Shown one piece after another: positions 1 through 64,000 of a stretch of 64,000 nucleotides of DNA. Below the pieces are notes generated by a model. It saw only the letters and a list, made by a program, of their open reading frames with translations. It had not been told where the DNA came from and ran no database searches. The stretch is taken from positions 38,316,001 to 38,380,000 of the forward strand of contig NC_135763.1 in assembly GCF_052425735.1 (NCBI RefSeq). The letters run 5' to 3'. This stretch comes from Oculina patagonica (taxonomy: Eukaryota). Within the stretch, counting starts at the first letter, position 1. Every line of letters begins with the position of its first letter. The position numbers and the translations under genes were made by a program.

Positions 1-26
1 AAAATAATCAACATCTTGACAATTAC

Positions 27-180
27 CTTCTGACATTAGCAGTTTAATTTAGTTAACATCGTAAGAGACCTGCAATTAGTCCTCTTTCCAGCACATGCTA
101 CAGGGGATTATAAGAGGAACACCTAAACAAGGGAGTGACAGCTTTGCTAAACTATGTTCCAGGAGAAGAGCAAACTTCTG
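27..180 (-). other. Probable exon of a minus-strand gene running off the left edge (mostly 5'UTR, possible ATG at 36-34)
   Basis: Minus strand reads ttttcctattttccag|CAGAAG...CTA ATG TCA GAA G|gtaatt: a good acceptor and donor, ending in phase 1. A further donor (gaa|gtaagt, ~750) suggests an upstream non-coding exon. Confidence 0.4.
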
Positions 181-240
181 CTGGAAAATAGGAAAATTAA
201 AACATTTACCAGGGAACTAGACTTTTGATATCATACAATA

Positions 241-416
241 CAGTTAACTCTCACCATAACAGACACCTTAGCGACCACAATTTGGTGCCCGCAATAGAGA
301 AAGTCCGTAGTTGTGGGAGTTATTTTTAGTAATTCTTATTCACCGGGACTTCAACTCCTGTCTGTATTAACAGGGTGTCCGTGATAACAAGGTGTCTGCA
401 AGGTGGGAGTTGACTG
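241..416. mobile_element. Tc1/mariner-pogo-type MITE (CAGTYAACTCTC...GAGTTGACTG, TA TSD)
   Basis: TA|CAGTTAACTCTC ... GGGAGTTGACTG|TA. Related copies at 39654-39820, 41315-41472 and 58076-58249. Confidence 0.8.
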
Positions 417-860
417 TACTAAATAGAATCAAAGTGCCCGTTGGGCTGTCTCGTGTTTCAGATCAGTAAAGTAGCACCCGTTGCTAACAATCATATAAGC
501 TCAGAAAAAACATCTCCGGATTCTACAATATTAATTCTCAAATTTCATTCTCAAGCATTTGCAACAGCCTGTGCTATACGAGCATCGCACCATGTGCCCT
601 TTCTACACATTCTACTCAAATAGTCAAACCAAGACTGCCCTTCCAAAAACTCAACAAAATCTTCGCAATGATTTCTAAGGTATTCAACAACTACAAAACG
701 CACTATCTAAAACGCACTACGATTTGCTACTTTCATACTTAATTACTTACTTCCCTATTCGCCATCGGCGCTCAGGGCAGCAAATGACTTGCTACCGAGT
801 CAAATATCTGATGACTAACACTTCGAAAAACGAAAACAGTCTCCATTTCCACCACAATCA

Positions 861-1046
861 TAGACTGCAGCTAGTCGTATCTTTTGCGAACGCATGTAAC
901 GCACTCGGTCTTTGTATAACAGGCCCGTAGGGAGGGGGTGCGATGGGTGCGTTCGCACCCCCCCCCCCCCCACGAGCCTTGGAAGTCCGCTCATTGTGAA
1001 AAAAAAAATATATATATATATATATTAAAATAAATAAATAAATGAA

Positions 1047-1081
<35 letters not shown>

Positions 1082-1880
1082 AGGGAAATGGTATTTCTGT
1101 ACTTCGACTATTTACATTCAATATGGTCCTTTGGGTTGAAGATCCACCATTTGAAGATTCGTGTGGTATATTTTAGACCAAATTGTGTGATTATAGGTTA
1201 AATTCAACGATACATTCTACCTAATGTCCTTCATAGTCGAACCATTCGAAGTGCCATTCCCAGGCGCTACCAAAAGAGAGGAGACTGGGTACTTGTTGGG
1301 CTCGGAAACACCCAAGGACAATACTAAAAGATCAACAAACCGACTCTGACTGATTTATGTAATAACCATTTTGACACTAAAATGAAGAGACCTATCTTTT
1401 TCCTGTTTTCCTTCTATGTGCTGCTGTCATTTTTAGCTAAATAAATTGTAAACTACGTTTTTGAGGTTCTGTTTCGAAAAATGTGATTTGAATTTAAAAA
1501 TGTACTAGAATTATTGTCGTCGTTTTCTTCACTTTTACCTGCCTTTTCTCCTAACAAACTGTCTTCAAAACGCACGAAATGCCTATTTTTTCAAAATTTC
1601 CTGGGAGAGGATACCCCCAGACCCCTCCCCCCTACATTAACGCGCCTGCGGCGCTCAAGATTTCGTGCCACAGTCGCTCATACGCACCTCCCATGAAAAA
1701 TCCTGGTTACGGGCCTGTATAATATCTTAGTACGACAGCGAGAGGTCTGGCGCCAATGTAAAACTGTGAGTGGGACTGGGGAGAGACGCTAAAAGTTTTT
1801 TCTCGCCTCGCAGGCTCACAACGTTCGGCGCATTGCGCCTTTCAACGACTTAAGAGAACAAACGACTGTTTTGCAGTCTA
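861..1880. mobile_element. Non-autonomous TIR element with TAG termini and 9-bp TSD (AcademH-like), carrying a nested insertion
   Basis: TSD CCACAATCA at 852-860 and 1881-1889; termini TAGACTGCA...TGCAGTCTA. Confidence 0.8.
920..1717. mobile_element. Nested non-autonomous DNA transposon, CAGGCCCGTA TIR, 5-bp TSD
   Basis: TATAA|CAGGCCCGTA ... TACGGGCCTG|TATAA; contains a (TAAA)n microsatellite at ~1027-1082. Confidence 0.8.
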
Positions 1881-2429
1881 CCACAATCACAAGGAACAAG
1901 ACCAACTGCACGTAACCTATTTCTAAGTTGTGAAAACGAAGTACAATCATAACATTCCCTGTTATTCACCGTCATGTTTTCACCGAAATTAACAATAGGC
2001 CATACGACCAGGAATCTTTCCAATACACCACACATAAATAACATTTTATAATATACAGAAAATTTTTTATCATAACTAAATTTCCAAAACCTATATGCAT
2101 TATTCCAGAATGAAGAAAATATAAAACTTCTATATTTTCCCCCTTCCCATCACCCACCACTCGCGCTTCGCGCTCGCTCAAAATCCCTGCCTCTTTCCAA
2201 AACTCTCCAAAATCCGCGCGGCCTTGGAAAAGCCTGTGAAGGAGGCAGACGCATTCTGATTAGGTTAGAATGGGTCATCTTTCATCAGCCCCTTGAAATT
2301 GCCTGGATGGGGGAAGGGATATGGGACGGAGATAATGTAATCTCTGGTTTTTCTTTCTACGTCATCTGCCACTTGACATTAATTGCTCAGATAAGGCAGG
2401 AATGATGGCGAAGAGGGATTTTAACTACA

Positions 2430-2801
2430 TACGTAATACGCATTTTGCATGGGTCTAACTCGATAATGAATCCTCACTTAGACAACAAAACAAAATAGAA
2501 CCGGGCAATAAGAAATGACTAGTACAAGATATAAACGAAAGAGACAAGTTATATTTTACGAGTTTTTAGTATTAGAAAGAAAACAGACATTTGCTTAGAT
2601 GATATCGGGAACAGGAATTTTGTTTACCTTAGCGTAATACGCATTTTTTCATTTTGTATGAACCATTTAACTCAACAAGAAATCCTCTCTTAGACCACAG
2701 AGCAAACTAGAACCAGACAATTAGAAAGGGCTTGTACAAGATATAAGTTAAAGAGACAAGTTATATTTTATGCGGTTTAGTGTAAGAAAGGAAACAGACA
2801 T
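2430..2801. repeat. Diverged ~200-bp direct duplication
   Basis: CGTAATACGCATTTT...GTACAAGATATAA...AAAGAGACAAGTTATATTTTA...AAACAGACAT occurs twice (~2432-2590 and ~2634-2801). Confidence 0.7.
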
Positions 2802-3902
2802 CAAAGCGGTGTAAATAAGCAAGCAGCCTTTGACCTTACTGGCGGCAAAGTATCGTATTCGTATATCGGTTGTCACGCAAAAAAGGAAATAACGCTACTA
2901 GGCACGTCTATAAAGCCACAGGGCTTCTTGTTTGTGTCTTTCTTTAATACTGCGACGAGTTGACCTTTAGCATGTGTCTTAGTGAATGGGGGAATTCAGG
3001 GAATTTTGAACTGTTTTCCAAAATGGTTTAGTGTAATACTCGAATTGAACACACGCAAGGAAAAAAATGTCCAAGGGATCTACAAGTTGTTTTTTAACTA
3101 GTTTAATCAGCGCAAATTTCAACTTGCACCAGCTAGTAAAGGCACACATCTGGTTCGACTATTACGGTCTATTACATCTTTGAAATCCGAATCTAAAAGA
3201 TTGGAACGACAAAAAAAGTTTTTTTTTTTCTGACATATTGTCGACATACCTACAGTTCTGTATTATTCTGTAAGGAGCAATCCTGTTTAAGAACAAAGCC
3301 GAAGATGAGATACCACATCAATATTTCTGTTTGCGTGATAACTTCACTTAATATTCTCCTTTTGACACATTATTTGACATATCTGAAAACTGCTCTGACG
3401 TCAACAACCCTTTACCCTAACACGCGCCAAAATGGTTTTCTTGTAACGCAAACAGAAATTTGACAACAGCTTTATCTTCTAATTCATACTTTAACAATAC
3501 CCACCGCAAATATAATATCAAAACACAAACCTACCGTAAAGATAAATTCATTTTCCATGTAAAAAACTACCTATTTAAGCAACATATGTGAGATAAAATC
3601 TCCTTATCAGATTTGGCGGTATTACTAAAGATAGTACTTCATGTAATATATTACATTATACACATACCTCATAATGCAAACATTTACACTATATGTCTCA
3701 CACGCGTAAATAAGCACTTTAAAACTCGACAAGAGAAAACGCGCAATACGAAGAACAGCATCCCGGTGCATCTTATCAGCAAAATGTATCTATGTAAATA
3801 TGGCTATTTCTTACCTTGTTTCCTTGCTACTTTATCACTTCGTTACCTTACGAGAGGTCTTACACAAAGCACTATTGTGAGCTACCAAGTCTACTCGGAT
3901 AA

Positions 3903-3958
3903 TCTCGTGTTACGTCACGGTCACGTCGTTCACGACGTGACCGCGACGTAACACGAGA
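3903..3958. repeat. Near-perfect CpG-rich palindrome (27-bp arms, 2-nt loop)
   Basis: TCTCGTGTTACGTCACGGTCACGTCGT-TC-ACGACGTGACCGCGACGTAACACGAGA, one mismatch between arms. Confidence 0.9.
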
Positions 3959-5215
3959 CAAAAAGTACTCATTTGAGATTTCAAAGATAAAACCAGAATA
4001 ATGCTCCGGATTTTCAGGATGGTCTTCACCCTAACCCTGACACCCCCAACTAAATTTAAAAATAATATGCAATTAGCCCTGTTAATACTATCTTGAATAA
4101 ACCCAAACCCAACAGACCGAGAATATTCTCTCACATAATTTAACATGATACAGTTCAAGCAAATGTCCCTGACTGATGGTAATCATTGTTCTTTGTTATT
4201 GTTGTATTGTTTCTGTCTCCAAGCATTGTGCATATTTTACATGATGACGTTGATACACAAATTTCATCACAAGCTGTGATTTTCCTTGAAAGAAACATTG
4301 CATTTCTAAGGCAAAATCAATGGAATTCTGTGTGAAATGTACTGGTATAAAATAATTCCATGTGCTTTTAAAAACCTGTTTCTACATGCAGCTTACGAAT
4401 TCAAATATTCCAAAAAATAAAACTATACCAGACTTCTAGACTAACCACTTTAAAAAAAAAACAAGTAGAAAAGCAAATATATATGCACGTAATTTGACAG
4501 TTTGGGAAGTTATTATTTTTCTATTTCAGAAGCCTCAAAATCACACCAGGGGGTTGAACAGAACAGCTGCAAATTTTCAAGTAAAAAAATAATTTGGAAT
4601 CGCTACTGGATAAAATATAAGTATCCATTAACTTATTAAAGCTCTGATAAAGTGTAAAGTTAAAATCAAATATATGATTTTTATTATTTATAATCACTGT
4701 TAATATTTAGTGGAACATTCTAGAACGTATGAGTAATTCTCTTGGTGTGTGAAGCAAATGTTGTGTTTGGTTATCAAAAGTCTCTGCAACCATTAAATCT
4801 AAAGGTTTTCAAATTAAGCTCTCAAGTTTCTAATTAAAAGTAGTTACATTATATGTCTTTTAAAGTATCTACACTGGGAAAGGAAAACTATAAAATTCCA
4901 TCGATCAAAACTGTTCAAAATTATTAGAATTCTTTTTAATGACAAATTAATAAGAAAGATGTTTAAATTATTTAACGATATTCACATCAGGCTATGATGC
5001 TTCTTGGAACCATCAAAACCTTAAGTTAAAATGAGAGTGAACAGAACGTTGAAGATAGTTCAGTAAAGTTTCAATTAAGGTATTCACTCATCGGAAAGTT
5101 TAGAAACAAACTTTTACCCAACAACAGCATCACTTGGCATCATCACGAAATATCATCTACTAAATTAAACCGTCATGTGAGATTTTTCTTAATTACATTA
5201 TGATAAAAAATATAC

Positions 5216-5441
5216 CTGGTCTTCCTAAACTATGTAAGTCAGTGCATCTGTCAGCAGCTAGAACTGTGTCATTGATGGAAGTTTCAGAGCAAGTTTGAAA
5301 CAGCCCTTCGTGATGATATTGTACACCTTGGATTTCTTTATCTTCTTTCCACCAAACTCGCCAAAAGTCAGTGGAAAGTGCCAAAATTCCCAGTAGAATT
5401 GCCGCTAAACAGCTTACAAAGCTTGTTATTACTTTGATCAT
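5216..5441 (-). CDS. Claudin/PMP22/EMP-superfamily first coding exon (TM1 + extracellular loop 1), proximal variant
   Basis: MIKVITSF...ALSTDFW...EGLFQTC...C fits the claudin W-GLW-C-C signature (GLF variant). Donor CCAG|GTATAT after 226 nt (phase 1). Confidence 0.8.
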
Positions 5442-5853
5442 CGTGTTTTAGCTGCTTTCGTGTTCTCAAAGTTTCGCTTTACTGCTGCGTCGCTGGGTGT
5501 GTCGATTAATTTGTAAGGAATTTGCTGCCAACTGCTTCATTGAAATGCATGCCTTCCATTTATGCTCGCTTCACTTCACTCATAACAATGTTTTACGTAT
5601 GATTTTAAAACTTACAGCGCAATGCTTCATTAGCTACAGTGACCACGAAATCCTTACAGATAATTTAACAGAATTCGAGTGAAATAAAACGTCAGATATG
5701 ATCGCTTTTTACTTTTCTACTGTGTCAATGTGATGCAGAAAAGTAACGTTGCTCTAAATAAACGGCGCACTGACATCTCCGCAGTAGGCCAAGGAATATC
5801 ACGCCTATTTTACAAAAATATCTTGTCCAAACGATACAAAATAAACTACTTGC

Positions 5854-6076
5854 CTACTCCTACGTCCAGATAGTCGCCATCACAGTCTTCTTTTATCAGC
5901 TCGTCTGTAATGTTGTCTCTGGCTTCGTAGCAGTGATAGAACAGTCCCCGGTAGTGTGTGACATTTTGATTGTCAGAAATTATAACCCATTGCAGCCAGT
6001 ACGTCGTGGCCAGGCTCAAAATGATCATCAGCATTGCTGCAAAAGAGCAGACAATGGCTGTGATAACTTTGATCAT
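5854..6076 (-). CDS. Claudin/PMP22/EMP-superfamily first coding exon (TM1 + extracellular loop 1), distal variant
   Basis: MIKVITAI...SLATTYW...RGLFYHC...C; likely GC-type donor GTAG|GCAAGT after 223 nt (phase 1). Confidence 0.8.
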
Positions 6077-6567
6077 GATTTAGCCTTGTTTTGGAAGACA
6101 GACCGGTGAAATATTCTCAACTTCGCCGTTCGAGAATTCTGTCTCGAAAGCCGCGTAAACTGACGCCCTCAAGGGCTTGTGGGTATGAAAATTGTTTTCC
6201 TGAACTGCGCGCGGGTCACGCGCGGGATCACACGAGTAATGTACATTTTGACCCTCGCGAAATATTCGGCCGGGGGGGAGAGAGGATGGGGGTGGGAGGT
6301 AGACTCATGCATACCAGGGCAGTCAGGGCATGCATACAGTATCTTCGGTTTTGCTACCAGAGAAAATAATTATGATTAATATGGAAATGACAAAAAAGAA
6401 ACATTTCTCTTTCATTTCTCTTTCATTTTTCACTCTCATCTTTTACTTTAGGTACTTCGTTTATAAAGAACCCGATCTATGCTTTATATCTTCCTTTGTA
6501 CACTTTTTTCTTCCATAAGATTTAAGATTTGCTGTTTTCTTTTCCTCGATCCAGCAAACTACATGTA

Positions 6568-6893
6568 CAGTGGAATCCCGATATAACGATATGCCAAGGG
6601 GGCAGTAAAATTATATCGTTATATCGAGGAATCGTTATACAGTGGAACCCCGATATAACGATCTTCGATATAACGATATTCCCGATATAACGATGAATAT
6701 GTTATGTCCCGGCAATAGTAAAATGTATGGGACGGAACCCCGATATAACGATTCCTCGATATAACGATATAATTTTACTGCCCCCTTCCAGGTTGGCATA
6801 TCGTTATATCTGGGTTCCACTGTATCGGGGTTCTGTCCCATACATTTTACTATTGCCGGGACATAACATATTCATCGTTATATCGGGAACATC
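6568..6893. mobile_element. Pogo/Tigger-like MITE (CAGTGGAACCCCGATATAACG) nested in an inverted copy of itself
   Basis: Inner copy TA|6640-6822|TA; the outer copy starts at 6568, resumes at 6825 in the opposite orientation, and is truncated on the right. Confidence 0.85.
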
Positions 6894-7520
6894 GTGTGTA
6901 CTGCCAAAATTTGTCCAGTTTTCAGGCGTTTCCACTCATTTCCGGACCAGACACGTGGGACGTGCACAAAACGTGACGTATAAAAATCGGTGACATCATT
7001 TGTTGAATAGTTCAAATTGAAAAAGTTATTTGCATCAATCGAGCTTGAGAAAAGTTTTGGTAAGTTATGACTGAATAACACTACACTTATTTTTAATTTT
7101 TTTTCGTCACAGCACCCCTTTGAGTAGTGATAACAAAATAACGCAGGGTTTCTCGTCATTCTGGAGTTTGTCAAATTAGCAAACTGATGACAAACCAGAC
7201 AAACATAAGCATTTTATTTTTCTCCTGACCTATAGCTGGGTTTAATTTTGCGCTTTATTATTTTTTAAATGAGACTTCTGAAGCTTGCTGAATACTGATC
7301 ATGCATGCAGAAGATTCCTTTCCTGTTTAATACGTGCACATTCGTTGAACTGTCATTGTCATTTGATGATCAGTAGCTGTAATTGTCTGCAAAACTGACA
7401 AAAGCACGAATTTGATTGGTCAGTTTTCGTTATGTAATGAATATTGTCACATAAAGCCAGTTGACCTCCACCAAATCTGTCTTTTGATTTGGTGCGTTGC
7501 ATAAATTGTTGGGATAGACC

Positions 7521-10500
7521 ATGAGCAACAAATCCAATTCTGTATATTCGTCTTCTTCAGCGGAATGGAATGGAAAATCGAACACCGATAAAAAGGTCAG
7601 GAAAGTTTGTAGTTCATAGTAAATATGACAATGACTTGAACATAAATTCGCCGAAGTTAAACGTGTCGAAGTACGTGACTTTCGATATAAGGAGTTTTCA
7701 CTGAGTTTTGCGCTGCACCAAGTTTTTTTTAACACCACTGGCCATCTCACTTCGTCGGTCTATTTCGTGGGTGCTGGCAATTTTAAAGCTCTTTGCACCA
7801 GATGTTGCCTAAAAATATTGTTGCGAAACAACTTGCACGAAATACACAATCAAAAATTTTGGCGCAACATGTAGCCATGACTACGTTTCGCAACAATTCA
7901 TTTCTATGGAACATTTACAATACGCGATGTAAAGTACAACAATTTGTCTTGAATGTGTACAACGTTTATGTATATTATTGTGCTTTTTGTGACGAATTTA
8001 TGCAAAATGGCCACTAATCGTTTTAACCGCGAACAACTCCATGCACGGTGGCAATTTTCTAGCGTGAATTTTGACCGGATCCTCTCGAGCTGGTCAAAAT
8101 CTATTCATATATTTACTGGGGATAGAAAGCTTCAGAAGAAGTCAATTAACACTTGAATATGAATGTGGCAATTTTTTTATAAATCTCGAAAAATAAAAGA
8201 CTCTTATAGAGGAGTCAAAAGTTGCTGACATGCCCAGCCACGTCTTTAAAATTAATAAAGCTGCTTTAAAATTGCTGACACTTGTCCAATGTCCAACAAG
8301 TGTTTATATGTAGATCAGAACATTGAAGAAAACATGCCTCTGGGGCTCATATACGACCTCTCTTGGAATGGAGGAAATTTATATTTTAATATCAGCTTGA
8401 GATGTATTTTGCAGTTTTACTGATAAATTTTTATGTAACTTGTATTTTTTGTTTGCTGTTATGTACATGTAGATGGCCTATTTTGGAACATGTGCCTTGA
8501 GTGTTCAGGAAAGCAGCGACTCTGTCAAGGTTCCCATTTTGAAAGCAACTGAACTTGGTGAAAGATGGCCAGTTCTTCTGTGGTTCTACGTGAAGACATT
8601 AGGACTTTATCATTCTGGTAATGACATAACAATAGTACACACCCCTTTTATTTTTGTACATCTGGACAGTCTCCAGGTGTAGTGTTATTGACAAAACACA
8701 ATCTGTCACTGTGCCTTCATTGCATAAATTACACAGAAGTAACCCCCTTCTGTTCTAATCCTATGGATCAAAGCTAGTGCTCAGGTACATACATTTATTC
8801 TCCTGGATGCAGAGAGGACCTGTACGAAGAAAGACACAAAAACCAATGACACTTCCAGTACTTGGACTTCTCAATGTCACAAATCCCATACATTATAAAC
8901 CATTAGGTTACTGTCAAATTATTATTTATTTTTAATTTAACAAATATTAAGTTATTGCATATAATAATAAACTAAATCAAATAAGAGTAAAAAAATCACC
9001 TAATATAAGAAGAAACGTCAACCACGATCATAGTAATTTAATAGGGAAAGGTAAAGTCTGTGTCTGAGCCAAGTGGCCCATACAGCCGGAGCTTATCCCG
9101 GTTTCCGTAGCGTTAAGCGTCTAGGAATATTGCTACTCCCCCCTGGATGGATGGGATGCTAGTCCATCGCAGGGTTACCCCCCCCCCCCCAGCAGTAAAT
9201 TTGCCGGTACCCATTCATACACTGTACACCTGGGTGGAGAGAGGCACTGTGAGAGTTAAGTATCTTGCCAAAGAACACAACGTGGCACCCCGGCCAGGCC
9301 TCGAACCCAGGCCGTTCGACTTGGAGTCGAGCATGCTAACCATTAGGCCACCAGCCCAGGCGCGTAGCTGAAGTTTTTGGAAGGGTGTTCGTATTGACAG
9401 GAATATTTATTAATGGGGGTTATTTAATACGAGCGCCGAAGGCACGAGCTTCTAGGGGGGTCTGGGGGCATGTCCCCCCAGAATATATTGAAATCTAGAG
9501 GCCCGGAAATGCTATTTTCAGCATTGTGCACGTCAATATTTTAAACTCGATGAACTGTAAAATAGCAGGTAATTTTATTTTATTAATTTTATTCTTAACA
9601 ACAATATTTCCGGCGTTTTGTTAACTTGACACATTCATACATACATACATACCGGCTTAGTACACTAAACGTTTTAAAAAAACTTGACGTGTGGTGCAAA
9701 GGCATCTCAGGGTAAAAGGTTAAGCCCCCACCCCCCGACTCCACCGTCAATGTACTAAAAGCGGCGTCAAAGCGTCGATATGTACTAAATACACGTATCA
9801 CCTGGGTCCCCCGAAATTGTAATCCCCGCATTTCGTCTATTAATACTCCATTAATTTTATCAAATCCCGAACGCCTGCTAAGGAAATATCTTTTCAACAA
9901 TGGGATTATTTTGACTACATATAATACTAGGTCACTAGGATCCATTCTCCTAAAAATTTAATACTTTCTCGATACTTTTAGCGTTTTCTTGCAGAGTAAT
10001 TTAAAAGCTGCAACACTCAAAGTTTGTTTTCCATTCCCCCACTATTTGCTAAAAGCTGAAAATCAACAGTTTGTGTTTTCAGTCCTCCATTATTGACCTC
10101 CAAAGGGGGTTCGTTCGAACCCCTCGAACCCCCCCCCCTCCTACGCGCCTGCAGCCTCCCATAGTACTTTAATAATGTTGACATAAATTGTCAGAATCAT
10201 AAATATTCAAACAACTCTTTTCTTCTGGTTTCAGGTCGTCTTGTTCGCTTCAAACTATGTGGCAGATGTGGCCGTTCAAAGGACCGCAATGCATTGCACT
10301 ACACTGAGAATCAATGCAAAGTGTGTGAGAGCCTGACATGGGATCACAGGGGTGTGCCGACTATAGTCACTGATAGTGACATTGGTTCATCATTTTTCAA
10401 TCACTGTGGAAGTGGCTTCTTGTCACTAATGTGGCTTTTTCTTATCACTGGTGTCACATTAGCCAACATTATACTGTTGATAACTCGCTACCACAATGCA

Positions 10501-11472
10501 GACTACGACATAGTCCATGTGCTTGCCTGGATTGGCATGAAACTCCTGCTGTATATTGGTCCATTTGCGTGCCTCATTTCTGTCATTCACACTACATGGC
10601 CAACAGTGTTCATGGGAAGCTGGTCAAATGCCTTGGCGGTGGAATTTCTTGTCCACCGGATGCGATTTGTCAACATGAAAGAGAAGCAGTTTGCTGGTTT
10701 TGCCCTCTTCCTGGGAAGCGTTGCTGTTATGTGTACCCAGTGTGTTAAGTTAGCGGCACCATATTTTGACCCAGTGCTTGTCTCGCCCCTGGCTGCCAAC
10801 ACCACAATTTCTGGACTGACCACTATAGTTCCTCTTCATTTCTTTGTCGTTGTAGAGGGCTACATCAACTTTGGTGGATTCTGTTACGTAGTGTACCTTT
10901 TACGATGTAGCTATGAATCAGAGATACGTTTGGTCACAAAGTTTCTACGCAAGAACATTGAAGACATTGACTTATGCAGAGCTCGTTTGGCAGAAGCATT
11001 TGATGCCTTTCATATATTTCGTGAATTTTCCTCAGGTTGGATTGCCTTGAACCTTATTTTATGCACAGTTTGCCTTCTCCTTGAGTTACACATATGGATT
11101 GTGAAAACTGCACCACTGGCCTTTTTTCAGTATGAGCACTCATTCCTGTTAGTCTTCTTTCTAGTGCTACCAATCCTCTCTCTGGGCAATGTTGATGTGG
11201 ATTATCTGTGGAATCGTTTGGTTCGTCAAGTCAGTCGTCTACGATGCTCAGAGCAAGAAGACTCCTGGAATAAACTGATGCAGTTTCTTCAGGAGCAGCG
11301 TGCTGGCACCCGTCCATGGCAAGCAGTCCTTGCATTCTTTTTGTCCACAATTGCCATTTTCTCAGCAATCCAGTTCAGACTGTGGTCCAATAATCAGCGG
11401 GTTGTTAATGTATATACCATGGCAAATGGTACTCTAGCACTGATGCAACAAGTGAAATACAATGGGTCATAA
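7521..11472 (+). CDS. 7-TM gustatory-receptor-like (7TMIC/GRL-type) membrane protein, ~485 aa; exons 7521-7595, 8473-8617, 10235-11472
   Basis: Splice phases join in frame (0, then 1). N-terminal 'YVKTLGL' segment, seven hydrophobic segments, long helical TM4-TM5 and TM6-TM7 loops, and TM7 ending 'IFSAIQF', like the GR TYhhhhhQF motif. The gene is well supported; the family call and exon 1 are less certain. Confidence 0.6.
9047..9356 (-). mobile_element. tRNA-derived SINE, 5' end split by a DNA transposon
   Basis: Reverse complement aligns with the intact copy at 49446-49744 (GGGAGGC..GGTGGCCTAATGGTTAGC...GGTTCGAGGCC A/B boxes). The first ~9 nt lie at 10152-10160. Confidence 0.85.
9357..10151. 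mobile_element. Non-autonomous DNA transposon, CAGGCGCGTAG TIR, 5-bp TSD CAGCC
   Basis: CAGCC|CAGGCGCGTAG ... CTACGCGCCTG|CAGCC. Confidence 0.85.
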
Positions 11473-13689
11473 TGCAACCATTACTGAGGATAACTTTGCA
11501 TCTATCAAGCTTGGCATCATCAAGCCTGATGAATAACATTGTGAAAATGACTGTGGGATTTATTCAAGGTGCTCTGATCAGTGATGGAATATTTGTTGTA
11601 TAAAACTGGATTGTTTGATTTGGTTTAATGAAACTGAGAAATAAGGCATATAAAGAAAGAGCTGCCTGGCTCAAAAATCATCTGCAGCAATGTCTTCTTG
11701 CTGTTTGTCCCACTGTGAGCTAAAATGTCATTATCTCTTCATCACAAGAGAAAGTTGCAGCAAGTCAATTTATCTTTTAGGACTGATTGCTTGAAAATTT
11801 AGAGGGTGAAACTGTATTTTTGTAAATCAAATAATACGATAATGTGAACTGTGTTTTCCCAGATGGTTGTTCAAGGATGTATTGGTCACAAGCTGTCTTT
11901 TGTAACCTGGCTTCATTAAAGGAAAAAAAAACAGGGAATGGACAAAATGAAAGCTTCAAATCTTCACTTTGCACTTTGTTTATTACTCTTCTTGTAGAAG
12001 AGTGTGTAATCATTTCATTTATAAATTTACAATATTTTAATTATAATATTACCTAATTAAATATGTATAAATTAAATATTTATAAATTATTTGCACTTCT
12101 ATAATAATCTTTGGCCAAGTCTTGCAAATCCTAACCTGTCATCTTAAAGCTGTTCTAAAATTATTGAGAAGCAACATATAATTAACTGACAGTAGCTAAG
12201 TAATGCTAACTTATGTGGATGCAATAAACGCACAAGTATGCCAGGGTTTAAGTGACAACTAGAGTCAACTATGTAGTGTATGTATTAAAATGAAATTTGA
12301 ATACACAGTTCTGCTGCCAAAAACATTGCCTTACGAAAGCTTTGACATCAGTTTTTGCACAGGGATTCATTAAAAATATCAAAAAAACGTAAATATAAAT
12401 AATAAGAAATGCGAAAATTAAGCTTTTTTAAAATAACTACCGGTACAGTTAATATAAAACTTTTATGCATTGCTGGGCTGCAAATATTTTTTTTCCCTTG
12501 AAAGGACTTGTGTCCGACTAAGTCACCATTTTGATCGGACAAAACAAATGTGAGGTTGGACATCATTAACAGTACTGTTCGATATGTAAACCTGCTAATC
12601 TAATGAATTGTCATCCCAAAATTAAAAAAAATGAGCCACAGTTGTAATTTCATCGGACGTTGGCAAATTTTGGTCGGCCAATGTCCGACTGTTATTTGCA
12701 GCCCTGCATGGGGTAATACACTGCTGCTACAAATACCTTTATATGTTTATATACATGTAATATAATAAATATTTATAATTAAATAGTTTCAAAAGTTTAA
12801 AGGACCTTTTAATAATTCAGTTTTAGGGGAAACTGCCTAAGGGCCAATTGAAACCGTATGACTTCCTCACGTGCTCACAGCCGGTCTACGCCATGACTTA
12901 GGACAATTTACATGGGTGCGTGCCTGTCATAAGGATGTGGTAAGATGATATACAGGACATGATTCGTGTTGTAGTCATGGCCTAAGCGTGTCACATTTGC
13001 CCCTAAAAGTGACTTCAAATAAAACTGATTCTACCGTTCAATATAATTACTTTGTTACATTCTAATAATTAACAGTTATTCACCGAAGTGGAGGTGAATA
13101 GTACTATGCTTATCACCTCCAAGTCAACAAATCACTGTGCACAAAAAGCACTATTCACTTGTGTGGACTTAATAAATATTATCCCTAAAGACTAATTATC
13201 CACGAAAATATTTCAATCTATCTTTGTGAGCAAGCCCACAAAAACTATCAGCAAAGTAATTAAATCACTTTTAACTTTTCCCTGATGCAAATTACCACTA
13301 CTGAACTAATTATTAGCTCAAGCAATTTTATATTTTTGTCCAATGTTTACGCAGTATATATATTTGCTTTACAAGTCTGTCAGCTGTTTGACTGTCTGGC
13401 TGAGAATAGTAAACAAAAAAAGACTGTTGTGTTGCTGGTTTCTAATATTTTGACAATCTCTTACATGTAAAAGTGGAGCAAAATAGAGAACTGTTTGGCA
13501 CATCAGATTGATTAGTTTTGTTGAATAGACACACACCTATAAACCAATGTCAACAGGTACTGACATCTTAGAAACTGCTTATCCTTGATGTTTAAAAACC
13601 AAATGACAAACAATGAACTGACTAAATGATGATAGAAAACAACTGTCAAAATATCAGTCTTTCAGACTAATAACACCTATACTTATTTG

Positions 13690-16600
13690 CTATCTCATTG
13701 GTCTCCTTTCCCACTGCCTACCCTGTCCTCTTGCAGGGTGGCGGCTCCTTCCCCCACCTCTATCCCCCTGCCCTTGACGCTGTCTTGGGCTTTCTTCGTC
13801 AGAGTAGTGACCCATATCTTCAGGCTCTTGCTGTGGATATGCTTTGCTAGCAGCTTTGTGTTTATTAAACCTTTCTGCATATGATCCTTGCTGTGACCTG
13901 GTGTCTTGAGCAGGAAGGTTACGTCTTGGGCTTCTTCCCACAGCTCTGCTATCATCATCTCCTTGATGATTTTGATGACGACTCTTCCTTGATGGCCGTT
14001 CATGACCTTGAGGTGCTTGTTGTGGCAAAGAATCTGCTGCATCAGAATAACGGCTGTTGTCAGAGAGTCGCTGCCGACCTCTTGCCTGTTTTTCTCTAGC
14101 AACATTTTTGGAATATTCATAGTCATCATCCTCTTGATCATCAATGCTATAGTCTGAATGGTAGCTCTCATTCTCTGAATGTACGTGGCTGCCCTTTTGA
14201 CGCCTACCAGCCGGGGTCATGTCAGTCTGCATGTCATACTCCTCTTCCTCATTAACTACAGGAAGCCTTCCCTCCATTGACCACTGAAGGATGCAGACAT
14301 CACGACTGCCAGTTGTAATAAGGTGGGTATCTGACGCTAAAAACAGCATGCGTGTGACCGGACAGCTGTGACCTCGCCACTGGTGATAGTGAGCCTAGAA
14401 AATAAGGCAACAATAATAAATTGAAAACATTTAATATTAAAGTACTGAGGGGCACCTGAAGAAGGTTAATACCAGTTAATATTAAACATCTTTCCTTGAT
14501 AAAATTTTCAAATCAAATCAAATTTTATTTATACACGTGACACTTAGGAGTACATACAGTTCTCGTTAGAATGTGTACGTGTGTAAAAATAAACATTTTA
14601 TATAAATAGAAATAAAAAAAGTATATTTAAAATTCTCTAAAACGTTAAGAATTATCATTGATATTTACAAGTAAAAAATTAAAATAAATAATAATTTAAA
14701 TGTCACAAATTACAGGTTAAAAAGGTACTTAAATTTAAGCCATATAGGCCTTAAGAGATTGCTTCACATATGAAAAGGCCATATAATAATGAAACCAAAC
14801 ATTACACATGTACATTTTGGAGAATTTGCTGCAAATTTCTTATGTTTAGCCAGACTGACTCTTATTGCAAATCAAGAGGCCTTCTGATTATATTGTTGTA
14901 TACTGACCATTCTCAATATACTGAATAGGATTATTAGTTGTAATATTCCTATTCAGTTATTATTATTATTAGGACTAATCAAACCACTTACCCCAGGCTG
15001 ACTACATGGGAATCTAAACAAACGAATGTATCCTAACTCATCTCCAACAGCAAAAACTTCTCGTGACCAGGACAGATCAGAACTGTTCACCAAGTTCCCA
15101 TCATCTGGCTGAGAAGGCCACACACCTACAGAAACATGCCAAGTTACATGTTAACAGGGTGTCAAGCAGCTAGCTTTTCACTACAGAGGGAAATAGATGC
15201 TAAATTGTGTTCTGATCACTGCAACATAGTTAAATGCAATGCAAATTCTAGCCAAAAGCTCATCAATATCAATGAGTAAAATGTAATATCCAAATTTAAA
15301 TAATATTGTATTTTCTAATTTTGGCTTGTTAGCAGGGCCTGTGTCAGGTTTAAAACAAGTTTGATCTTCTAATATATCTAACCTTAACAATCTGCCCAGT
15401 TGTTCATCACACTTCAACCAAGGCTTGCCCAAGCTCCCACCCCCACCCCCCCCCCCCACCCCCCACCCACACAAACAAACAACATAAACTTAGTGGCTAC
15501 CTGCAACATCGTATCCCAGCATGACATTTCTTGTGGACCAGTCAACATCACGAATGACATCCTGTGATTCTTCTTTTGAAATCCACCAATCTCCCCTGGA
15601 AACAAATTATTTTTACATGGTCACAAAAAGTCTTCTTACGAGAAAAAATATAACAAACCATTTTCAGTTTGTTGTAATTATTAGACAAATTACTCTAACT
15701 TGCTTGTGAAGTTGATTATTTTATAGTGCCCAGCAACAGTGCTGAAAATGTACGACAGACTGCTTAATTATACTTACAAACAATATGCTCATAATCAGTG
15801 GACAAACTTTGAAGGAAGCAGCCATCAAGAGACCAGTCCAGAAACATGATTGGTTCACTATGGCCCTGTCAAGAGACCACAAACAAAGAACTTAAGAAAT
15901 GACAAGTAATGCAAAAAAGATCTGCCATAGAACAAACTCACCGAACAGCAGCCCACTCTTCTGTAAGTTGTCCCTTCATCATAAACTGCATGAACATAAA
16001 TATTGCCATCATGCGATGCAACTGCAATGTGTTCTCCATCTGGTGGGAAATCAAACAGATTTTAATGCCGACTTTTTTTTATTTTAATTGAGATAAATGC
16101 TTAGTGTATAGACTCCTGATAAACTGTTCCTAAATAGCATCAAGTTTGTATTTTTCTTAAACTCAAGGAATATATATAATTATATTTTGTTTACCTTTTG
16201 CATATTCCAGATCAGACAGAGGGGATGTGCCATCTTGGAATGAAGCAATATGCATGCCAGATTCACATGACAATACAATCCATCTGATTTAAAAGATAAC
16301 ACACTGCTAACTCAGAAAAAAACGGCTAAACATTTGTAGCTGTATTTATGATATATTTTTTACTGATAATTAAATAACAATTTTGTATTTTGTCTGTGAT
16401 AAATTTTTATTTGACCAATCATTGTGCCATACCTTCCCGCAGAAGTTCCTAATGCCAATATATCACCAGTGGAGTAGAAATCTGCTGACTTGACAGGAAA
16501 CTAGAAAAAGAAAGAAAGTATCTATCAGTCATTAACTTAATTATTAACCTCCAAAAGCATACAAAAGTTGATTTAAAAAAAAAAATAAAGATTTTTTTAA

Positions 16601-19600
16601 ATTGGGCATACCTCGACATCAACTGTCCAAATAACTTGGTGGGTTTCAGCATCCCACAAAGAAACAGAGTGGTCCTGAGATGCGCTGATAAACTGTGCTT
16701 CATTAGGGTGCACTGCCAGGGCATGGACCTCATCTTTATGACTCTGCATTGAGAGCAACAAATTAAGATGAAGATTGTGTGTTACAAAGAATACAGTTTG
16801 TTTTAAATTAAATACTGTCACTACATAATCTCTGTTCCCAACTAAAACTGTTCTTTAGAGCTTACTCTATTTGTTAACCTCATTTGTCAATATTTGGTAA
16901 GCTTTGCTTACAGGAATAAGAGACAATGTCTACAAGGAAAAAACACCATTACATACCTGAACAACTGGATGAAAAGGAGAGTTTAGAGAGCCTTCAACAA
17001 TGCTGTTATTTGTAACTCCAATAAGAACGTTGACATCATCTCCATGGCCTGTATGCAGTGGTTCAATAGCACAGATTCCACCCAAACCACTGTCCAGCTG
17101 AATGTGTACAGATAATCAAATATTTATTTAATAATAAATATTTTTGTTAAGTAAGTTTTTTTTAATAACAATCAGCTGAGAATTTCCTCACGTCAGATAG
17201 ACCAGTGTTCGTCATATTACTATGCTAACATTTTTGGCAAAAATTTTAAAATTCTTGCTCACCTGGGTTTCTTGTAATGGTGTATTAAAATATTTATTAG
17301 CATCCCATGCTGCCAGTTTGCCATCCAAGCCACCACTTAATAATGTCCCATTTTCTAACAGCTGTAAGCTCAAAATGCTTTTCTGTTGAAAACAAAAAAA
17401 GAACATAAATGTAAAGCTTAAATGATGGTTTTGCCAAAAGACAGACAGACAGACAAGGTGGAAGATGTATTAAAGGAGGATTATATTTTGAGGATTTGAT
17501 TAAACGTTTCAACTATCGATCAACAAATGTAATTATTTTTCTTAATACCTCATGTGCATTTCTTACAGCAAACTTGATCTTCTTTGATACTGGAAAGGAA
17601 TGACAGTACTGAAATCAGATTCATCCTTTTCCATTATAAAATTGAAAATTTTATATACAAAAAAAGATTTTATTTTACGTTTCTTATGATTTGCTGTTAC
17701 CTTTTCCCCAAACGGTGATTGAACCATTTGAGTCCCCAGTGATGACATCTCCATTGGGTGAAAACTCTAAGCATGTGAAGTATTGTGGGATCTCATATTT
17801 CTACCAAAATTAATCACAAATTTTTGAGTTATTTTTTCAAAAATAGCTCTTAGTCGGCGTGATGTTCCCGTGTAATCATTCAGTCAGTCAGTGGGTCAGT
17901 GAAGTATGTTTGTTTGTCACACCAATCAGATTTCAGGTACTATCAGAACCAATCAAATTGTAGTTTATAAGGGGGAAGCAATCTGACACAGTTGTAGTGA
18001 GCGATTTCGTTCGAAGATTTTAGATTTGTAGGAGGCGGAATTGGTGAGTTGTGAATTAACTCTGGATTAAAAACGTTTTTCGTAACGCTCCCCTACTTAC
18101 AACGCACATGCCGTGAGCAAAAGGCCCAACACTAACTTGTTATTCTTCTTATTCGAGCGTACGTTTGGAGAGGCTAGCTTTCCTGACCGTAGTAAAAATT
18201 ACATATAACATTTGCACAATGTAGATTTGAAGAATAATGTTGTCGTTACTTTTGCCGTCCTCTTTGCGAAGTTCGTTGGGAAATTAAGTTTGTTACGAAG
18301 TTGCCAAATAGGTTGCGAGTTCGCGAATCAAATTGTGAGCTTCGATACAAAGTTCCCAACTTCGGCCCGAATTTATTAAAACCTTCTGTAATTATGTTAT
18401 CAAAAAGGGCTTTGCTACGCTAAACTGTTGGAAACAAATGTCATAAAAATGAAAAACGTTTATGTTCCGCGAGCGGTAAACATGTCTCGAACAAATTAGT
18501 CTTCCCTGTCGCGTCGCGTCGGCTTCGATTAAAATCAATTTTATATATGCGTAAACCATCCAGTTTCATCCGGTTTACAAACGCAGAAGACTTGAAATTG
18601 AAGACAGTGAAGATTATGCCTTACAGAAATCGTTAAATATGTGTTTTCATACAGAAAAGTTAAAATTTGACCAAATGTCTACATGCATAAAATTTATTTA
18701 TCGGCAAATCCTTTGCGTGATTGCTGATGCGAAACGTTGTCTTGCACTTCAAGCTACTTGAACCTTCCTTGACCAGTTCTAAAATCATCTAGTTCAGAAA
18801 TCGCTGACTTTCGAGCAACATGTCTTGTTTCTCCTCTACCAAACTTGGAAAGTTCAGTCGGGCCGAAGTTAGGAACTTTGTATCGAAGTTCGCAACTATA
18901 TTCGCAAAACTCGCAACGTAATTGACAACTTCATAACAAAGTTTCCAATTTCCCAACAAACTTCGCAAAGCGGGCGGCAAAAGTAAACTATAAAAATCAA
19001 CTGTAAAACATCTCGTTCAAACATTTAATGAACAGGTACAAGTATTAACTTTGCTGTTAAAAGCAACTACGATCAATAGCAAAAACAGACTAAGAGCGTG
19101 CCATTCCGTGACAATTTGATAACTCAATTAGTTCTTGTTTGTTGAATAGAATTTACGTTGTGAATGAACGAAAATCTTTGTTGAACAGTTCTGACAGGAA
19201 ACAATTACTCCAGGTGTAGTGCGCTTTAAAGAACTTTCCCGAAGAAAGTGGTTTTTGATTTGATTCGTTTATTACTTCGTTTATTATAGTACTTTTCGTT
19301 CAATGTCTATATGGAGACGTGGCTTTCTTCTAGAAAAACAAGGGGAATCGTGTTACGTTCGTTTTAAAAAACAAAGGTGTAATGTTACAAAAGTGAGAAA
19401 AACAACAATATCATGTTACAGTGTTTGGCAAAAAGCCAAAAGTATTCCGTAACAAACAAAAGAAAGGAAATGGTTACTAGAAAGCTAGCAACAAAATAAC
19501 CGCTTTAAACAGAATAAGAACGTGCCATTTTGTGACATTTTGATAATTGAATTAGTTTTTGTTTTTTCAATTAAATGATGAAAATTTACGTATTGAATAA

Positions 19601-22600
19601 AACAGTTCTGATGTATCAAAATGCACGTGAAAATTATTTTGTTTGCAAGCAAATTTTGTGCAAAAAGTGACTCCGTGGGCTGCCATACACAAATAGCTCA
19701 ACCCTTGGCATGAACCATCCCAACAGGACAATCGCCCAGTTTCACCCCAAGCCACCCCATAAATTGAAAAAATAACTCCTGCACGCTTAGCGTGCCTATG
19801 TTTAGATAAGTCAGTGCTGGCCACTGAACACTAGATCAGACCACGTGGATCTACTAAAGAGACTTACCGTAATCTTGTCCTAACAAGACTAGCGCAAAAT
19901 GAAAGTTAAAGTGCAAAAAAAACAATAATTATTGACGAGTGTTTTCAGCAGTAAACCACTGCACAAGCTATACTGTAAGTAAACATAATGATAATAACCA
20001 AACTGTCCAACATACCTCAAAATAGCCATTCTTTCTCTCTAGTCTTGTGTTGTGAAGCCTCCAGAAGTAAATGTGTTCCTTCCCACAGGTCACAAGAGTC
20101 TTACTGTCATCTGGATCAAACACCACGGCCACAATAGCACTGGATTGGCCCTGTTCACACCGTAAGCAATGTAAGCCTTTTATGTATTAACAAAACCAAC
20201 ATGCAACAAGTGACCAAATAACTTTTTTAAAACTTATTCATTTAAATATTTTCACAAGGGTTACGGCACCCACTAGACAGAAATTGTGTGTGCTAGGAAC
20301 TTGTTAATATCTTGTTTATTTCTATTGACAAACCTTGCTTTGTTGTGTGATTGTCCTTTCTTCCCATTCCCACACAGTGAGATGATATTCGTCATCTAAT
20401 GCATCCACGCAAGCCAGTTGTCTTCCATTATCCTGTAGAACAGAGAATGTGGATGTTTGTAGAACTTTTTCAGTCTGAAGTTTGGGATCAGGGGATAGGG
20501 AAGGAGACGAGGAGAGGGGGAGAAGAGCATGGGAAAGAGAAGAAAGAGGAGCAAGAAGAGCAGGAGAAGAAAGAGGAGAAAGAGGAAAGGAGAAGGACAA
20601 ATCAAGAAAGAAGCAGCAGACATTGGAGGACGAACAAAATGTTATTGATTTTCTATGTCCAAGTTTCACCAAAATTAAAATGAGAAAATCAGTTTCTAGT
20701 TTATTGATAGACAGCATACCTCTTGAGAAAATGCCAGGCAGGAAATACTAAGACTGTACTCCTGTAGTGCCAGAACAGCTAGGGTGATAAGAGTTTCAGC
20801 ATCCCAAATACGGATATGACTCTGTCATCAATTTAAAAAAAATTAGATGCTTTGCATACTTATAACACTTTTAAGAATAGCTAAGAGTAACTTGGATAAT
20901 TCATTACAATTATATAGTAGTTATTAGATGTTTAAAACATTATCCAATTAAAAAAACCTTTGTTTAAACACACACAAAAAACCAGTTCTAATGACTTGCT
21001 TCATCTAGTGACTTTTTAATTAGATCACAACTACATGTATTTGCAAAACTTTCAAAGAACTAAAAGTTGTTTTGCGTCATAATCAACTCCTAGTGATAAC
21101 AGTTTGTTCATGTCTGTTACATATTAGCAATTTAAAAGCACTGTGACTTACAAGTTCATTTTGATCAACTGACAAACCAGATGCTTGTCCTGTTGCTATG
21201 TACCATTGGTTAGGATGGACAGCCATGCTACAGCAAAGTATAAATAGATTTATCAATCAACAAGCTATTTAAACCAACAACTTGACATTTTAAAATTTAG
21301 CATCAAAATATATAACAACTGCATTTGTTCAAAAGTAAATAACAATGCATTCTTTTGGAGCTCAGGCAAATAATTCACTACTTAATAAATTTTGATTAGT
21401 TACTTACTGTGAGTAATAAGAGTAAAAAAAGAACAGTTTTAAATAACACTTGTCTTGCAATATTGAAAAGTTTTTTTTATTCCTTACTTTACAAGCCAGG
21501 TCTCAAAAATGTGTTTGGCACTAGACTGTCCACAGCCTCTCGATCTTTCAACGCAAGAAAGCAAACGAAGCGAGCGCGAAGCGCAAGCGCGCGTGGGGGG
21601 AGGGGGATTGAGCAAAGCGAGCCAAAGAAAACCCCCACCCCCTTGCTTCTTCCGTTTTGCGCTGGCGTCCAGTTCTCTCGCCATTCTCACCGCGCGCTCA
21701 TCGATTGAAAAAACACGAAAAAATAGAGGGCTGTGAACAGTCTAGTTTGGCACATTCAAGACAGATAAGTCAAACCACACTGCATTCCAGAGTATGTAAT
21801 GTGTACAAATACTGAAGACATAACTTACCATTTAATATCATCAGCATGTCCAGTATAATGCCGCTGGGTGTTGGTCGTCTTGTTGTATATCACCACCATT
21901 GTGGCAACAAAGTAAAGCATCTCTCCAGATGGCAAGATATGTAAATTATTATAACTGTCTTTGCCATGGTATCCATATCTAAATATTCTTCTGTCAAGGA
22001 TAATACTCTTATCATTGTAGAGAAGGAGCCTGCCCCCACCCCATGCAAATCATGCTGGGGCCCAAGCTACAGCATAAATCCACATGAATAAAAAGCAACC
22101 TTAGAGAAAGGTCCACATTAGAGAGGGATGGGAGATGTGTCCACCTTAGTGAGAGTTCCACCTTAGAAAAGGGGACCACCTAAGAGAGGGTCAAGTTTAG
22201 ATCTAGAGAGTGGACACCTTGGGCACTGACCACCTTAGAGAGAGTTCCACTCCAGAAAGCTTTCTACCTTAGAGAGTTTTTTCCTTGGAGAGAGGCCACC
22301 TAAAAAGGGGTTCCATCTTGGAAGGGGACCACCTAACTTAGGTGTCCACCCGTGCACCATGCACTCTAGGTGTCCCTCTATACTACTAATAATACTGTAA
22401 AAAGATACACCCAGGACAGTTGTAGCTTGGAATCAGGAGGTGCCACTGGAGCGTCGTCAATTGTATAATTATCTAACTCTGATGTGTGATGATAAGTGTG
22501 AACACGTCCTTTGACTTTGATGGTTACAACTTGGCTTTGTGCTGTAAAGACAAAAAAAATGATATTAAGTTTAAGTTTTGAATTCAAGAGCCATTTAGTC

Positions 22601-25600
22601 AAGCACAAGGGAAAAGCTCTTCATGACGACATTTAGGATGCATTCTTCACAAGGGTAATAAAGACCCACTCACCAGAAGGTTCCTCCCTGGGCTTTTTCC
22701 TTGATTTCTGTAATCGTGTTTTTTGTGGTGGTGATGCTGAGTGTCCATTACTGCTAAGAGACGATGGATTTGACAAGTTTCTCTTGAAGCCCTGATCTGT
22801 GCTTCCAGCAATAAATGTGTCAGTGTCTCGGTATAACTGTGAGAGACCTTTCACCTAAAAAGAGAAAACCAGAATGAAAATCCTCAATAACCCAGTTTCA
22901 AGAAACCCCCGGCCAGAAGTATCTTTTTTGTTATTTTACACCAAAAACCCTACCACTCACTACCCCCTATATTCCATAGGGTTCCCCTGCAAGGGCTTGT
23001 TGTGCTCACACAAACCAAGATATATTACAAAGAAAAGAATGTATCAACAAATAAATTACAAACAGATTACTCTCACAAGGCATACATTTTAATCCCTATG
23101 AAAACACTTTTTACTACTAAACACTACTGGTAGAATTTTTTTAATTCTAATTTAGTTACTGTAGGTTTCTAAATAAAATCATCCTCAACCTCTTACATTG
23201 TTGAAAGAAAACGATGCATGTTCTTTTGGGCAAGATTCCTCAAATATTTATAAATTGAAATATTTTTATTCTCCTAATAAGTTTTGTGTGTTGTAGACTG
23301 GTTTCTTCTGATCTGAGCATTTACTGCTTCATTTGTCAGGAAAACAACAAAAAAAAATGCAACTTATTAGCGAAAAATTAAATTGGTTCTCAAGGCATAT
23401 TTTAAACATAGTGTCTAGATACCCGGCAGCCGGGAAGTGTTTTCAAAATACTACATACCCGGCAGTCTGAAATTATTCTAGAATTTCCACGGAAAAACCA
23501 ATCCAATCCTCCTCAAAACTATAGATCTTTGCTTAGAAATGCCAAGCGATTTCAATTATAGTTTTGGCTTTGTGTTTGAGGAAATTTTCGAGCTTGGGCA
23601 TACTACAAAATCTTGATTCTTCGACACTTAGAAAAAATTCGTACTCTGACTCCGGTGTCAACTCTTATAGAATAATTTCTACAAAAACTGAAGTTGAAAC
23701 CCTGCGAGAGTATTCGATATTTGCTGAGAAATGCGAAGCGATTCTAAATAATGTTTTGCTTTTGTTGTGGACGAATTCTCTTGGCTTCGGCGTACTATAA
23801 AATCCTCGACTCACGGGCACGGTTGTTCAAAAGACTAGATACCCGGCAGTCAAAAATTCATGAATAATCAATACATTCAATATCCACAAAAATGATCATT
23901 GAAACCTAGCTCCCGAGAGTATTTCAGTATTTCAATTTTCGGTCGGAAATACCAAGCGAGTTTTTACAATGTCAGTTTGGTTTTGCACAAATTGTACGAA
24001 CTTTATGTGACTCACGGGCACGATTTTTCAAAGACTACATACCCGGCAGTCAAAAATGCTTCCCGTTTTTCCATCAAAATTTCCATTTGAACCTGCTGAG
24101 ATGTCGGTGTAGAAATACCAAGCGATTTTCCAACTTAAGGCCTCAACAATTGCCTCGGCAAAGTAGTACAAAATAGCTACAAAACGCTTGAGCGTTCGGT
24201 GACGAAAGTCCGCCACCGATGTAACTTCCGGTGTGACACTTTAGTGGCGTGACAAAGGTGGCACGTGGTGTTGGTTTTCGCGCCAAAACGAACTCAGCGT
24301 TGGAAGCGACGAAGTTCTTCTGTGGGCTAAACGGCTTAGCGTTGGAAGCGACGAAGCTCTCGGTTTTCTTAGTTATTTGTAAGGTAAGTTAAACGTTTTA
24401 TCAATAAGGTAAGAAACCCTTCGCAAGTAACATATTAGCAGAGTTAGAAAGAGCGATTTGAAGCTACACGGAGCGAAAGAACATCAATGTTTTTGTCATT
24501 TCGTTGTAGTTTATCATTCATTGTCTTAAAAAACTGGGAATTTGACGCTCTGTGAAGCCCTAACTGATGGGGCATTTGACGGCCTACCAAACTTTTTGCA
24601 AAAAAGTCAAATGCCCGGGGGTTTGCACAGGGGATAGGAGCTTTGGAAATGACTGATAAACAAGAATGCGAAATGGGCTCACGCAGATAAGTCACGTAGT
24701 GTGTCCAGCAAGTGTATTCACAGAGACAACCTTGTTTCCTTTGAAATGTCACGTCACCTTTAAGTGCTATTGTGTATAAAATCAGTTTTATCTAGTTTAT
24801 CTAAACAGCAACAAATCGATCGCAGGCTTGGTTTAAGAACGATTGAAAGCTTGCAAAGCAAGCAATCTTTCGTTTACGGCGTGCGTGGGTTGGAGCGCAC
24901 GAAAGCGTGGGCCTGGAGAAGGAACAAAAATAGAGTGTCAGAACAGGGGAATGGAGTGGAGTTTTATGTTGCTGTTTTTCCATCCCCTTTGGGGTGTAAC
25001 AAGCAGGCTGTATGTTTACCACTACAACGTTTTTAATTCCGCGAGCTGTTTTATGAAATAGGAATTTACATAAAACTAGCATAAACTGCGGACATAAAAT
25101 TGTTTTTTCGGGCTGACAAAGCTATTGGGACTCTCAAGAAAAGATTCCCAGCTGGTGTTAGCGACGCTGAGTACGCGGTACTAGATAAGTGGGCAAAAGC
25201 TTGTTATTTAAAAGAAGATTTGTGATATATCCAGTGGTATGTAACTTTTGCGTACAACCTTCCCTTTCGCTTCAGGTGTCACTATGGATACAGTGTTGCA
25301 GGTTAGTTTGACATAATGAAGATTCCCCAATAGAGTCTTAACAGGGTTTTCAGATCCTACCCGGCGAAATTTCCCCTCATTCTCGTAAGCTTGTCCCGAT
25401 CCCGACCATTTATTGTTCGTAATCCCTTGCCGAAAAAAAAGGCCTTTCAGTGGGTGTATATTCTCTCCAAGCACTTTTCTTGAAATCTTTGAACACCGGC
25501 AATGCGGTTACTTCTTTCTTCCCGAGTAACTCGCACGTGGAAACATGGGTAACTCGTGTAAGTCCAAAAAGGCGATCACAACTTGATTTTTTTCTGTCAC

Positions 25601-28600
25601 TGGAACCGAATCCCGTCGCGTAAAATTGCCAATTCACGTATCCCGTTGTTAATTTCAATCCCGAATCTCGCTTCCTTTTCCATGTAAAACCCCGGATCTA
25701 GGCTTTCGAATAAGCCAAATCCGGATCCCGAAAAACCTATTGGGGACCCTGCAGTCGTCTCACCGAGCTCTGTTGCCATGAAGAAAGTGCTATTTATGGG
25801 ATAACCTACCAGACAACGCCCTTAATCTCACTGGGATGATGTGGTCAGTGAGAACCGGTCAGTCGGTCGATCCTAATTTCAGAGCTAGGAATTCCTTAAC
25901 AACTTTCCCTCTCATGAAACACACGAAGTTTCCATGTATGTGGTGGATCCACACCTTATGAACAACCTTATTGAACACTTATTGCACTAGGATATATCAG
26001 TTTCTAGCTGCGTTATTTGAAACGTAAAGTTCCACCTAGGGAGGGGGCAATCAGTCATGATCCATGATTACCCTTAGCGTGAATAATGAGAAAAGCTAAC
26101 GGGGAAAATGCACAAAATAAAAATACGTTTCTTCCGATATATGACTGAACATTCTCTAACGAAACGTACTATATAACCGAATTTGAATTATTTTATTTTA
26201 CCTCAACTTCTTTCAGGGTATTATTGTGAATAAAACATTTCACAATACTAACAGGCTTGTGGCATCCAGTATTCGTTTTCCACGCGTTGAACAGACTGGA
26301 CCGCAGACCCTCCGGGTGACGCTTAAAAACGCCACCAGCGTTACTTCACTGAAACGTATACCATCCAAGTCTAATTGCGAGGATATGCTGAAAACTCTTC
26401 GCCTCGGAAAATACGCCGCTGTATCCTGTAACCTTGGTACTTTCGATATCCCGTCGTTAGAAGCTATTCGAAATGTTCATGGCCTGTGGGAGGTAGCATA
26501 CAACGTTCAAAGGGAAAGGGTATGGCTGGCCAAAAAGGTGGTTCCTCCGAATGAAAAGTGTTCATATTCCAAAAGCGACATGGTCTCATTCGGAAATCTG
26601 ATATGGAATAATCCTGATGGTAATGCAGTTCTAGATTATGATCGTTCTCTGCTAGCTTCTGATTTGGCCCTGCTTTCTGGTACCCAGTGGCTCAATTTCT
26701 CTGTGCTGGCAACTACTGCAAAAATTTTGCAGTCAGAAGGCAGAGAGACAAGTGTTCTTATGTTGAATGAGCTTCTTCAAATGGATGGCGACAGTATTCG
26801 TCAAGTTATTCAAGAGCGCGGAAAGTACACGAAATACGTTGTATTCTTCGTAAACGTGGGCAAGGCAGCAGAGGTATTTTTTGGCAGCCCGAACAGACCA
26901 GGCAATCATTGGACACTTCTGTACATCGACCTAACAACAAATGAATGGTACTATTGTGATCCCTATGGTTGGGGTACGCCAAAGAATATGAAGGCAGCAC
27001 TCCTCCCCATAGTCGCCACGTTTCATGAAGAAATCAACTTAAAGCCCAGGCCCTTCAAAAGATGTATGCAAGGTTCCGTCCCGAGTGGAAGTCAAAACGT
27101 TGGTTCCTTAAAGAATCTTCCCATCCAAACATGTCCAAATGTCTGTGGTGTTATAGCTGCGATATTAGGAGGTATTGCCTCGGCAGCCCCAATTCTCTGG
27201 AGAGAAGTGTTCCTCAGCGATATGGCAGAGATGCCCGACGAGCTGAAATGGTTAATGTTCCCTTCCGTATATTCTGATTTCCTGAGGTGCTCACTTGCTT
27301 CGTGGCTCGTGAATGGAAAAGTTAATCTCGAAGCTTTAGGGATTCACAACACACCGAGTGGTCATACCGATCGTCCAGCTCAAGCCGAAGCAGCTAACGA
27401 AGAGCAGCAAGCCTCGCCTTCCAAAAGGAGGAAACTACGGTCAAAGTTAAAAAGAAGGCAACGAAAACACCAGACGCCGAGTTCCCAAGATAAGCGAGAT
27501 GCCACCCATGACAGACAAAAAGCTGATCCTGAAGTTATTCATGTAGACGATTGTGCGAGTCCCAAGTGTGTTGATGATAATCGTGAGAACCATCGCTATC
27601 GTAGTGATTTTGCGGCTCCAGCACGTAATGGAGATGATTCGGAGGATCTAACATGTCCCAACTATGTTGATGGCTTTAATGATAGGTCAGTGGCTGCTAA
27701 GTGTGACGGAAACAATTGCGAGGGTTCTCAGAATGTCGGCGATGGGTCAGCGGTTGATAAGGATGACAGAGATGATTGCGAGGGCTCACAGAACGCCAGC
27801 GATATGTCAGCGGTTGGTAAGGATGACGGAGATGGTTGCAAGGGCTCACAGAATGCCAGCGATATGTCAGCGGTTGATAAGGATGATGGAGGTGGTTGCA
27901 AGGGCTCACAGAATGCCAGCGATATGTCAGCGGTTGATAAGGATGATGGAGGTGGCTGCGAGGGTTCACAGGACGTCGGCAATGGGTCAGCGGTTGATAA
28001 GGATGACGGAGATGGGTCAGCGGTTGATAAGGATGATGGGGATGGGTCAGCGGTTGATAAGGATGATGGGGATGGGTCAGCGGTTGATAAGGATGATGGG
28101 AATGGGTCAGCGGTTGATAAGGATGACGGAGATGGGTCAGCGGTTGATAAGGATGATGGGGATGGGTCAGCGGTTGATAAGGATGATGGGGATGGGTCAG
28201 CGGTTGATAAGGATGATGGGAATGGGTCAGCGGTTGATAAGGATGACGGAGATGGGTCAGCGGTTGATAAGGATGATGGGAATGGGTCAGCGGTTGATAA
28301 GGATGATGGAGGCGATAAGCAGTGCGAGGCGGTCGGTGATGTAGGTGAAACTCACCGTCAGCAGAAAAATGGCTCGTTTTACCTGGGTCAGCGAATCTCA
28401 AGCACTGAGGAACTTGAAAGGCTGATAAAATCTTACGAAGTTGAAAACTTTTGTGAACTATGGAAAAAAGATGCCCGGTCATTAAAGGCAGCAGAGAAAC
28501 GAGTCCCAAAGAGGGTAGCATTGGCTGATCCGTCTTTACATTACTATTCTGTGTTGCTGTCATGCAAGTTCGGTGGAGAACCAAGGGAAAAAAAAGACAG

Positions 28601-31600
28601 GATTAAAAACACAAAAACGTTTCGTCAGGGGTGCCCCTTTGAAATATATATCTCTTTAAGCAATGATGGTCAAGCGCTCCAAGTGGGTCGTATTCAAGAA
28701 AGTCACAACCATGACTTAACGAAAGAACTGTACGAGCGTCTACCTCGGCAGAGAACAGTATCAGTTGAAGAAAAAAAAGAGATAGAAAAAGCCTTGAAAC
28801 TGAAGGTAAACTCCAAGTTGCTGCAGCAACAAATAGAACAATCCACTGGCAAGAAAGTCACCCTGAAAGATATCGCTAACATGAAGCAAAAGACAAGAAA
28901 AGATATCAACAAAAACGACCTTGACAGCGTTATTGCCTACCTTCAGCAACAGCATGGATCCATTGCGGAAATTATAATTGACGAGGAAAACAATTTCAAG
29001 GGCATCTTCTACCAAGACGAGTACATGAAAGATATGTACCGCAAATTTCCAGAACTTATTCTTGTCGACGCAACCTACAAGTTGTTGGAACTAAGGATGC
29101 CGGTGTACCTAGTTCTCTGCATTGATGGTAATGGATTAAGCGAGATTGTCGCTATGTTTATCCTTGCCGATGAAACAAAGGCGGTAATTGAAGCAGCCGT
29201 TGGCGTTTTTAAGAAATTGAATCCTGCTTGTAGTGAAACAAAAGTAGTAATGTCCGACAAAGATTTTACAGAACGGGAAGCCTTTACCAACTGCTTTCCA
29301 GGTGCTTCATTGAATATCTGCCTGTTCCACACACTGCGCTCATTTAGAAGAGAAATAACTTGCGAAAAAATGGGAATAACGTCAGCCGAAAGGCATCGAT
29401 GTCTGGAGGTTCTGACTAATCTGGCCTATTCCAAATCACCAGAAGAATACGACAGGCGTTTGCAGGCACTGGATAACATCAGTTCGAGTGTAAAGGAGTA
29501 CATTGAACTAAACTGGATTCCCATAAAGGATCAGTGGGTGTCGTGTTTTAAAGATAGCACTCTTAACCTTGGTGAAAGAACAAACAATCGTTTAGAGACA
29601 ACTTTCGGAAAGATTAAGAGTGTCTGCAGCAAATACGCGAGCCTGATGCAGTTCTTCCATGAATTTTTTTCTGTTTTGGCATCTTTGAGAAGTGAACGGA
29701 ACCACCACTACTTGATGGCCTTGACGAGGCGACCAATAGACTACGGGAAGATGGATCACACACTACGGCTTTATTCAGACCTTTTGACTCCTTATTCTTT
29801 TAACTTTGTTCGTGAGCAGTTCACCAAAGCGAGCACCGTATCAACGATGTCCCAGACGGCAAAAGGAACCTTTGAAGTGGCTTCAACAAAAGGGCATAAT
29901 CCTGTCACAACAACGGCAGAGACATGTACTTGCTCATTTGCAAAACGCATGGGTCTCCCATGCAGACATATCTTTAGGGCAAGAACAATACTTCAGCTGC
30001 CCTTATTTGAGAGCAGCCTCCCCAGAAAGAGATGGACCAAGGACTTTTATACCACGCTGAAAGACTCACGATTTCCACCAGAAAACGTTGTGGCAGACGA
30101 TGGTCAAAGTGCTTTCACGGAGGACTGCCCTACACCGCAAGTGGTTTTGTCAGCACTAAACAAAGACGGGAAAGTTCTTTCCCAGGCCCAAAAATTTCGA
30201 AAAGGTTTGCAGGCTGGACAGATTATCGCATCGCTCACGAGTGAAGGTGGCATGGTGAGTTTCAGGAACAGATACCAGCTACTGCAAGACCTAATAAGTT
30301 ACTGGAAACTTGGCACTGAAGTAGTACTAACTCCACTAAAAAAGTCCAAAGCTCTTGAACATGCGATTCCTGAAGTCGAGTCAGTAGGTAACAGTGAGAT
30401 TGCTGAAGAGGATCAAAACGAATTAACCGATCAAGTTGTGTTTGAAAATCTTGATAATGGATTAGACATTCCTGAACAAATTAAAACTGAAACAAACAAA
30501 GGAGCTCTGAATGTCAAGTCGGAAATAACACAGGATTCGATAAATTGGCCAGACACTTCTGAAGAAATGAATATGGAAATCTCTGAACAGTCAATTAAAG
30601 GAGAATTTTGTCCTAAAATATCGGAGACTGATGTTAAAAGTGGGCCGGAAAAGCAAGGAAACTCAAATTATAGCTTCATAAATATGCCACCCAAAATTAT
30701 GAAACGGGGTCGACCTAAAGGCGCTGAATTGACAGTAGTTGGCCTTCCAAAATCCAAAAGACGCAAAGGAGACTCCAAGAAATTATTGCCGTTCAGCAAA
30801 CTCCCCCCGGATGAGAAATCCAGAATCATATTAGAGTGTCTCACCAGCCAATTGGCTGCCGCAGAAACTTTAAGTGGCAAGAGGTTGTTGAATGACAAAG
30901 ATGTACAGACCAACATCCACATGATAAGAGATACCATTAGAGACACTAGTAACGTTGATGTTCATCGTGTTCAGAAGTATTTTAACAATGACGGTTGGTT
31001 GGCTGTGCTAGGCGTTCTAAAGGAAAAACAAGATAGGGAATTTTTTTGCGAAGTTTGTGAAAAGGTCATATCAGACGACGTGCAAGATAGTATAGCTTGT
31101 GATCGATGCTTGTTATGGTTCCATTTTTCTTGTACATCGCTGAAAAAAAAGCCCAAAGTCCGCAACTGGTTTTGCAAGGGCTGCAAAGTCAAGTATCAAT
31201 AAGGCAATTGTCATAGAAATCACTTTTGTTCGCTGGAACCCGTGTAACAAACACATTACCATCTCTTTTACACTCTGTTCAAGTATCGTGGTGTTTCCAA
31301 AGATTTAAGACTGATTTCAAGGAATGTTTGTTCATTTAGAGAGTGACCGTCCTTACTGTATAGGTTTTGCACATAAAATGAACATAAGAACACTATTGCT
31401 TTTTCTTGAATCAGTCAAATGGACGAAAAAGAAACAGTTTTCTTTATGACGACTGCCTAACCTAGGAATACTAAGGTATAGGCTAAGGTATGTTTTTGTT
31501 ACTTAGTGAGTTCGTTAATCTCAAAACGTTTAAGGTGAACATTGTTATTATGTTTGATTGTTATTGTTATGTTTAAGGCGAACTTTAACTCAGTATTAAC

Positions 31601-34469
31601 TTGGAAATGTACACTGGCTTGCTCTAATAAAGTTTTAATATTTAACCCAGTTTTACCCAAGTTAGTAATCCATGATATACCGTAGAATTCCGAGAGAAAC
31701 GGTGCCCCGGAAAATTCACGGTTCCGCGAACGTAACGTGTATTTTACCTACCTATAGAACCCCGAAAGTACCGGCGCTTTGAAAAAGTCCTAAAAAGGGA
31801 TACCCTTATTAGTTACTAGGTCCAGTAGGACCCAGACCTAGATCAACAGAACCTCAACGCTATTAGGCACACGTTGCGAACTGATCTGAGAGTGGTCTCC
31901 TCACTGAGGGGACAAATCCCCTGAATTTGAAAAAATCTACTTGAGTGACTATATATAGAGGAACGCTTTGTATTTCTATTTAACCGAGAGCTTCGTCGCT
32001 TCCAACGCTATGTTACTTGCGAAGGGTTTCTTACCTTATTGATAAAACGTTTAACTTACCTTACAAATAACTAAGAAAACCGAGAGCTTCGTCGCTTCCA
32101 ACGCTAAGCCGTTTAGCCCACAGAAGAACTTCGTCGCTTCCAACGCTGAGTTCGTTTTGGCGCGAAAACCAACACCACGTGCCACCTTTGTCACGCCACT
32201 AAAGTGTCACACCGGAAGTTACATCGGTGGCGGACTTTCGTCACCGAACGCTCAAGCGTTTTGTAGCTATTTTGTACTACTTTGCCGAGGCAATTGTTGA
32301 GGCCTTAAGTTGGAAAATCGCTTGGTATTTCTACACCGACATCTCAGCAGGTTCAAATGGAAATTTTGATGGAAAAACGGGAAGCATTTTTGACTGCCGG
32401 GTATGTAGTCTTTGAAAAATCGTGCCCGTGAGTCACATAAAGTTCGTACAATTTGTGCAAAACCAAACTGACATTGTAAAAACTCGCTTGGTATTTCCGA
32501 CCGAAAATTGAAATACTGAAATACTCTCGGGAGCTAGGTTTCAATGATCATTTTTGTGGATATTGAATGTATTGATTATTCATGAATTTTTGACTGCCGG
32601 GTATCTAGTCTTTTGAACAACCGTGCCCGTGAGTCGAGGATTTTATAGTACGCCGAAGCCAAGAGAATTCGTCCACAACAAAAGCAAAACATTATTTAGA
32701 ATCGCTTCGCATTTCTCAGCAAATATCGAATACTCTCGCAGGGTTTCAACTTCAGTTTTTGTAGAAATTATTCTATAAGAGTTGACACCGGAGTCAGAGT
32801 ACGAATTTTTTCTAAGTGTCGAAGAATCAAGATTTTGTAGTATGCCCAAGCTCGAAAATTTCCTCAAACACAAAGCCAAAACTATAATTGAAATCGCTTG
32901 GCATTTCTAAGCAAAGATCTATAGTTTTGAGGAGGATTGGATTGGTTTTTCCGTGGAAATTCTAGAATAATTTCAGACTGCCGGGTATGTAGTATTTTGA
33001 AAACACTTCCCGGCTGCCGGGTATCTAGACACTATGTATTTTAAAACCAGTAACCATTTGTTATTAATTATTTAAGAGCAATATTTTTTTCCTTAGCAAC
33101 CATCTACATTTAAATTATTTTATTAAAAGAGCAACTTTGTTTGATCAGGTCTGTTTTATTAATTCAGACTGCTGAAAAATTTGTTTTTGAGAAATATGAC
33201 TTATTTTATTTCAATTTAAAGTTTATTTATTTATTGATATCTTTCCGAACAAATCCTTCATGTATTTACAACATGCAGGTGTTTAATTCTTTCAAACAAT
33301 ATTTGTCCGCATAATAAATTAAACCGATCCGGTTTCACTGTTTTGGAAGTTTACGTGATATAGCAGCTTTTTTATTTCTACACAAAAATCTTGCCCGGAC
33401 ATTATACTCCAAACTTTGTCCGGAAATTTAATAAACGCGTCATAAGGACTGAGCTTGTAGTGATTGAATAGTGTTAGTTGAAGCGGATAATCCTATCTAA
33501 GCCGGAAAATCGTACACAAAGCATATTATGTTCATATAGCGATTCTCGAAATTTTGTAGGAATGTTTCTTTGCACGATTATCCACTCACTTACCTTGGTT
33601 CCTTCCAAAGTGCGCAGTTCTTTAACTGAGTACTTCAACATGTCAGAAATGTCCTTTAAAACGTCTTCGAAGCTTTTTACCGTCTTTCTGTTTAACAAGA
33701 TTTTACATTTCTTGTTTTTATCGTACTCACTGAGGATTGTTATAACCCGCGGTTTCGGATTTCCGTCAGAATTGCTCCCGCCAAACTTCGAATCTCTACT
33801 TGACGAAGACAACGAAGAGCCATCAGACAAAGTTTCGACATCAAGCGAGCGAGGCTTGTCTTTCTGCTTTTGACCGTAGTTCACATTTTTTATAAGCTGG
33901 TCTCCTGAAGAACAGATATAATGCCTTCCATCCTCTAACTGGTTAATAGTTGTAATTGAACTTCCACCAGGCGAAAAAACATTTCTCACTCCGTACGGAA
34001 GTGGAATCGCTTTTGATAGGTCTTCAACAATGGTGTCGAAAGATCGATATCGTTGTCTAGTCACAACCATCTCAACACCTTTGAAATGTTTATCCCCATT
34101 ACGGTAAAACGTAACTCTTTTCACAGCATTTACTCTGCTTTTTCGCTGATCTTTTCCTGCTGGATCAGAGCTAGAATTATTAGGAAATTCTGGAGGATTT
34201 CGTGGCCGCCGAGGGTCGCCAACAGGAGGGTTTCCAATGGCTTCGTTATTCCTTGCTGGTAAAGGAATGCGACTATTAAGTTTACCATCTCTCTTCTGAG
34301 GTCTTCTTTCTCTTACATCTCTATCAATTTCAGGAAGTCTAACGTGATCGTTGTCCTCCAAATCGCTGTTACTGTCGGCAGGAAAAGGCCGTCCGCGATG
34401 ACTAGCGCCATTCGGCAATGCCCGACGCTGTTGTTGAAAATTACTGTAACCGCGTCCGCGATAAGACAT
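13690..34469 (-). CDS. Doublecortin-domain echinoderm microtubule-associated protein-like (DCX-EMAP/EML family), ~20 exons
   Basis: Exon 33594-34469 encodes DCX domains (VTFYRNGDKHFKG...RYRSFD; ILLNRKTVKSFE). Exons 22674-22854, 22409-22541 and 21829-21978 give the HELP motif (KLQLSWV|YGYHGKD...HYTGHADDI). WD40 exons run from ~21227 to ~14992; the last exon ~13690-14395 (LITTGSRDVCILQW) has a low-complexity tail. Internal exon borders are approximate. Confidence 0.9.
18245..18986. mobile_element. Foldback/MITE-like element with ~125-bp diverged inverted repeats, within a larger repeat-like intronic block (~17850-19860)
   Basis: TTACTTTTGCCG...TTCGATACAAAGTTCCCAACTTCGGCCCGA (~18245-18370) is the inverted counterpart of ~18858-18986. 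Confidence 0.65.
21522..21744. mobile_element. MITE with TAGACTG termini and 9-bp TSD (AcademH-like)
   Basis: GTTTGGCAC|TAGACTGT...ACAGTCTA|GTTTGGCAC. Confidence 0.85.
21979..22408 (-). other. U12-type (minor spliceosome) GT-AG intron in the HELP motif of DCX-EMAP
   Basis: 5'ss GTATCTTT; branch site TCCTTGAC ~12 nt before the AG; no polypyrimidine tract; phase 2 in W-V|Y-G-Y. Confidence 0.85.
22095..22350. repeat. Degenerate ~20-bp tandem repeat (CCACCTTAGAGAG core) inside the U12 intron
   Basis: About a dozen imperfect CCACCTTAGAGAG-like units. Confidence 0.7.
23407..24434 (+). repeat. Left TIR of the MULE
   Basis: Mirror of 32009-33036; internal repeats TA(G/C)ATACCCGGCAG (x4) and AGCGTTGGAAGCGACGAAG (x2). 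Confidence 0.95.
26217..31202 (+). CDS. MULE transposase fusion: Ulp1/C48-like protease - acidic repeat - WRKY/GCM1-type Zn finger - DDE - SWIM - AT-hook - PHD
   Basis: Protease motifs QWLN, NHWTLLYID, YYCDP, PIQ..NVCG; DNA-binding domain C..G...GCPF...HNH; DDE core LVDATY / MSDKD / CLFH / TNNRLE; SWIM CTC...LPCRH; KRGRPK; PHD CEVC..CDRC..WFHFSC..WFCKGC. In-frame acceptor ttctttcag| at 26216. Confidence 0.93.
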   Translation, partial: GIIVNKTFHNTNRLVASSIRFPRVEQTGPQTLRVTLKNATSVTSLKRIPSKSNCEDMLKTLRLGKYAAVSCNLGTFDIPSLEAIRNVHGLWEVAYNVQRERVWLAKKVVPPNEKCSYSKSDMVSFGNLIWNNPDGNAVLDYDRSLLASDLALLSGTQWLNFSVLATTAKILQSEGRETSVLMLNELLQMDGDSIRQVIQERGKYTKYVVFFVNVGKAAEVFFGSPNRPGNHWTLLYIDLTTNEWYYCDPYGWGTPKNMKAALLPIVATFHEEINLKPRPFKRCMQGSVPSGSQNVGSLKNLPIQTCPNVCGVIAAILGGIASAAPILWREVFLSDMAEMPDELKWLMFPSVYSDFLRCSLASWLVNGKVNLEALGIHNTPSGHTDRPAQAEAANEEQQASPSKRRKLRSKLKRRQRKHQTPSSQDKRDATHDRQKADPEVIHVDDCASPKCVDDNRENHRYRSDFAAPARNGDDSEDLTCPNYVDGFNDRSVAAKCDGNNCEGSQNVGDGSAVDKDDRDDCEGSQNASDMSAVGKDDGDGCKGSQNASDMSAVDKDDGGGCKGSQNASDMSAVDKDDGGGCEGSQDVGNGSAVDKDDGDGSAVDKDDGDGSAVDKDDGDGSAVDKDDGNGSAVDKDDGDGSAVDKDDGDGSAVDKDDGDGSAVDKDDGNGSAVDKDDGDGSAVDKDDGNGSAVDKDDGGDKQCEAVGDVGETHRQQKNGSFYLGQRISSTEELERLIKSYEVENFCELWKKDARSLKAAEKRVPKRVALADPSLHYYSVLLSCKFGGEPREKKDRIKNTKTFRQGCPFEIYISLSNDGQALQVGRIQESHNHDLTKELYERLPRQRTVSVEEKKEIEKALKLKVNSKLLQQQIEQSTGKKVTLKDIANMKQKTRKDINKNDLDSVIAYLQQQHGSIAEIIIDEENNFKGIFYQDEYMKDMYRKFPELILVDATYKLLELRMPVYLVLCIDGNGLSEIVAMFILADETKAVIEAAVGVFKKLNPACSETKVVMSDKDFTEREAFTNCFPGASLNICLFHTLRSFRREITCEKMGITSAERHRCLEVLTNLAYSKSPEEYDRRLQALDNISSSVKEYIELNWIPIKDQWVSCFKDSTLNLGERTNNRLETTFGKIKSVCSKYASLMQFFHEFFSVLASLRSERNHHYLMALTRRPIDYGKMDHTLRLYSDLLTPYSFNFVREQFTKASTVSTMSQTAKGTFEVASTKGHNPVTTTAETCTCSFAKRMGLPCRHIFRARTILQLPLFESSLPRKRWTKDFYTTLKDSRFPPENVVADDGQSAFTEDCPTPQVVLSALNKDGKVLSQAQKFRKGLQAGQIIASLTSEGGMVSFRNRYQLLQDLISYWKLGTEVVLTPLKKSKALEHAIPEVESVGNSEIAEEDQNELTDQVVFENLDNGLDIPEQIKTETNKGALNVKSEITQDSINWPDTSEEMNMEISEQSIKGEFCPKISETDVKSGPEKQGNSNYSFINMPPKIMKRGRPKGAELTVVGLPKSKRRKGDSKKLLPFSKLPPDEKSRIILECLTSQLAAAETLSGKRLLNDKDVQTNIHMIRDTIRDTSNVDVHRVQKYFNNDGWLAVLGVLKEKQDREFFCEVCEKVISDDVQDSIACDRCLLWFHFSCTSLKKKPKVRNWFCKGCKVKYQ
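27715..28312 (+). repeat. Coding tandem repeat: 60-bp units then 30-bp units encoding (SAVDKDDG[D/N]G)n
   Basis: GATGGGTCAGCGGTTGATAAGGATGATGGG repeated ~11 times, preceded by 60-bp variants. Confidence 0.95.
32009..33036 (-). repeat. Right TIR of the MULE
   Basis: Reverse complement of 23407-24434 (coordinate sums are constant at 56443). Confidence 0.95.
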
Positions 34470-35004
34470 CTTAAGTCCTCGAATCTGCCATGTCTAAATA
34501 TTTTTGAAGCAGATAACGAAGATCCATCTTAGTGTCGAGGAATGAATGCCAGAAATTTGCTAGAAGGGTCGCGTGAATCCATTCAAAACAAGCGATCCAG
34601 TTAATGAGCTGACACGAGGGAAATTAAGCTTAACTAAATTTAATGCAACGATGGTCTTTTCCCGTCTAGTTTTCAATAGTATTCAGCCCATTCAACTTCA
34701 CCACTTTCATTACCGTCGCTACGAAGCCGTTTTATCTCTTATAATCTCAGTCTTGTGTATACTGGAGTGACAGCAAAGACAACTTGTGTACTTTCTTGCA
34801 GCAGTTGCATTGTCACGCAGATATTGGTGAACAGTTCTAAGGACCCCTTTGTTTACTTGCCTACGGAATTGACTGTTAATCTCTGAAAGTGTCCCTTCCA
34901 TTGTTAAGTTAATCAACAGTGTTGTCAAGCATTCGTAACTAGGCAGGTGTTCGTGAATGAATGGGAAGACTTGATTCAAATGCAAATGTTCTGTGAAAGG
35001 AAGC

Positions 35005-35085
35005 ATGACTGCCGCCATCTTGACTCTGTGTTGCACGAGAGAGAGAGGGGCCTGGGAATTGAACTCGTGACCAGATGGCGGGAAA
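35005..35085. promoter_or_regulatory. Candidate bidirectional promoter (DCX-EMAP / MysC-like)
   Basis: Divergent YY1-like AGATGGCG motifs (minus ~35011-35022, plus ~35073-35081) around a GA repeat. Plus-strand donor AAG|GTAGGT at 35312 and acceptor ttttcctgccag| at 37021. Confidence 0.4.
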
Positions 35086-35695
35086 CCTTGCGGGACGTCG
35101 ATGCAGGATATCTGGGGATGTCTGGCGGGTTCTTGTATTGGGTTACATCCATTGCACAACAAAGTGGGAAAGTACTTCATGTCAAGCCAAAGAACCGGTG
35201 TGGACATTGACTGTGCACATTGCGATTTGCGAGATAAGGTTGTCACAGGAGTAGAATCGACTTATACACTTGTCAGTAGACTTGTGTAAAGATCTAACAG
35301 TGCTGTCCAAAGGTAGGTAATTATAATTCAAGTGTAATCTCGTACCCAGATGTATACTTACTGGGTACGAGATTAAATTTAAGTGCTTCTTTCGGACAAC
35401 TTTTGACACGGACTATATCACTAAACTCACTTACTATCTTATATTCAAGTTGTGATGTTCCCTGATGGGATCTGCTACCTAAGCTTTAACGTTTATTGAA
35501 AACCTAGCTTTTTATTGAGCTTATTGTTTATTTATCTCTCTTGATAATGAGAAGTGTGGTGTGATTACAACTTTGGGTATTATTAAAAGCTGATCCTGTA
35601 TGCATATCAGACTTGTATCACGGCAGGAGCTATTGGGTCTGGTCTGGAATATGAATGAAAAATCACATCGCACCAGTGGCAAATCTAAGAGGGGC

Positions 35696-36580
35696 TAGCC
35701 TGAATTTCAGACATCCCTCTGTGCTCGCCTGCTTGCCAGAAGGGACGTCTGAACACATTTGGGCCTAATGCCGTCCGGTGACGTCACTACCCGAAACCCG
35801 GCTAGTGATTTTGATTGGTTGATTTAAAAATTATTTGCATAATTATGTGAAATTATGACTGAATTTTACCGCGCGAGGATTGTAATTTGAAAACGTTTGG
35901 AAAGAGTTCGAAAGAGTTCACCTTCCCAGAAATGAATTTATTAGTCATTTACCTTGAGTTTATTACTTTATTAGTTTACCTACGGATGAAGAATAGTAAT
36001 GGAAATCGGTAGGTTTTAAGTTGGCGGCATTCGTCGCTTCGACATGCAGTGTTTTGCCAAATTTATATGTATTCTTGTTTTGTCAACAAAGCCGCTCGAC
36101 GCTTATGTCCTGCAGCCTCGATGAGCCAGTGATTTCTGAACTCAGTGCCCACAGTCAAGTAGGATATTTTTGTATTGAATTCCGTTTCTTGATGCCTCTG
36201 TAACCGTCTAAATTGATTCATTTAAGTACTCACGAGTGTGTTGTATTTGTCCGCTGCGTAACATATTATATTTTGATCGCTAGATAAAGCAAATCAGTTC
36301 AGATTGAATCGGTTCCGTAAAAGAAAATAGCCTGCAGTCGATTAAAATCTCATTCATTTGTCTCAAGTTTTCAATAGTTTACTATTAAAACAATTTTATA
36401 CCCTGTAATCCTTTATTGAAGAGATTTTTCTTTCACAATTTCATGGCCTCGACAGAAAATTTTCCGCATGAATTAAAACCAAAGTGTAGTGACGTCACCG
36501 GACGGCATTAGGCCCAAATGTGTTCAGACGTCCCTTCTGGCAAGCAGGCAAGCACAGAGGGATGTCTGAAATTCAGGCTA
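35696..36580. mobile_element. Non-autonomous element with ~95-bp TIRs (TAGCCTG...CAGGCTA) and 9-bp TSD (AcademH-like)
   Basis: AAGAGGGGC|TAGCCTGAATTTCAGAC ... GTCTGAAATTCAGGCTA|AAGAGGGGC; inserted at the end of a further MITE (~36582-36800). Confidence 0.9.
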
Positions 36581-37042
36581 AAGAGGGGCCTGAAGGGGTA
36601 AAATGAGAACTGGGATTTGGGCAAATTTTCACTGGGAAAATGGGATTTGGATAACTGGGACTGGGAATCACAAACAAATAAGCAATAGAACTGGGACTGG
36701 GATTTAGAAAATTGGGAAAACAATAGGCTGGGAAATGGGGCTTGGGCAAAATTTGGGCTGGGAAATGAGATTTTATACCCTCTCCCCCTTCAGGACACCC
36801 ATTTAAGGAATGAATATGGAACTGAGACCTTGCTTTTTTGCTGAATGGGATAGCACTCAAGATTGCCTCCCACCTTATTGAAACAAGAATGGGAACACCT
36901 TCTTTCCGGGTTAAAGAAAGGGGCCATCTTCAGGGTTAGGGTTGGGGTTGGAAAGAAGAAAGGTCAAATTATCAGCTAACTAAATACAACTTTCTGTTTG
37001 CATTATTATTTTTCCTGCCAGACTGATTTGTAGTCATTCCAA

Positions 37043-38449
37043 ATGGTCGATATAACAGAAAAATCAAGGTCCTTCCCATTGACGTCAAAGTTTCCTGGTC
37101 AGCTTTGGTACAGGGCCAAGGCTGCTGTCTATCTGTGCATGTTACTTGCAGCAACACCATTCTGTCTTTTATTAACCATTTGTTATTGGTTGTTTGGAAG
37201 AAGGACCAAAGATGGTGAACATATTGAAGAATCCCTCAGGCGTACTGTGTTGGTATCAGGTGTAGTTCACACCAAGGGCCTACACGTTGCCAAAACCTTG
37301 GCAAAAGCTGGTCATCGAGTAATATTGGCTGATACTAAAGAGTTCTGGTGTGCTGCGGCTCAGTGGTCATGCTTCATTTCCAAATTCTACACTGTACCAA
37401 ATTTAAATTCCCAGGATGGCAATGAGGAATATATCAATGGCATGATCAACATTGCTAAAATGGAGAAGATTGATTGGTATATTCCAGTAAGCCATACCAA
37501 GACAGCTGTGTCTGATACAATCATCAAACAGCGTCTTGCCGAGGTGAATCCACAAATCAAGTGTCTTGTTTTTGATGATCCAAAGCTCACAGCTATTCTT
37601 GATGATAAACTGCTTTTCCTAGAGGAATGCCAAAGACTAAACCTTCTGGTACCATACTTTAAACAAGTTAACAGCTCAAAAGAGGTCTCTGAATTGGCTA
37701 AGAAGGGACTTTTTTCAAAAGGTCACTACTTTCTTAAACCTTTGATGCCATATTCTGTGGACCGAGAAAACTTCACCCACATACCAAGCAATCCAATGGA
37801 ATTTGAGAAGTACATTGCCTGCTATGAATCAAAGCTTAACAGTAACAATCCATACCTTGTCCACCAGTTTATAAAAGGGAAAGAATTTGCAGCCAATTCC
37901 ATTGTTGTGGAGGGACATCTCCAAGCTTTCCATGTCTGCCCTTGTTCACCAGTGCAGATTGACTATGATGTCGTCAAACATCCAGAGATCAAAAAATGGG
38001 TGGAAACATTTTGCAAAGCCAAGCAGCTCACTGGATGTGTTTGCTTTGATTTCCTTGAGGATGAGACAACTGGAGACATTTACTGCATAGAGTGCAATCC
38101 GCGCCTTCATTCGGGTGTGGTTTCCTACCACATGCAGCCCAATCTTGAAAGAGCCATTCGCGGTGCCATGGATTTTCAATTTCAGTTGTCGACAGCATTA
38201 GAGCCTCCTGTTACTTCTACTCATGTCTACTGGCTATACAATGAAATTGCCAAAGTTGGTCTTTTCCAGCAAGGTCTTGGAGAATTTGCTGCCACTTTAT
38301 GGACTGGCAAGGAAGCAGTTCTGGATCCAAGTGACCCACTGCCATTCTTTATGTTGAATCATTGGCAAATGCCTGTTTTGCTATTACAAGCACTCATTAG
38401 TGGAAAAAGATGGGATATTACAAATTACTGCCTTGGACAACTAAGGTAG
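37043..38449 (+). CDS. mysC: Mycosporine-like amino acid ATP-grasp ligase (MysC / Ava_3856-like), intronless CDS, 468 aa
   Basis: Colinear MysC motifs: N-terminal hydrophobic helix, TVLVSG..TK.L..A..L..AGHRVIL, KFYTVP, IDWYIPV, LDDK, QFIKGKEF, FDF, IECNPRLHS, YWLYNE, GKEAV..DPLPF.MLNHWQMP.LLL, W....Y..G.L. Confidence 0.85.
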   Translation: MVDITEKSRSFPLTSKFPGQLWYRAKAAVYLCMLLAATPFCLLLTICYWLFGRRTKDGEHIEESLRRTVLVSGVVHTKGLHVAKTLAKAGHRVILADTKEFWCAAAQWSCFISKFYTVPNLNSQDGNEEYINGMINIAKMEKIDWYIPVSHTKTAVSDTIIKQRLAEVNPQIKCLVFDDPKLTAILDDKLLFLEECQRLNLLVPYFKQVNSSKEVSELAKKGLFSKGHYFLKPLMPYSVDRENFTHIPSNPMEFEKYIACYESKLNSNNPYLVHQFIKGKEFAANSIVVEGHLQAFHVCPCSPVQIDYDVVKHPEIKKWVETFCKAKQLTGCVCFDFLEDETTGDIYCIECNPRLHSGVVSYHMQPNLERAIRGAMDFQFQLSTALEPPVTSTHVYWLYNEIAKVGLFQQGLGEFAATLWTGKEAVLDPSDPLPFFMLNHWQMPVLLLQALISGKRWDITNYCLGQLR

Positions 38450-38668
38450 TCTGATTCTCATTTGAGATTGTGCAAACTCCCGGGAGAGATGTCTGCATCA
38501 ATTAATTTTCAAGAACATATTCCTAGAACTCCCCTGCTAAGAAATAAGGCCACTATTGATAATGCTGAACAAAAATATCATAACATGGATTAATTTCATT
38601 TCTTAACATTTGTTGAAAATGTATCATGATGGTCATGATGGTGCTGATAGGTATCATAATTATCAATT

Positions 38669-38919
38669 CAGGGTTCGTACACTTTTTCAGGCCAAAAATT
38701 CAAGGACTTTTCAAGGACTTACCAGGACCGTTCTTGGAAATTTCAAGGACTTCTTTCATGAAATTTACCCCAAATCAACAGTTGATGTGCTTGCTGAAGA
38801 ACTAAAAAAATCGCTTATTTTGGCAGTCTTCTCATTGCCTTGAAGCCTTTTGACGGACTTTCAAGGCCTTGAATTTTTATTTTGAGATTCAAGGACTTTC
38901 AAGGCGTGTGTGAACCCTG
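38669..38919. mobile_element. MITE, CAGGGTTC termini, 6-bp TSD
   Basis: TCAATT|CAGGGTTCG...GAACCCTG|TCAATT; internal TTTCAAGGAC repeats. Confidence 0.75.
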
Positions 38920-39653
38920 TCAATTTGTACAGAATGTAAACAGGGTTCTTGCAGTGACCTTGTTTATTGGTGATATTACAGGCCAACAATGCAAAAATTA
39001 TCACTGAGTTAAAACACTTCAGTTTAGAGAAATATGGCATCAGGGTCCCACAGGGAAGAAGCCGAAATGCAGGAGCCCTAAGAATTTTGCCTGGAGCCTG
39101 GAACTCCATGATGTAACTACATGGTGCCCTGATATTATCTTGCTACAGAATCTTGAACCCTGAAAATACTTGCCGTAGAGCCCAGAGACTGACGCCTGAC
39201 GTGGGGTTGAGCAGGACCCCTGGAACCTTGCTTTTTTGGGCATGTAGACCTGGAGTCCTTAAACCTTTGGGACCCTGAGGCAAGCCTTGATCTAACAGTT
39301 GTTGCCATTTTTGATGAAACAAATGAGTCAAGTTAGTTGGTAAACACAAGTAAATAATTATAGTTGATCAACCTTCTCTTCTTACTTTTACTCCTATTTG
39401 CTGAACGATGTTCTTTTAAAACTAAGGCAGCAAAGAAACAAGGCTTGTCAAAGTAAAAGCTAATTTAAATTCTCTTCTAATATAATTAGCATCCTTGCAG
39501 TCAATCAACTGTTACTTCTGATTGCGGCTCAATTATTTTATGGCAGATTTACTGAAGTATTGGCATCCCAAATTTGTGATGTGTTTTTTTTATTTGCGCA
39601 AACAGGACAAGCAGCTAAACAGCTTTTGCTGTTAGTATAGCTGTTGAGCAAAA

Positions 39654-39820
39654 CAGTCAACTCTCTCTAAAACAGACACCTTTAGGACTGGCTCCAACTG
39701 TCCATCTTAGAGGGCTGTCTGTCTTGTAGGGAGTTAAGTTACAGTAAAATGACTGAAAATGGCAGGGACCATAACCAGGTGTTCGTCTTATGGAGGTGTC
39801 TGTTAAGAGAGAGTTGACTG
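39654..39820. mobile_element. CAGTCAACTCTC-family MITE
   Basis: CAGTCAACTCTCTC...GAGAGAGTTGACTG|TA. Confidence 0.8.
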
Positions 39821-40246
39821 TACTTCACTGTGGTACAACTGCTGTTTATTACCTTTAAGTCTGAATGAAACCCTTGTGTGTTATCATTCAAATAAAAGCT
39901 TTCTAATAGCACTTTTATGGTGCTGGTACTGTTTGTTCTGTATCAGAAAAAAAACCAAGCATGTGTCCATTTAAGAAGTTCATCCATACATTGCTGCTCG
40001 TTTTTCAGTAGGTTACAAACTAGAAATTGGGATTTTTAATTTGAAGGAGTGAAATGGGTTAATGAAGTGGAAACAGTAACGCCTTTAGTTCACAGTACAG
40101 TACTTATTAAATAATATATAAGAAATTTAAGGAAAGTTGTCCAAAAGTCACTTGGGTGTTCTTGTCGATTTGTTGCTTCTTCCTCATTTCTTCTTTCCTG
40201 CAAGGCCAGCTGATCTTGTAGCATTTAACTGCCTTTTCGTTATTTA

Positions 40247-43200
40247 TTATTTCTTTTTCTTCTGCTTGAGTTTGTGTGAGATCATGTGCTTTGCAATCCC
40301 AGTGGCAATGTCCTCTGCTGTCTTATTTTGGCCAAAATATTCAGCAAATTCACCAGAAGGATCCACAAGGTATTGAATGATGGTGTGGTCAACCTGTAGA
40401 AAAAAAAAGTGATAAAAATGACTACAGATATCAGTATTGAAGGACATCCATTACAGGGAATGATGTCAGCAAAACCTCTGTGGAATTTATGGCCACTGGT
40501 TTACATTGATACATACATTAACATACATACATTCTGTATTCAAGACGCAAAATTACAAGTAAGAAAAACAAGAAAAAAAAGGCATCTAGAAAAGGAAGTT
40601 ACGAGGTTATCCCTATATAAAAACTCCCTAAAATAGTTTATGTAAAGGGTTATGTACAGCAAAGGGTCTATGTTACATGACCAATGACTTGAACAATGAT
40701 CCTTTATACTTATTAGGTAATTAGGTAAAACATTCTTGTTAATTGAAAATGGTGTTCTAGACTTTCTTAAAGTCTTTTTCAAAATTTTTTGGTTTCAAAG
40801 AACTCTTGTTGTTTCATTACTTGCTATAAACTTAAGTCTGTTTTAGGTCACCCTCAAGTAAGAGGGTAATGTGTGCTCTAAACTTGACTAAGAGTTTGAC
40901 TCCAGGCAAGTTAAGAAATTGTGATGAAAAAAATAATGCCTAAAATATTTTTATGCAACGTTAAAATATTGCAATAAATAATAAATTATTCATTAAATTA
41001 TGCTACACACGTACAATGTAGTCATTGTCTTCATCTGCTGGTCCTTGACTAAAGTACACCCTGTATGCCTTGCAAACCTGTTTTACTTGCTCAAGTGAAC
41101 CCGTCAGACCCAGGAGACGGGGATGAAATTCTGCCACAAACACAAACATTTGTCATAGATTATCTTTATTAACTTTTTGACTTCATTAGGATTCACTACA
41201 TTAAAAGTTGTAAGCAAAATCTCAAAGGGCAGAAGTTCACTTGGTGCAGGTAGTAAAAAGTTCATATATGTATGTAACTTGTAGAAATTAAGTGAAACAT
41301 AGGTTTAGTGATTACAGTCAACTCTCGCCTTGCAGACACCTCGCTATTACGGACATGAATTGAAGTCCCGGGGAATAGGAATTACTAAAAATAACTCCCG
41401 CTACTACGGACTTTCTCTATTACGGACACAAATTGTGGTCCCGAAGGTGTCCATTATAGTGGGAGTTGACTGTATTTCGTTTAAAACTCTTTTGCCTGAA
41501 GCTTACTAAGCAAAAGTTTATTTTCAAATTAAAATTTAATATAATATTATATTCTAGGTAGTACCTTAGGAAGAAGTGATGGTACAGGTAGAGTTTGGTT
41601 CTAGAATTATACTTGACTCCAAAGATTCTTACACATTAACAAAACGAAACCTAGCACTGCAGGACGTTCATTGGGATCACAAAGGTTAGAGGTAGGGTGT
41701 CCAATAATTACTTAGGGGTGCAAAAAATTTTAAGTATGGATTTGGCTACAGCTGGGAGAACCTGGGAGTTTTTCAGACTGATTAATTTTTTTCTGAAGTT
41801 ACCTTGTACATATTGCTTTACAGCCTCTACATCATCCCGTACTGGATCAACTGTGATGAAGAGGGGTTGAAGCTCGGCAATTTTTTGCTTGTCTAAAATG
41901 AATACACGAGAAATTATTAATATTCTTCTGAGGAACTTTTTTTTATTTATTTTAGTTTTTAAAAATTTCAAACTGCAACTAGCATAATTTCAGCCAAAGC
42001 AGATGCTCCTGTACAGGGATGTCGCCAAGGGCCGGCTGCTGGCTAATTTGACCGGCTAAGAGATCTAAGAAAAAAAAAAACTTTTAGAGCTGCCAAGGGC
42101 AGAAAAGCAAGCTGGACTTGTTGATTAGCCAGCTTAGTGTTTTCTTAGCTACATCTTTGCCTGTATAAAAAATTAAAAAAATACATTTGGCCATCAATGG
42201 TCACAAAATTGGTAATTTTACTAATTTTGGTAGCTCTTTCTACAATTTCTGTCATCCATCTAGTTCCAGTTCACATTTTGTTTTTGCACAGGGTCTATTG
42301 ATCATGCAAAGAAAGACGTCTGATTTCTCGGGTTCCTGAATAGCTTACCAACAATGTCAATGGCCTGTCCCATTTTTTCCAACTCATCAGGACAGATATC
42401 AGGACAGTGGGTGAAGCCAAAGTACAACAAGATCCATTTGCCGTGGAAATCCTTGTCAGTAACTGCATTTCCATTGTGATCTGTTAAACTGAAGGGTCCA
42501 CCAAGTGCAACTTTTCCTATTGATCGACTCATTTCCTTCTCTTTCACTGAATTTTAACAAAACAAATAGCAGAGTGAGTTAATTTTGTTACTGGAAAAAT
42601 GTGCATCAGATCTTTTGAATAAACAAACAACAAACCAAGCCACATGATTATGCACAACATGCAACCTTTCATTTATTTTAGTGTGATAACACCTGAGAAC
42701 AAGGCTACTGGTTTTCGTACCTCGTTGTTTTTCCTCCTTTAGATGACGTACATAAAGGAGGAGGCCCCCACCAGCAAGTGCACAAAGTGCTAAGGAGGCC
42801 CATGTCACAGGGCCTCTTTTGGTTGATCGTTCAAAAGCTTCATCAACAGATTTTTTATTTGATTTCTGTGCAGTCTGTTTCAGTTGATTCCTTGAGGAGC
42901 CCATCAGACTTCTGCTTTGAAAGTAGTTGGGGACAGGCTTCACCTGAAAAAGGATAATATTAATATTTAACATCTTGGTAATATCAAAGTACTGGTGTAT
43001 TAAGTCACTGCCAATAGTTGATTGTGGGGAGCCCTGTAAGGAGGGTAGCCATCTGGAATCTCCAAGCCTACAAGCAGGCTCATGTTTGGAGCCTTGCAAA
43101 AGTGAGTTGGTTAGCAAAGTATGCCAACGAGGAAACTTTACTTTGCTCAGACATACCGAGCATGACATTCCAAAAATGAGCCTGCACACAGGCTGGCCTA

Positions 43201-44346
43201 CAAAGTCAACCTCACCTGACAACCGACTTGTTATTTTAATGACCACTTTCCTTTGTTTTGCCCAAACAAAAACTAAGTCAGTTGTTTCCTTATTTAATAA
43301 CTTTGTTAAAATTCCCTCACTGACCACCTGACAAAACAACCAGTTTTGGGAGCTTGTTGACTTTTGGATAAACTGCAGTCCATTGTACTCCAGGTGCTAA
43401 GAGAACAGAGGAATCCATGAACAGTTTAATGACAGAACTCTGAGCTCCAAACTATCCTAAGCACCAACATTCCATACCCCAATAGAATTTAGAGAGTCTG
43501 TTATAGAAGGATGGTAATGGAGTAACTTACATATCGTGATTTGGACAAAAATGAACTTTTTATGCATCAGTCAATTCCAGCAGTGCCCACCCCCCCTCCC
43601 CGGGCAACCGCGGGGCATTTCCTAATGTTGCCCGTCCCGAGGGTGGGGCATTTGCGTACCTCAGGTTGACCCCCAGGCATTTGACACGTGCTTTTAAAAC
43701 CGTGGAGTGAGTCGCGTATTCGTGATGGAGGCGTTTATAGGCCAAGAAGTGGACTATGTTGCAGATTAGCTAGTTCATGGATGTTTTTAAAGGTATATTT
43801 TCTCAATTTTAGATATTTCTTCATTGCTAAGAAGCAACAACTTGTTTTATATTCTTATATCACCTATCGAGAGATTGAAAACAATCAACCCGGGAGCGGG
43901 GCATTTGCCCGGTTCCTTCATCCCCCTCCCCGGCTTCTTCTACTGGCGCAAAACTGTCAGTTGGTGCTGCTGTGCAAAGTACCATCCCTGATTTTCCTGA
44001 TTGCCATATGTGTAATATGACTTTACTGATATTCACCACTCCTCAGTAAATACTTAGTTTGCCTATTATCAACACGCACCCTAAATGACTCAGAACGTTT
44101 TCAACTTTTCTGCTGCGTATTAAACGGGAGGCAAATTATTGCATAAGCCAGGCTTACCTCTGCCAAATGCGCTTCCAACCTTCCACGCCAAGCCGTTTGG
44201 TGGAGCCACGCCTTAGGTAGTCTTAACCGTTGTACGCTTTGTCTCAACATCCTCGATTTCTGATTGGCAACTACAAGTAATGCAAAATGAGAAGAGAAAA
44301 TTTTACGGAGCTACGCGGAAGAACTACGCTTCAGATATGCCGCCAT
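40247..44346 (-). CDS. SCO1: Cytochrome c oxidase copper chaperone SCO1/SCO2 homolog; exons 44158-44346, 42721-42943, 42349-42546, 41803-41892, 41015-41130, 40247-40393
   Basis: [24 protein letters not shown] (CxxxC), [20 protein letters not shown] (His ligand), Arg-rich presequence and a single TM; splice phases are consistent. Confidence 0.95.
41315..41472. mobile_element. CAGTCAACTCTC-family MITE
   Basis: TA|CAGTCAACTCTC...GGGAGTTGACTG|TA. Confidence 0.8.
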
Positions 44347-44900
44347 GTTTGTTTCTAAAGGCGCGGCTGCTTAGTAATGCACAGTCCCAGTCCCTCTCAC
44401 GAAGTCGTGGTTACTAAGCTGACCGCTGTCATGGCCGCCGTGTTTTGTTGTTTGGCGGGTGCAATCGACTTGAAAGTTGACAGCCTTTAAATAACAGCTT
44501 ATTTACCTGTTGGACTGCCTATACTTTATTGATTAACTCTTTACGTATTGAAATGGGAACTAGACATCTTGTGTAGTATTGTTGGACTGGATTTACGTGG
44601 AAAAAAGACTTTTTACGGGAGAGATTTGTCTAAAGCGCCTGATCAAGAAAGACTGACAAGCGACTTTTGCGATGGTGACTTGTTATTTTGCTGTACTACA
44701 TTCTAACACACTGGCATTTCAGAAACTCTGTAACCTTCCGTGACTAAAACGTTGAAACTAGATACTGTTGCACATGGAAATGGTTGTCATTGGAGACAGA
44801 TCAGTTGTCGAATTTTATTAAAATTGAGTTATAGGAGACAAACATATATTGATACATTTGTACAAAAAGGCATAACAAAACAACAAGACCAGTGGCCAAT
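44347..44900. promoter_or_regulatory. Head-to-head promoter region SCO1 / CFAP74
   Basis: Start codons diverge 555 bp apart; X-box-like GTTGTCATTGGAGAC at ~44783, consistent with an RFX-regulated ciliary gene. Confidence 0.55.
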
Positions 44901-47900
44901 ATGGAAGTGGTGGATTTAGAAAAAACGTCTGTTGGTGACACAATGGAAGAACATGGAATTTATGACACAACTGAGCAAACAGCTGAACCCGATACTAACG
45001 GCGAAGTGACCCAAGATGAAGTTGATAAATTTCCACAAAACAATTGGCAATTTTCTGATGAAGGTAAGAGAAGAGAGTCTGGAAAGTTACAGAATGTCTG
45101 AGGAGAATTTTTTTTCATGAAGCTAGTGGAAAAAAATATATAAATGTTTTTCCATATATATCTGCTTGACATGTACATTAAGCTGTGTGAAGTACAATTC
45201 TACTACAACCCTCCAAGTTTATTTTTTCCTTAGTGGCCATTTGGCCACCAACTACTCAAGTTTGATCGCCAGTGAAAAGTTTTAGTCACCAAATTAAGCT
45301 GATGCTTTCAATCATTCCTCTCAATTTTAGTCGCCAGGCTGGCGACCTTGGTTCAAATTTAGTCGCCACCTCCAAAATTTTAGTCGCCATGGCGACTAAA
45401 TTGGTCTTAACTTGGAGGGTTGTACTAAGTACATGTAAAGAGAATAAAATTGTAATAATTTTGGGCTAAACTGTAGAATACCGGGCCACTAATTTGCATC
45501 TCATTGAATTTGAATGGTTCCTTTTGTTTCTACTATGCTTCGTTCTTAAAGCGTTCAGAGATATGTAAATAAGTGGCCCGGTATTGTAAAATCGCTCCTA
45601 ATTTTGAAAGGAAACAATTAGTTTCCCTCAAAAGAAATTCATGCAACCTTCAGTGGGAAAGTGAAACGATAACAAAAGGTAATTATTCACTTGATGCCAA
45701 TGAGGTACACATTATTTACTGCAACAGCTTTAGCTGTATGTTCTTTTTAGTGAAACATGTATTGTAAGATCCTCGGATCCGGAATACAGGTCAGTTTTTT
45801 TTTATGGTGGATTATCATCATTCAACTCTTGATGACTCATGTTGGGTTTTATTACCGATACAAACAGTTAGAAAAATTATTTCTTTATTGCCATACAGGA
45901 CCAATTGAGTATGAGAGTGACCCTTCATCTGATATTGACAAGAATTACTTCAGTGATCAGGAATCACTCACAGGGTAAGGCTACTGAGCTATTGATTTCA
46001 TTCTTTTTAGTAACTGCATCCCTGATGATCTTACCCTGAATTAATAACCTCTCAGCTACTGGGTTAGTAACTTTGTTAAAGCTACGAGCCCATATTCAGC
46101 ACAGCTATTTAAGAAAGGATGTCCTACACAAGGATGTGACAATGCTGAAATATAGTAAATTATAGGGGTAGCTTACTGTTATTGTGTTGAAGTCCATCTC
46201 CCAAAACCTTTCCCATCCATATTGGCCTTCATCACAGTTCTTCACAGATTCTGGTATTGAAGCGTATGTTTTCAGACAATGTTTCTCACAACAGCTGAAA
46301 ACTACCGTAGACTGTTTCAATTGTCACTGGGCTAGTAGCTCTGTAAGTTGAATCATCCACAGACTTCACTTTGATAATATTGTTGATCAAAATGATGCTA
46401 ATAATTTAAGTTTCGTTCTTTCTACCAAACAAGTTAGTATTATCCTTTAACATCACCCAATTTTCCACCTGTGTAGCCTCAGGTTATTAGGCTAGCAGGG
46501 GATTTATTGAATTCTAAAATTATCTGTTAATTTTAAATTTTTATTTGCAATTTACAGAAGTATGGATGGTGGAATGGAAGAAGATGAGTATGCATCTGAT
46601 CCAATCACTCAGCAAAGGAGACAGGTTAGTTAGCTGTGTCAATCAGCAATACATTGTCTCCTTCCATAGTCTGTAGAGCCCAGTAAAAAAAATGACATGA
46701 TGTGTCATGCACCCAGTCCTGTCTCAGCTGCAACTGGTATGTTGGAGATTTAAGGTAATTAAAAATATTCTCGACTATAAGTCAGTCTGGTAATGTAATA
46801 TTACTTACTAGTTAGTAATACAGTGATCTTGAAATGTCAGTTTGTTTTTATCAGAAAGTTATTGCTGAGTAACAACCAATCAGATACACTGTAGTGTTGC
46901 ATCATCAACTTGTAATTTTTCAGCTTATATCTTAGACATGTGACGAGGAAAAGTATCTGCTTTCCCAAAAGGCAATAATCCAGTTATTTAATGTGTAACT
47001 ATTTAATTGCAGGAGAAATTACAGCGTCTGGCACTAAGACGTCATCTTGATGAACTAAGTGAGCAAGTTCTGGAAAAAGACTACCTTGTGTCACAGTTCA
47101 GGTGATTGATACGTTCTTTGAATAGTGCAGCCACTACTCATGTTATTGCACAGTCAGTAAGGAGTAGAGTCAATTTTAAGTTAAATAAATTATTTGTTGA
47201 GTTGTTTTCTGTGGCAAATGATATTAAGACAGCTTGATGCAAACACTTATAATAATAATAACAATCTTTTATTATGAAGCTCCATCACTAAAAGTGGTTT
47301 ACATAGAGGTCCTAACACTAGATAATTAAAATCAATAAGTTATATATTATAATGGTTATGTTTAGGACAACTGAGAGTTCTCTTGTGTCTGCATTAGACT
47401 AGAGTATGTTATTATCAGGCAGTGATCTGGAGCAGTATAATGTAATCCTTATTTAACCAAGTAGTACAAAGCTCTGACTAGACTAAAGCATGAGTTGCTT
47501 GATGACAATCGATTATTTTTTTTATTTATAGAGAGGAGCTAAATAAATGTCAAGAACATGTAGAACAACTTCAGAAAGACAAAGAATTGGTCAGCAATGA
47601 AATTGATGAAGCACAGACTCAAAACAACATGTAAGTAATTTTATTTGTGGGCATCAAGCAAAAACCACTTTCCAATTCCATCTTTCCCTTGTGGGCGTTA
47701 AAAACTAAAATTATGCAAAAATTAAAATTATGGCTTCATGGATGGTCAGGTTAGACTCAGTACAGGTGATAAACAAATCTGACAATTAAAAATTAATTTG
47801 TGATCATCCAAATTATGCTCCACCCTATTTTAATATGCTCCTCAGAGAGTGCTTATAGTGGAGCTCCCCAGCGACCCGAAGGGCCGCAGAGTGGAGCCCC

Positions 47901-50900
47901 ATACCCATATAGAACTAGCACAGAAATAGGAAAACCATTTGTTTGAGTTTTCGTGGTCATCGTGGCTAGCGGCATGGATCACAGGCGCGTGCGCTCTCCG
48001 ACGTTGCGCAACATGGGGGCTAAACTCCAGAAATAGGTTAAGGTGAACGTGAACGTTAACATCAGCTTACATCTTTGATATTGGACATGCATGTTATGGT
48101 CAATTGACAGCTGTCAAAACAAGGTATCTCCTGACCAGTATCACATAATTGTATCCCGGGCTCAGGTGTAGAACTGATTGAGATCACATGTTTTTTTAAA
48201 GTTTACTGCTGACCAGGTAATGGTTTCCATTGGACCGCAGGCTCTAGTCCTAATTTTTTCCATCTATGGTCAGTAAATTGAGATTTGAATTAAGGGTAAA
48301 GTAAATAACCAGGGAGCTCCGCTTTTAGGCTTGGTTAAATCTATTTTAATTAATAAATATCGAAGAAATCAAACATGCCACACTAAAGAAACCATCCATC
48401 AAGTGACATGGCCCAAAAAGTAGCGACAGCACCAAGAATGAAATCGTGACATAAGAAAACCCTTCTCACCAAAATTCTAACAGCGAAGTCAAGCAACTTA
48501 AAGTATGATAAAATACCGAGATTTGGTATTTTCAAATTCAGACAAGCAACATGGGAACCTCCCCATGCAGATTGGATCAATCTTTATATTAACAAAAAAT
48601 AAAAAATTAACATTAAACTGATTTCATTTTTTATTTTCTAGGGCATCACTATACAGACTGAAGGCTTATCACTCCAAACTGTGTGCAGAAATTGATGCTG
48701 AAAAAGATGTGGAAAAAGAAATTTCACACAGGCTTGAAGAGGCAGAGTAAGGAGACTGTGATAATTAGACTTCCATTTTACAGATGGCGTGTTACAATAT
48801 CTGGTTAAAGTTATCAAGATCCTTCTTCATGGAAGACATTGTTCTCAGTAATATTGTTCAAAATTAAAACGCTGACAGAATTAATAGGGAAAACCTCAGA
48901 TTTTGGGGGGAATTATAGGGAGGGAAGGGTAATCCATGCTAGAGGTAGGCAGAAGGTACTGACAGGTTCTACTGGAACCTTAATTAATTGTGAAAATTGC
49001 AATTAGTAAAATGAGTATCAGTAGTTTTGTGTTCCTATTTATGGCTTCACCTTGTTACATTGTGTTTCTATAGGTTTGCTCTTGCACAAGCCACAATCGA
49101 GCAAGGCAAATTCCTTCTTGCTGGAAAAGAACTTGAAAAAGAGGAGAAACTTGTGGAGAAACAAAAAGCTGAGTGGTCTGCTGTTCGTCTGCGAAAGGAA
49201 AACATGAGCGCAGCAGTGGCTGAGAGGAAAAGGAGACTGAGAGAGAAGTAATCTACTAAATAAACTTTATATTCCCAAGTTCAAAATCTTAACTCTCATT
49301 ACACATTGACATACATTTCTTTTAATTCAAGTTCTGAGAATTTAGTGAATCTGCTGATATTGTATTGAGAATGAGATGTTGGTTATCTTGGGAATGAAAA
49401 GAATTTAAATTAACTTTGACAATTGCACTTTAGTGTAGAATTCCTGGGAGGCGCGGTGTCCTAAAGGTTAGCGCGCTTGACTCCAAGTCAAACGGCCCGG
49501 GTGCGAGGCTTGGCCGGGGCGCTGCGTTGTGTTCTTGGGCAAGGCACTTTACTCTCACAGTGCCTCTCTCCACCCAGGTGTATAAATGGGTACCGGCGAG
49601 TTTACTGCTGGGGGTAACCCTGCAATGGACTAGCATCCCATCCAGGGGGGAGTGGCAATACTCCTAGTCGCTTAATGCTACAGAAACCGGGATAAGCTTC
49701 GGCTGTATGAGCCTCATGGCTCGGACACAGACTTTACCTACCTAGAAATTCTTACTACTATAAGAACAACATTGATTTTAATACACATAACTGAGGCCGT
49801 AAAATATAGAAGAATGTTTTCATTCCAAGTCATTAGCATGGATTTGCTACTCTCTAAATCCAAATGTTTAAATAAAGTTTATTTATTGATTGATATTGAT
49901 TGACAGAGAACATAAATCTGCCCTAAGAGAGAGAGAAAGAAAACACAGACAGGCTATAGCTGCAGCCAAACGTAACAGAGAGCAGGCATCCAAGTTCCTC
50001 AAAGAGACAATGTCCAGGTAGATGTGACTTATCATGTTAAGTAGCAGGACATCTTTTGTTTAAACCCAGCAACTACTCTTTTTTTCGACTATTTTGCTTG
50101 TTTACAAGCAGAAGTAGGAGATTAGGAGTGATGTGGGCAAAATTTGGAACATTCTTGTCTACTCTCAAGGGACTTTTTTAATTTCTCAAGGGACTGTTTT
50201 AATTTCTCAAGGGAGTTCTTTCCGCTTAGTGGGCGATGAAAGGGTCTCTTATTATTATTGCGTCAACACTTCCGATCTTGTGTTAAAGACGTGACTTGTC
50301 ACATATTCCGCTGTAGGTGATGAAAGGGTCTCTCATTAGTATTGCGTCAACAATTGCGATCTCATGTTAAAAACGTGACTTGTCACATGTATAAACGTTA
50401 TATAACAGTTATTTTTATGCGTGAGTATCTCAAATGAGATATGACACAACTAATCGAGAATGTGAGTGGTTCAGTGTTTCACAGTCTAAAGCGTTGTACT
50501 AGTACAAGCGTCTCACTCACTGAAGCCGGGCGCTAATATTTAACCTAAAATGATTAAGAACGGAAATTATCTTTTCTTTCACAAACTATTCGTCGAATAC
50601 ACTCCCTTTGTTCGTCTTTAAATGTTTTGTGAACAAAACTCTTGAGAGATTTTCTAAAACCTAGAAGAACTCGCTTTCTACTTCATTCCGCTCAACCTGC
50701 GCTCAACACCCGCCATGATAACAATTGTTTTTGTCTACGTGCGATATTTTTGGACCGGAAATTAGACTTGAACTCCATTAGCCGCTGTGGGTGATGAAAG
50801 GGTATCTCATTAGTATTGCGTCAACACTTGCTATCTCGTGTTAAAAACGTGACTTGTCACATGTATAAACGTTATATAACAATTATTTTTATGCGTGAGT

Positions 50901-53900
50901 ATCTCAAATCCGATATGACACAACTAAGGATTTGTTTTCGCGACAATCGATTGCGTTAGTCACGCTTAACACGAGTGAATAATCATTTATTCGCGTTCTC
51001 AATTCAAGGGATTTCTTTTCGGTGTGGGTGAACAATGCGTCAGTCAACACTTGAAGGCAACGTATAAGTCGCGCTAATATTTAACCTAAAGGATTTGTTT
51101 TCGCGACAATCGATTGCGTTAGTCACGCTAAACACGAGTAAATAATCATTCGCGTTCTCAATTCAAGGGATTTCTTTTCGGTGTGGGTGAACAAAGCGTC
51201 AGCCAACACTTGAAGGCAATGTATAAGTCTTTCACAGACTAAAGCGACGCTAATATGTAACCAAGAACGTAAGAACGCAAGTTTGGACTGGTACAAGCGT
51301 CTAACACACTAAAGGAGCGCTAATATTTAACCTAAAACGATTAAGAATGCAAATTTGTACTTTTACAAGTCTTTCACATTCGCGACAATCGATTGCGTTA
51401 GTCTCGCTAAACACGAGTAAATAATCATTTATTCGCGTTCTTCTTACACCGAGGATGAGGCAACATGCTTGTCCCAACTTTCAAGAAACCCTTTTCAGCG
51501 ATAATATGTATTTATTTTAAAATTCCGCCGTAGCACGGAAAAATGAATGTTTCGCACATTTTATCGGGCAAAAGACGAGAAAAATACGCATAAGACTCAC
51601 ATTACGAGCTGATCGGATGGTTTTTAAAATTGATTTCTGCAAAGGCTGATTTTGTGTAAGGCTCAGGTCAGTCATTTAAAGGTCGTAGTTTTCGTCACTG
51701 GCACGATCGTCTGGCGTCTTTGGTGGTGTGATGTAATACTCTTCGACACCACTGGTGATAGATCACGCTCTTACCGAATCCCATCGGAAGCACCGCCAAA
51801 TCATCTTTTCTTTCACAAACTATTCGTCGAATACACTCCCTTTGTTCGTCTTTAAATGTTTTGTGAACAAAACTCTTGAGAGATTTTCTAAAACCTAGAA
51901 GAACTCGCTTTCTACTTCATTCCGCTCAACCTGCGCTCAACACCCGCCATGATAACAATTTTTGTCTACGTGCGATATTTTTGGACCGGAAATTAGACTT
52001 GAACTCCATTAGCCGCTGTGGGTGATGAAAGGGTATCTCATTAGTATTGCGTCAACACTTGCTATCTCGTGTTAAAAACGTGACTTGTCACATGTATAAA
52101 CGTTATATAACAATTATTTTTATGCGTGAGTATCTCAAATCAGATATTTTCGCGACAATCGATTGCGTTAGTCACGCTTAACACGAGTGAATAATCATTT
52201 ATTCGCGTTCTCAATTCAAGGGATTTCTTTTCGGTGTGGGTGAACAATGCGTCAGTCAACACTTGAAGGCAACGTATAAGTCGTGCTAATATTTAACCTA
52301 AAGGATTTGTTTTCGCGACAATCGATTGCGTTAGTCACGCTAAACACGAGTAAATAATCATTCGCGTTCTCAATTCAAGGGATTTCTTTTCGGTGTGGGT
52401 GAACAAAGCGTCAGCCAACACTTGAAGGCAATGTATAAGTCTTTCACAGACTAAAGCGACGCTAATATGTAACCAAGAACGTAAGAACGCAAGTTTGGAC
52501 TGGTACAAGCGTCTAACACACTAAAGGAGCGCTAATATTTAACCTAAAACGATTAAGAACGCAAATTTGTACTTTTGCAAGTCTTTCACATTCGCGACAA
52601 TCGATTGCGTTAGTCTCGCTAAACACGAGTAAATAATCATTTATTCGCGTTCTCAATTCTAGGGATTTCTTTTCGGTGTGGGCCGGGGGTGTGGGTATAT
52701 ATGAAGAATGTATTGAACCGCTGAACTGTTTGTTTGCTTTAGTAGGCCGGAATAAGCGTATACGCGACACGAGTACTACAGTATATTCAATGTGTTTTCG
52801 ATTGGGTTTTCTTTGGCTCCTTAATTTGCGGTTGAGTTTTGTAAACAGCGCGTTGTTGACTTCTAGGTTTCAGTTTTAATTTAGAATGTGATGTGGAAGT
52901 GTAAAGTATTCAGGTAAGCTAAGTTATTTTCAAGACTTCCACTCCTAAACAACATGAAAAGCGTCTTTCACCCTTTAGCAAAACACTACTCCATACCACA
53001 ATTGACAGCCAACAGATAGACCATAGCAAAATAGTCGTAGTCTCATAGAGACCTTTGATTTAATTTCTTTACCAGCCTCAAGAACTAATTCACATTCCTG
53101 GATAACATTTAGAGACCATTATTCGCAATATGAAAAAAAATTGAGTTTGCCAAATCCTACTGGTAATTGAAAATAGTGTTGAGCACTTTTAAGTTTGACC
53201 TTTTGTCAAATGCTTTGAATTACAGAGTTCGTCAGAAGGAAGCTGAAGAAGAGGAGCGATCCCGTGAATACATGGAAGACAGAATGCAGGCCATAATGAG
53301 CCTTAAAGGCAACATTGAGACAAATAAGGTAGGATTGCTATTTCTGTAGTAAATAAAAACTACCTTTCTTCAACTGGTGGACACTCAGGCAAGTTGGCCC
53401 AAAGAATGTGATGTCATTGCATTCTATTCATTCCATCTAAAAAACATTGTGAGATTTGAGACAAAAAATCCTCTCCTGATGGCGTAACACCACAGAGATC
53501 TAGATAGTGCCTCTGATTTGTTGTTATGCAGTGATGAGTTTTTGGTTCCATTAACAAACAACCAGAGACACAGTGTGCGGCTACATCATCAGATCATCAG
53601 TATTGAATCATTTTTTGTTTGAATCAAAACATTGTTCTTGCAAGGGATTGAATGGGTATGTAATTAAAGGGATCTAGTAACATCTTGATAATTTTTTTGT
53701 TAGGAAAATCTCCGAGCCCTGCAAGCACGTGATACTAAATTAAGACTTGAAAAAGATGAGGAAGAACTGAAGGAAAGACAAGAGATCCTAGCACAGGGGT
53801 TAAACCCTGATGAAGAACTAACACGAAGAAAGAGGATCAGACAGTTTGAGAAGGATAAAGAGTAAGTACAGCACTAGAAAAACTGCAAGTTAACACTAAT

Positions 53901-56900
53901 GTGAAAAAATGGGAAATAAAGACCTGTGGCTTGTCAGTGATACTTTTGTGTCACTTAATTTTATCATGGATGCCTTTTTCTATGCACCTGAACAAATTTC
54001 TAATAAATACATTTAATTAATCTTTTTGTTCTCTGTAGAGCATATGAAAGGAGGCAGAGAGAGCGGCAGGTAACAAAACGTCTTGTACTATCTGGTTCAT
54101 ACTTTTACTATTCCAGATGATTTTTGTTCATTGCTCAAGTGCTATCATTATTTCTTTTAGTTAATATTTCCTCCTTACACAATCAGCTGAATTTTTAATT
54201 TAAAGGTTGAAATTGTGGACAACATATTAAAGGAAGAAAAGCAGATGAAGAAACGTTATCAGCAGCAACCACAGCTGTGGCCCGAAAAGCAAAGGGAAAG
54301 AGTCAAGGTACTGTGACACCTGCAGTATATCACTTAAGGAAAGGGTAAGGGTACTGTGACACTGTGACACCTGCAGTATATCACTTAAGGAAAGGGTAAG
54401 GGTACTGTGACTGTGACACCTGCAGTATATCACTTAAGGAAAGGGTAAGGGTACGTGACACCTGCAGAAACGGAAGGGAAGGGACGGACACCGAGAAAAG
54501 GAAAGGGAAGGGACGTGACACGCAGAAAAAGGAAGGGAAGGGAGGACGGACACCGCGAATCACAAGGAAAGGGAGGACGGACACGAGAAAAGGAAAGGGA
54601 GGGAGGACACAGAAAAGGAAGGGAAGGAGTGACACGCAGAACAGGAAAGGGAAGGACGGACACGAGAAGGAAAGGGGACTGTGACACCTGCAGTATATCA
54701 CTTAAGGAAAGGGTAAGGGTACTGTGACACCTGCAGTATATCACTTAAGGAAAGGGTAAGGGTACTGTGACACTGTGACACCTGCAGTATATCACTTAAG
54801 GAAAGGGTAAGGGTACTGTGACACCTGCAGTATATCACTTAAGGAAAGGGTAAGGGTACTGTGACACCTGCAGTATATCACTTAAGGAAAGGGTAAGGGT
54901 ACTGTGACACCTGCAGTATATCACTTAAGGAAAGGGTAAGGGTACTGTGACACTGTGACACCTGCAGTATATCACTTAAGGAAAGGGTAAGGGTACTGTG
55001 ACACTGTGACACCTGCAGTATATCACTTAAGGAAAGGGTAAGGGTACTGTGACACTGTGACACCTGCAGTATATCACTTAAGGAAAGTATTGGGGTCAGT
55101 ACTGTGACACTTTGATTTGTATGTCCTATCACATACAGTAATGCATAGTTAGTTTGTCAGAGGACCCGGCTGCCAAAAGCCAATTATTTACTGTAAAAAG
55201 TCTTCTTTGTTGCAGAGAATCAATAGAAGACGTCCTAAACCAAAGTTTTTCAAATCTACAAGTGGATCATCTTCTGTTGAATACAGTGCTGATGTGGAAG
55301 ACACTGGGGTGAGTTTAACATTTTATGTAGAGTTCTCTTTTTGTCTTGCTAACATGTATCCATAAATTGTGAAGAGTTATGGTCAATAATTTTTAAAAGT
55401 TGTCTACAATGTGAATCCATTTCTTTCAGGGTCAACACACACCAGGAAAACTTGGTGCAGTGTCTTCAGAGGATGATGAAGACGATTTTTCTCCTTATGG
55501 AGAAACAAGTCGAGATGAAGCTAAGGAAGGGTGAGTACATTTTAATATCCTTGATATTTATATCCTTATGAGTGGCTCACTTGTTTGTTTGTTCTGTTCA
55601 GTGACTCAGATGCTGAAGGAGAAGACTTGGCTCAACCTGAATTCAGAGGACTGTGGGAAGAAGGCGTTCACAAGGTGGGTTTTGGTTATTTAATAAAAAG
55701 AAGCTGCTCTATGAATTATGTGCTAAATTAATACAAATATCCCCCAATATCCACAGATAAACAGGTTAGTTGTAGGCCTCTCAGGGCCTGTTTACATGGA
55801 AAGCAGGTGCCCCGGCTAACCGAGTTACCTGGCTAACCGAGCTACTTTGGGCGAGCCAACTTTTCACACGTTTCTTTAGAAAACACATTGAAGCGTTTAC
55901 ATGCTAGACAGGAAACCCGCCTTGCCAGGGCACTCGGTCTACTTGCCCGGGGCACCCTTCTAGGCGGGATAACTTTTTGCCATGTAAACGGTTATGTCCG
56001 GGCTATCCCATCTTGTCGGGATAAGACTCCGTGCGTGTTCTTAAATTAACTTTGAAGTTAATGACATAAAATGTATAAATTCGGGACCTAAACAGTGCTG
56101 TTTGACCAAAATTAGATCGAGTTTGTTTTAATTATTTGTAGGCTGGAAAATATTTCTTTGAGCAACAGCTATTATTAATTCAAAATTTTCGTAGGAATGA
56201 TTATCCTAATTCACGAAACAACAAATTTAATTTCAATTTGGCGACCAAAGACTGTTGAATTTTGATTGAATTTCCCCCAAAATGGACGCAGTAAATTTCT
56301 AAGAGCTCGCACATCGAAGTAAAATAGGTTTTAAGGTGGCTAGGCTTGATTATTTAGTAAAAAGTCATATTTTTCTTCAATCGTTTGAAGCTACATGGTT
56401 TTCTCATGCTGTGACACGCTTCAATGACTCTGTCTCAACTTGGGTAGAAGGGTTGTGAATTCTGCATGTAAAGGCAGCCGGGTAACTTGGTTAGCCAGGG
56501 CGCCCTCCCTCCATGTAAACAGGCCTCTAAGTCCTCCTGGCAATGCACAACAAACTGTTTAAATCTGTTTTTTGTCATGTTAATGTGTAGTATGTGCTTA
56601 CTAATCATTTGTATACAGCGATACCACACTCAAATTTCCATGACTATGTATTTGAGCTCATCTGAAGGAATTGTCACATACAGCACATGATTCAAGAAGT
56701 ATCCTAACAATGTCCCTGATCAGTGAAAGCAATCATTATTGGCACTCATAACAAAAGAAACCCTTAACTATCCTATCCCCAGCCCTGACCCTTGACACTG
56801 CTGTTGACCAAGTGAAATGGAGCCTATAAAGACATTTTTTGTAATTTATTTCATTTTGTTTTGCCAGGCATCTGAGAAAAAAGAGCACAAGTTTAAATTT

Positions 56901-59900
56901 GCAACTCACATTCCTAGTAAAATGGAGCAGGTAATATCATCAATACATGTTCAGTTGAAATCAAACTTTACTTTTATACTCCCTGACTTCTCTAACAGAG
57001 CTGTAATTTTCTGTCAGTATTTTCACAAGTTTTTACACGCCAACAAATCCTTCATAATGATTTCTGGAAGATAGCCTGTTCCAGGCACTCAGTTAGGTGG
57101 AGAGCAGCACAAAAAACGGCAAATGATAAAAAGACAAGGGTTATTACGAGAGACACGGCTCTTGTCCCAAACCCATGGCCATTTTTCAGGATTATTCCGT
57201 TTTTGCACTGCTTTCCAACTAATCGAAAGGCTGGAGCAGGTTACCTTGAAAACAGTCTTAAAAGTCAACACAAATACTCACATTTCTAGTGAGCGATGTG
57301 GTTGCCATTAGTTTTAGTCTGTTAACGGTCAACATTTCTCTCACTTATGTTAAGAAATCTGTCGGTAATTATCTAACCAGACGGGACTTGTGCTGAAATG
57401 TTAAACTTCATGTTGCAGGAAATGATGGAAAGAGCTCTCATAAAGCAAAGAGCTGGAATTGTTCAGAAACAAGTTGCTGCTGGACGAGAATTTAAGGTAA
57501 ATACACAAACACGGCTTTAGTTGGTTTTAGATTTATGTGTTCGTTTTTTATTGTTCGCATATTTGTTTATTGCATAGTTACTTCATCCCTGTTGTCTTCT
57601 GTTCATTGTAGGGTTGTGCATTTTACAGTAAGCCTGAAGTCATTGTGTTCAAGGTATGTGAGGATGAAGGTTAACTTTCATTTCCTTTTATAAGAATTAT
57701 CTATTTGACCATTTATTCAATGACTGTTTTATATTTTTGCAGGACTTTGATGTTGGGAAATCCTACAAGAAGAAAATCCTCTTAACAAACATCTCGTACA
57801 CTCAGAACTTCTGTAAATATGTAGGAATGTCTCACATTCTGAAGGACTTTATTGAAGTGTTGTAAGTAAACATCCAGTATATTATAATTATTTCAATAAG
57901 CAACTGTTTATTTATCTGCAGTAACTCCATCTTGACTCTCAGATGAATATTTATTTTGTCTTTGTTTTTTAACAGTTTTGATCCCCCTGGCGTCATGTCT
58001 GCTGGGCTGACATGTGATTTTGTAGTGACGTTTAAACCCATGGTGAGTTAGAAACTATTAGCATTATATCTGTTACAGTCTACTCTCTCTTAACGGACAC
58101 CTCCATAAGACGGACAACCGGTTGTTGTTCCCGCCCTTGCCGTTTTTTAGTCATTTTACAGTAAGTTAACTCCCTATAAGACGGACACTTCTCTAAGACG
58201 GATAGCTGGAGCCGGTCCCGACGGTGTCCATTTTAGGGAGAGTTGACTGTATTACAACAAGACGGTCAGTTTGTGGAAGATGGCCTAAAGGTATTTGAAG
58301 CGTTCATGAATGTCAAGCTGCCATTATTTACAATGGTCTCTGAAAAGTTTGAAAGATTTTCTGAATATGAAGTGTCTTGATTAAAGACCAACAAACTTAG
58401 GTTCATTCAACTGACATTTCAACAAGGCGAACATGTCTGCAAATAACATTATCAATGTCTTCACTATGTATTGTGTCTCTTAATGGTCTTTTGTGATTTG
58501 TAAGAAGTCTTTGTAAACTAGCTGTAGTTTTTGTAATAAATATAAATTAAACATGAAATGTTTATTGTGTTTCTTTACAGTTAAATGAAGACTTGGTTGG
58601 TCACATAGATTTCCTTGCACAGACAGGACCCTTTTCAGTTCCGATAAGATGCGTGACAAAGAAATGTCAGGTGACCACGAAATTTCTCTACGCATTCTTG
58701 GACGAATTTCCCAGAGAAACAAAGAAGATTATCAACTAGGGGACACTGTCTTGATGAACTACCAAATTCTTAAAACTAACATGAAAAGAAACGTATTGCA
58801 TTCATTATGAGAACTTTTACTCTGAGCTCCGTACTGACAGGGTCAACTGTCTTTGTTTACCTTAGATCTCAGCTGATGTCACTGAAGTTGAGTTTGGCAG
58901 TCAAGTTCTGGGAGAAACCAGAAAACGAATCATAAATGTCACAAATAACGGAGCACTTGGAACACAGTTCATATTCAGAAGAATAACAGGTATTGGTTTC
59001 ATTTCTATTTCTAAGCAATCGGCCGAGCGCTCAGCGATTACTTTCTCAATTATTATACAGCACAAATTTTTAAAACAAAATTAGAAGTTAGGAAGTCTGT
59101 GAAAACAATTTTTACTTGAAACGTCCTATTAACAAACAGCAGATGTACGCTCAAAAAGCATAGGAGTCCAGTTTCAACGAGTTGTAATTGGGCTCCTGTA
59201 ATTGATTACTCACGAGATCGCCCTTCAATTCTGTAACAAAGAGGTGTGCAAAAAATATCAGAACCAAGAATTTTGTTATTTAGACAATAATTTCTCCGTT
59301 GACACTTAATAAGGTCACTCCTGCCATAATGGGAAACTTTCTCCTCGTAATAAACTTTCTCAATTCTTCAGGTTTGGCAAGATCACTCTCGTCTTCAGAA
59401 CTAAGCTCTATTGGAGGAATGGTAAATATATTGTCATTGTTAAGTGTTTTTGGAGACTTGTTTAGTTATATGACTTTGTATCCAGAGGTCCGGGTTCACA
59501 TCTGGCCTGGGTAAGACAATTTATGCTGACACGGCTTCTCTACAGCGAGAAGTATAAATGGATACCGAATAAATGCCAGGGGAACCTTACACAATTCTGG
59601 AGGGTAGCTATGGACTAACATAGCAATCAAGGCGGATTTTCAATCTTTCAGGAGGAACCATAGTTGCCTTATGCTATAGAAACCGGAATTAAAACTTAAA
59701 AACACTTATATCCAGTTAATTCTTGAACTGTCCACCTAGACTGTGACTGATGAAAATGTGGCTCTGCAAGATTCCAACCAAAATGGTCAACAACAGATTC
59801 CCGAGGGGATGGTAGAGGACGTGAAAGAATCTCAGGGGGGTGGTGTACCAGCAACATCTGGAGATCCAGATCAACAAGGTAATAATATCGTAAGCTCTGT

Positions 59901-62900
59901 AATAACGTTCATTGTATAAATCACTTTCTTCTTTTTTTCTAAAGGAACGACTGTTAATATTTTGTTTGTTTCATGCTACAGAAGGTGACGCTGCAGACAA
60001 GGCCCCAGAGGCCAGAACTGGAAGTGCAGTAAAGTTTGAGGAGGGCTTGGGAGCTACTGAGGACGATGTTCCTGCTGCAGCAGAGGAGACTGGGGAACAG
60101 CCAGATGGTTTGCATTAAATTAATGTAGCTTTATCCTAAAACTCAAATTAATCAACACAATAGTTTAGGGCGTGCGAGAGAAGGACGATTAAAGAAATCA
60201 GATTGCATGTTCAGCAAGACTTTATGTGTAAGAATTTATAATTGACCTGTTTCGTTACCTTTGCTATCACACTTCTTTACTCTGTATATCACATCTTATT
60301 CAAGGGGAAACGTCTATCGACAGACACAACCCTCCAAGTTAAGACCATTTAGTCACCAGGCGACAAAATTTTGGAGCGGGACAAATTGGAACGAAGCGCC
60401 AACCTGGCGAAAAACGAGAAGAAGGAGAAAGAGGAACAAAGCGACAAAAACACTGGCGACCAAACGGAGGGGGCGGATAAAGTAAAAAAATAAACTTGGA
60501 GGGTTGAGACATGTAATGTGTTGAATGCCCTGAAATTCAGATTGATGATATGATTAAAGGGGTTACTGATGCGTTTGTTTTTGTTGTATTTCAGTTGATC
60601 TTGCATCAGCTGCAGTTCCTCAGACTGCCTCCTCGCCAGTTCCAACAGAGGTCTCCATACTGGAAGGTCTTAGAGTGGGAAAGGCGAGTACTTGCAATTT
60701 AAAATCTATCCCTCGTTGATTTTCTATCACTGACCAGAGATCAACGGGAATTAAGGTGAATCAGTGTTAATTTTTCTTTCTGTGTTCATGCTGCTCATCT
60801 GTGTTTTTATTTTATTCACAGCTTGCCTCTGGAGATATTGAACCATTTTCTTTAGTCCAGTTAGAGGTGATATTTAATCCCACAAAGCCAGGAAATGCTC
60901 TTGCTGAATTTGAGATCTCTTTTTCCGATCCTCTCTCGCCTCCTGTAGTATAGATTAGTTTTTATTATAACCCTCTCTTTTTTGTTGGCCCCCATTTAGA
61001 AAATTAAAACCAAAAAAAAAAAGTTTTTTTAAAATTTTTAAAAGTCATTTTTATTGTTATGTTCATTCTGTCACAGAGGGCAATTACTTTTTTTCCGATT
61101 TCCCAGTACATTTGGGTCCCATTGTTTATGGTTTATGCTTTTCATGGGCCAACGTCTCTTCAATTAGGTATATGTTCTCTTTTGTTATAATTTCTGTGTT
61201 TGCTTAATTTTTTGCGATCGGAACAAAGAATTTGTATTTTGTAATTGGGAAGATGTTGCCTCGCACTTATATACGTGGGGCGAGACTCCAGAATTTCACA
61301 AAAGAGAAGACGAGTCCGCCTTTGCAAATAACGATCTAGCCAAGATATCGAGATCCAAGTGTTTTAAGGAAATAAAACCTGCTTCAAACAAGTGTATTAT
61401 TTCTTTCCTTTAATGCACAGATAATGATCAGAGCGAGAGGAACAGGAATTGATGTACCCGTGTGGGTGGAGAGAGAAGTACAGTGCTTGTCACTTGTTAA
61501 AATGACAAAATCACATTGACTCCACGTTTTTTTTTTCTTGTTTTTTTCAGCTTTACCGTGAAGTTAGAATTTACCCTTGACATTATTTTGTTTGTTCATT
61601 ACAGGAAGTGGATTTGAAGATGTGTATGTACGACCGGCTGTATCAAGATGCAATTCTAGTCAACAACAGGTAAATAACTGTGTTATTTTGCTTATTTTAG
61701 TTCGACAGAATGGAAGAGGAGCAACGGTCTAATGGTTACTTTGTGCGCCGGGCCCCGGATCGAGCAGCACTTTTCTATCAGAGAATCTCTCTCTCGACCC
61801 AGACGTATATTAAAATAGGAAGGAAAAACCGGAAAATAGGTTCTGTAATTAACCTGCGTTGGACTACATGCCATCCAGTAAAATCATCATTGCTACTACT
61901 GGCACCTTCGGAAACCGGAGCAACTATGTTTTGATAAATGGATTAGTAACTGGACTCTTTCATAACTTATGCTCTTTGGATTAATGTTTTGTTATCTTTA
62001 CTTTCAGAGCCACGTCAGCTCTCAGACTAAAGTTTGAAGTTTGTAAGGAGCTCAGGAGTCACTTGGAACTGTTACCCAAGACTGCTTACATACAGGCTAT
62101 GTCCCAGTTCTCCGCGCAACTCAAGTTCCTTCCCAGGTAAGAAGGCTCCTTTCTGAGCTTCTTGACCTGCCACGATTTTGGGCACGCCGAGGTGACCTTG
62201 TGTCCTTCTTCTCTCCATACACCTTAAGCTTACCCAGGTCTTACGGCATGTCCTTGAGTAATTACTGATATTTGCTTTACTGTATTTCAGGCAAACCTTG
62301 CCGGATGATTGCCCTACTTACTTTGACAAAGAGACAAGGTTACTTGAGGCACCTATGGTAATAAGAGTCGCAGATCAGGTATGCTCACCCTCAATACAAT
62401 ACAATCAATACAATACTTTAATTTGACACTCCCCTCCCCTCCCCTCCCTAACAGTTTGATCACTAGGTTTGGCCAGCCTATCCTACATTTAGCGGTGACA
62501 AACGCAATGTCCGGATAATACAGCAACAAAGATCTCATATCGGAAAATGTGCTCGATTCTTAGAGCGCGTCACGCAATCTTTTCTTCCTCTAGAGAATGC
62601 GCAATGCGCTCAGAGAATTTCTGCTTACAGGAGGCTAGAAATGTGCGGTAGAATGTTTATTGTAGCTCTGCACGGTTTAAAAGCATAGCTTGTAGTGGAA
62701 ATGGCTGTGCGATGTTTCGTGACTCTATACATTATGTATAACGTTAACTTACTTTATGTGTGAGATTTCGTGACTAAACTATGTTAGGTTTCGTGACTTT
62801 GTACTTGATGTGTGAGATTTCGTGACTGTGTATTTTGTGTGTGAGATTTCGCGATGGCATGTACTTTATTGGAGATGCCATAACTGTAATTGATGTGACC

Positions 62901-63725
62901 CGTTCATCTTTTCATCTCCACAGACTCGGCCAGTTCCCTTCACAGTAAAAGCGATAGTGACGTCATCAGACATAGAATTCAACGTGCAGGACATTGATTT
63001 TGGTTTCTGTACAGTGCTGGAGTCAGTGAGACGAACAGTGACAATAACAAATAAGTCTGTATTACCACAACCCTTTGGCTTCTGTGGTGTGCCTGATGTA
63101 AGTGAATTCAGATCAAAGTGTTATTGCTGGCTTTAGTGATCTGTGGAGTGCCTGATGTAAGTGAATTCAGATCAAAGTGTTATTGCTGGCTCTAAGTGAT
63201 CTGTGGAGTGCCTGATGTAAGTGAATTCAGATGAAAGTGTTATTGCTGGCTCTAAGTGATCTGTGGAGTGCCTGATGTAAGTGAATTCAGATGAAACTGT
63301 TATTGCTGGCTCTAAGTGATGCGTGCAGTTTTGGCATTAACGAGTATCCTTACCGCGGGTCTGGAATCGGAGCTTCCATCGCCTAGACACAGGTTTTCAT
63401 CGCATGGATTCGAGCTCCATCTGTGCCGAGCAAGCTGGGCTTAGCATGTTAACCACCTCCCTTGTACCCCCGGTATCTTTAATGGCAGCCCCGCAGTGAG
63501 CGTGCCTAAGATCCTAGCAAGGTTAAGCACCCATCTCTAACCCGCCTTTTTGGCCATAGCTAACTCATTTAGGCATTGTACTTTGATCTTGTATTTCACT
63601 GGCTTATGCAATCTTTTCTGTTGTGGTTATAGACAGTTGATGTTCAACCTAATGACGGATTTGGTACGCTGCTACCGCTAGAAAGCTTTGATGTGGATAT
63701 CATGTTCAACGCCAAAAAGGCCAAG
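44901..63725 (+). CDS. CFAP74: Cilia- and flagella-associated protein 74 (partial, >30 exons, continues past the window)
   Basis: Coiled-coil N-terminal exons, then FYSKPEVIVFKDFDVGKSYKKKILLTN...FDPPGVMSAGLTC..VTFKPM..FLAQTGPFSVP..C..KKC and VDLKMCMYDRLYQD...ALRLKFEVCKELRSHLELLPKTAYIQA...QLKFLPR, which match CFAP74. GC-AG intron at 60684-60821. Confidence 0.9.
45206..45422. mobile_element. MITE CAACCCTCCAAGTT...AACTTGGAGGGTTG, 5-bp TSD TACTA
   Basis: TACTA|CAACCC...GGGTTG|TACTA; second copy at 60327-60506. Confidence 0.85.
49446..49744 (+). mobile_element. tRNA-derived SINE (intact copy)
   Basis: A/B-box-like head, CCAGGTGTATAAATGGGTACCGGC core, TTTACCTACCTA tail. Degenerate copies at ~59490-59690 and ~61715-61920. 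Confidence 0.85.
50120..52948. repeat. Composite intronic repeat with a ~0.87-kb near-identical direct duplication (period ~1.23 kb) and nested subrepeats
   Basis: CTTTTCTTTCACAAACTATTCG... at ~50571 and ~51805; subrepeats CGCGACAATCGATTGCGTTAGTC (x6) and GATGAAAGGGT..CTC..GCGTCAACA (x4); short inverted ends TTAGGAGTG / CACTCCTAA. Confidence 0.8.
54292..55110 (+). repeat. 38/45-bp minisatellite beginning at a CFAP74 splice donor
   Basis: GTACTGTGACACCTGCAGTATATCACTTAAGGAAAGGGTAAGG repeated; the first unit begins at the GT (54308). Confidence 0.9.
55784..56527. mobile_element. PIF/Harbinger-like non-autonomous element
   Basis: GGGCCTGTTTACATGGA ... TCCATGTAAACAGGCCTC; TNA flanks (TCA/TAA). 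Confidence 0.7.
58076..58249. mobile_element. CAGTCAACTCTC-family MITE
   Basis: TA|CAGTCTACTCTCTC...GGGAGAGTTGACTG|TA. Confidence 0.8.
60327..60506. mobile_element. CAACCCTCCAAG MITE, 5-bp TSD AGACA (interior garbled)
   Basis: AGACA|CAACCCTCCAAGTT...AACTTGGAGGGTTG|AGACA. Confidence 0.8.
63081..63320 (+). repeat. 59/60-bp tandem repeat (x4) spanning a CFAP74 exon end and donor
   Basis: TCTGTGG(T/A)GTGCCTGAT|GTAAGTGAATTCAGAT...GTGA repeated four times. Confidence 0.9.
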
Positions 63726-64000
63726 GTTGGTAGTCAGATAGTTCCTTAACATTATCCATGTCATTTTGTTTGCAATAACGCGCCACAACGTGTGCTTGCC
63801 TTCTGAATGGACTCGTAGCAGCAGTTCGTATCTAGAGCATTTCACTGCCATCGCCACAAAAAAGATACAAATTTGTTTATTCATCCGTTTGTGTTTTTGG
63901 GGTTTTCGTAAAGAACAGTTCCTTCAATTCTCCGTTTCATTCAAGCAGGTCTATCAACAAAATTTTATCGTCGTTAGCGGTTACGCACTCACAAACGGCA

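What the first reader, a model, noticed from the sequence alone, without database searches (positions are those of the whole stretch)
5216..6076. Tandem 'variable' first exons encoding alternative claudin-like extracellular loop 1 (protocadherin/UGT1-like variable-constant design)
Seen: two paralogous exons ~410 bp apart, each with its own ATG (MIKVIT...), TM1 and a strongly diverged ECL1, both ending at the same position in phase 1 (one GT, one GC donor). I found no TM2-TM4 exons between them or in the 5 kb downstream. Known: claudin ECL1 sets paracellular ion selectivity and partner recognition. Inference: promoter choice swaps ECL1 onto shared constant exons lying beyond the window, diversifying junction or recognition specificity, which could matter for septate-junction ion flux in a calcifier.
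Basis: partly seen in the sequence, partly recalled or inferred. Interest (0 to 1): 0.75.

Follow-up and report, generated by a model that had tools for sequence, protein, structure and literature searches.

The report
Two-start claudin-like gene in coral
One small four-pass membrane gene of the coral Oculina patagonica has two duplicated start exons that RNA shows are each spliced to the same downstream exons, a design kept since before corals and sea anemones split and already listed as isoforms X1/X2 in relatives, so it is real but a known kind of thing.

Summary
Two minus-strand paralogous first coding exons lie 412 nt apart: 1a at 6076-5854 and 1b at 5441-5216. They are 39% identical, and each encodes the ATG, TM1 and the whole first extracellular loop. 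Both end in phase 1, 1a with a GC donor and 1b with a GT donor.

The genome holds a single set of downstream exons. Exon 2's acceptor lies 3 nt left of the window.

RNA contigs show both junctions:
- 1a to exon 2 in three runs from three studies.
- 1b to exon 2 in two runs.
- Neither junction in a DNA run.

The same layout is present in Nematostella, Acropora and three other cnidarian assemblies. First exons group by type rather than by species, and both types are under purifying selection (dN/dS 0.08-0.25).

So the "shared constant exons" reading is supported, with limits:
- There are only two variable exons, so this is not a protocadherin/UGT1-like array. Vertebrate CLDN10a/b is the closest analogue.
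- The protein belongs to the PMP22/claudin/TARP superfamily (RefSeq: "claudin domain-containing protein 2-like") and is not a classical claudin.
- Both loops are acidic, and non-calcifying anemones carry the same pair of exons, so the ion-selectivity and calcification idea has no support.

RefSeq already lists isoforms X1/X2 in relatives. The 1a isoform is missing from the Oculina annotation.

The parts
5854..6076 (-). Alternative first coding exon 1a: ATG at 6076-6074, TM1, the four-strand ECL1 and a GC donor. The intron starts at 5853. Its 5'UTR extends to the right by an unknown length.
   Evidence: ORF and sequence. A GC..AG joint from window 5854 to exon 2 is seen in runs X1, X2 and X4 and not in DNA run X15. 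Orthologues exist in Nematostella, Acropora and three other assemblies. dN/dS is 0.08-0.23.
5442..5853 (-). 412-nt spacer. It is the start of the intron for 1a transcripts and the presumed promoter and 5'UTR for 1b transcripts.
   Evidence: The spacer is 412-550 nt in six genomes. In RNA runs X1 and X2 it lies on the same contig as exon 1b and the 1b-exon 2 junction (table 8, records 7 and 23).
5475..5634 (-). Conserved non-coding block just upstream of exon 1b, with a TATA-like ATAAAT at 5563-5558. This is the candidate 1b promoter.
   Evidence: Mean pairwise identity among four stony-coral genomes is 65-83% here against 32-37% in mid-spacer. Coding dS between the same genomes is about 0.7-2.4, near or beyond saturation.
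5216..5441 (-). Alternative first coding exon 1b: ATG at 5441-5439, TM1, ECL1 and a GT donor. The intron starts at 5215. This is the first exon of the annotated protein ACROYT_G023953.
   Evidence: ORF. Spliced to exons 2 and 3 it equals P0026 exactly. A GT..AG joint from window 5216 to exon 2 is seen in runs X1 and X2. dN/dS is 0.09-0.25.
1..5215 (-). Intron between exon 1b and exon 2. The acceptor 'cag' and exon 2 (G000:C6:38315857-38315997) lie 1-144 nt left of window base 1. Exon 3, with the stop codon, is at C6:38314144-38314286.
   Evidence: Own-genome searches, the sequence, exon coordinates and the joints.
427..3959 (.). 3.5-kb high-copy repeat insertion inside the intron. It is present in the reference and absent from other alleles.
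   Evidence: A joint from L012 497 to 4031 (skipping 3,533 nt) is seen in X1, X2 and the DNA run X15. Depth inside the segment reaches thousands, against about 20 for single-copy DNA. Haplotig C310 starts exactly at window 427.

Best explanation
This is one gene of Oculina patagonica, annotated as ACROYT_G023953 and named 'claudin domain-containing protein 2-like' by RefSeq in related species. It has two tandemly duplicated, mutually exclusive first coding exons.

Each first exon carries its own start codon, TM1 and the complete first extracellular loop (four beta-strands with the W...GLF...C...C motif). Each is spliced in phase 1 to the same exon 2 (TM2, and TM3 in part) and exon 3 (the rest of TM3, TM4 and the stop).

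The products are two four-pass membrane proteins of 168 and 169 aa. They are identical from residue 75 (1a isoform) or 76 (1b isoform) onward and about 40% identical before that. So the cell can change the outward-facing sheet and TM1 while keeping the rest of the bundle.

Shown here: both junctions, the single constant set, conservation of the layout and purifying selection on both exons.

Inferred:
- Exon 1b is driven by its own promoter in the conserved 160-nt block of the spacer.
- The two isoforms differ in extracellular partner recognition or glycosylation. Exon 1a has two conserved N-glycosylation sequons and 1b has one. They do not differ in charge-based ion selectivity.

The duplication predates the split between sea anemones and stony corals.
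For: A single set of constant exons. The only other copy, C310, is a 98% identical haplotig.

Junctions in RNA: 1a to exon 2 (GC-AG) in X1, X2 and X4; 1b to exon 2 (GT-AG) in X1 and X2; neither in DNA run X15.

The 1b isoform equals the deposited protein P0026.

Same four-exon layout in Nematostella, Acropora and three ENA assemblies.

Nematostella RefSeq X1 (b type) and X2 (a type) share an identical C-terminal part.

cDNA contigs L010 and L011 of another coral share 1,084 identical 3' nucleotides starting exactly at the phase-1 junction. Their 5'UTRs are unrelated to each other, and each is colinear with the genome right up to its own ATG.

The first-exon tree separates a and b types, each containing both anemone and coral sequences (90/86 support).

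dN/dS is 0.08-0.25 for both exons.

The fold is TM1, four beta-strands, then TM2-TM4, with the exon boundary just before TM2.

A conserved block with a TATA-like box lies upstream of 1b.
Against: All RNA evidence comes from assembled contigs, so no transcription start is mapped.

The 1b-junction contig in X1 and X2 runs unbroken from 30 nt inside exon 1a through the whole spacer. Some or all 1b-containing RNA could therefore start at the 1a promoter. Such RNA would first meet the 1a ATG and a stop right after the unused GC donor.

The third RNA run, X4, shows no 1b junction.

The runs carry coded organism labels and differ from the reference by up to about 2%, so some are from other individuals or close relatives.

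dS is near or beyond saturation, so the dN/dS ratios are rough.

No protein-level or localisation data exist.
Confidence: 0.85

Rival explanations
1. There is one promoter only. All transcripts start upstream of exon 1a, and exon 1b appears only when the weak GC donor of 1a is skipped and the next donor, that of 1b, is used. These RNAs carry the 1a ATG followed by a stop codon 4 nt into the retained spacer, so they would be non-productive or regulatory, and the 1b protein would be made little or not at all.
For: The 1b-junction contigs in X1 and X2 are continuous from exon 1a through the spacer (records 7 and 23). The 1a donor is a GC donor in Oculina. GC donors are generally weaker than GT donors (my own knowledge).
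Against: Exon 1b has kept an intact ORF, its own ATG, a phase-1 donor and dN/dS of 0.09-0.25 in anemones and corals, which a non-coding by-product would not. Acropora and L015 have ordinary GT donors at 1a and still keep 1b. The b-type cDNA contig of another coral ends 62 nt upstream of its ATG, without exon 1a. A conserved block with a TATA-like box lies upstream of 1b. The unique intron downstream of 1b is almost uncovered in X2 (0-12, against 221 for the spacer-plus-1b contig), so unspliced precursor RNA does not explain that contig.
Confidence: 0.1
2. These are two separate tandem genes. Each first exon would have its own TM2-TM4 exons, or one of the two would be an orphan remnant of a decayed duplicate.
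For: Before testing, only the window was available and no downstream exons were visible. The GenBank annotation of this genome lists only the 1b form.
Against: The genome has a single exon 2/3 set, 5.2 kb downstream of both first exons. Both exons are joined to that same exon 2 in RNA. Both are conserved under purifying selection in six genomes.
Confidence: 0.02
3. This is a true claudin isoform switch of the CLDN10 kind. The two ECL1 versions would give septate junctions different ion selectivity, which would matter for calcifying epithelia.
For: The gene design matches CLDN10a/b, where exon 1a or 1b changes TM1 and ECL1 (PMC6862131). The protein has the claudin-type fold.
Against: Both ECL1 versions are net acidic in all twelve sequences examined (-1 to -8), so there is no charge reversal. 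The protein ends two residues after TM4, with no cytoplasmic tail or PDZ-binding motif. By sequence it is nearer to TARP gamma-2 and MP20 than to claudins. The same two exons occur in non-calcifying anemones. No localisation data exist.
Confidence: 0.1

Closest known systems
Vertebrate CLDN10 (claudin-10a / claudin-10b). CLDN18 (lung and stomach isoforms) is a similar case, from my own knowledge.
   Same: The gene has two alternative first exons, each encoding TM1 and most or all of the first extracellular segment, joined to shared downstream exons. The result is two four-pass proteins with identical remainders (PMC6862131). The fold class is also the same.
   Different: Claudin-10a and -10b have oppositely charged ECL1 and opposite ion selectivity. 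Here both loops are acidic. The coral protein has no C-terminal tail and is not a classical claudin. The two designs probably arose independently: the coral pair matches vertebrate CLDND2 only weakly (27-29% identity). Here the two exons are only about 410-550 nt apart.
Clustered protocadherin and UGT1A variable-constant loci
   Same: Tandem first exons, each with its own start codon, are spliced to common constant exons.
   Different: Those loci have many variable exons, each with its own promoter (my own knowledge). Here there are exactly two, in six genomes. A separate promoter for 1b is inferred and has not been mapped.
Mammalian CLDND2 (claudin domain-containing protein 2), the name RefSeq transfers to this gene
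   Same: A small protein matching PF00822. It is the only named non-cnidarian sequence hit (E 5e-7, 27-29% identity).
   Different: The similarity is too weak to establish orthology. Whether CLDND2 uses alternative first exons was not examined here.
TARP / calcium-channel gamma subunits and lens MP20
   Same: These are the best solved-structure matches by sequence (E 2.6e-8 and 1.9e-6) and they tie with claudins by fold (TM-score 0.65-0.72).
   Different: The long cytoplasmic C-terminal tail of TARPs is absent. There is no evidence of any association with a channel.
Other duplicated alternative first exons noted by this scan in the same genome (for example riboflavin kinase, s1-313573)
   Same: The same gene-structure pattern: two duplicated first coding exons joined to one exon 2, conserved in corals and anemones according to that note.
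   Different: An unrelated protein. I did not re-test that note.

Membership tests
PMP22/EMP/MP20/claudin superfamily (Pfam PF00822, PF13903) | Whole-protein score above Pfam's gathering cut-off | tested here: met
   For P0026 (Oculina 1b isoform), PF00822 scores 39.3 bits against a cut-off of 26.7 and PF13903 scores 36.7 against 29.1. For the Acropora a-type protein P0030 the scores are 42.6 and 40.2. The first exons alone fall below the cut-offs.
PMP22/EMP/MP20/claudin superfamily | Four-helix bundle with a beta-sheet formed by ECL1 (four strands) and ECL2 | tested here: met
   AlphaFold models of the b and a isoforms have pLDDT about 80 and pTM 0.72-0.75. The b-isoform model (P0026) gives H2-23, four strands at 28-68, H78-104, H112-137 and H145-167. 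The a-type model (P0030, 172 aa) has the same order of elements. Foldseek gives TM-scores of 0.65-0.72 to claudin-3/4/15/19 and to TARPs.
Classical claudins (strand-forming tight-junction claudins) | ECL1 signature W-GLW-C-C, with the two cysteines about 8-10 residues apart (my own knowledge of the family) | tested here: inconclusive
   Both exons have W27, G-L-F (not GLW) and two cysteines. The cysteines are 15-21 positions apart (alignments).
Classical claudins | Cytoplasmic C-terminal tail ending in a PDZ-binding motif (my own knowledge) | tested here: not met
   The protein ends ...IMADR, two residues after TM4, in all 14 aligned homologues.
Classical claudins | Localisation to, and formation of, junctional strands or paracellular pores | not testable with these tools
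   No localisation or physiology data are available. No paper on this gene in cnidarians was found.
CLDN10-type isoform switch | Two alternative first exons encoding TM1 and ECL1 joined to shared exons | tested here: met
   RNA joints from both donors to one acceptor. The exon boundary lies just before TM2. The CLDN10 description comes from PMC6862131.
CLDN10-type isoform switch | Opposite net charge of the two ECL1 versions | tested here: not met
   In Oculina the net charge is -8 for 1a and -5 for 1b. All twelve ECL1 sequences examined are net negative.
Variable-constant clustered loci (protocadherin, UGT1A) | An array of many tandem variable first exons | tested here: not met
   There are only two first exons in the whole genome and in the 144 kb around the locus. 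There are also two in each of five other genomes.
Variable-constant clustered loci | Each variable exon has its own promoter | tested here: inconclusive
   In favour: a conserved block with a TATA-like box upstream of 1b and separate 5'UTRs in cDNA contigs, each colinear with the genome. Against: contigs cannot show transcript starts, and the spacer is contiguous with exon 1a in RNA contigs.
CLDND2 orthologue | Orthology to mammalian CLDND2 (reciprocal best match, shared gene structure) | not tested
   Only a one-way weak match was seen: 27-29% identity, E 5e-7.

The most novel reading that the evidence does not exclude
The two isoforms could be an ancient binary recognition code, more than 500 million years old and specific to hexacorals. 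The same tail-less four-pass scaffold would display one of two extracellular sheets that differ in surface and glycosylation. These sheets would select different partners in trans or in cis. Possible partners are different septate-junction types, or, given the TARP-like sequence affinity, different channel or receptor partners in different cell types. This would be an independent origin of the claudin-10-type isoform switch outside bilaterians.
Probability: 0.12. Interest if true: 0.6.

Novelty: new member of a known kind. Interest (0 to 1): 0.35.

Why it matters
This is a cleanly documented case of swapping a protein module by choice of first exon. It has been held for the whole history of sea anemones and stony corals, in a membrane-protein superfamily where the same trick is known to change function in vertebrates (claudin-10 and claudin-18).

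In practice, the 1a isoform is missing from the deposited Oculina patagonica annotation, yet it gave the deeper junction contigs in every RNA run examined. Expression studies that count only the annotated model would therefore miss or misassign most of this gene's output.

The finding says nothing yet about calcification or ion transport.

Tried and rejected
- The Pfam family search of the whole genome found nothing at this locus because single exons score too low. The downstream exons were found only after a library-wide profile search gave full-length homologues.
- Most library hits to the first exons are short ORFs that read through into the intron on genomic contigs. They are gene-calling artefacts and not short proteins.
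- P0019, a 1,310-aa protein with nine matching stretches, is an unrelated repeat protein that shares only a short YxGxFYxC-like motif. I set it aside.
- Exact-sequence look-ups for the Nematostella X2 and Porites lutea proteins found no record. The Nematostella locus was reached through X1 instead.
- The bacterial-type promoter and terminator scan does not apply to an animal genome and was ignored.
- Alternative GT donors at the end of exon 1a, 4 and 10 nt upstream of the GC donor, are not the ones used. The joint falls at the GC donor.
- Literature searches for this gene in cnidarians returned nothing. The search for claudin-18 first exons returned only unrelated papers, so the claudin-18 comparison rests on my own knowledge.
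- The transcription starts could not be determined because only assembled contigs were available.

Full report
**What is in the sequence**

The finding lies on the minus strand. Two ORFs start with the same six residues (MIKVIT). One runs from window 6076 down to 5854 (exon 1a) and the other from 5441 down to 5216 (exon 1b). They are 39% identical over 75 residues (E 2e-11).

Each ends after the first base of a codon, directly before a splice-donor-like site: G|GCAAGT for 1a and G|GTATAT for 1b. The spacer between them is 412 nt.

On their own the two peptides give only sub-threshold matches to the PMP22/claudin Pfam families.

**Where the rest of the gene is**

The window is G000:C6:38316001-38380000.

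A profile of the two exons searched against 1.8 billion representative proteins gave 24 hits. Most are short ORFs reading through into the intron. Two are full-length four-pass proteins of 169 and 173 aa.

I searched the C-terminal 96 residues of one of them against the whole genome. It found one exon 2 (C6:38315857-38315997) and one exon 3 (C6:38314144-38314286, ending in a stop codon), both on the minus strand. The acceptor 'cag' of exon 2 occupies the three bases immediately left of window base 1.

Exon 2 begins with the last two bases of a codon, which matches the phase-1 ends of both first exons.

The only other copy of exon 2 is on a 5.85-kb unplaced contig, C310. It is 98% identical to this same locus, so it is a haplotig and not a second gene.

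A relaxed tblastn over 80 kb to the left plus the whole window found no third first exon and no second constant set. A whole-genome search with exon 1b found only 1a and 1b.

Exon 1b spliced to exons 2 and 3 reproduces exactly the deposited protein ACROYT_G023953 of Oculina patagonica. This also identifies the genome. The 1a form is not among the deposited proteins that the searches returned.

**Are both exons used?**

I laid contigs of four public runs on a 6-kb stretch running from exon 2 to the end of exon 1a.

| Run | Type | 1a to exon 2 joint (GC..AG) | 1b to exon 2 joint (GT..AG) |
|---|---|---|---|
| X1 | RNA-like | yes (contig depth 62) | yes (contig depth 16) |
| X2 | RNA-like | yes (1,095) | yes (221) |
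| X4 | RNA-like | yes (145) | not seen |
| X15 | DNA (flat depth about 20 over the unique parts) | no | no |

The 1a joint links the last base of exon 1a (window 5854) to the first base of exon 2. The 1b joint links window 5216 to the same exon 2 base. X1, X2 and X4 come from three different studies.

In X1 and X2 the exons are at least ten times deeper than the unique intron, so these runs behave as RNA. X15 serves as a DNA control.

The tool warns that contig depths cannot rank expression. I report only that both junctions exist and that the 1a junction was found in more runs.

One caveat matters. The contig carrying the 1b junction runs unbroken from 30 nt inside exon 1a through the whole spacer. 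Contigs therefore cannot tell whether 1b RNA starts in the spacer or at the 1a promoter.

**Conservation**

RefSeq calls the gene 'claudin domain-containing protein 2(-like)' and numbers isoforms X1 and X2 in six species: Porites lutea, Orbicella faveolata, Acropora digitifera, Exaiptasia diaphana, Actinia tenebrosa and Nematostella vectensis.

The two Nematostella isoforms were both retrieved. One has a b-type and the other an a-type N-terminal half, and they are identical from the exon 2 junction onward.

I mapped the exons on genomic loci:

- The order 1a, spacer, 1b, intron, exon 2, intron, exon 3 holds in Nematostella, in Acropora digitifera and in three further cnidarian assemblies.
- The spacer is always about 410-550 nt.

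In a further coral, two transcript-like contigs (a type and b type) share 1,084 identical nucleotides. The shared part begins exactly at the phase-1 junction, and their 5'UTRs are unrelated to each other. Each UTR is colinear with the genome right up to its own ATG. Neither transcript therefore uses a shared upstream leader exon.

A maximum-likelihood tree of first-exon peptides separates an a clade from a b clade. Each clade contains both anemone and stony-coral sequences (support 90/86 on 76 columns). Orthologous 1a exons of Oculina and Nematostella are 64% identical, whereas 1a and 1b within one species are 38-44% identical. The duplication therefore predates the split between anemones and stony corals.

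Between stony corals, dN/dS is 0.08-0.23 for 1a, 0.09-0.25 for 1b and 0.09-0.13 for the constant part. dS is near or beyond saturation, so these ratios are rough. Both exons are kept as coding sequence, and there is no sign of diversifying selection.

**A second promoter?**

Alignment of the spacer from four stony corals shows a conserved block at window 5634-5475. Mean pairwise identity there is 65-83%, against 32-37% in the middle of the spacer. The block contains a TATA-like ATAAAT about 120 nt upstream of the 1b ATG.

Four lines together make an independent 1b promoter likely:

- this conserved block;
- the separate, genome-colinear UTRs;
- the almost uncovered intron downstream of 1b in X2, which argues against unspliced precursor RNA as the source of the spacer signal;
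- the fact that read-through RNA from the 1a promoter would meet the 1a ATG and then a stop codon 4 nt into the spacer.

I put this at about 0.7. It has not been shown.

**What kind of protein it is**

The full-length proteins pass the Pfam cut-offs for PF00822 and PF13903.

AlphaFold models of a b-type and an a-type protein (pLDDT about 80) give TM1, four extracellular beta-strands, a short helix, TM2, TM3 and TM4; the b-type model also has a short strand before TM4. The exon 1/exon 2 boundary falls just before TM2. The swapped module is therefore exactly TM1 plus the whole ECL1.

Foldseek matches claudins and TARPs equally well (TM-score 0.65-0.72).

By sequence, the best solved relatives are TARP gamma-2 (E 2.6e-8) and lens MP20 (1.9e-6), ahead of claudin-4 (1e-4). 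Mammalian CLDND2 matches at 27-29% identity.

The protein ends two residues after TM4 and so lacks the cytoplasmic tail of classical claudins and of TARPs. I file it as a member of the PMP22/claudin/TARP superfamily and not as a classical claudin.

**Function**

ECL1 is net acidic in both isoforms in all twelve sequences examined (-1 to -8), so there is no charge reversal.

The conserved differences between the two versions are:

- two N-glycosylation sequons in 1a against one in 1b;
- a different strand surface;
- a different TM1.

The closest known design is vertebrate CLDN10, where exon 1a or 1b changes TM1 and ECL1 and reverses charge selectivity (PMC6862131). Claudin-18 is similar, from my own knowledge.

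The coral gene works like these at the level of gene architecture. The evidence does not support a selectivity switch. A link to calcification is unlikely, because non-calcifying anemones keep the same pair of exons.

My best inference is that the isoforms present different extracellular recognition or glycan surfaces in different cells or stages.

'Protocadherin/UGT1-like' overstates the case. There are two variable exons, not an array, in all six genomes examined.

The design itself (duplicated, mutually exclusive first coding exons) is a known kind. RefSeq already models the isoforms in related species. Other notes of this scan report the same pattern for unrelated genes of this genome (not re-tested here).

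I found no paper describing this gene in cnidarians.

I rate it a new member of a known kind, of moderate interest. The observation and the structural part of the interpretation are confirmed, and the physiological part is unsupported.

Noticed in passing
window 427-3959: A 3.5-kb segment of the intron consists of high-copy repeats: depth in the thousands in a DNA run whose single-copy depth is about 20. Contigs of two RNA runs and of the DNA run skip it precisely. It is therefore a polymorphic insertion, present in the reference haplotype and absent from other alleles. A minus-strand ORF at 551-703 looks OTU-protease-like by eye; I did not test this.
   Followed up: partly
L018 (G000:C310:1-5851), matching window 427 down to 1,270 nt left of the window: This unplaced 5.85-kb contig is a 98% identical haplotig of the locus. 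It begins exactly at the repeat-insertion boundary. Its copy of exon 2 has an in-frame TGA (DWN*AT...) and other changes near the exon's end. This is either a low-quality contig or a null allele.
   Followed up: partly
window 5852-5853 (donor of exon 1a): The 1a intron is a GC-AG intron in Oculina and in assembly L016. Acropora and L015 have GT at the same place, so the GC donor is a change specific to this lineage.
   Followed up: partly
window 5854-6076 plus exons left of the window: The deposited Oculina patagonica annotation (ACROYT_G023953) contains only the 1b isoform. The 1a isoform was joined to exon 2 in all three RNA runs but is not annotated.
   Followed up: yes
L013 23158-23612 and L014 1-2815: A gene like EML (echinoderm microtubule-associated protein; HELP and WD40 domains) is a neighbour of this gene in both Nematostella and Acropora digitifera, which suggests old microsynteny. 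I did not check this in Oculina.
   Followed up: no
G000:C4:62195900-62196055: This is a distant paralogue of the constant part (38% identity over 50 aa), presumably another gene of the PMP22/claudin superfamily. Its exon structure was not examined.
   Followed up: no

Follow-up and report, generated by a model that had tools for sequence, protein, structure and literature searches.

Structure of the element and its insertion site

The window analysed here, a 64,000-nt stretch of the genome of Oculina patagonica (GCF_052425735.1, NC_135763.1:38316001-38380000; positions are counted from its first nucleotide), contains a DNA transposon of the Mutator/MULE superfamily that spans positions 23407-33036 (9,630 bp). 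Its gene is predicted to encode one protein that combines, in this order, a protease, a basic stretch and an acidic linker, a zinc-finger DNA-binding domain, a DDE core with a SWIM zinc finger, an AT-hook, and a PHD finger.

The element is bounded by terminal inverted repeats (TIRs) of 1,028 bp, the left one at 23407..24434 on the + strand and the right one at 32009..33036 on the - strand, and the two are 100% complementary. The inverted-repeat arms as computed cover 23406-24434 and 32009-33037 (1029 nt, 100% complementary); the element proper runs from 23407 to 33036. Its 9-bp target site duplication (TSD), TATTTTAAA, can be read directly at 23398..23406 and again, as a perfect match, at 33037..33045. 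A preliminary description of the window had proposed a young Mutator element with identical 1,028-bp TIRs and a perfect 9-bp TSD, and this description holds: assignment to the superfamily is based on the TIRs and TSD, a MULE domain that scores above its Pfam cut-off, and the mobility of the family as seen from its copies, and the young age is consistent with the 100% complementarity of the TIRs and with near-identical derivatives elsewhere in the genome.

The left TIR includes four copies of CTA(G/C)ATACCCGGCAG in the same orientation, at 23415, 23451, 23835, and 24035 (motif family D3). The core of this motif, TACCCGGCAG, is found eight times in the window compared to 0.04 expected occurrences, and every occurrence lies within the TIRs. 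The repeats are candidate transposase-binding sites. The element is inserted about 430 bp past the stop codon of an ORF with a doublecortin domain, at a location with no obvious promoter. Because of this location, the idea that the PHD finger targets the element to promoters finds no support in the one insertion considered, that in the window.

Gene model and transcription

The open frame extends over 26226-31202 on the + strand and comprises 1,658 amino acids counted from the listed GTG, or 1,671 codons from stop to stop, in agreement with the stop-free frame of ~1,660 codons noted in the preliminary description. The probability of a stop-free run of such length arising by chance at the local nucleotide composition is ~3e-47. 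The main coding exon, which encodes the fusion of protease, transposase, and PHD finger, is placed at 26217..31202 (+; ~1,661 codons plus the stop codon), and its product is colinear across its full length with the protein P0001 (1,641 aa, 61% identity).

The frame lacks an ATG ahead of the conserved N-terminal residues; upstream of 26217 no in-frame ATG is found, and a stop codon is met at 26184. At the same time, a splice acceptor (...cttctttcag|G) at 26216|26217 is kept both in L007, a relative with 61-68% protein identity, and in L031, an 84%-identical relative. The lack of an upstream ATG combined with the conserved acceptor therefore points to a short upstream start exon. The putative start exon is ATGGATACAGTGTTGCAG (MDTVLQ) at 25285..25302 (+), which is followed by the donor GTTAGT and would join the acceptor at 26217 in frame; the putative intron (25303..26216, +) carries a polypyrimidine tract and CAG at its 3' end. 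L031 keeps the ATG, the 18-nt frame, and a GT(A/T)AGT donor even though the surrounding region is only ~70% identical, and a search for the start exon by DNA similarity in L007, the relative at up to 68% identity, aligned the acceptor region alone. Judged from these signals, the gene probably consists of a very short start exon that is joined by splicing to a single exon of 5 kb, with a product of ~1,667 aa. The possibility that the GTG at 26226 represents a lost ATG start was rejected because the relatives share the GTG as well as the conserved splice acceptor before it; the "M" that database relatives show at this point reflects a GTG called under the bacterial code.

A candidate polyadenylation signal, AATAAA, is read directly at 31626..31631 (+), ~420 nt past the stop codon. 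One contig from a possibly-RNA run stops beside it, at 31632, which is not decisive. The region 25660-31659 is represented by one poly(A) RNA read and by short contigs, patchily placed and drawn from two runs that are only presumed to be RNA, with no joints among them, and by 0 small-RNA reads in a run that carries no proof of containing the organism.

The N-terminal protease domain

The N-terminal part of the protein (aa 46-375; 26361..27350, +) was analysed by means of a family profile, an AF2 model compared to known structures with Foldseek, and the catalytic residues. The sequence and model evidence supports its assignment as a clan-CE cysteine protease of the Ulp1/SENP-like kind in which the catalytic set is complete. 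The residues that the preliminary description had read as a C48-like set in the motifs NHW, YYCD, and PIQ..NVCG are indeed in place. They correspond, by motif reading on the + strand, to H228 (NHW; 26907-26909), D245 (YYCD; 26958-26960), and Q301 and C307 (both in PIQTCPNVCG; 27126-27128 and 27144-27146). Among the 51 sequences that make up the family profile A1, H228, Q301, and C307 are invariant (51/51) and D245 is present in 50/51. Candidates for the Trp clamp are W229, kept in 45/51, and W155, kept in 36/51.

The preliminary description suggested checking the C48 assignment with HMMER and Foldseek, and the outcome depends on whether a single protein or the family is used. The protein alone fails to reach the Pfam threshold for Peptidase_C48 (PF02902; 11.9 bits, E 0.2, compared to a cut-off of 20.7), and a phmmer search that used the protease by itself as query against PDB sequences returned nothing at E <= 10; only the family profile worked. 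A1 matches Ulp1 (1euv) with E 3.5e-8 and SENP1 with E 1.8e-6, its GnHW...YcDS falling on SHW...YVDS of Ulp1, and 14/51 family members match Pfam C48 individually (E <= 0.01). The fold comparison leads to the same assignment. The AF2 model of the domain has a pLDDT of 92, and its best Foldseek matches are Ulp1, NEDP1, SENP2, and SENP1 (E 2e-8, TM by target 0.71-0.76); over the larger set of Ulp1, SENP1/2/5, and NEDP1, the probability is 1.00, with E of 2e-8 to 1e-5 and TM by target of 0.63-0.76. Comparison to AFDB Swiss-Prot had the same outcome (Ulp1/SENP).

The domain shares with yeast Ulp1 and human SENP1, SENP2, and SENP8 (MEROPS C48, clan CE) the fold, the His-Asp-Gln-Cys order, and the Ulp1-like spacings of 17 from H to D and 6 from Q to C, and it retains the Trp after the catalytic His as well as the RWL Trp. 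It differs from these enzymes in that identity is only 11-16%, in an additional N-terminal subdomain of ~90 residues, a longer insert between Asp and Gln and a C-terminal helical extension, and in being fused within a transposase. Since dN/dS in the protease is ~0.19 relative to a 61%-identical relative, the domain is by this sequence measure under purifying selection.

Linker, transposase, and C-terminal AT-hook and PHD finger

For the remainder of the frame, the preliminary description listed a basic nuclear localisation signal, an acidic linker, a zinc-finger DNA-binding domain, a DDE domain, SWIM, and a C-terminal AT-hook and PHD finger, all of which are recovered here, SWIM by its motif. 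The basic stretch SPSKRRKLRSKLKRRQRKHQ (aa 397-416; 27414..27473, +) is conserved in P0001 and likely represents a nuclear localisation signal. It is followed by a low-complexity linker containing an in-frame tandem array of 30-bp x 19.3 (27733..28311, +, detected by TRF) that encodes acidic DGSAVDKDDG repeats; the linker has 72 Asp in 270 aa and, with dN/dS of ~0.5, is under weaker constraint than any other part of the protein.

The FAR1/WRKY-GCM1-type zinc-finger DNA-binding domain (aa 720-832; 28383..28721, +) is recognized by Pfam ZSWIM3_N with E 2.6e-10, above the cut-off, and by FAR1 with E 0.0015, under its cut-off; its dN/dS is 0.06. The MULE DDE/RNaseH-like catalytic core is placed at 28941..29606 (+) from Pfam matches and motif positions. 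It matches PF21056 (ZSWIM1-3_RNaseH-like; E 8.5e-37, 126.4 bits compared to a cut-off of 27.2) and PF10551 (MULE; E 1.6e-13, 51.4 bits compared to 27.6), the MULE/RNaseH-like part spanning aa 906-1037. Going by motif resemblance, we infer that the catalytic residues are D948 (29067), D1011 (29256), and E1124 (29595), with a CxxH at 1032-1035. A search of the transposase core against PDB sequences gave nothing meaningful. A candidate SWIM zinc finger, CTCSFAKRMGLPCRHIF (aa 1234-1250; 29925..29975, +), is recognized by direct reading of the CxCx(n)CxH pattern; the Pfam SWIM score of 16.0 bits is below the cut-off of 19.6.

The AT-hook core KRGRPKGAE (aa 1493-1501; 30702..30728, +), which includes the KRGRPKG motif, is identical in the relatives L007 and L008, which otherwise diverge by 25-45% in that region. 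The PHD finger (aa 1608-1653; 31047..31184, +) scores 29.5 bits with PF00628 compared to a cut-off of 24 and has a C4HC3 arrangement, C1608, C1611 ... CxxC ... H1633 ... C ... CxxC. The C-terminal block comprising the AT-hook and PHD finger has a dN/dS of 0.155 with respect to the 61%-identical relative. The nearest PHD relatives of solved structure are TAF3, ING2/ING1, and Yng2 (E 2e-6 to 1e-5). F1606 aligns with the TAF3 Trp ahead of the first Cys and W1631 with the Trp of TAF3 WYH; in the three relatives, the position two residues ahead of the first Cys is aromatic (F, W or F) and the Trp of WFH is conserved. F1606 and W1631 are candidate aromatic-cage positions, by analogy to the TAF3 and ING structures. 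In sequence the finger is ING/TAF3-like, and the reading of methylated H3K4 is a putative function.

Copies and relatives

The count of copies and the comparison of TIR identity proposed in the preliminary description were performed over the whole genome. Matches to the TIR at 95-100% identity number at least 74, and the assembly contains a single coding copy. There are also at least 35 internally deleted copies at distinct loci, 97-100% identical and mostly flanked by 9-bp TSDs. All short copies that were checked are deletion derivatives of the present sequence, and in 13 of the 19 checked for it, perfect 9-bp TSDs were found at AT-rich sites. The high identity of these derivatives and their own 9-bp TSDs indicate recent mobility. 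To judge from these sequences, the element was inserted very recently, and it is probably still active.

That protease and transposase belong to one frame, as the preliminary description held, is in agreement with the relatives, where the order of protease followed by MULE domains is conserved in P0001, in P0003, and in L030, a copy of a second family in the same genome. Going by their sequences, the same architecture is already present in database proteins with uninformative names, namely PFX12216.1 of Stylophora, XP_005091692.1 of Aplysia (sea hare), and XP_038070595.1 of Patiria (sea star). The relatives in Stylophora and Paramuricea bear a ZSWIM1/3 annotation and others are called "uncharacterized". 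Recognition of a protease clade that stays under the Pfam threshold and is N-terminal on MULE transposases of corals, a mollusc, and an echinoderm could improve these annotations. TIRs were not found within 10 kb of L030 or of L029, a distant ORF of 2,133 aa. The MULE profile also matches giant ORFs in the same genome that carry a chromodomain.

Comparison with known transposons

The preliminary description could not tell whether this architecture had been described, and the novelty of the element is lower than it supposed. The design itself is already known in its main parts: as reported in 2010 (Bao et al., PMC2836005), hydra and lancelet have Mutator elements with Ulp1, and Ginger1 transposases carry Ulp1 together with PHD. 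The Ulp1 domain in MuDR-type (Mutator) transposons of Hydra magnipapillata and Branchiostoma floridae goes back to Repbase Reports of 2008/2009, which Bao et al. cite. According to the description in that citing paper, these are animal elements of the Mutator superfamily, one of them cnidarian, that encode an Ulp1/C48 protease as does the present element; the present protease differs in being too divergent for the Pfam C48 threshold. Protease-fused animal MULEs are unmentioned in three broad surveys of MULEs (PMC6446971, PMC13359780, and bioRxiv 2021.09.26.461848), and PMC2836005 is the sole record that we found.

Ginger1 elements of Hydra, such as Ginger1-9_HM, combine an integrase-type transposase with Ulp1 and PHD (PMC2836005) and resemble the present element in that a cnidarian DNA transposon joins a DDE transposase, an Ulp1 protease, and PHD in one polypeptide. 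However, Ginger1 is defined by a Gypsy-integrase-like DDE with YPYY, H2C2, and GPY/F and by a C-terminal OTU or Ulp1 (PMC2836005). Here, the DDE is of the MULE type, the protease is N-terminal, and a Pfam search of the protein gave no integrase (rve) match; moreover, Ginger1 TIRs are 44-270 bp long (PMC2836005) compared to 1,028 bp.

Mutator-superfamily elements with an Ulp1-like protease kept under selection also occur in plants. There, the ULP gene is reportedly a separate ORF, often in elements without a transposase, unlike the present animal element, where the protease is in frame with the transposase; the element thus falls outside that group. These plant elements, KAONASHI and other ULP-carrying MULEs, are recorded from Arabidopsis, melon, rice, and maize (Hoen et al. 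2006 and van Leeuwen et al. 2007, both as cited in PMC2836005). Rehavkus elements are MULE-related, with a PHD finger on their transposase, a 9-bp TSD, and a minisatellite ahead of the 3' TIR (PMC6446971). The first two properties are shared with the present element, but the sole tandem array detected by TRF in 23000-33500 is that of the coding linker and does not lie beside the 3' TIR, which by this description of Rehavkus sets the element apart. Vertebrate ZSWIM1/ZSWIM3 (domesticated and MULE-derived) and plant FHY3/FAR1 have a similar arrangement of DNA-binding domain, RNaseH-like core, and SWIM motif, but they are immobile host genes without TIRs and, going by Pfam domain names, without a protease or PHD.

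Possible role of the protease

The presence of Ulp1 and OTU proteases on so many eukaryotic transposons has awaited an explanation since about 2006-2010, and to our knowledge no experiment has supplied one. The present element lends itself unusually well to testing this, with one intact coding copy, perfect ends, a single long exon, a clearly identifiable catalytic C307, and a chromatin-reader tail that is separable from the remaining protein; its non-autonomous copies of 1.5-2 kb could serve as ready reporters. Until a substrate of the protease is found, the result leaves the general picture of transposon biology unchanged.

We favour, with rather better than even confidence, the interpretation that the element is a young autonomous ZSWIM1/3-FAR1-like MULE of a coral-type cnidarian in which the protease likely acts in trans as an isopeptidase that favours transposition. 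The DNA-binding domain would recognize the CTA(G/C)ATACCCGGCAG motifs of the 1-kb TIRs, the DDE core would cut and paste the element, producing 9-bp duplications in AT-rich targets, and the same transposase would mobilise the internally deleted copies, at least 35 in number, in trans. The protease would be a functional and selected part of the transposase, acting in trans on conjugates of ubiquitin-like modifiers, with SUMO as the likeliest substrate and NEDD8 or ubiquitin as possible ones. The PHD finger and AT-hook may bring it to chromatin, where it would strip modifiers off chromatin, repair, or silencing factors or off the transposase itself, thereby favouring transposition.

An active isopeptidase with ubiquitin or NEDD8 rather than SUMO as its substrate, which would keep repair factors or the transposase itself from being degraded, is a minor but real possibility. 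Structures of NEDP1/SENP8 rank 4th-5th in the Foldseek search (E 8e-8), the A1 profile matches ChlaDub1, a deubiquitinase/deneddylase, across the catalytic His-Asp region (E 5e-6), the deubiquitinase SseL is among the fold matches, and OTU deubiquitinases take the equivalent place in other transposons (PMC2836005). However, the top matches by both profile and fold are SUMO proteases, Ulp1 and then SENP1/2. As NEDP1 and bacterial deubiquitinases match as well, the fold does not separate SUMO from NEDD8 and ubiquitin.

A reading that goes further than in-trans isopeptidase activity appears to us rather doubtful. In it, the PHD finger and AT-hook would place the protein on chromatin as a self-contained anti-silencing transposase, where local deSUMOylation of SUMO-dependent heterochromatin, of the machinery of piRNA-guided silencing, or of repair factors would keep the element and its dependants transposition-competent; proteases of this kind, gained again and again by DNA transposons of marine invertebrates, would then amount to a general counter-defence.

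The preliminary description offered self-cleavage, as in a polyprotein, as its alternative. The protease would then cut in cis within the linker and yield a free protease and a transposase of conventional size, comparable to clan-CE proteases of adenovirus, poxvirus (I7), and ASFV. The linker between protease and transposase is long, poorly constrained, and disordered, and in the present copy it contains several Gly-Gly sites; the viral processing protease I7L of mpox is among the weaker fold matches, and single family members match Pfam Peptidase_C5 and Peptidase_C57, respectively. On the other hand, the linkers of the relatives P0001, P0009, P0111, and P0121 contain no Gly-Gly, and cleavage at a conserved Gly-Gly site was consequently rejected. 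Cellular Ulp1, SENP, and NEDP1 outrank the viral processing enzymes in both sequence and fold matches. Furthermore, a fixed role in cis fits poorly with a protease family whose members are, in the same genome, C-terminal on other giant ORFs or alone in a TIR element, and which in plant MULEs is encoded by a gene of its own (PMC2836005). We consider self-cleavage unlikely.

It is very unlikely that the protease is a captured passenger, analogous to host fragments in Pack-MULEs, or a catalytically dead binding module. MULEs are described as capturing host fragments (PMC8277862), and the domain is too divergent for a Pfam call in the present protein, but the near-complete invariance of its catalytic residues, its low dN/dS, and its N-terminal position, which is held in MULE proteins of cnidarian, mollusc, and echinoderm origin that are only 23-26% identical, argue against this. 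Finally, a domesticated host gene akin to ZSWIM1/ZSWIM3, which could be suspected from the best Pfam models (ZSWIM1-3 families), the annotation of the Stylophora and Paramuricea relatives, and the single coding copy, is refuted by the perfect terminal structures and by dozens of near-identical deletion derivatives with TSDs of their own.

With regard to the interpretation that we favour, an in-trans isopeptidase, complex prediction for the protease domain with ubiquitin from its own genome gave a score of 0.77 compared to 0.58 for one control, a comparison on which the tool returns no verdict. A scan of the genome for Rad60-SLD yielded polyubiquitin, ubiquitin-like arrays, a Rad60-type SLD exon, and a ubiquitin-ribosomal fusion.

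Element boundaries, copies and age

An inverted-repeat search of the window found arms at 23406-24434 and 32009-33037 that are 100% complementary, and direct reading of the ends places the element proper at 23407-33036 (9,630 bp, first bases CATAGTGTCTAGATACCCGGCAG), flanked on both sides by the target site duplication (TSD) TATTTTAAA (23398-23406 and 33037-33045, read directly), exactly where the preliminary description had put a young Mutator-like element (MULE). With 0 differences between its two 1,028-bp terminal inverted repeats (TIRs), the copy must have inserted very recently. In the 529-Mb Oculina patagonica assembly (G000, contigs denoted C) at least 74 sites match the TIR at 95-100% identity, and near-identical coding regions are limited to this one copy, the next best being 45-57% identical at the protein level. 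All short copies examined (n=20, 1.5-3.7 kb) are internal-deletion derivatives of this element's sequence with breakpoints within or adjoining the TIRs; the same deletion types recur at separate loci among some of them, and 13/19 are bounded by perfect 9-bp TSDs at AT-rich sites. It is plausible that this copy is the family's transposase source.

One non-autonomous copy (L012, G000:C8:19377463-19381151) contains ~1.6 kb of internal DNA foreign to the autonomous element, which may have been captured or may be a nested insertion. Many decayed protease/MULE family fragments with multiple stops cluster on G000:C4 at roughly 29-43 Mb, an interval that looks like a transposon graveyard. Next to the element, an ORF with two doublecortin (DCX) domains (33474-34469, minus strand; Pfam E 7e-24) has its stop ~430 bp from the right end; insertion just past this stop says nothing either way about chromatin targeting by the element's PHD finger.

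Open reading frame and transposase domains

The plus-strand ORF at 26226-31202 has 1,658 codons (1,671 from stop to stop), a stop-free run with a probability of ~3e-47 at the element's base composition. There is no in-frame ATG upstream of the residues conserved in relatives (e.g. ...RFPRVEQTGPQTL...). A polypyrimidine-CAG acceptor between 26216 and 26217 is kept in the loci L007 and L031, followed by the same codons G/D-I-I-V-N-K. A putative in-frame mini-exon ATGGATACAGTGTTGCAG lies at 25285-25302 (plus strand) before a donor GTTAGT, and its ATG, length and donor are kept in L031 (84% identical, compared with ~70% for the surrounding region). From the conserved acceptor and mini-exon it follows that the protein likely starts MDTVLQ-GIIVNK... 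and has ~1,667 aa. Public reads on the element comprise one poly(A) read and patchy contigs of uncertain type, with no joints and no small-RNA reads.

Four models exceed the curated Pfam cut-offs in this ORF, namely ZSWIM3_N, a FAR1/WRKY-GCM1-type DNA-binding domain (aa 720-829), ZSWIM1-3_RNaseH-like (aa 906-1028, E 8.5e-37), MULE (aa 945-1037, E 1.6e-13) and PHD (aa 1608-1653, 29.5 bits against a cut-off of 24). The SWIM pattern CxCx(n)CxH is found at aa 1234-1250 with a sub-threshold Pfam score, and KRGRPKGAE at aa 1493-1501, a textbook AT-hook core, is identical in two relatives that are 25-45% divergent around it. VDATY (D948), MSDKD (D1011), CLFH and RLETT (E1124) match the DDE + CxxH layout of MULEs; D948, D1011 and E1124 fit as putative DDE residues, assigned by resemblance only. 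In each TIR, CTA(G/C)ATACCCGGCAG stands four times in the same orientation; its 10-nt core occurs 8 times in the window (0.04 expected), in the TIRs only, and these repeats are candidate transposase-binding sites.

Identity of the N-terminal protease

Searched alone, the N-terminal 355 aa matched Pfam Peptidase_C48 at E 0.2 only and had no match among PDB sequences. An exhaustive HMMER search returned 373 cluster representatives related to the protease at E <= 0.001, and the query and 50 of these were built into a profile (A1), in which His183, Gln256 and Cys262 of the searched piece (ORF H228, Q301 and C307) are invariant and Asp200 (ORF D245) is present in 50/51 sequences. The spacings (H-to-D 17, Q-to-C 6) are those of yeast Ulp1 (H514/D531, Q574/C580). 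Individual Pfam C48 matches were obtained for 14/51 members, and the A1 profile matches Ulp1 (1euv, E 3.5e-8), SENP1 (1.8e-6) and ChlaDub1 (5e-6), aligning GnHW...YcDS with SHW...YVDS of Ulp1 and the family's RWL with RRWLND. An AlphaFold2 model built on A1 (mean pLDDT 92, pTM 0.88) has Ulp1, NEDP1, SENP2, SENP1 and SENP5 as its top Foldseek matches in PDB (E 2e-8 to 1e-5, probability 1.00, TM by target 0.63-0.76), with poxvirus I7 and bacterial CE effectors ranking far lower; the AlphaFold-DB Swiss-Prot fold search agrees. Given the invariant catalytic set, the Ulp1/SENP profile matches and the Foldseek ranking, the C48 assignment first proposed from the sequence alone is correct at both clan and family level. 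The protease represents a diverged branch associated with transposons, carrying an additional subdomain at its N-terminus and a helical extension at its C-terminus.

Conservation of the fusion

P0001, a Tara Pacific metagenome protein of 1,641 aa, is colinear over its full length at 61% identity, and P0003 (1,692 aa) is also colinear and retains the AT-hook and PHD. Relative to the P0001 gene, dN/dS is 0.19 for the protease, 0.06 for the DNA-binding domain, 0.13 for the SWIM block, 0.155 for the AT-hook/PHD block and about 0.5 for the acidic linker, values that are approximate at a dS of ~1. Far more distant proteins share the order of N-terminal protease, then MULE core: in Aplysia XP_005091692.1 and Patiria XP_038070595.1 the protease is 26% identical and C2H2 fingers replace the FAR1-type domain, and Stylophora PFX12216.1 is annotated 'ZSWIM1'. 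By sequence comparison, we judge the protease-transposase fusion to be selected and old.

A second, older MULE family in the assembly (L030, G000:C5:7313641-7318239, L030:1641-6239) keeps the whole series from protease through DNA-binding domain, MULE and SWIM to PHD in a single frame, at 45% and 57% identity; one TAG interrupts its protease, and 10 kb of sequence showed no TIRs.

Relation to known transposons

Hydra Ginger1 transposases carry Ulp1 or OTU domains, with Ulp1 and PHD together in one family (Bao, Kapitonov and Jurka 2010, PMC2836005); the same paper, citing Repbase Reports, records Mutator transposons with Ulp1 domains from hydra, lancelet, Arabidopsis, maize, rice and melon, and already speculates that the ubiquitin/SUMO pathway plays a part in transposition. 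Oomycete Cryptons carry C48 peptidases (PMC3212892) and rice ULPs are fused to MULE domains (PMC12903978), and protease-fused MULEs are absent from the discussion in large MULE surveys (PMC6446971, PMC13359780, bioRxiv 2021.09.26.461848). Since Ulp1 domains are already on record for Mutator and Ginger1 transposons, the element is an unusually intact representative of a known type and its novelty is modest; the combination of N-terminal protease, ZSWIM1/3-type core and AT-hook/PHD tail may or may not be new relative to existing Repbase entries. The preliminary description was right on anatomy, and its functional part is a hypothesis. The element is mainly an experimental handle on an old question, i.e., the role of transposon proteases.

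Other arrangements of the protease family

In the same genome, an Ulp1-like protease is C-terminal on other giant chromodomain ORFs (G000:C4:35234660-35239639, i.e., L045:2660-7639; C1841:154164; C1841:115840; C1:19335916; C6:27100578), which are multi-copy open frames of 1,659-1,910 aa with A1 matches at E 1e-9 to 1e-13 and no Pfam transposase in their first ~1,000 aa. A TIR element of ~3.6 kb (L003, G000:C9:29057682-29062427, L003:1682-6427) has arms of ~650 bp that are 98% identical, the right one holding a nested insertion of roughly 1.07 kb. Its sole long ORF (L003:3592-4596, 334 aa from ATG) encodes the protease only, 36% identical and with all four catalytic residues (H, D, Q, C) in place. 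The locus is an animal counterpart of the plant MULEs that carry ULP but no transposase, and it is present once in the assembly, with one further fragment (85% identical) on C4. In the 2,133-aa ORF of L029 (G000:C12:24222104-24228505, L029:1104-7505) the N-terminal protease belongs to the family (24% identity), and a SAP domain lies close to the C-terminus. No transposase could be recognised in it, the 10 kb searched contained no TIRs, and the locus may be either a host gene or an uncharacterised element.

Possible functions of the protease and PHD finger

Three features favour an active enzyme: catalytic residues that are invariant, two conserved Trp residues and a dN/dS indicating purifying selection. 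On the best reading, the protease would act as a chromatin-tethered UBL isopeptidase aiding transposition, with an about even chance that SUMO is the substrate; ubiquitin or NEDD8 would be an unlikely one, and a specifically anti-silencing role seems quite doubtful. Alternatively, the protease could cut its own giant protein within the linker, but Gly-Gly is no conserved feature of the linker, and the relatives P0001, P0009, P0111 and P0121 have none there. Because the family occurs in such varied arrangements (C-terminal, alone, or as the separate ULP gene of plant MULEs, PMC2836005), trans-acting activity fits better than obligatory cis-cleavage.

The nearest solved relatives of the PHD finger are those of TAF3 and ING (E 2e-6 to 1e-5). 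These fingers read H3K4me3. At the two positions that we take for cage residues in the TAF3/ING structures, the element protein has F1606 (W/F in relatives) and W1631, and its relatives are likewise aromatic. This kinship and the aromatic residues suggest that the PHD may read active-chromatin marks.

Large tandem clusters of ubiquitin-like repeats with Pfam Rad60-SLD matches and frames of <=843 aa were also observed at G000:C11:19.21-19.35 Mb and 21.6-21.8 Mb and on C1232; the ordinary polyubiquitin gene is a separate locus (C6:2511546-2512898).

Follow-up and report, generated by a model that had tools for sequence, protein, structure and literature searches.

A MysC-type ATP-grasp ligase gene of the coral Oculina patagonica is probably a single-copy ortholog of the known anthozoan gene

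Results

Gene structure and transcription

The window analyzed in this study is a 64,000-nucleotide stretch of DNA from the 529-Mb genome assembly of the coral Oculina patagonica (C6:38316001-38380000), located on a contig of at least 38 Mb. An open reading frame (ORF) of 468 aa is present on its plus strand (37043..38449), and the entire coding sequence (CDS) lies inside one exon. A TAG is found in frame at 37031-37033, 5' of the ATG, so that the CDS cannot reach into exon 1. These data confirm the first-pass annotation, made from the sequence of the window alone, in which the CDS had been described as intronless. The features of the gene are as follows:

35117..35312, plus strand: exon 1, non-coding (5'UTR), starting at or before 35117 (approximate boundary)
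35313..37021, plus strand: 5'UTR intron, 1709 nt, GT..AG, with its joint present in three runs
35696..36580, no strand assigned: MITE-like non-autonomous DNA transposon, 885 bp, inside the 5'UTR intron
37022..38700, plus strand: exon 2, with the complete CDS between 21 nt of 5'UTR and a 3'UTR of at least about 250 nt
37043..38449, plus strand: complete CDS of a predicted MysC-type ATP-grasp ligase, 468 aa (ORF, NF005315/PRK06849, AlphaFold2 (AF2) model, coral orthologs)
37091..37195, plus strand: hydrophobic helix near the N-terminus, residues 17-51, probably anchoring the protein in a membrane (AF2, Kyte-Doolittle)
37238..38425, plus strand: predicted ATP-grasp catalytic core, residues 66-461 (family match, conserved residues, structure matches)

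The 1709-nt intron (35313-37021) is defined by a joint from 35310 to 37020, which is present in contigs of three runs (X1, X2 and X3) from three studies. The splice sites were read directly, with AAG/GTAGGT at the donor and a pyrimidine tract followed by CAG/A at the acceptor, so that the spliced 5'UTR proposed at these positions is supported by both a recurrent joint and canonical GT..AG boundaries. Exon 1 is represented by X2 record 8 (35117-35312) and X3 record 17 (35167-35310, then 37020-37159), and X1 record 1 runs unbroken from 34700 to 35310 and is then joined to 37020. Over exon 2, X1 record 4 spans 37318-38698 with 0 differences and X3 record 20 ends at 38701; the 3' end of this exon is approximate because the contigs stop at a repeat, and transcript ends are likewise approximate wherever contigs break at repeats. 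The runs were typed as RNA by guess, for which the canonical spliced joint is itself an argument, and the spliced contigs from three studies behave as transcript data, from the same species, for a MysC gene transcribed in the coral. Almost no reads on the MysC gene were found in the raw poly(A) run X23.

Genomic setting and host origin

A gene with a doublecortin domain (DCX) lies upstream of the MysC gene on the minus strand, in a head-to-head arrangement suggesting that the two genes probably share a bidirectional promoter. The ORFs of the DCX gene are located at 33474-34469 and 34719-35246 (minus strand), and its transcribed regions overlap MysC exon 1 or lie within about 100 bp of it; one X1 contig passes through both the DCX gene and MysC exon 1 (34700-35312). 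Farther upstream, a 1658-aa ORF with MULE transposase, ZSWIM-type RNaseH-like and PHD domains is present at 26226-31202 (plus strand).

In a related coral, the ortholog P0001 (locus L018) is 88% identical to the window protein, with the same neighbours and the same exon-intron plan. Between the two loci, collinearity extends from the DCX gene through the donor and the adjoining end of exon 1, the acceptor and the CDS into downstream blocks. Both the DCX gene and the preservation of this layout in another coral support the earlier view that the gene is embedded among animal genes.

The 885-bp MITE-like element is bounded by terminal inverted repeats of 95 nt with 99% complementarity. Its family has at least 40 full-length copies with 94-99% identity across many large contigs of the genome (40 copies scored among 508 first-look candidates), in agreement with the suggestion that the intron contains host MITEs. 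RNA-contig depth spikes over the element, and the region of the element is without alignment to L018. The insertion in the MysC intron is young and is this copy's own.

The bacterial or algal origin of the family and the intronless CDS could point to a symbiont, either a dinoflagellate or a bacterium, as the source of the gene through contamination or chimeric assembly. However, the gene lies between animal genes on a contig of at least 38 Mb, contigs of three studies show a canonical splice between host sequence and the CDS, the intron holds a MITE that is spread host-wide, synteny is kept in another coral, the base composition is host-like (GC of 41.9% and GC3 of 40.5% in the CDS, matching the composition of the window), and the clade of the gene is separate from the bacteria. 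The probability of such an origin is practically nil, and contamination, against which the first-pass annotation had also argued, or chimeric assembly is effectively excluded. With its host-like composition, its spliced non-coding exon 1 and a host transposon in its intron, the MysC gene is a long-resident nuclear gene.

Family assignment and predicted structure

A Pfam search of the window protein returned weak ATP-grasp matches only. The best-matching family was NF005315 (PRK06849), with an E value of 1.9e-71 for the alignment of residues 66-461 to positions 4-377 of the 389-position model, and the next family had an E value of 5e-6. The score on NF005315, 241 bits, is below the curated equivalog cut-off of 406 of this prokaryote-built model. 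All eukaryote-type homologs scored also fall below 406, including those of Montipora capricornis (232) and Nematostella (168) and a sequence provisionally labelled "protist-like" (215), and the window protein scores higher than each of these. Judged from these sequences, the sub-cut-off score would be a measure of the distance between eukaryotes and bacteria rather than an exclusion of the window gene. By comparison, MysC of Nostoc linckia NIES-25 (locus L022), encoded in a mysABCD cluster that has been characterized by heterologous expression (PMC10666671), scores 565 bits on the same model. Among the bacterial loci encoding the closest relatives of the window protein, 73 out of 80 contain mysA and mysB within 6 kb, with a direct mysA-mysB-mysC arrangement in a Leptolyngbyaceae locus (L013).

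The AF2 model of the window protein has a pLDDT of 91.7 and a pTM of 0.90. Its closest structural matches were all ATP-grasp enzymes: Foldseek matched it to biotin carboxylase, carbamoyl-phosphate synthetase (CPS), RizA and PylC with E values of 1e-10 to 1e-13, and D-aspartate ligase aligned to it with TM scores of 0.63/0.69. A sequence search of the PDB retrieved no solved MysC structure. In an alignment of 77 bacterial and eukaryote-type sequences, 29 columns are invariant, including K232, D336, E350, N352 and R354, which we take to be the nucleotide, Mg and catalytic set of ATP-grasp enzymes. With PRK06849 as its best family, an ATP-grasp fold in the model, these residues kept, and relatives encoded in mysA/mysB loci, the window protein is predicted to be a MysC-type ATP-grasp ligase with intact catalytic residues, as originally annotated.

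In addition, AF2 predicts a long helix at residues 17-51 of the window protein, which has a Kyte-Doolittle maximum of 2.26 over 19 aa. A hydrophobic segment of transmembrane grade precedes the catalytic core in all 75 homologs, both bacterial and eukaryotic, that have an N-terminus of at least 25 aa (alignment A2), and Pro39 is invariant in a 16-sequence alignment (A1). The model and the alignments suggest that MysC may be tethered to the membrane via this N-terminal helix; nothing relevant to such an anchor was retrieved from the literature.

Orthology and sequence divergence

Only one PRK06849-type locus was found in the whole genome by protein and family-model searches. The first-pass annotation had taken the gene for a divergent paralog; being the sole copy in the genome, it is not a paralog.

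Nor is it divergent among its orthologs. The coral orthologs of the window protein are 64-88% identical to it, and the dN/dS of the window gene against the L018 ortholog is 0.18, indicative of purifying selection. In a maximum-likelihood tree of 58 sequences, computed by quick search with SH-aLRT support only and with provisional "anemone-like" and "protist-like" clade labels, 21 bacterial sequences are split from 37 eukaryote-type sequences with 100% support, and the branch between the two groups is long (1.88 + 0.32). The window protein is placed inside a 15-row coral clade (support 99), beside P0001, with an end branch of 0.063. Moreover, when coral-conserved columns are defined by a conservation of 90% or more among 46 other coral-type homologs, the window protein departs from 6 out of 252 (L/S, R/K, K/E, A/S, T/S and L/M), and all six departures are mild and conservative. 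By its short branch, these few replacements, its low dN/dS and an NF005315 score above those of other eukaryote-type homologs, the window protein appears to be among the least divergent coral sequences. The gene is thus very probably the scleractinian ortholog, present in one copy, of the MysC-type ATP-grasp ligase of anthozoans.

Motif differences and amine specificity

The motifs GVVHTKGL, AANS and NYCLGQLR-stop of the window protein differ from the cyanobacterial GGKMTKAL, CTHS and IDFNIGKLVE.GGD, and in this respect the earlier motif comparison was correct. The versions found in the window protein, or near variants of them, are present in all eukaryote-type homologs compared, including that of Nematostella. 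On this comparison, the differences are a mark of the deep split between eukaryotes and bacteria and not of the window gene, and the part of the claim that concerned divergence of this particular gene does not hold. Since the motifs are common to all eukaryote-type homologs, a new amine specificity of this particular gene finds no support in them.

Serine- or threonine-based MAAs occur in some corals. The first-pass annotation had proposed that changed motifs give a divergent paralog a new amine specificity, leading to cnidarian-specific mycosporines, and both the dissimilarity of the motifs from those of cyanobacterial MysC and the serine- or threonine-based MAAs of some corals are consistent with this idea. 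The existence of bacterial paralogs with other amine specificities, MysC2 and MysC3, is a further point in its favour (PMC10666671). However, no second copy was found in the genome, the motifs extend to every eukaryote-type homolog, those of Nematostella and the "protist-like" sequences among them, and the window protein stands among the least divergent in corals. A divergent paralog with altered specificity is therefore very unlikely, and a single-copy ortholog remains the preferred reading.

Pathway partners in the genome

Neither mysA nor mysB was found in the 64-kb window by tblastn or with profile HMMs of bacterial MysA and MysB. MysD was searched for genome-wide, and the genome is without match to PF07478 or to Nostoc linckia MysD. 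These results agree with the annotated lack of mysA, mysB and mysD in the window.

A genome-wide search located the only DHQS-like (MysA-type) gene of the genome at C13:21409000-21412600 (about 21.41 Mb; loci L014, L002, L015 and L017), with two clear exons matching the MysA profile. The C-terminal exon of this gene is duplicated on the opposite strand about 29 kb away (C13:21381097-21381564, minus strand; locus L117, 5990-6625), and there is a 500-N assembly gap within the same 10 kb as the extra exon. The extra exon may stem from a partial duplication or from an error of assembly.

No MysB-type O-methyltransferase was detected near the DHQS-like gene in 80 kb (C13:21365000-21444999, a region containing two 500-N gaps), with a truncated cyanobacterial MysB, the full Nostoc linckia MysB and a 73-sequence MysB profile HMM as queries. 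A DHQS-O-MT fusion has been described in Acropora and Nematostella (PMC4083563). Exons of PF01596-type O-methyltransferases occur in this genome only on C2 and C6:

C6:13810000-13845000 (13.81-13.85 Mb): about four or five PF01596-type genes in tandem
C2:11811200-11814100 and C2:15060500-15063000: two PF01596-type loci

The best match to cyanobacterial MysE is an NRPS-like gene with adenylation and carrier regions at C5:5437600-5446100 (minus strand). Anabaena subtropica MysE matched it weakly and in generic adenylation and carrier regions only, which does not establish orthology.

With mysA and mysB searches negative in the window and the DHQS-like gene on C13, the MysC gene stands outside any mys cluster, as first reported from the window, and the MAA genes of this coral are dispersed rather than clustered. 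This dispersal agrees with the known distribution of eukaryotic MAA clusters, which have been reported solely for red algae and some Symbiodiniaceae (PMC6001144, PMC9298759). Clustering with mysA and mysB is typical of bacteria and is not a defining character in eukaryotes.

Discussion

Proposed function

The gene encodes an expressed and selectively constrained ATP-grasp ligase of the MysC family that is catalytically intact as judged by its residues. Anabaena MysC was characterized by Balskus and Walsh in 2010, as summarized in PMC10666671. By homology, the coral enzyme would transfer a phosphate from ATP to the C3 hydroxyl of 4-deoxygadusol, and this phosphate would then be displaced by the amine of an amino acid, most likely glycine. 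The product would in that case be mycosporine-glycine, the core of coral sunscreens; this assignment of substrate and product draws on about 33-35% identity to the bacterial enzymes. The precursor, 4-deoxygadusol, could be provided through the DHQS-like gene on C13. The literature searched contained no enzyme assay of an animal MysC and no biochemically characterized one.

The whole eukaryote-type clade might also have drifted to another substrate or to a role outside MAA synthesis while keeping its ATP-grasp chemistry. The long branch between bacterial and eukaryote-type sequences, the scores under the cut-off of the bacterial model, and a MysB or MysD partner not located with confidence in this genome are compatible with such drift. 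It is nevertheless unlikely, as the sequences align over their full length with the invariant columns including all catalytic residues, the gene appears to be under purifying selection, a DHQS-like gene co-occurs in the genome, and MAAs are abundant in corals, to which the literature assigns this gene set (PMC10901607). A related proposal, rather unlikely as a whole, is that the eukaryote-type MysC clade, which comprises corals, anemones and other marine eukaryotes, is functionally unlike bacterial MysC and additionally uses its N-terminal helix as a membrane tether. From the alignments, amine choice could be altered by the clade-wide replacements in the N-terminal G-x-x-x-T-K-x-L loop and in the strand that follows the conserved Glu, in combination with the shortened C-terminus of the clade. 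Were this the case, the altered amine choice could contribute to the MAAs typical of corals. The preferred reading is still that of an ortholog in the MysC family for which glycine is the most likely amine.

Comparison with known systems

Within the same ATP-grasp superfamily and MAA pathway, MysD (PF07478) belongs to another family, and the window protein has no PF07478 match. Cyanobacterial MysC, represented by Ava_3856 of Anabaena variabilis and by MysC of the mysABCD-mysH cluster of Nostoc linckia NIES-25 (L022), shares with the coral protein the ATP-grasp fold, full-length collinearity, the residues K232, D336, E350, N352 and R354, the N-terminal hydrophobic helix and, presumably, the reaction of 4-deoxygadusol, glycine and ATP to mycosporine-glycine. 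It differs in sequence, with an identity of 33-36% and with other versions of the coral GVVHTKGL, AANS and NYCLGQLR-stop motifs, and in genomic arrangement, the bacterial genes being in mysA-mysB-mysC operons whereas the DHQS-like gene of the coral lies on a different contig of chromosome scale.

MysC2 and MysC3 of drought-tolerant Nostoc, with ornithine/lysine specificity, belong to the same family as well and are evidence that its members can differ in amine specificity (PMC10666671). They are, however, extra copies beside MysC1 in one cluster, whereas the coral gene is a single copy and carries no sequence feature that sets it apart from other corals. MysC-type genes in clusters or fusions of other eukaryotes are nuclear like the coral gene, but the latter stands alone, and no D-Ala-D-Ala-ligase-type gene was found in the coral genome.

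The closest known system is that of other anthozoans. The ATP-grasp homolog of the shinorine pathway, a homolog of cyanobacterial MysC (Ava_3856), was first reported in Acropora digitifera and Nematostella vectensis by Shinzato et al. in 2011, according to the accounts in PMC4083563 and PMC10901607. The existence of unclustered coral MAA genes has likewise been published (PMC4083563, PMC10901607, PMC6001144). The window gene and the anthozoan homolog belong to the same family, have the same eukaryote-type motifs and are unclustered in both cases. Identity of the window protein is 64-73% to acroporid-type sequences (66% to Montipora capricornis) and 38% to Nematostella, in which the CDS is also intronless but the neighbouring genes differ from those of the Oculina patagonica gene. 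Apart from the species, the young MITE of its own in the 5'UTR intron distinguishes the window gene from these homologs. The window gene is therefore a known gene, correctly spotted, from a family known in anthozoans since 2011. Its occurrence in an animal genome, the lack of clustering and a likely horizontal origin have all been described before (PMC4083563, PMC10901607). What this study contributes is a verified gene model, consisting of a non-coding exon, an intron and a single coding exon, together with the use of the motif differences as a mark of the split between eukaryotes and bacteria. In the published view, corals are able to produce at least some of their own sunscreen instead of depending on symbionts, and the presence and transcription of a MysC-type gene in the genome of this coral are in line with it.
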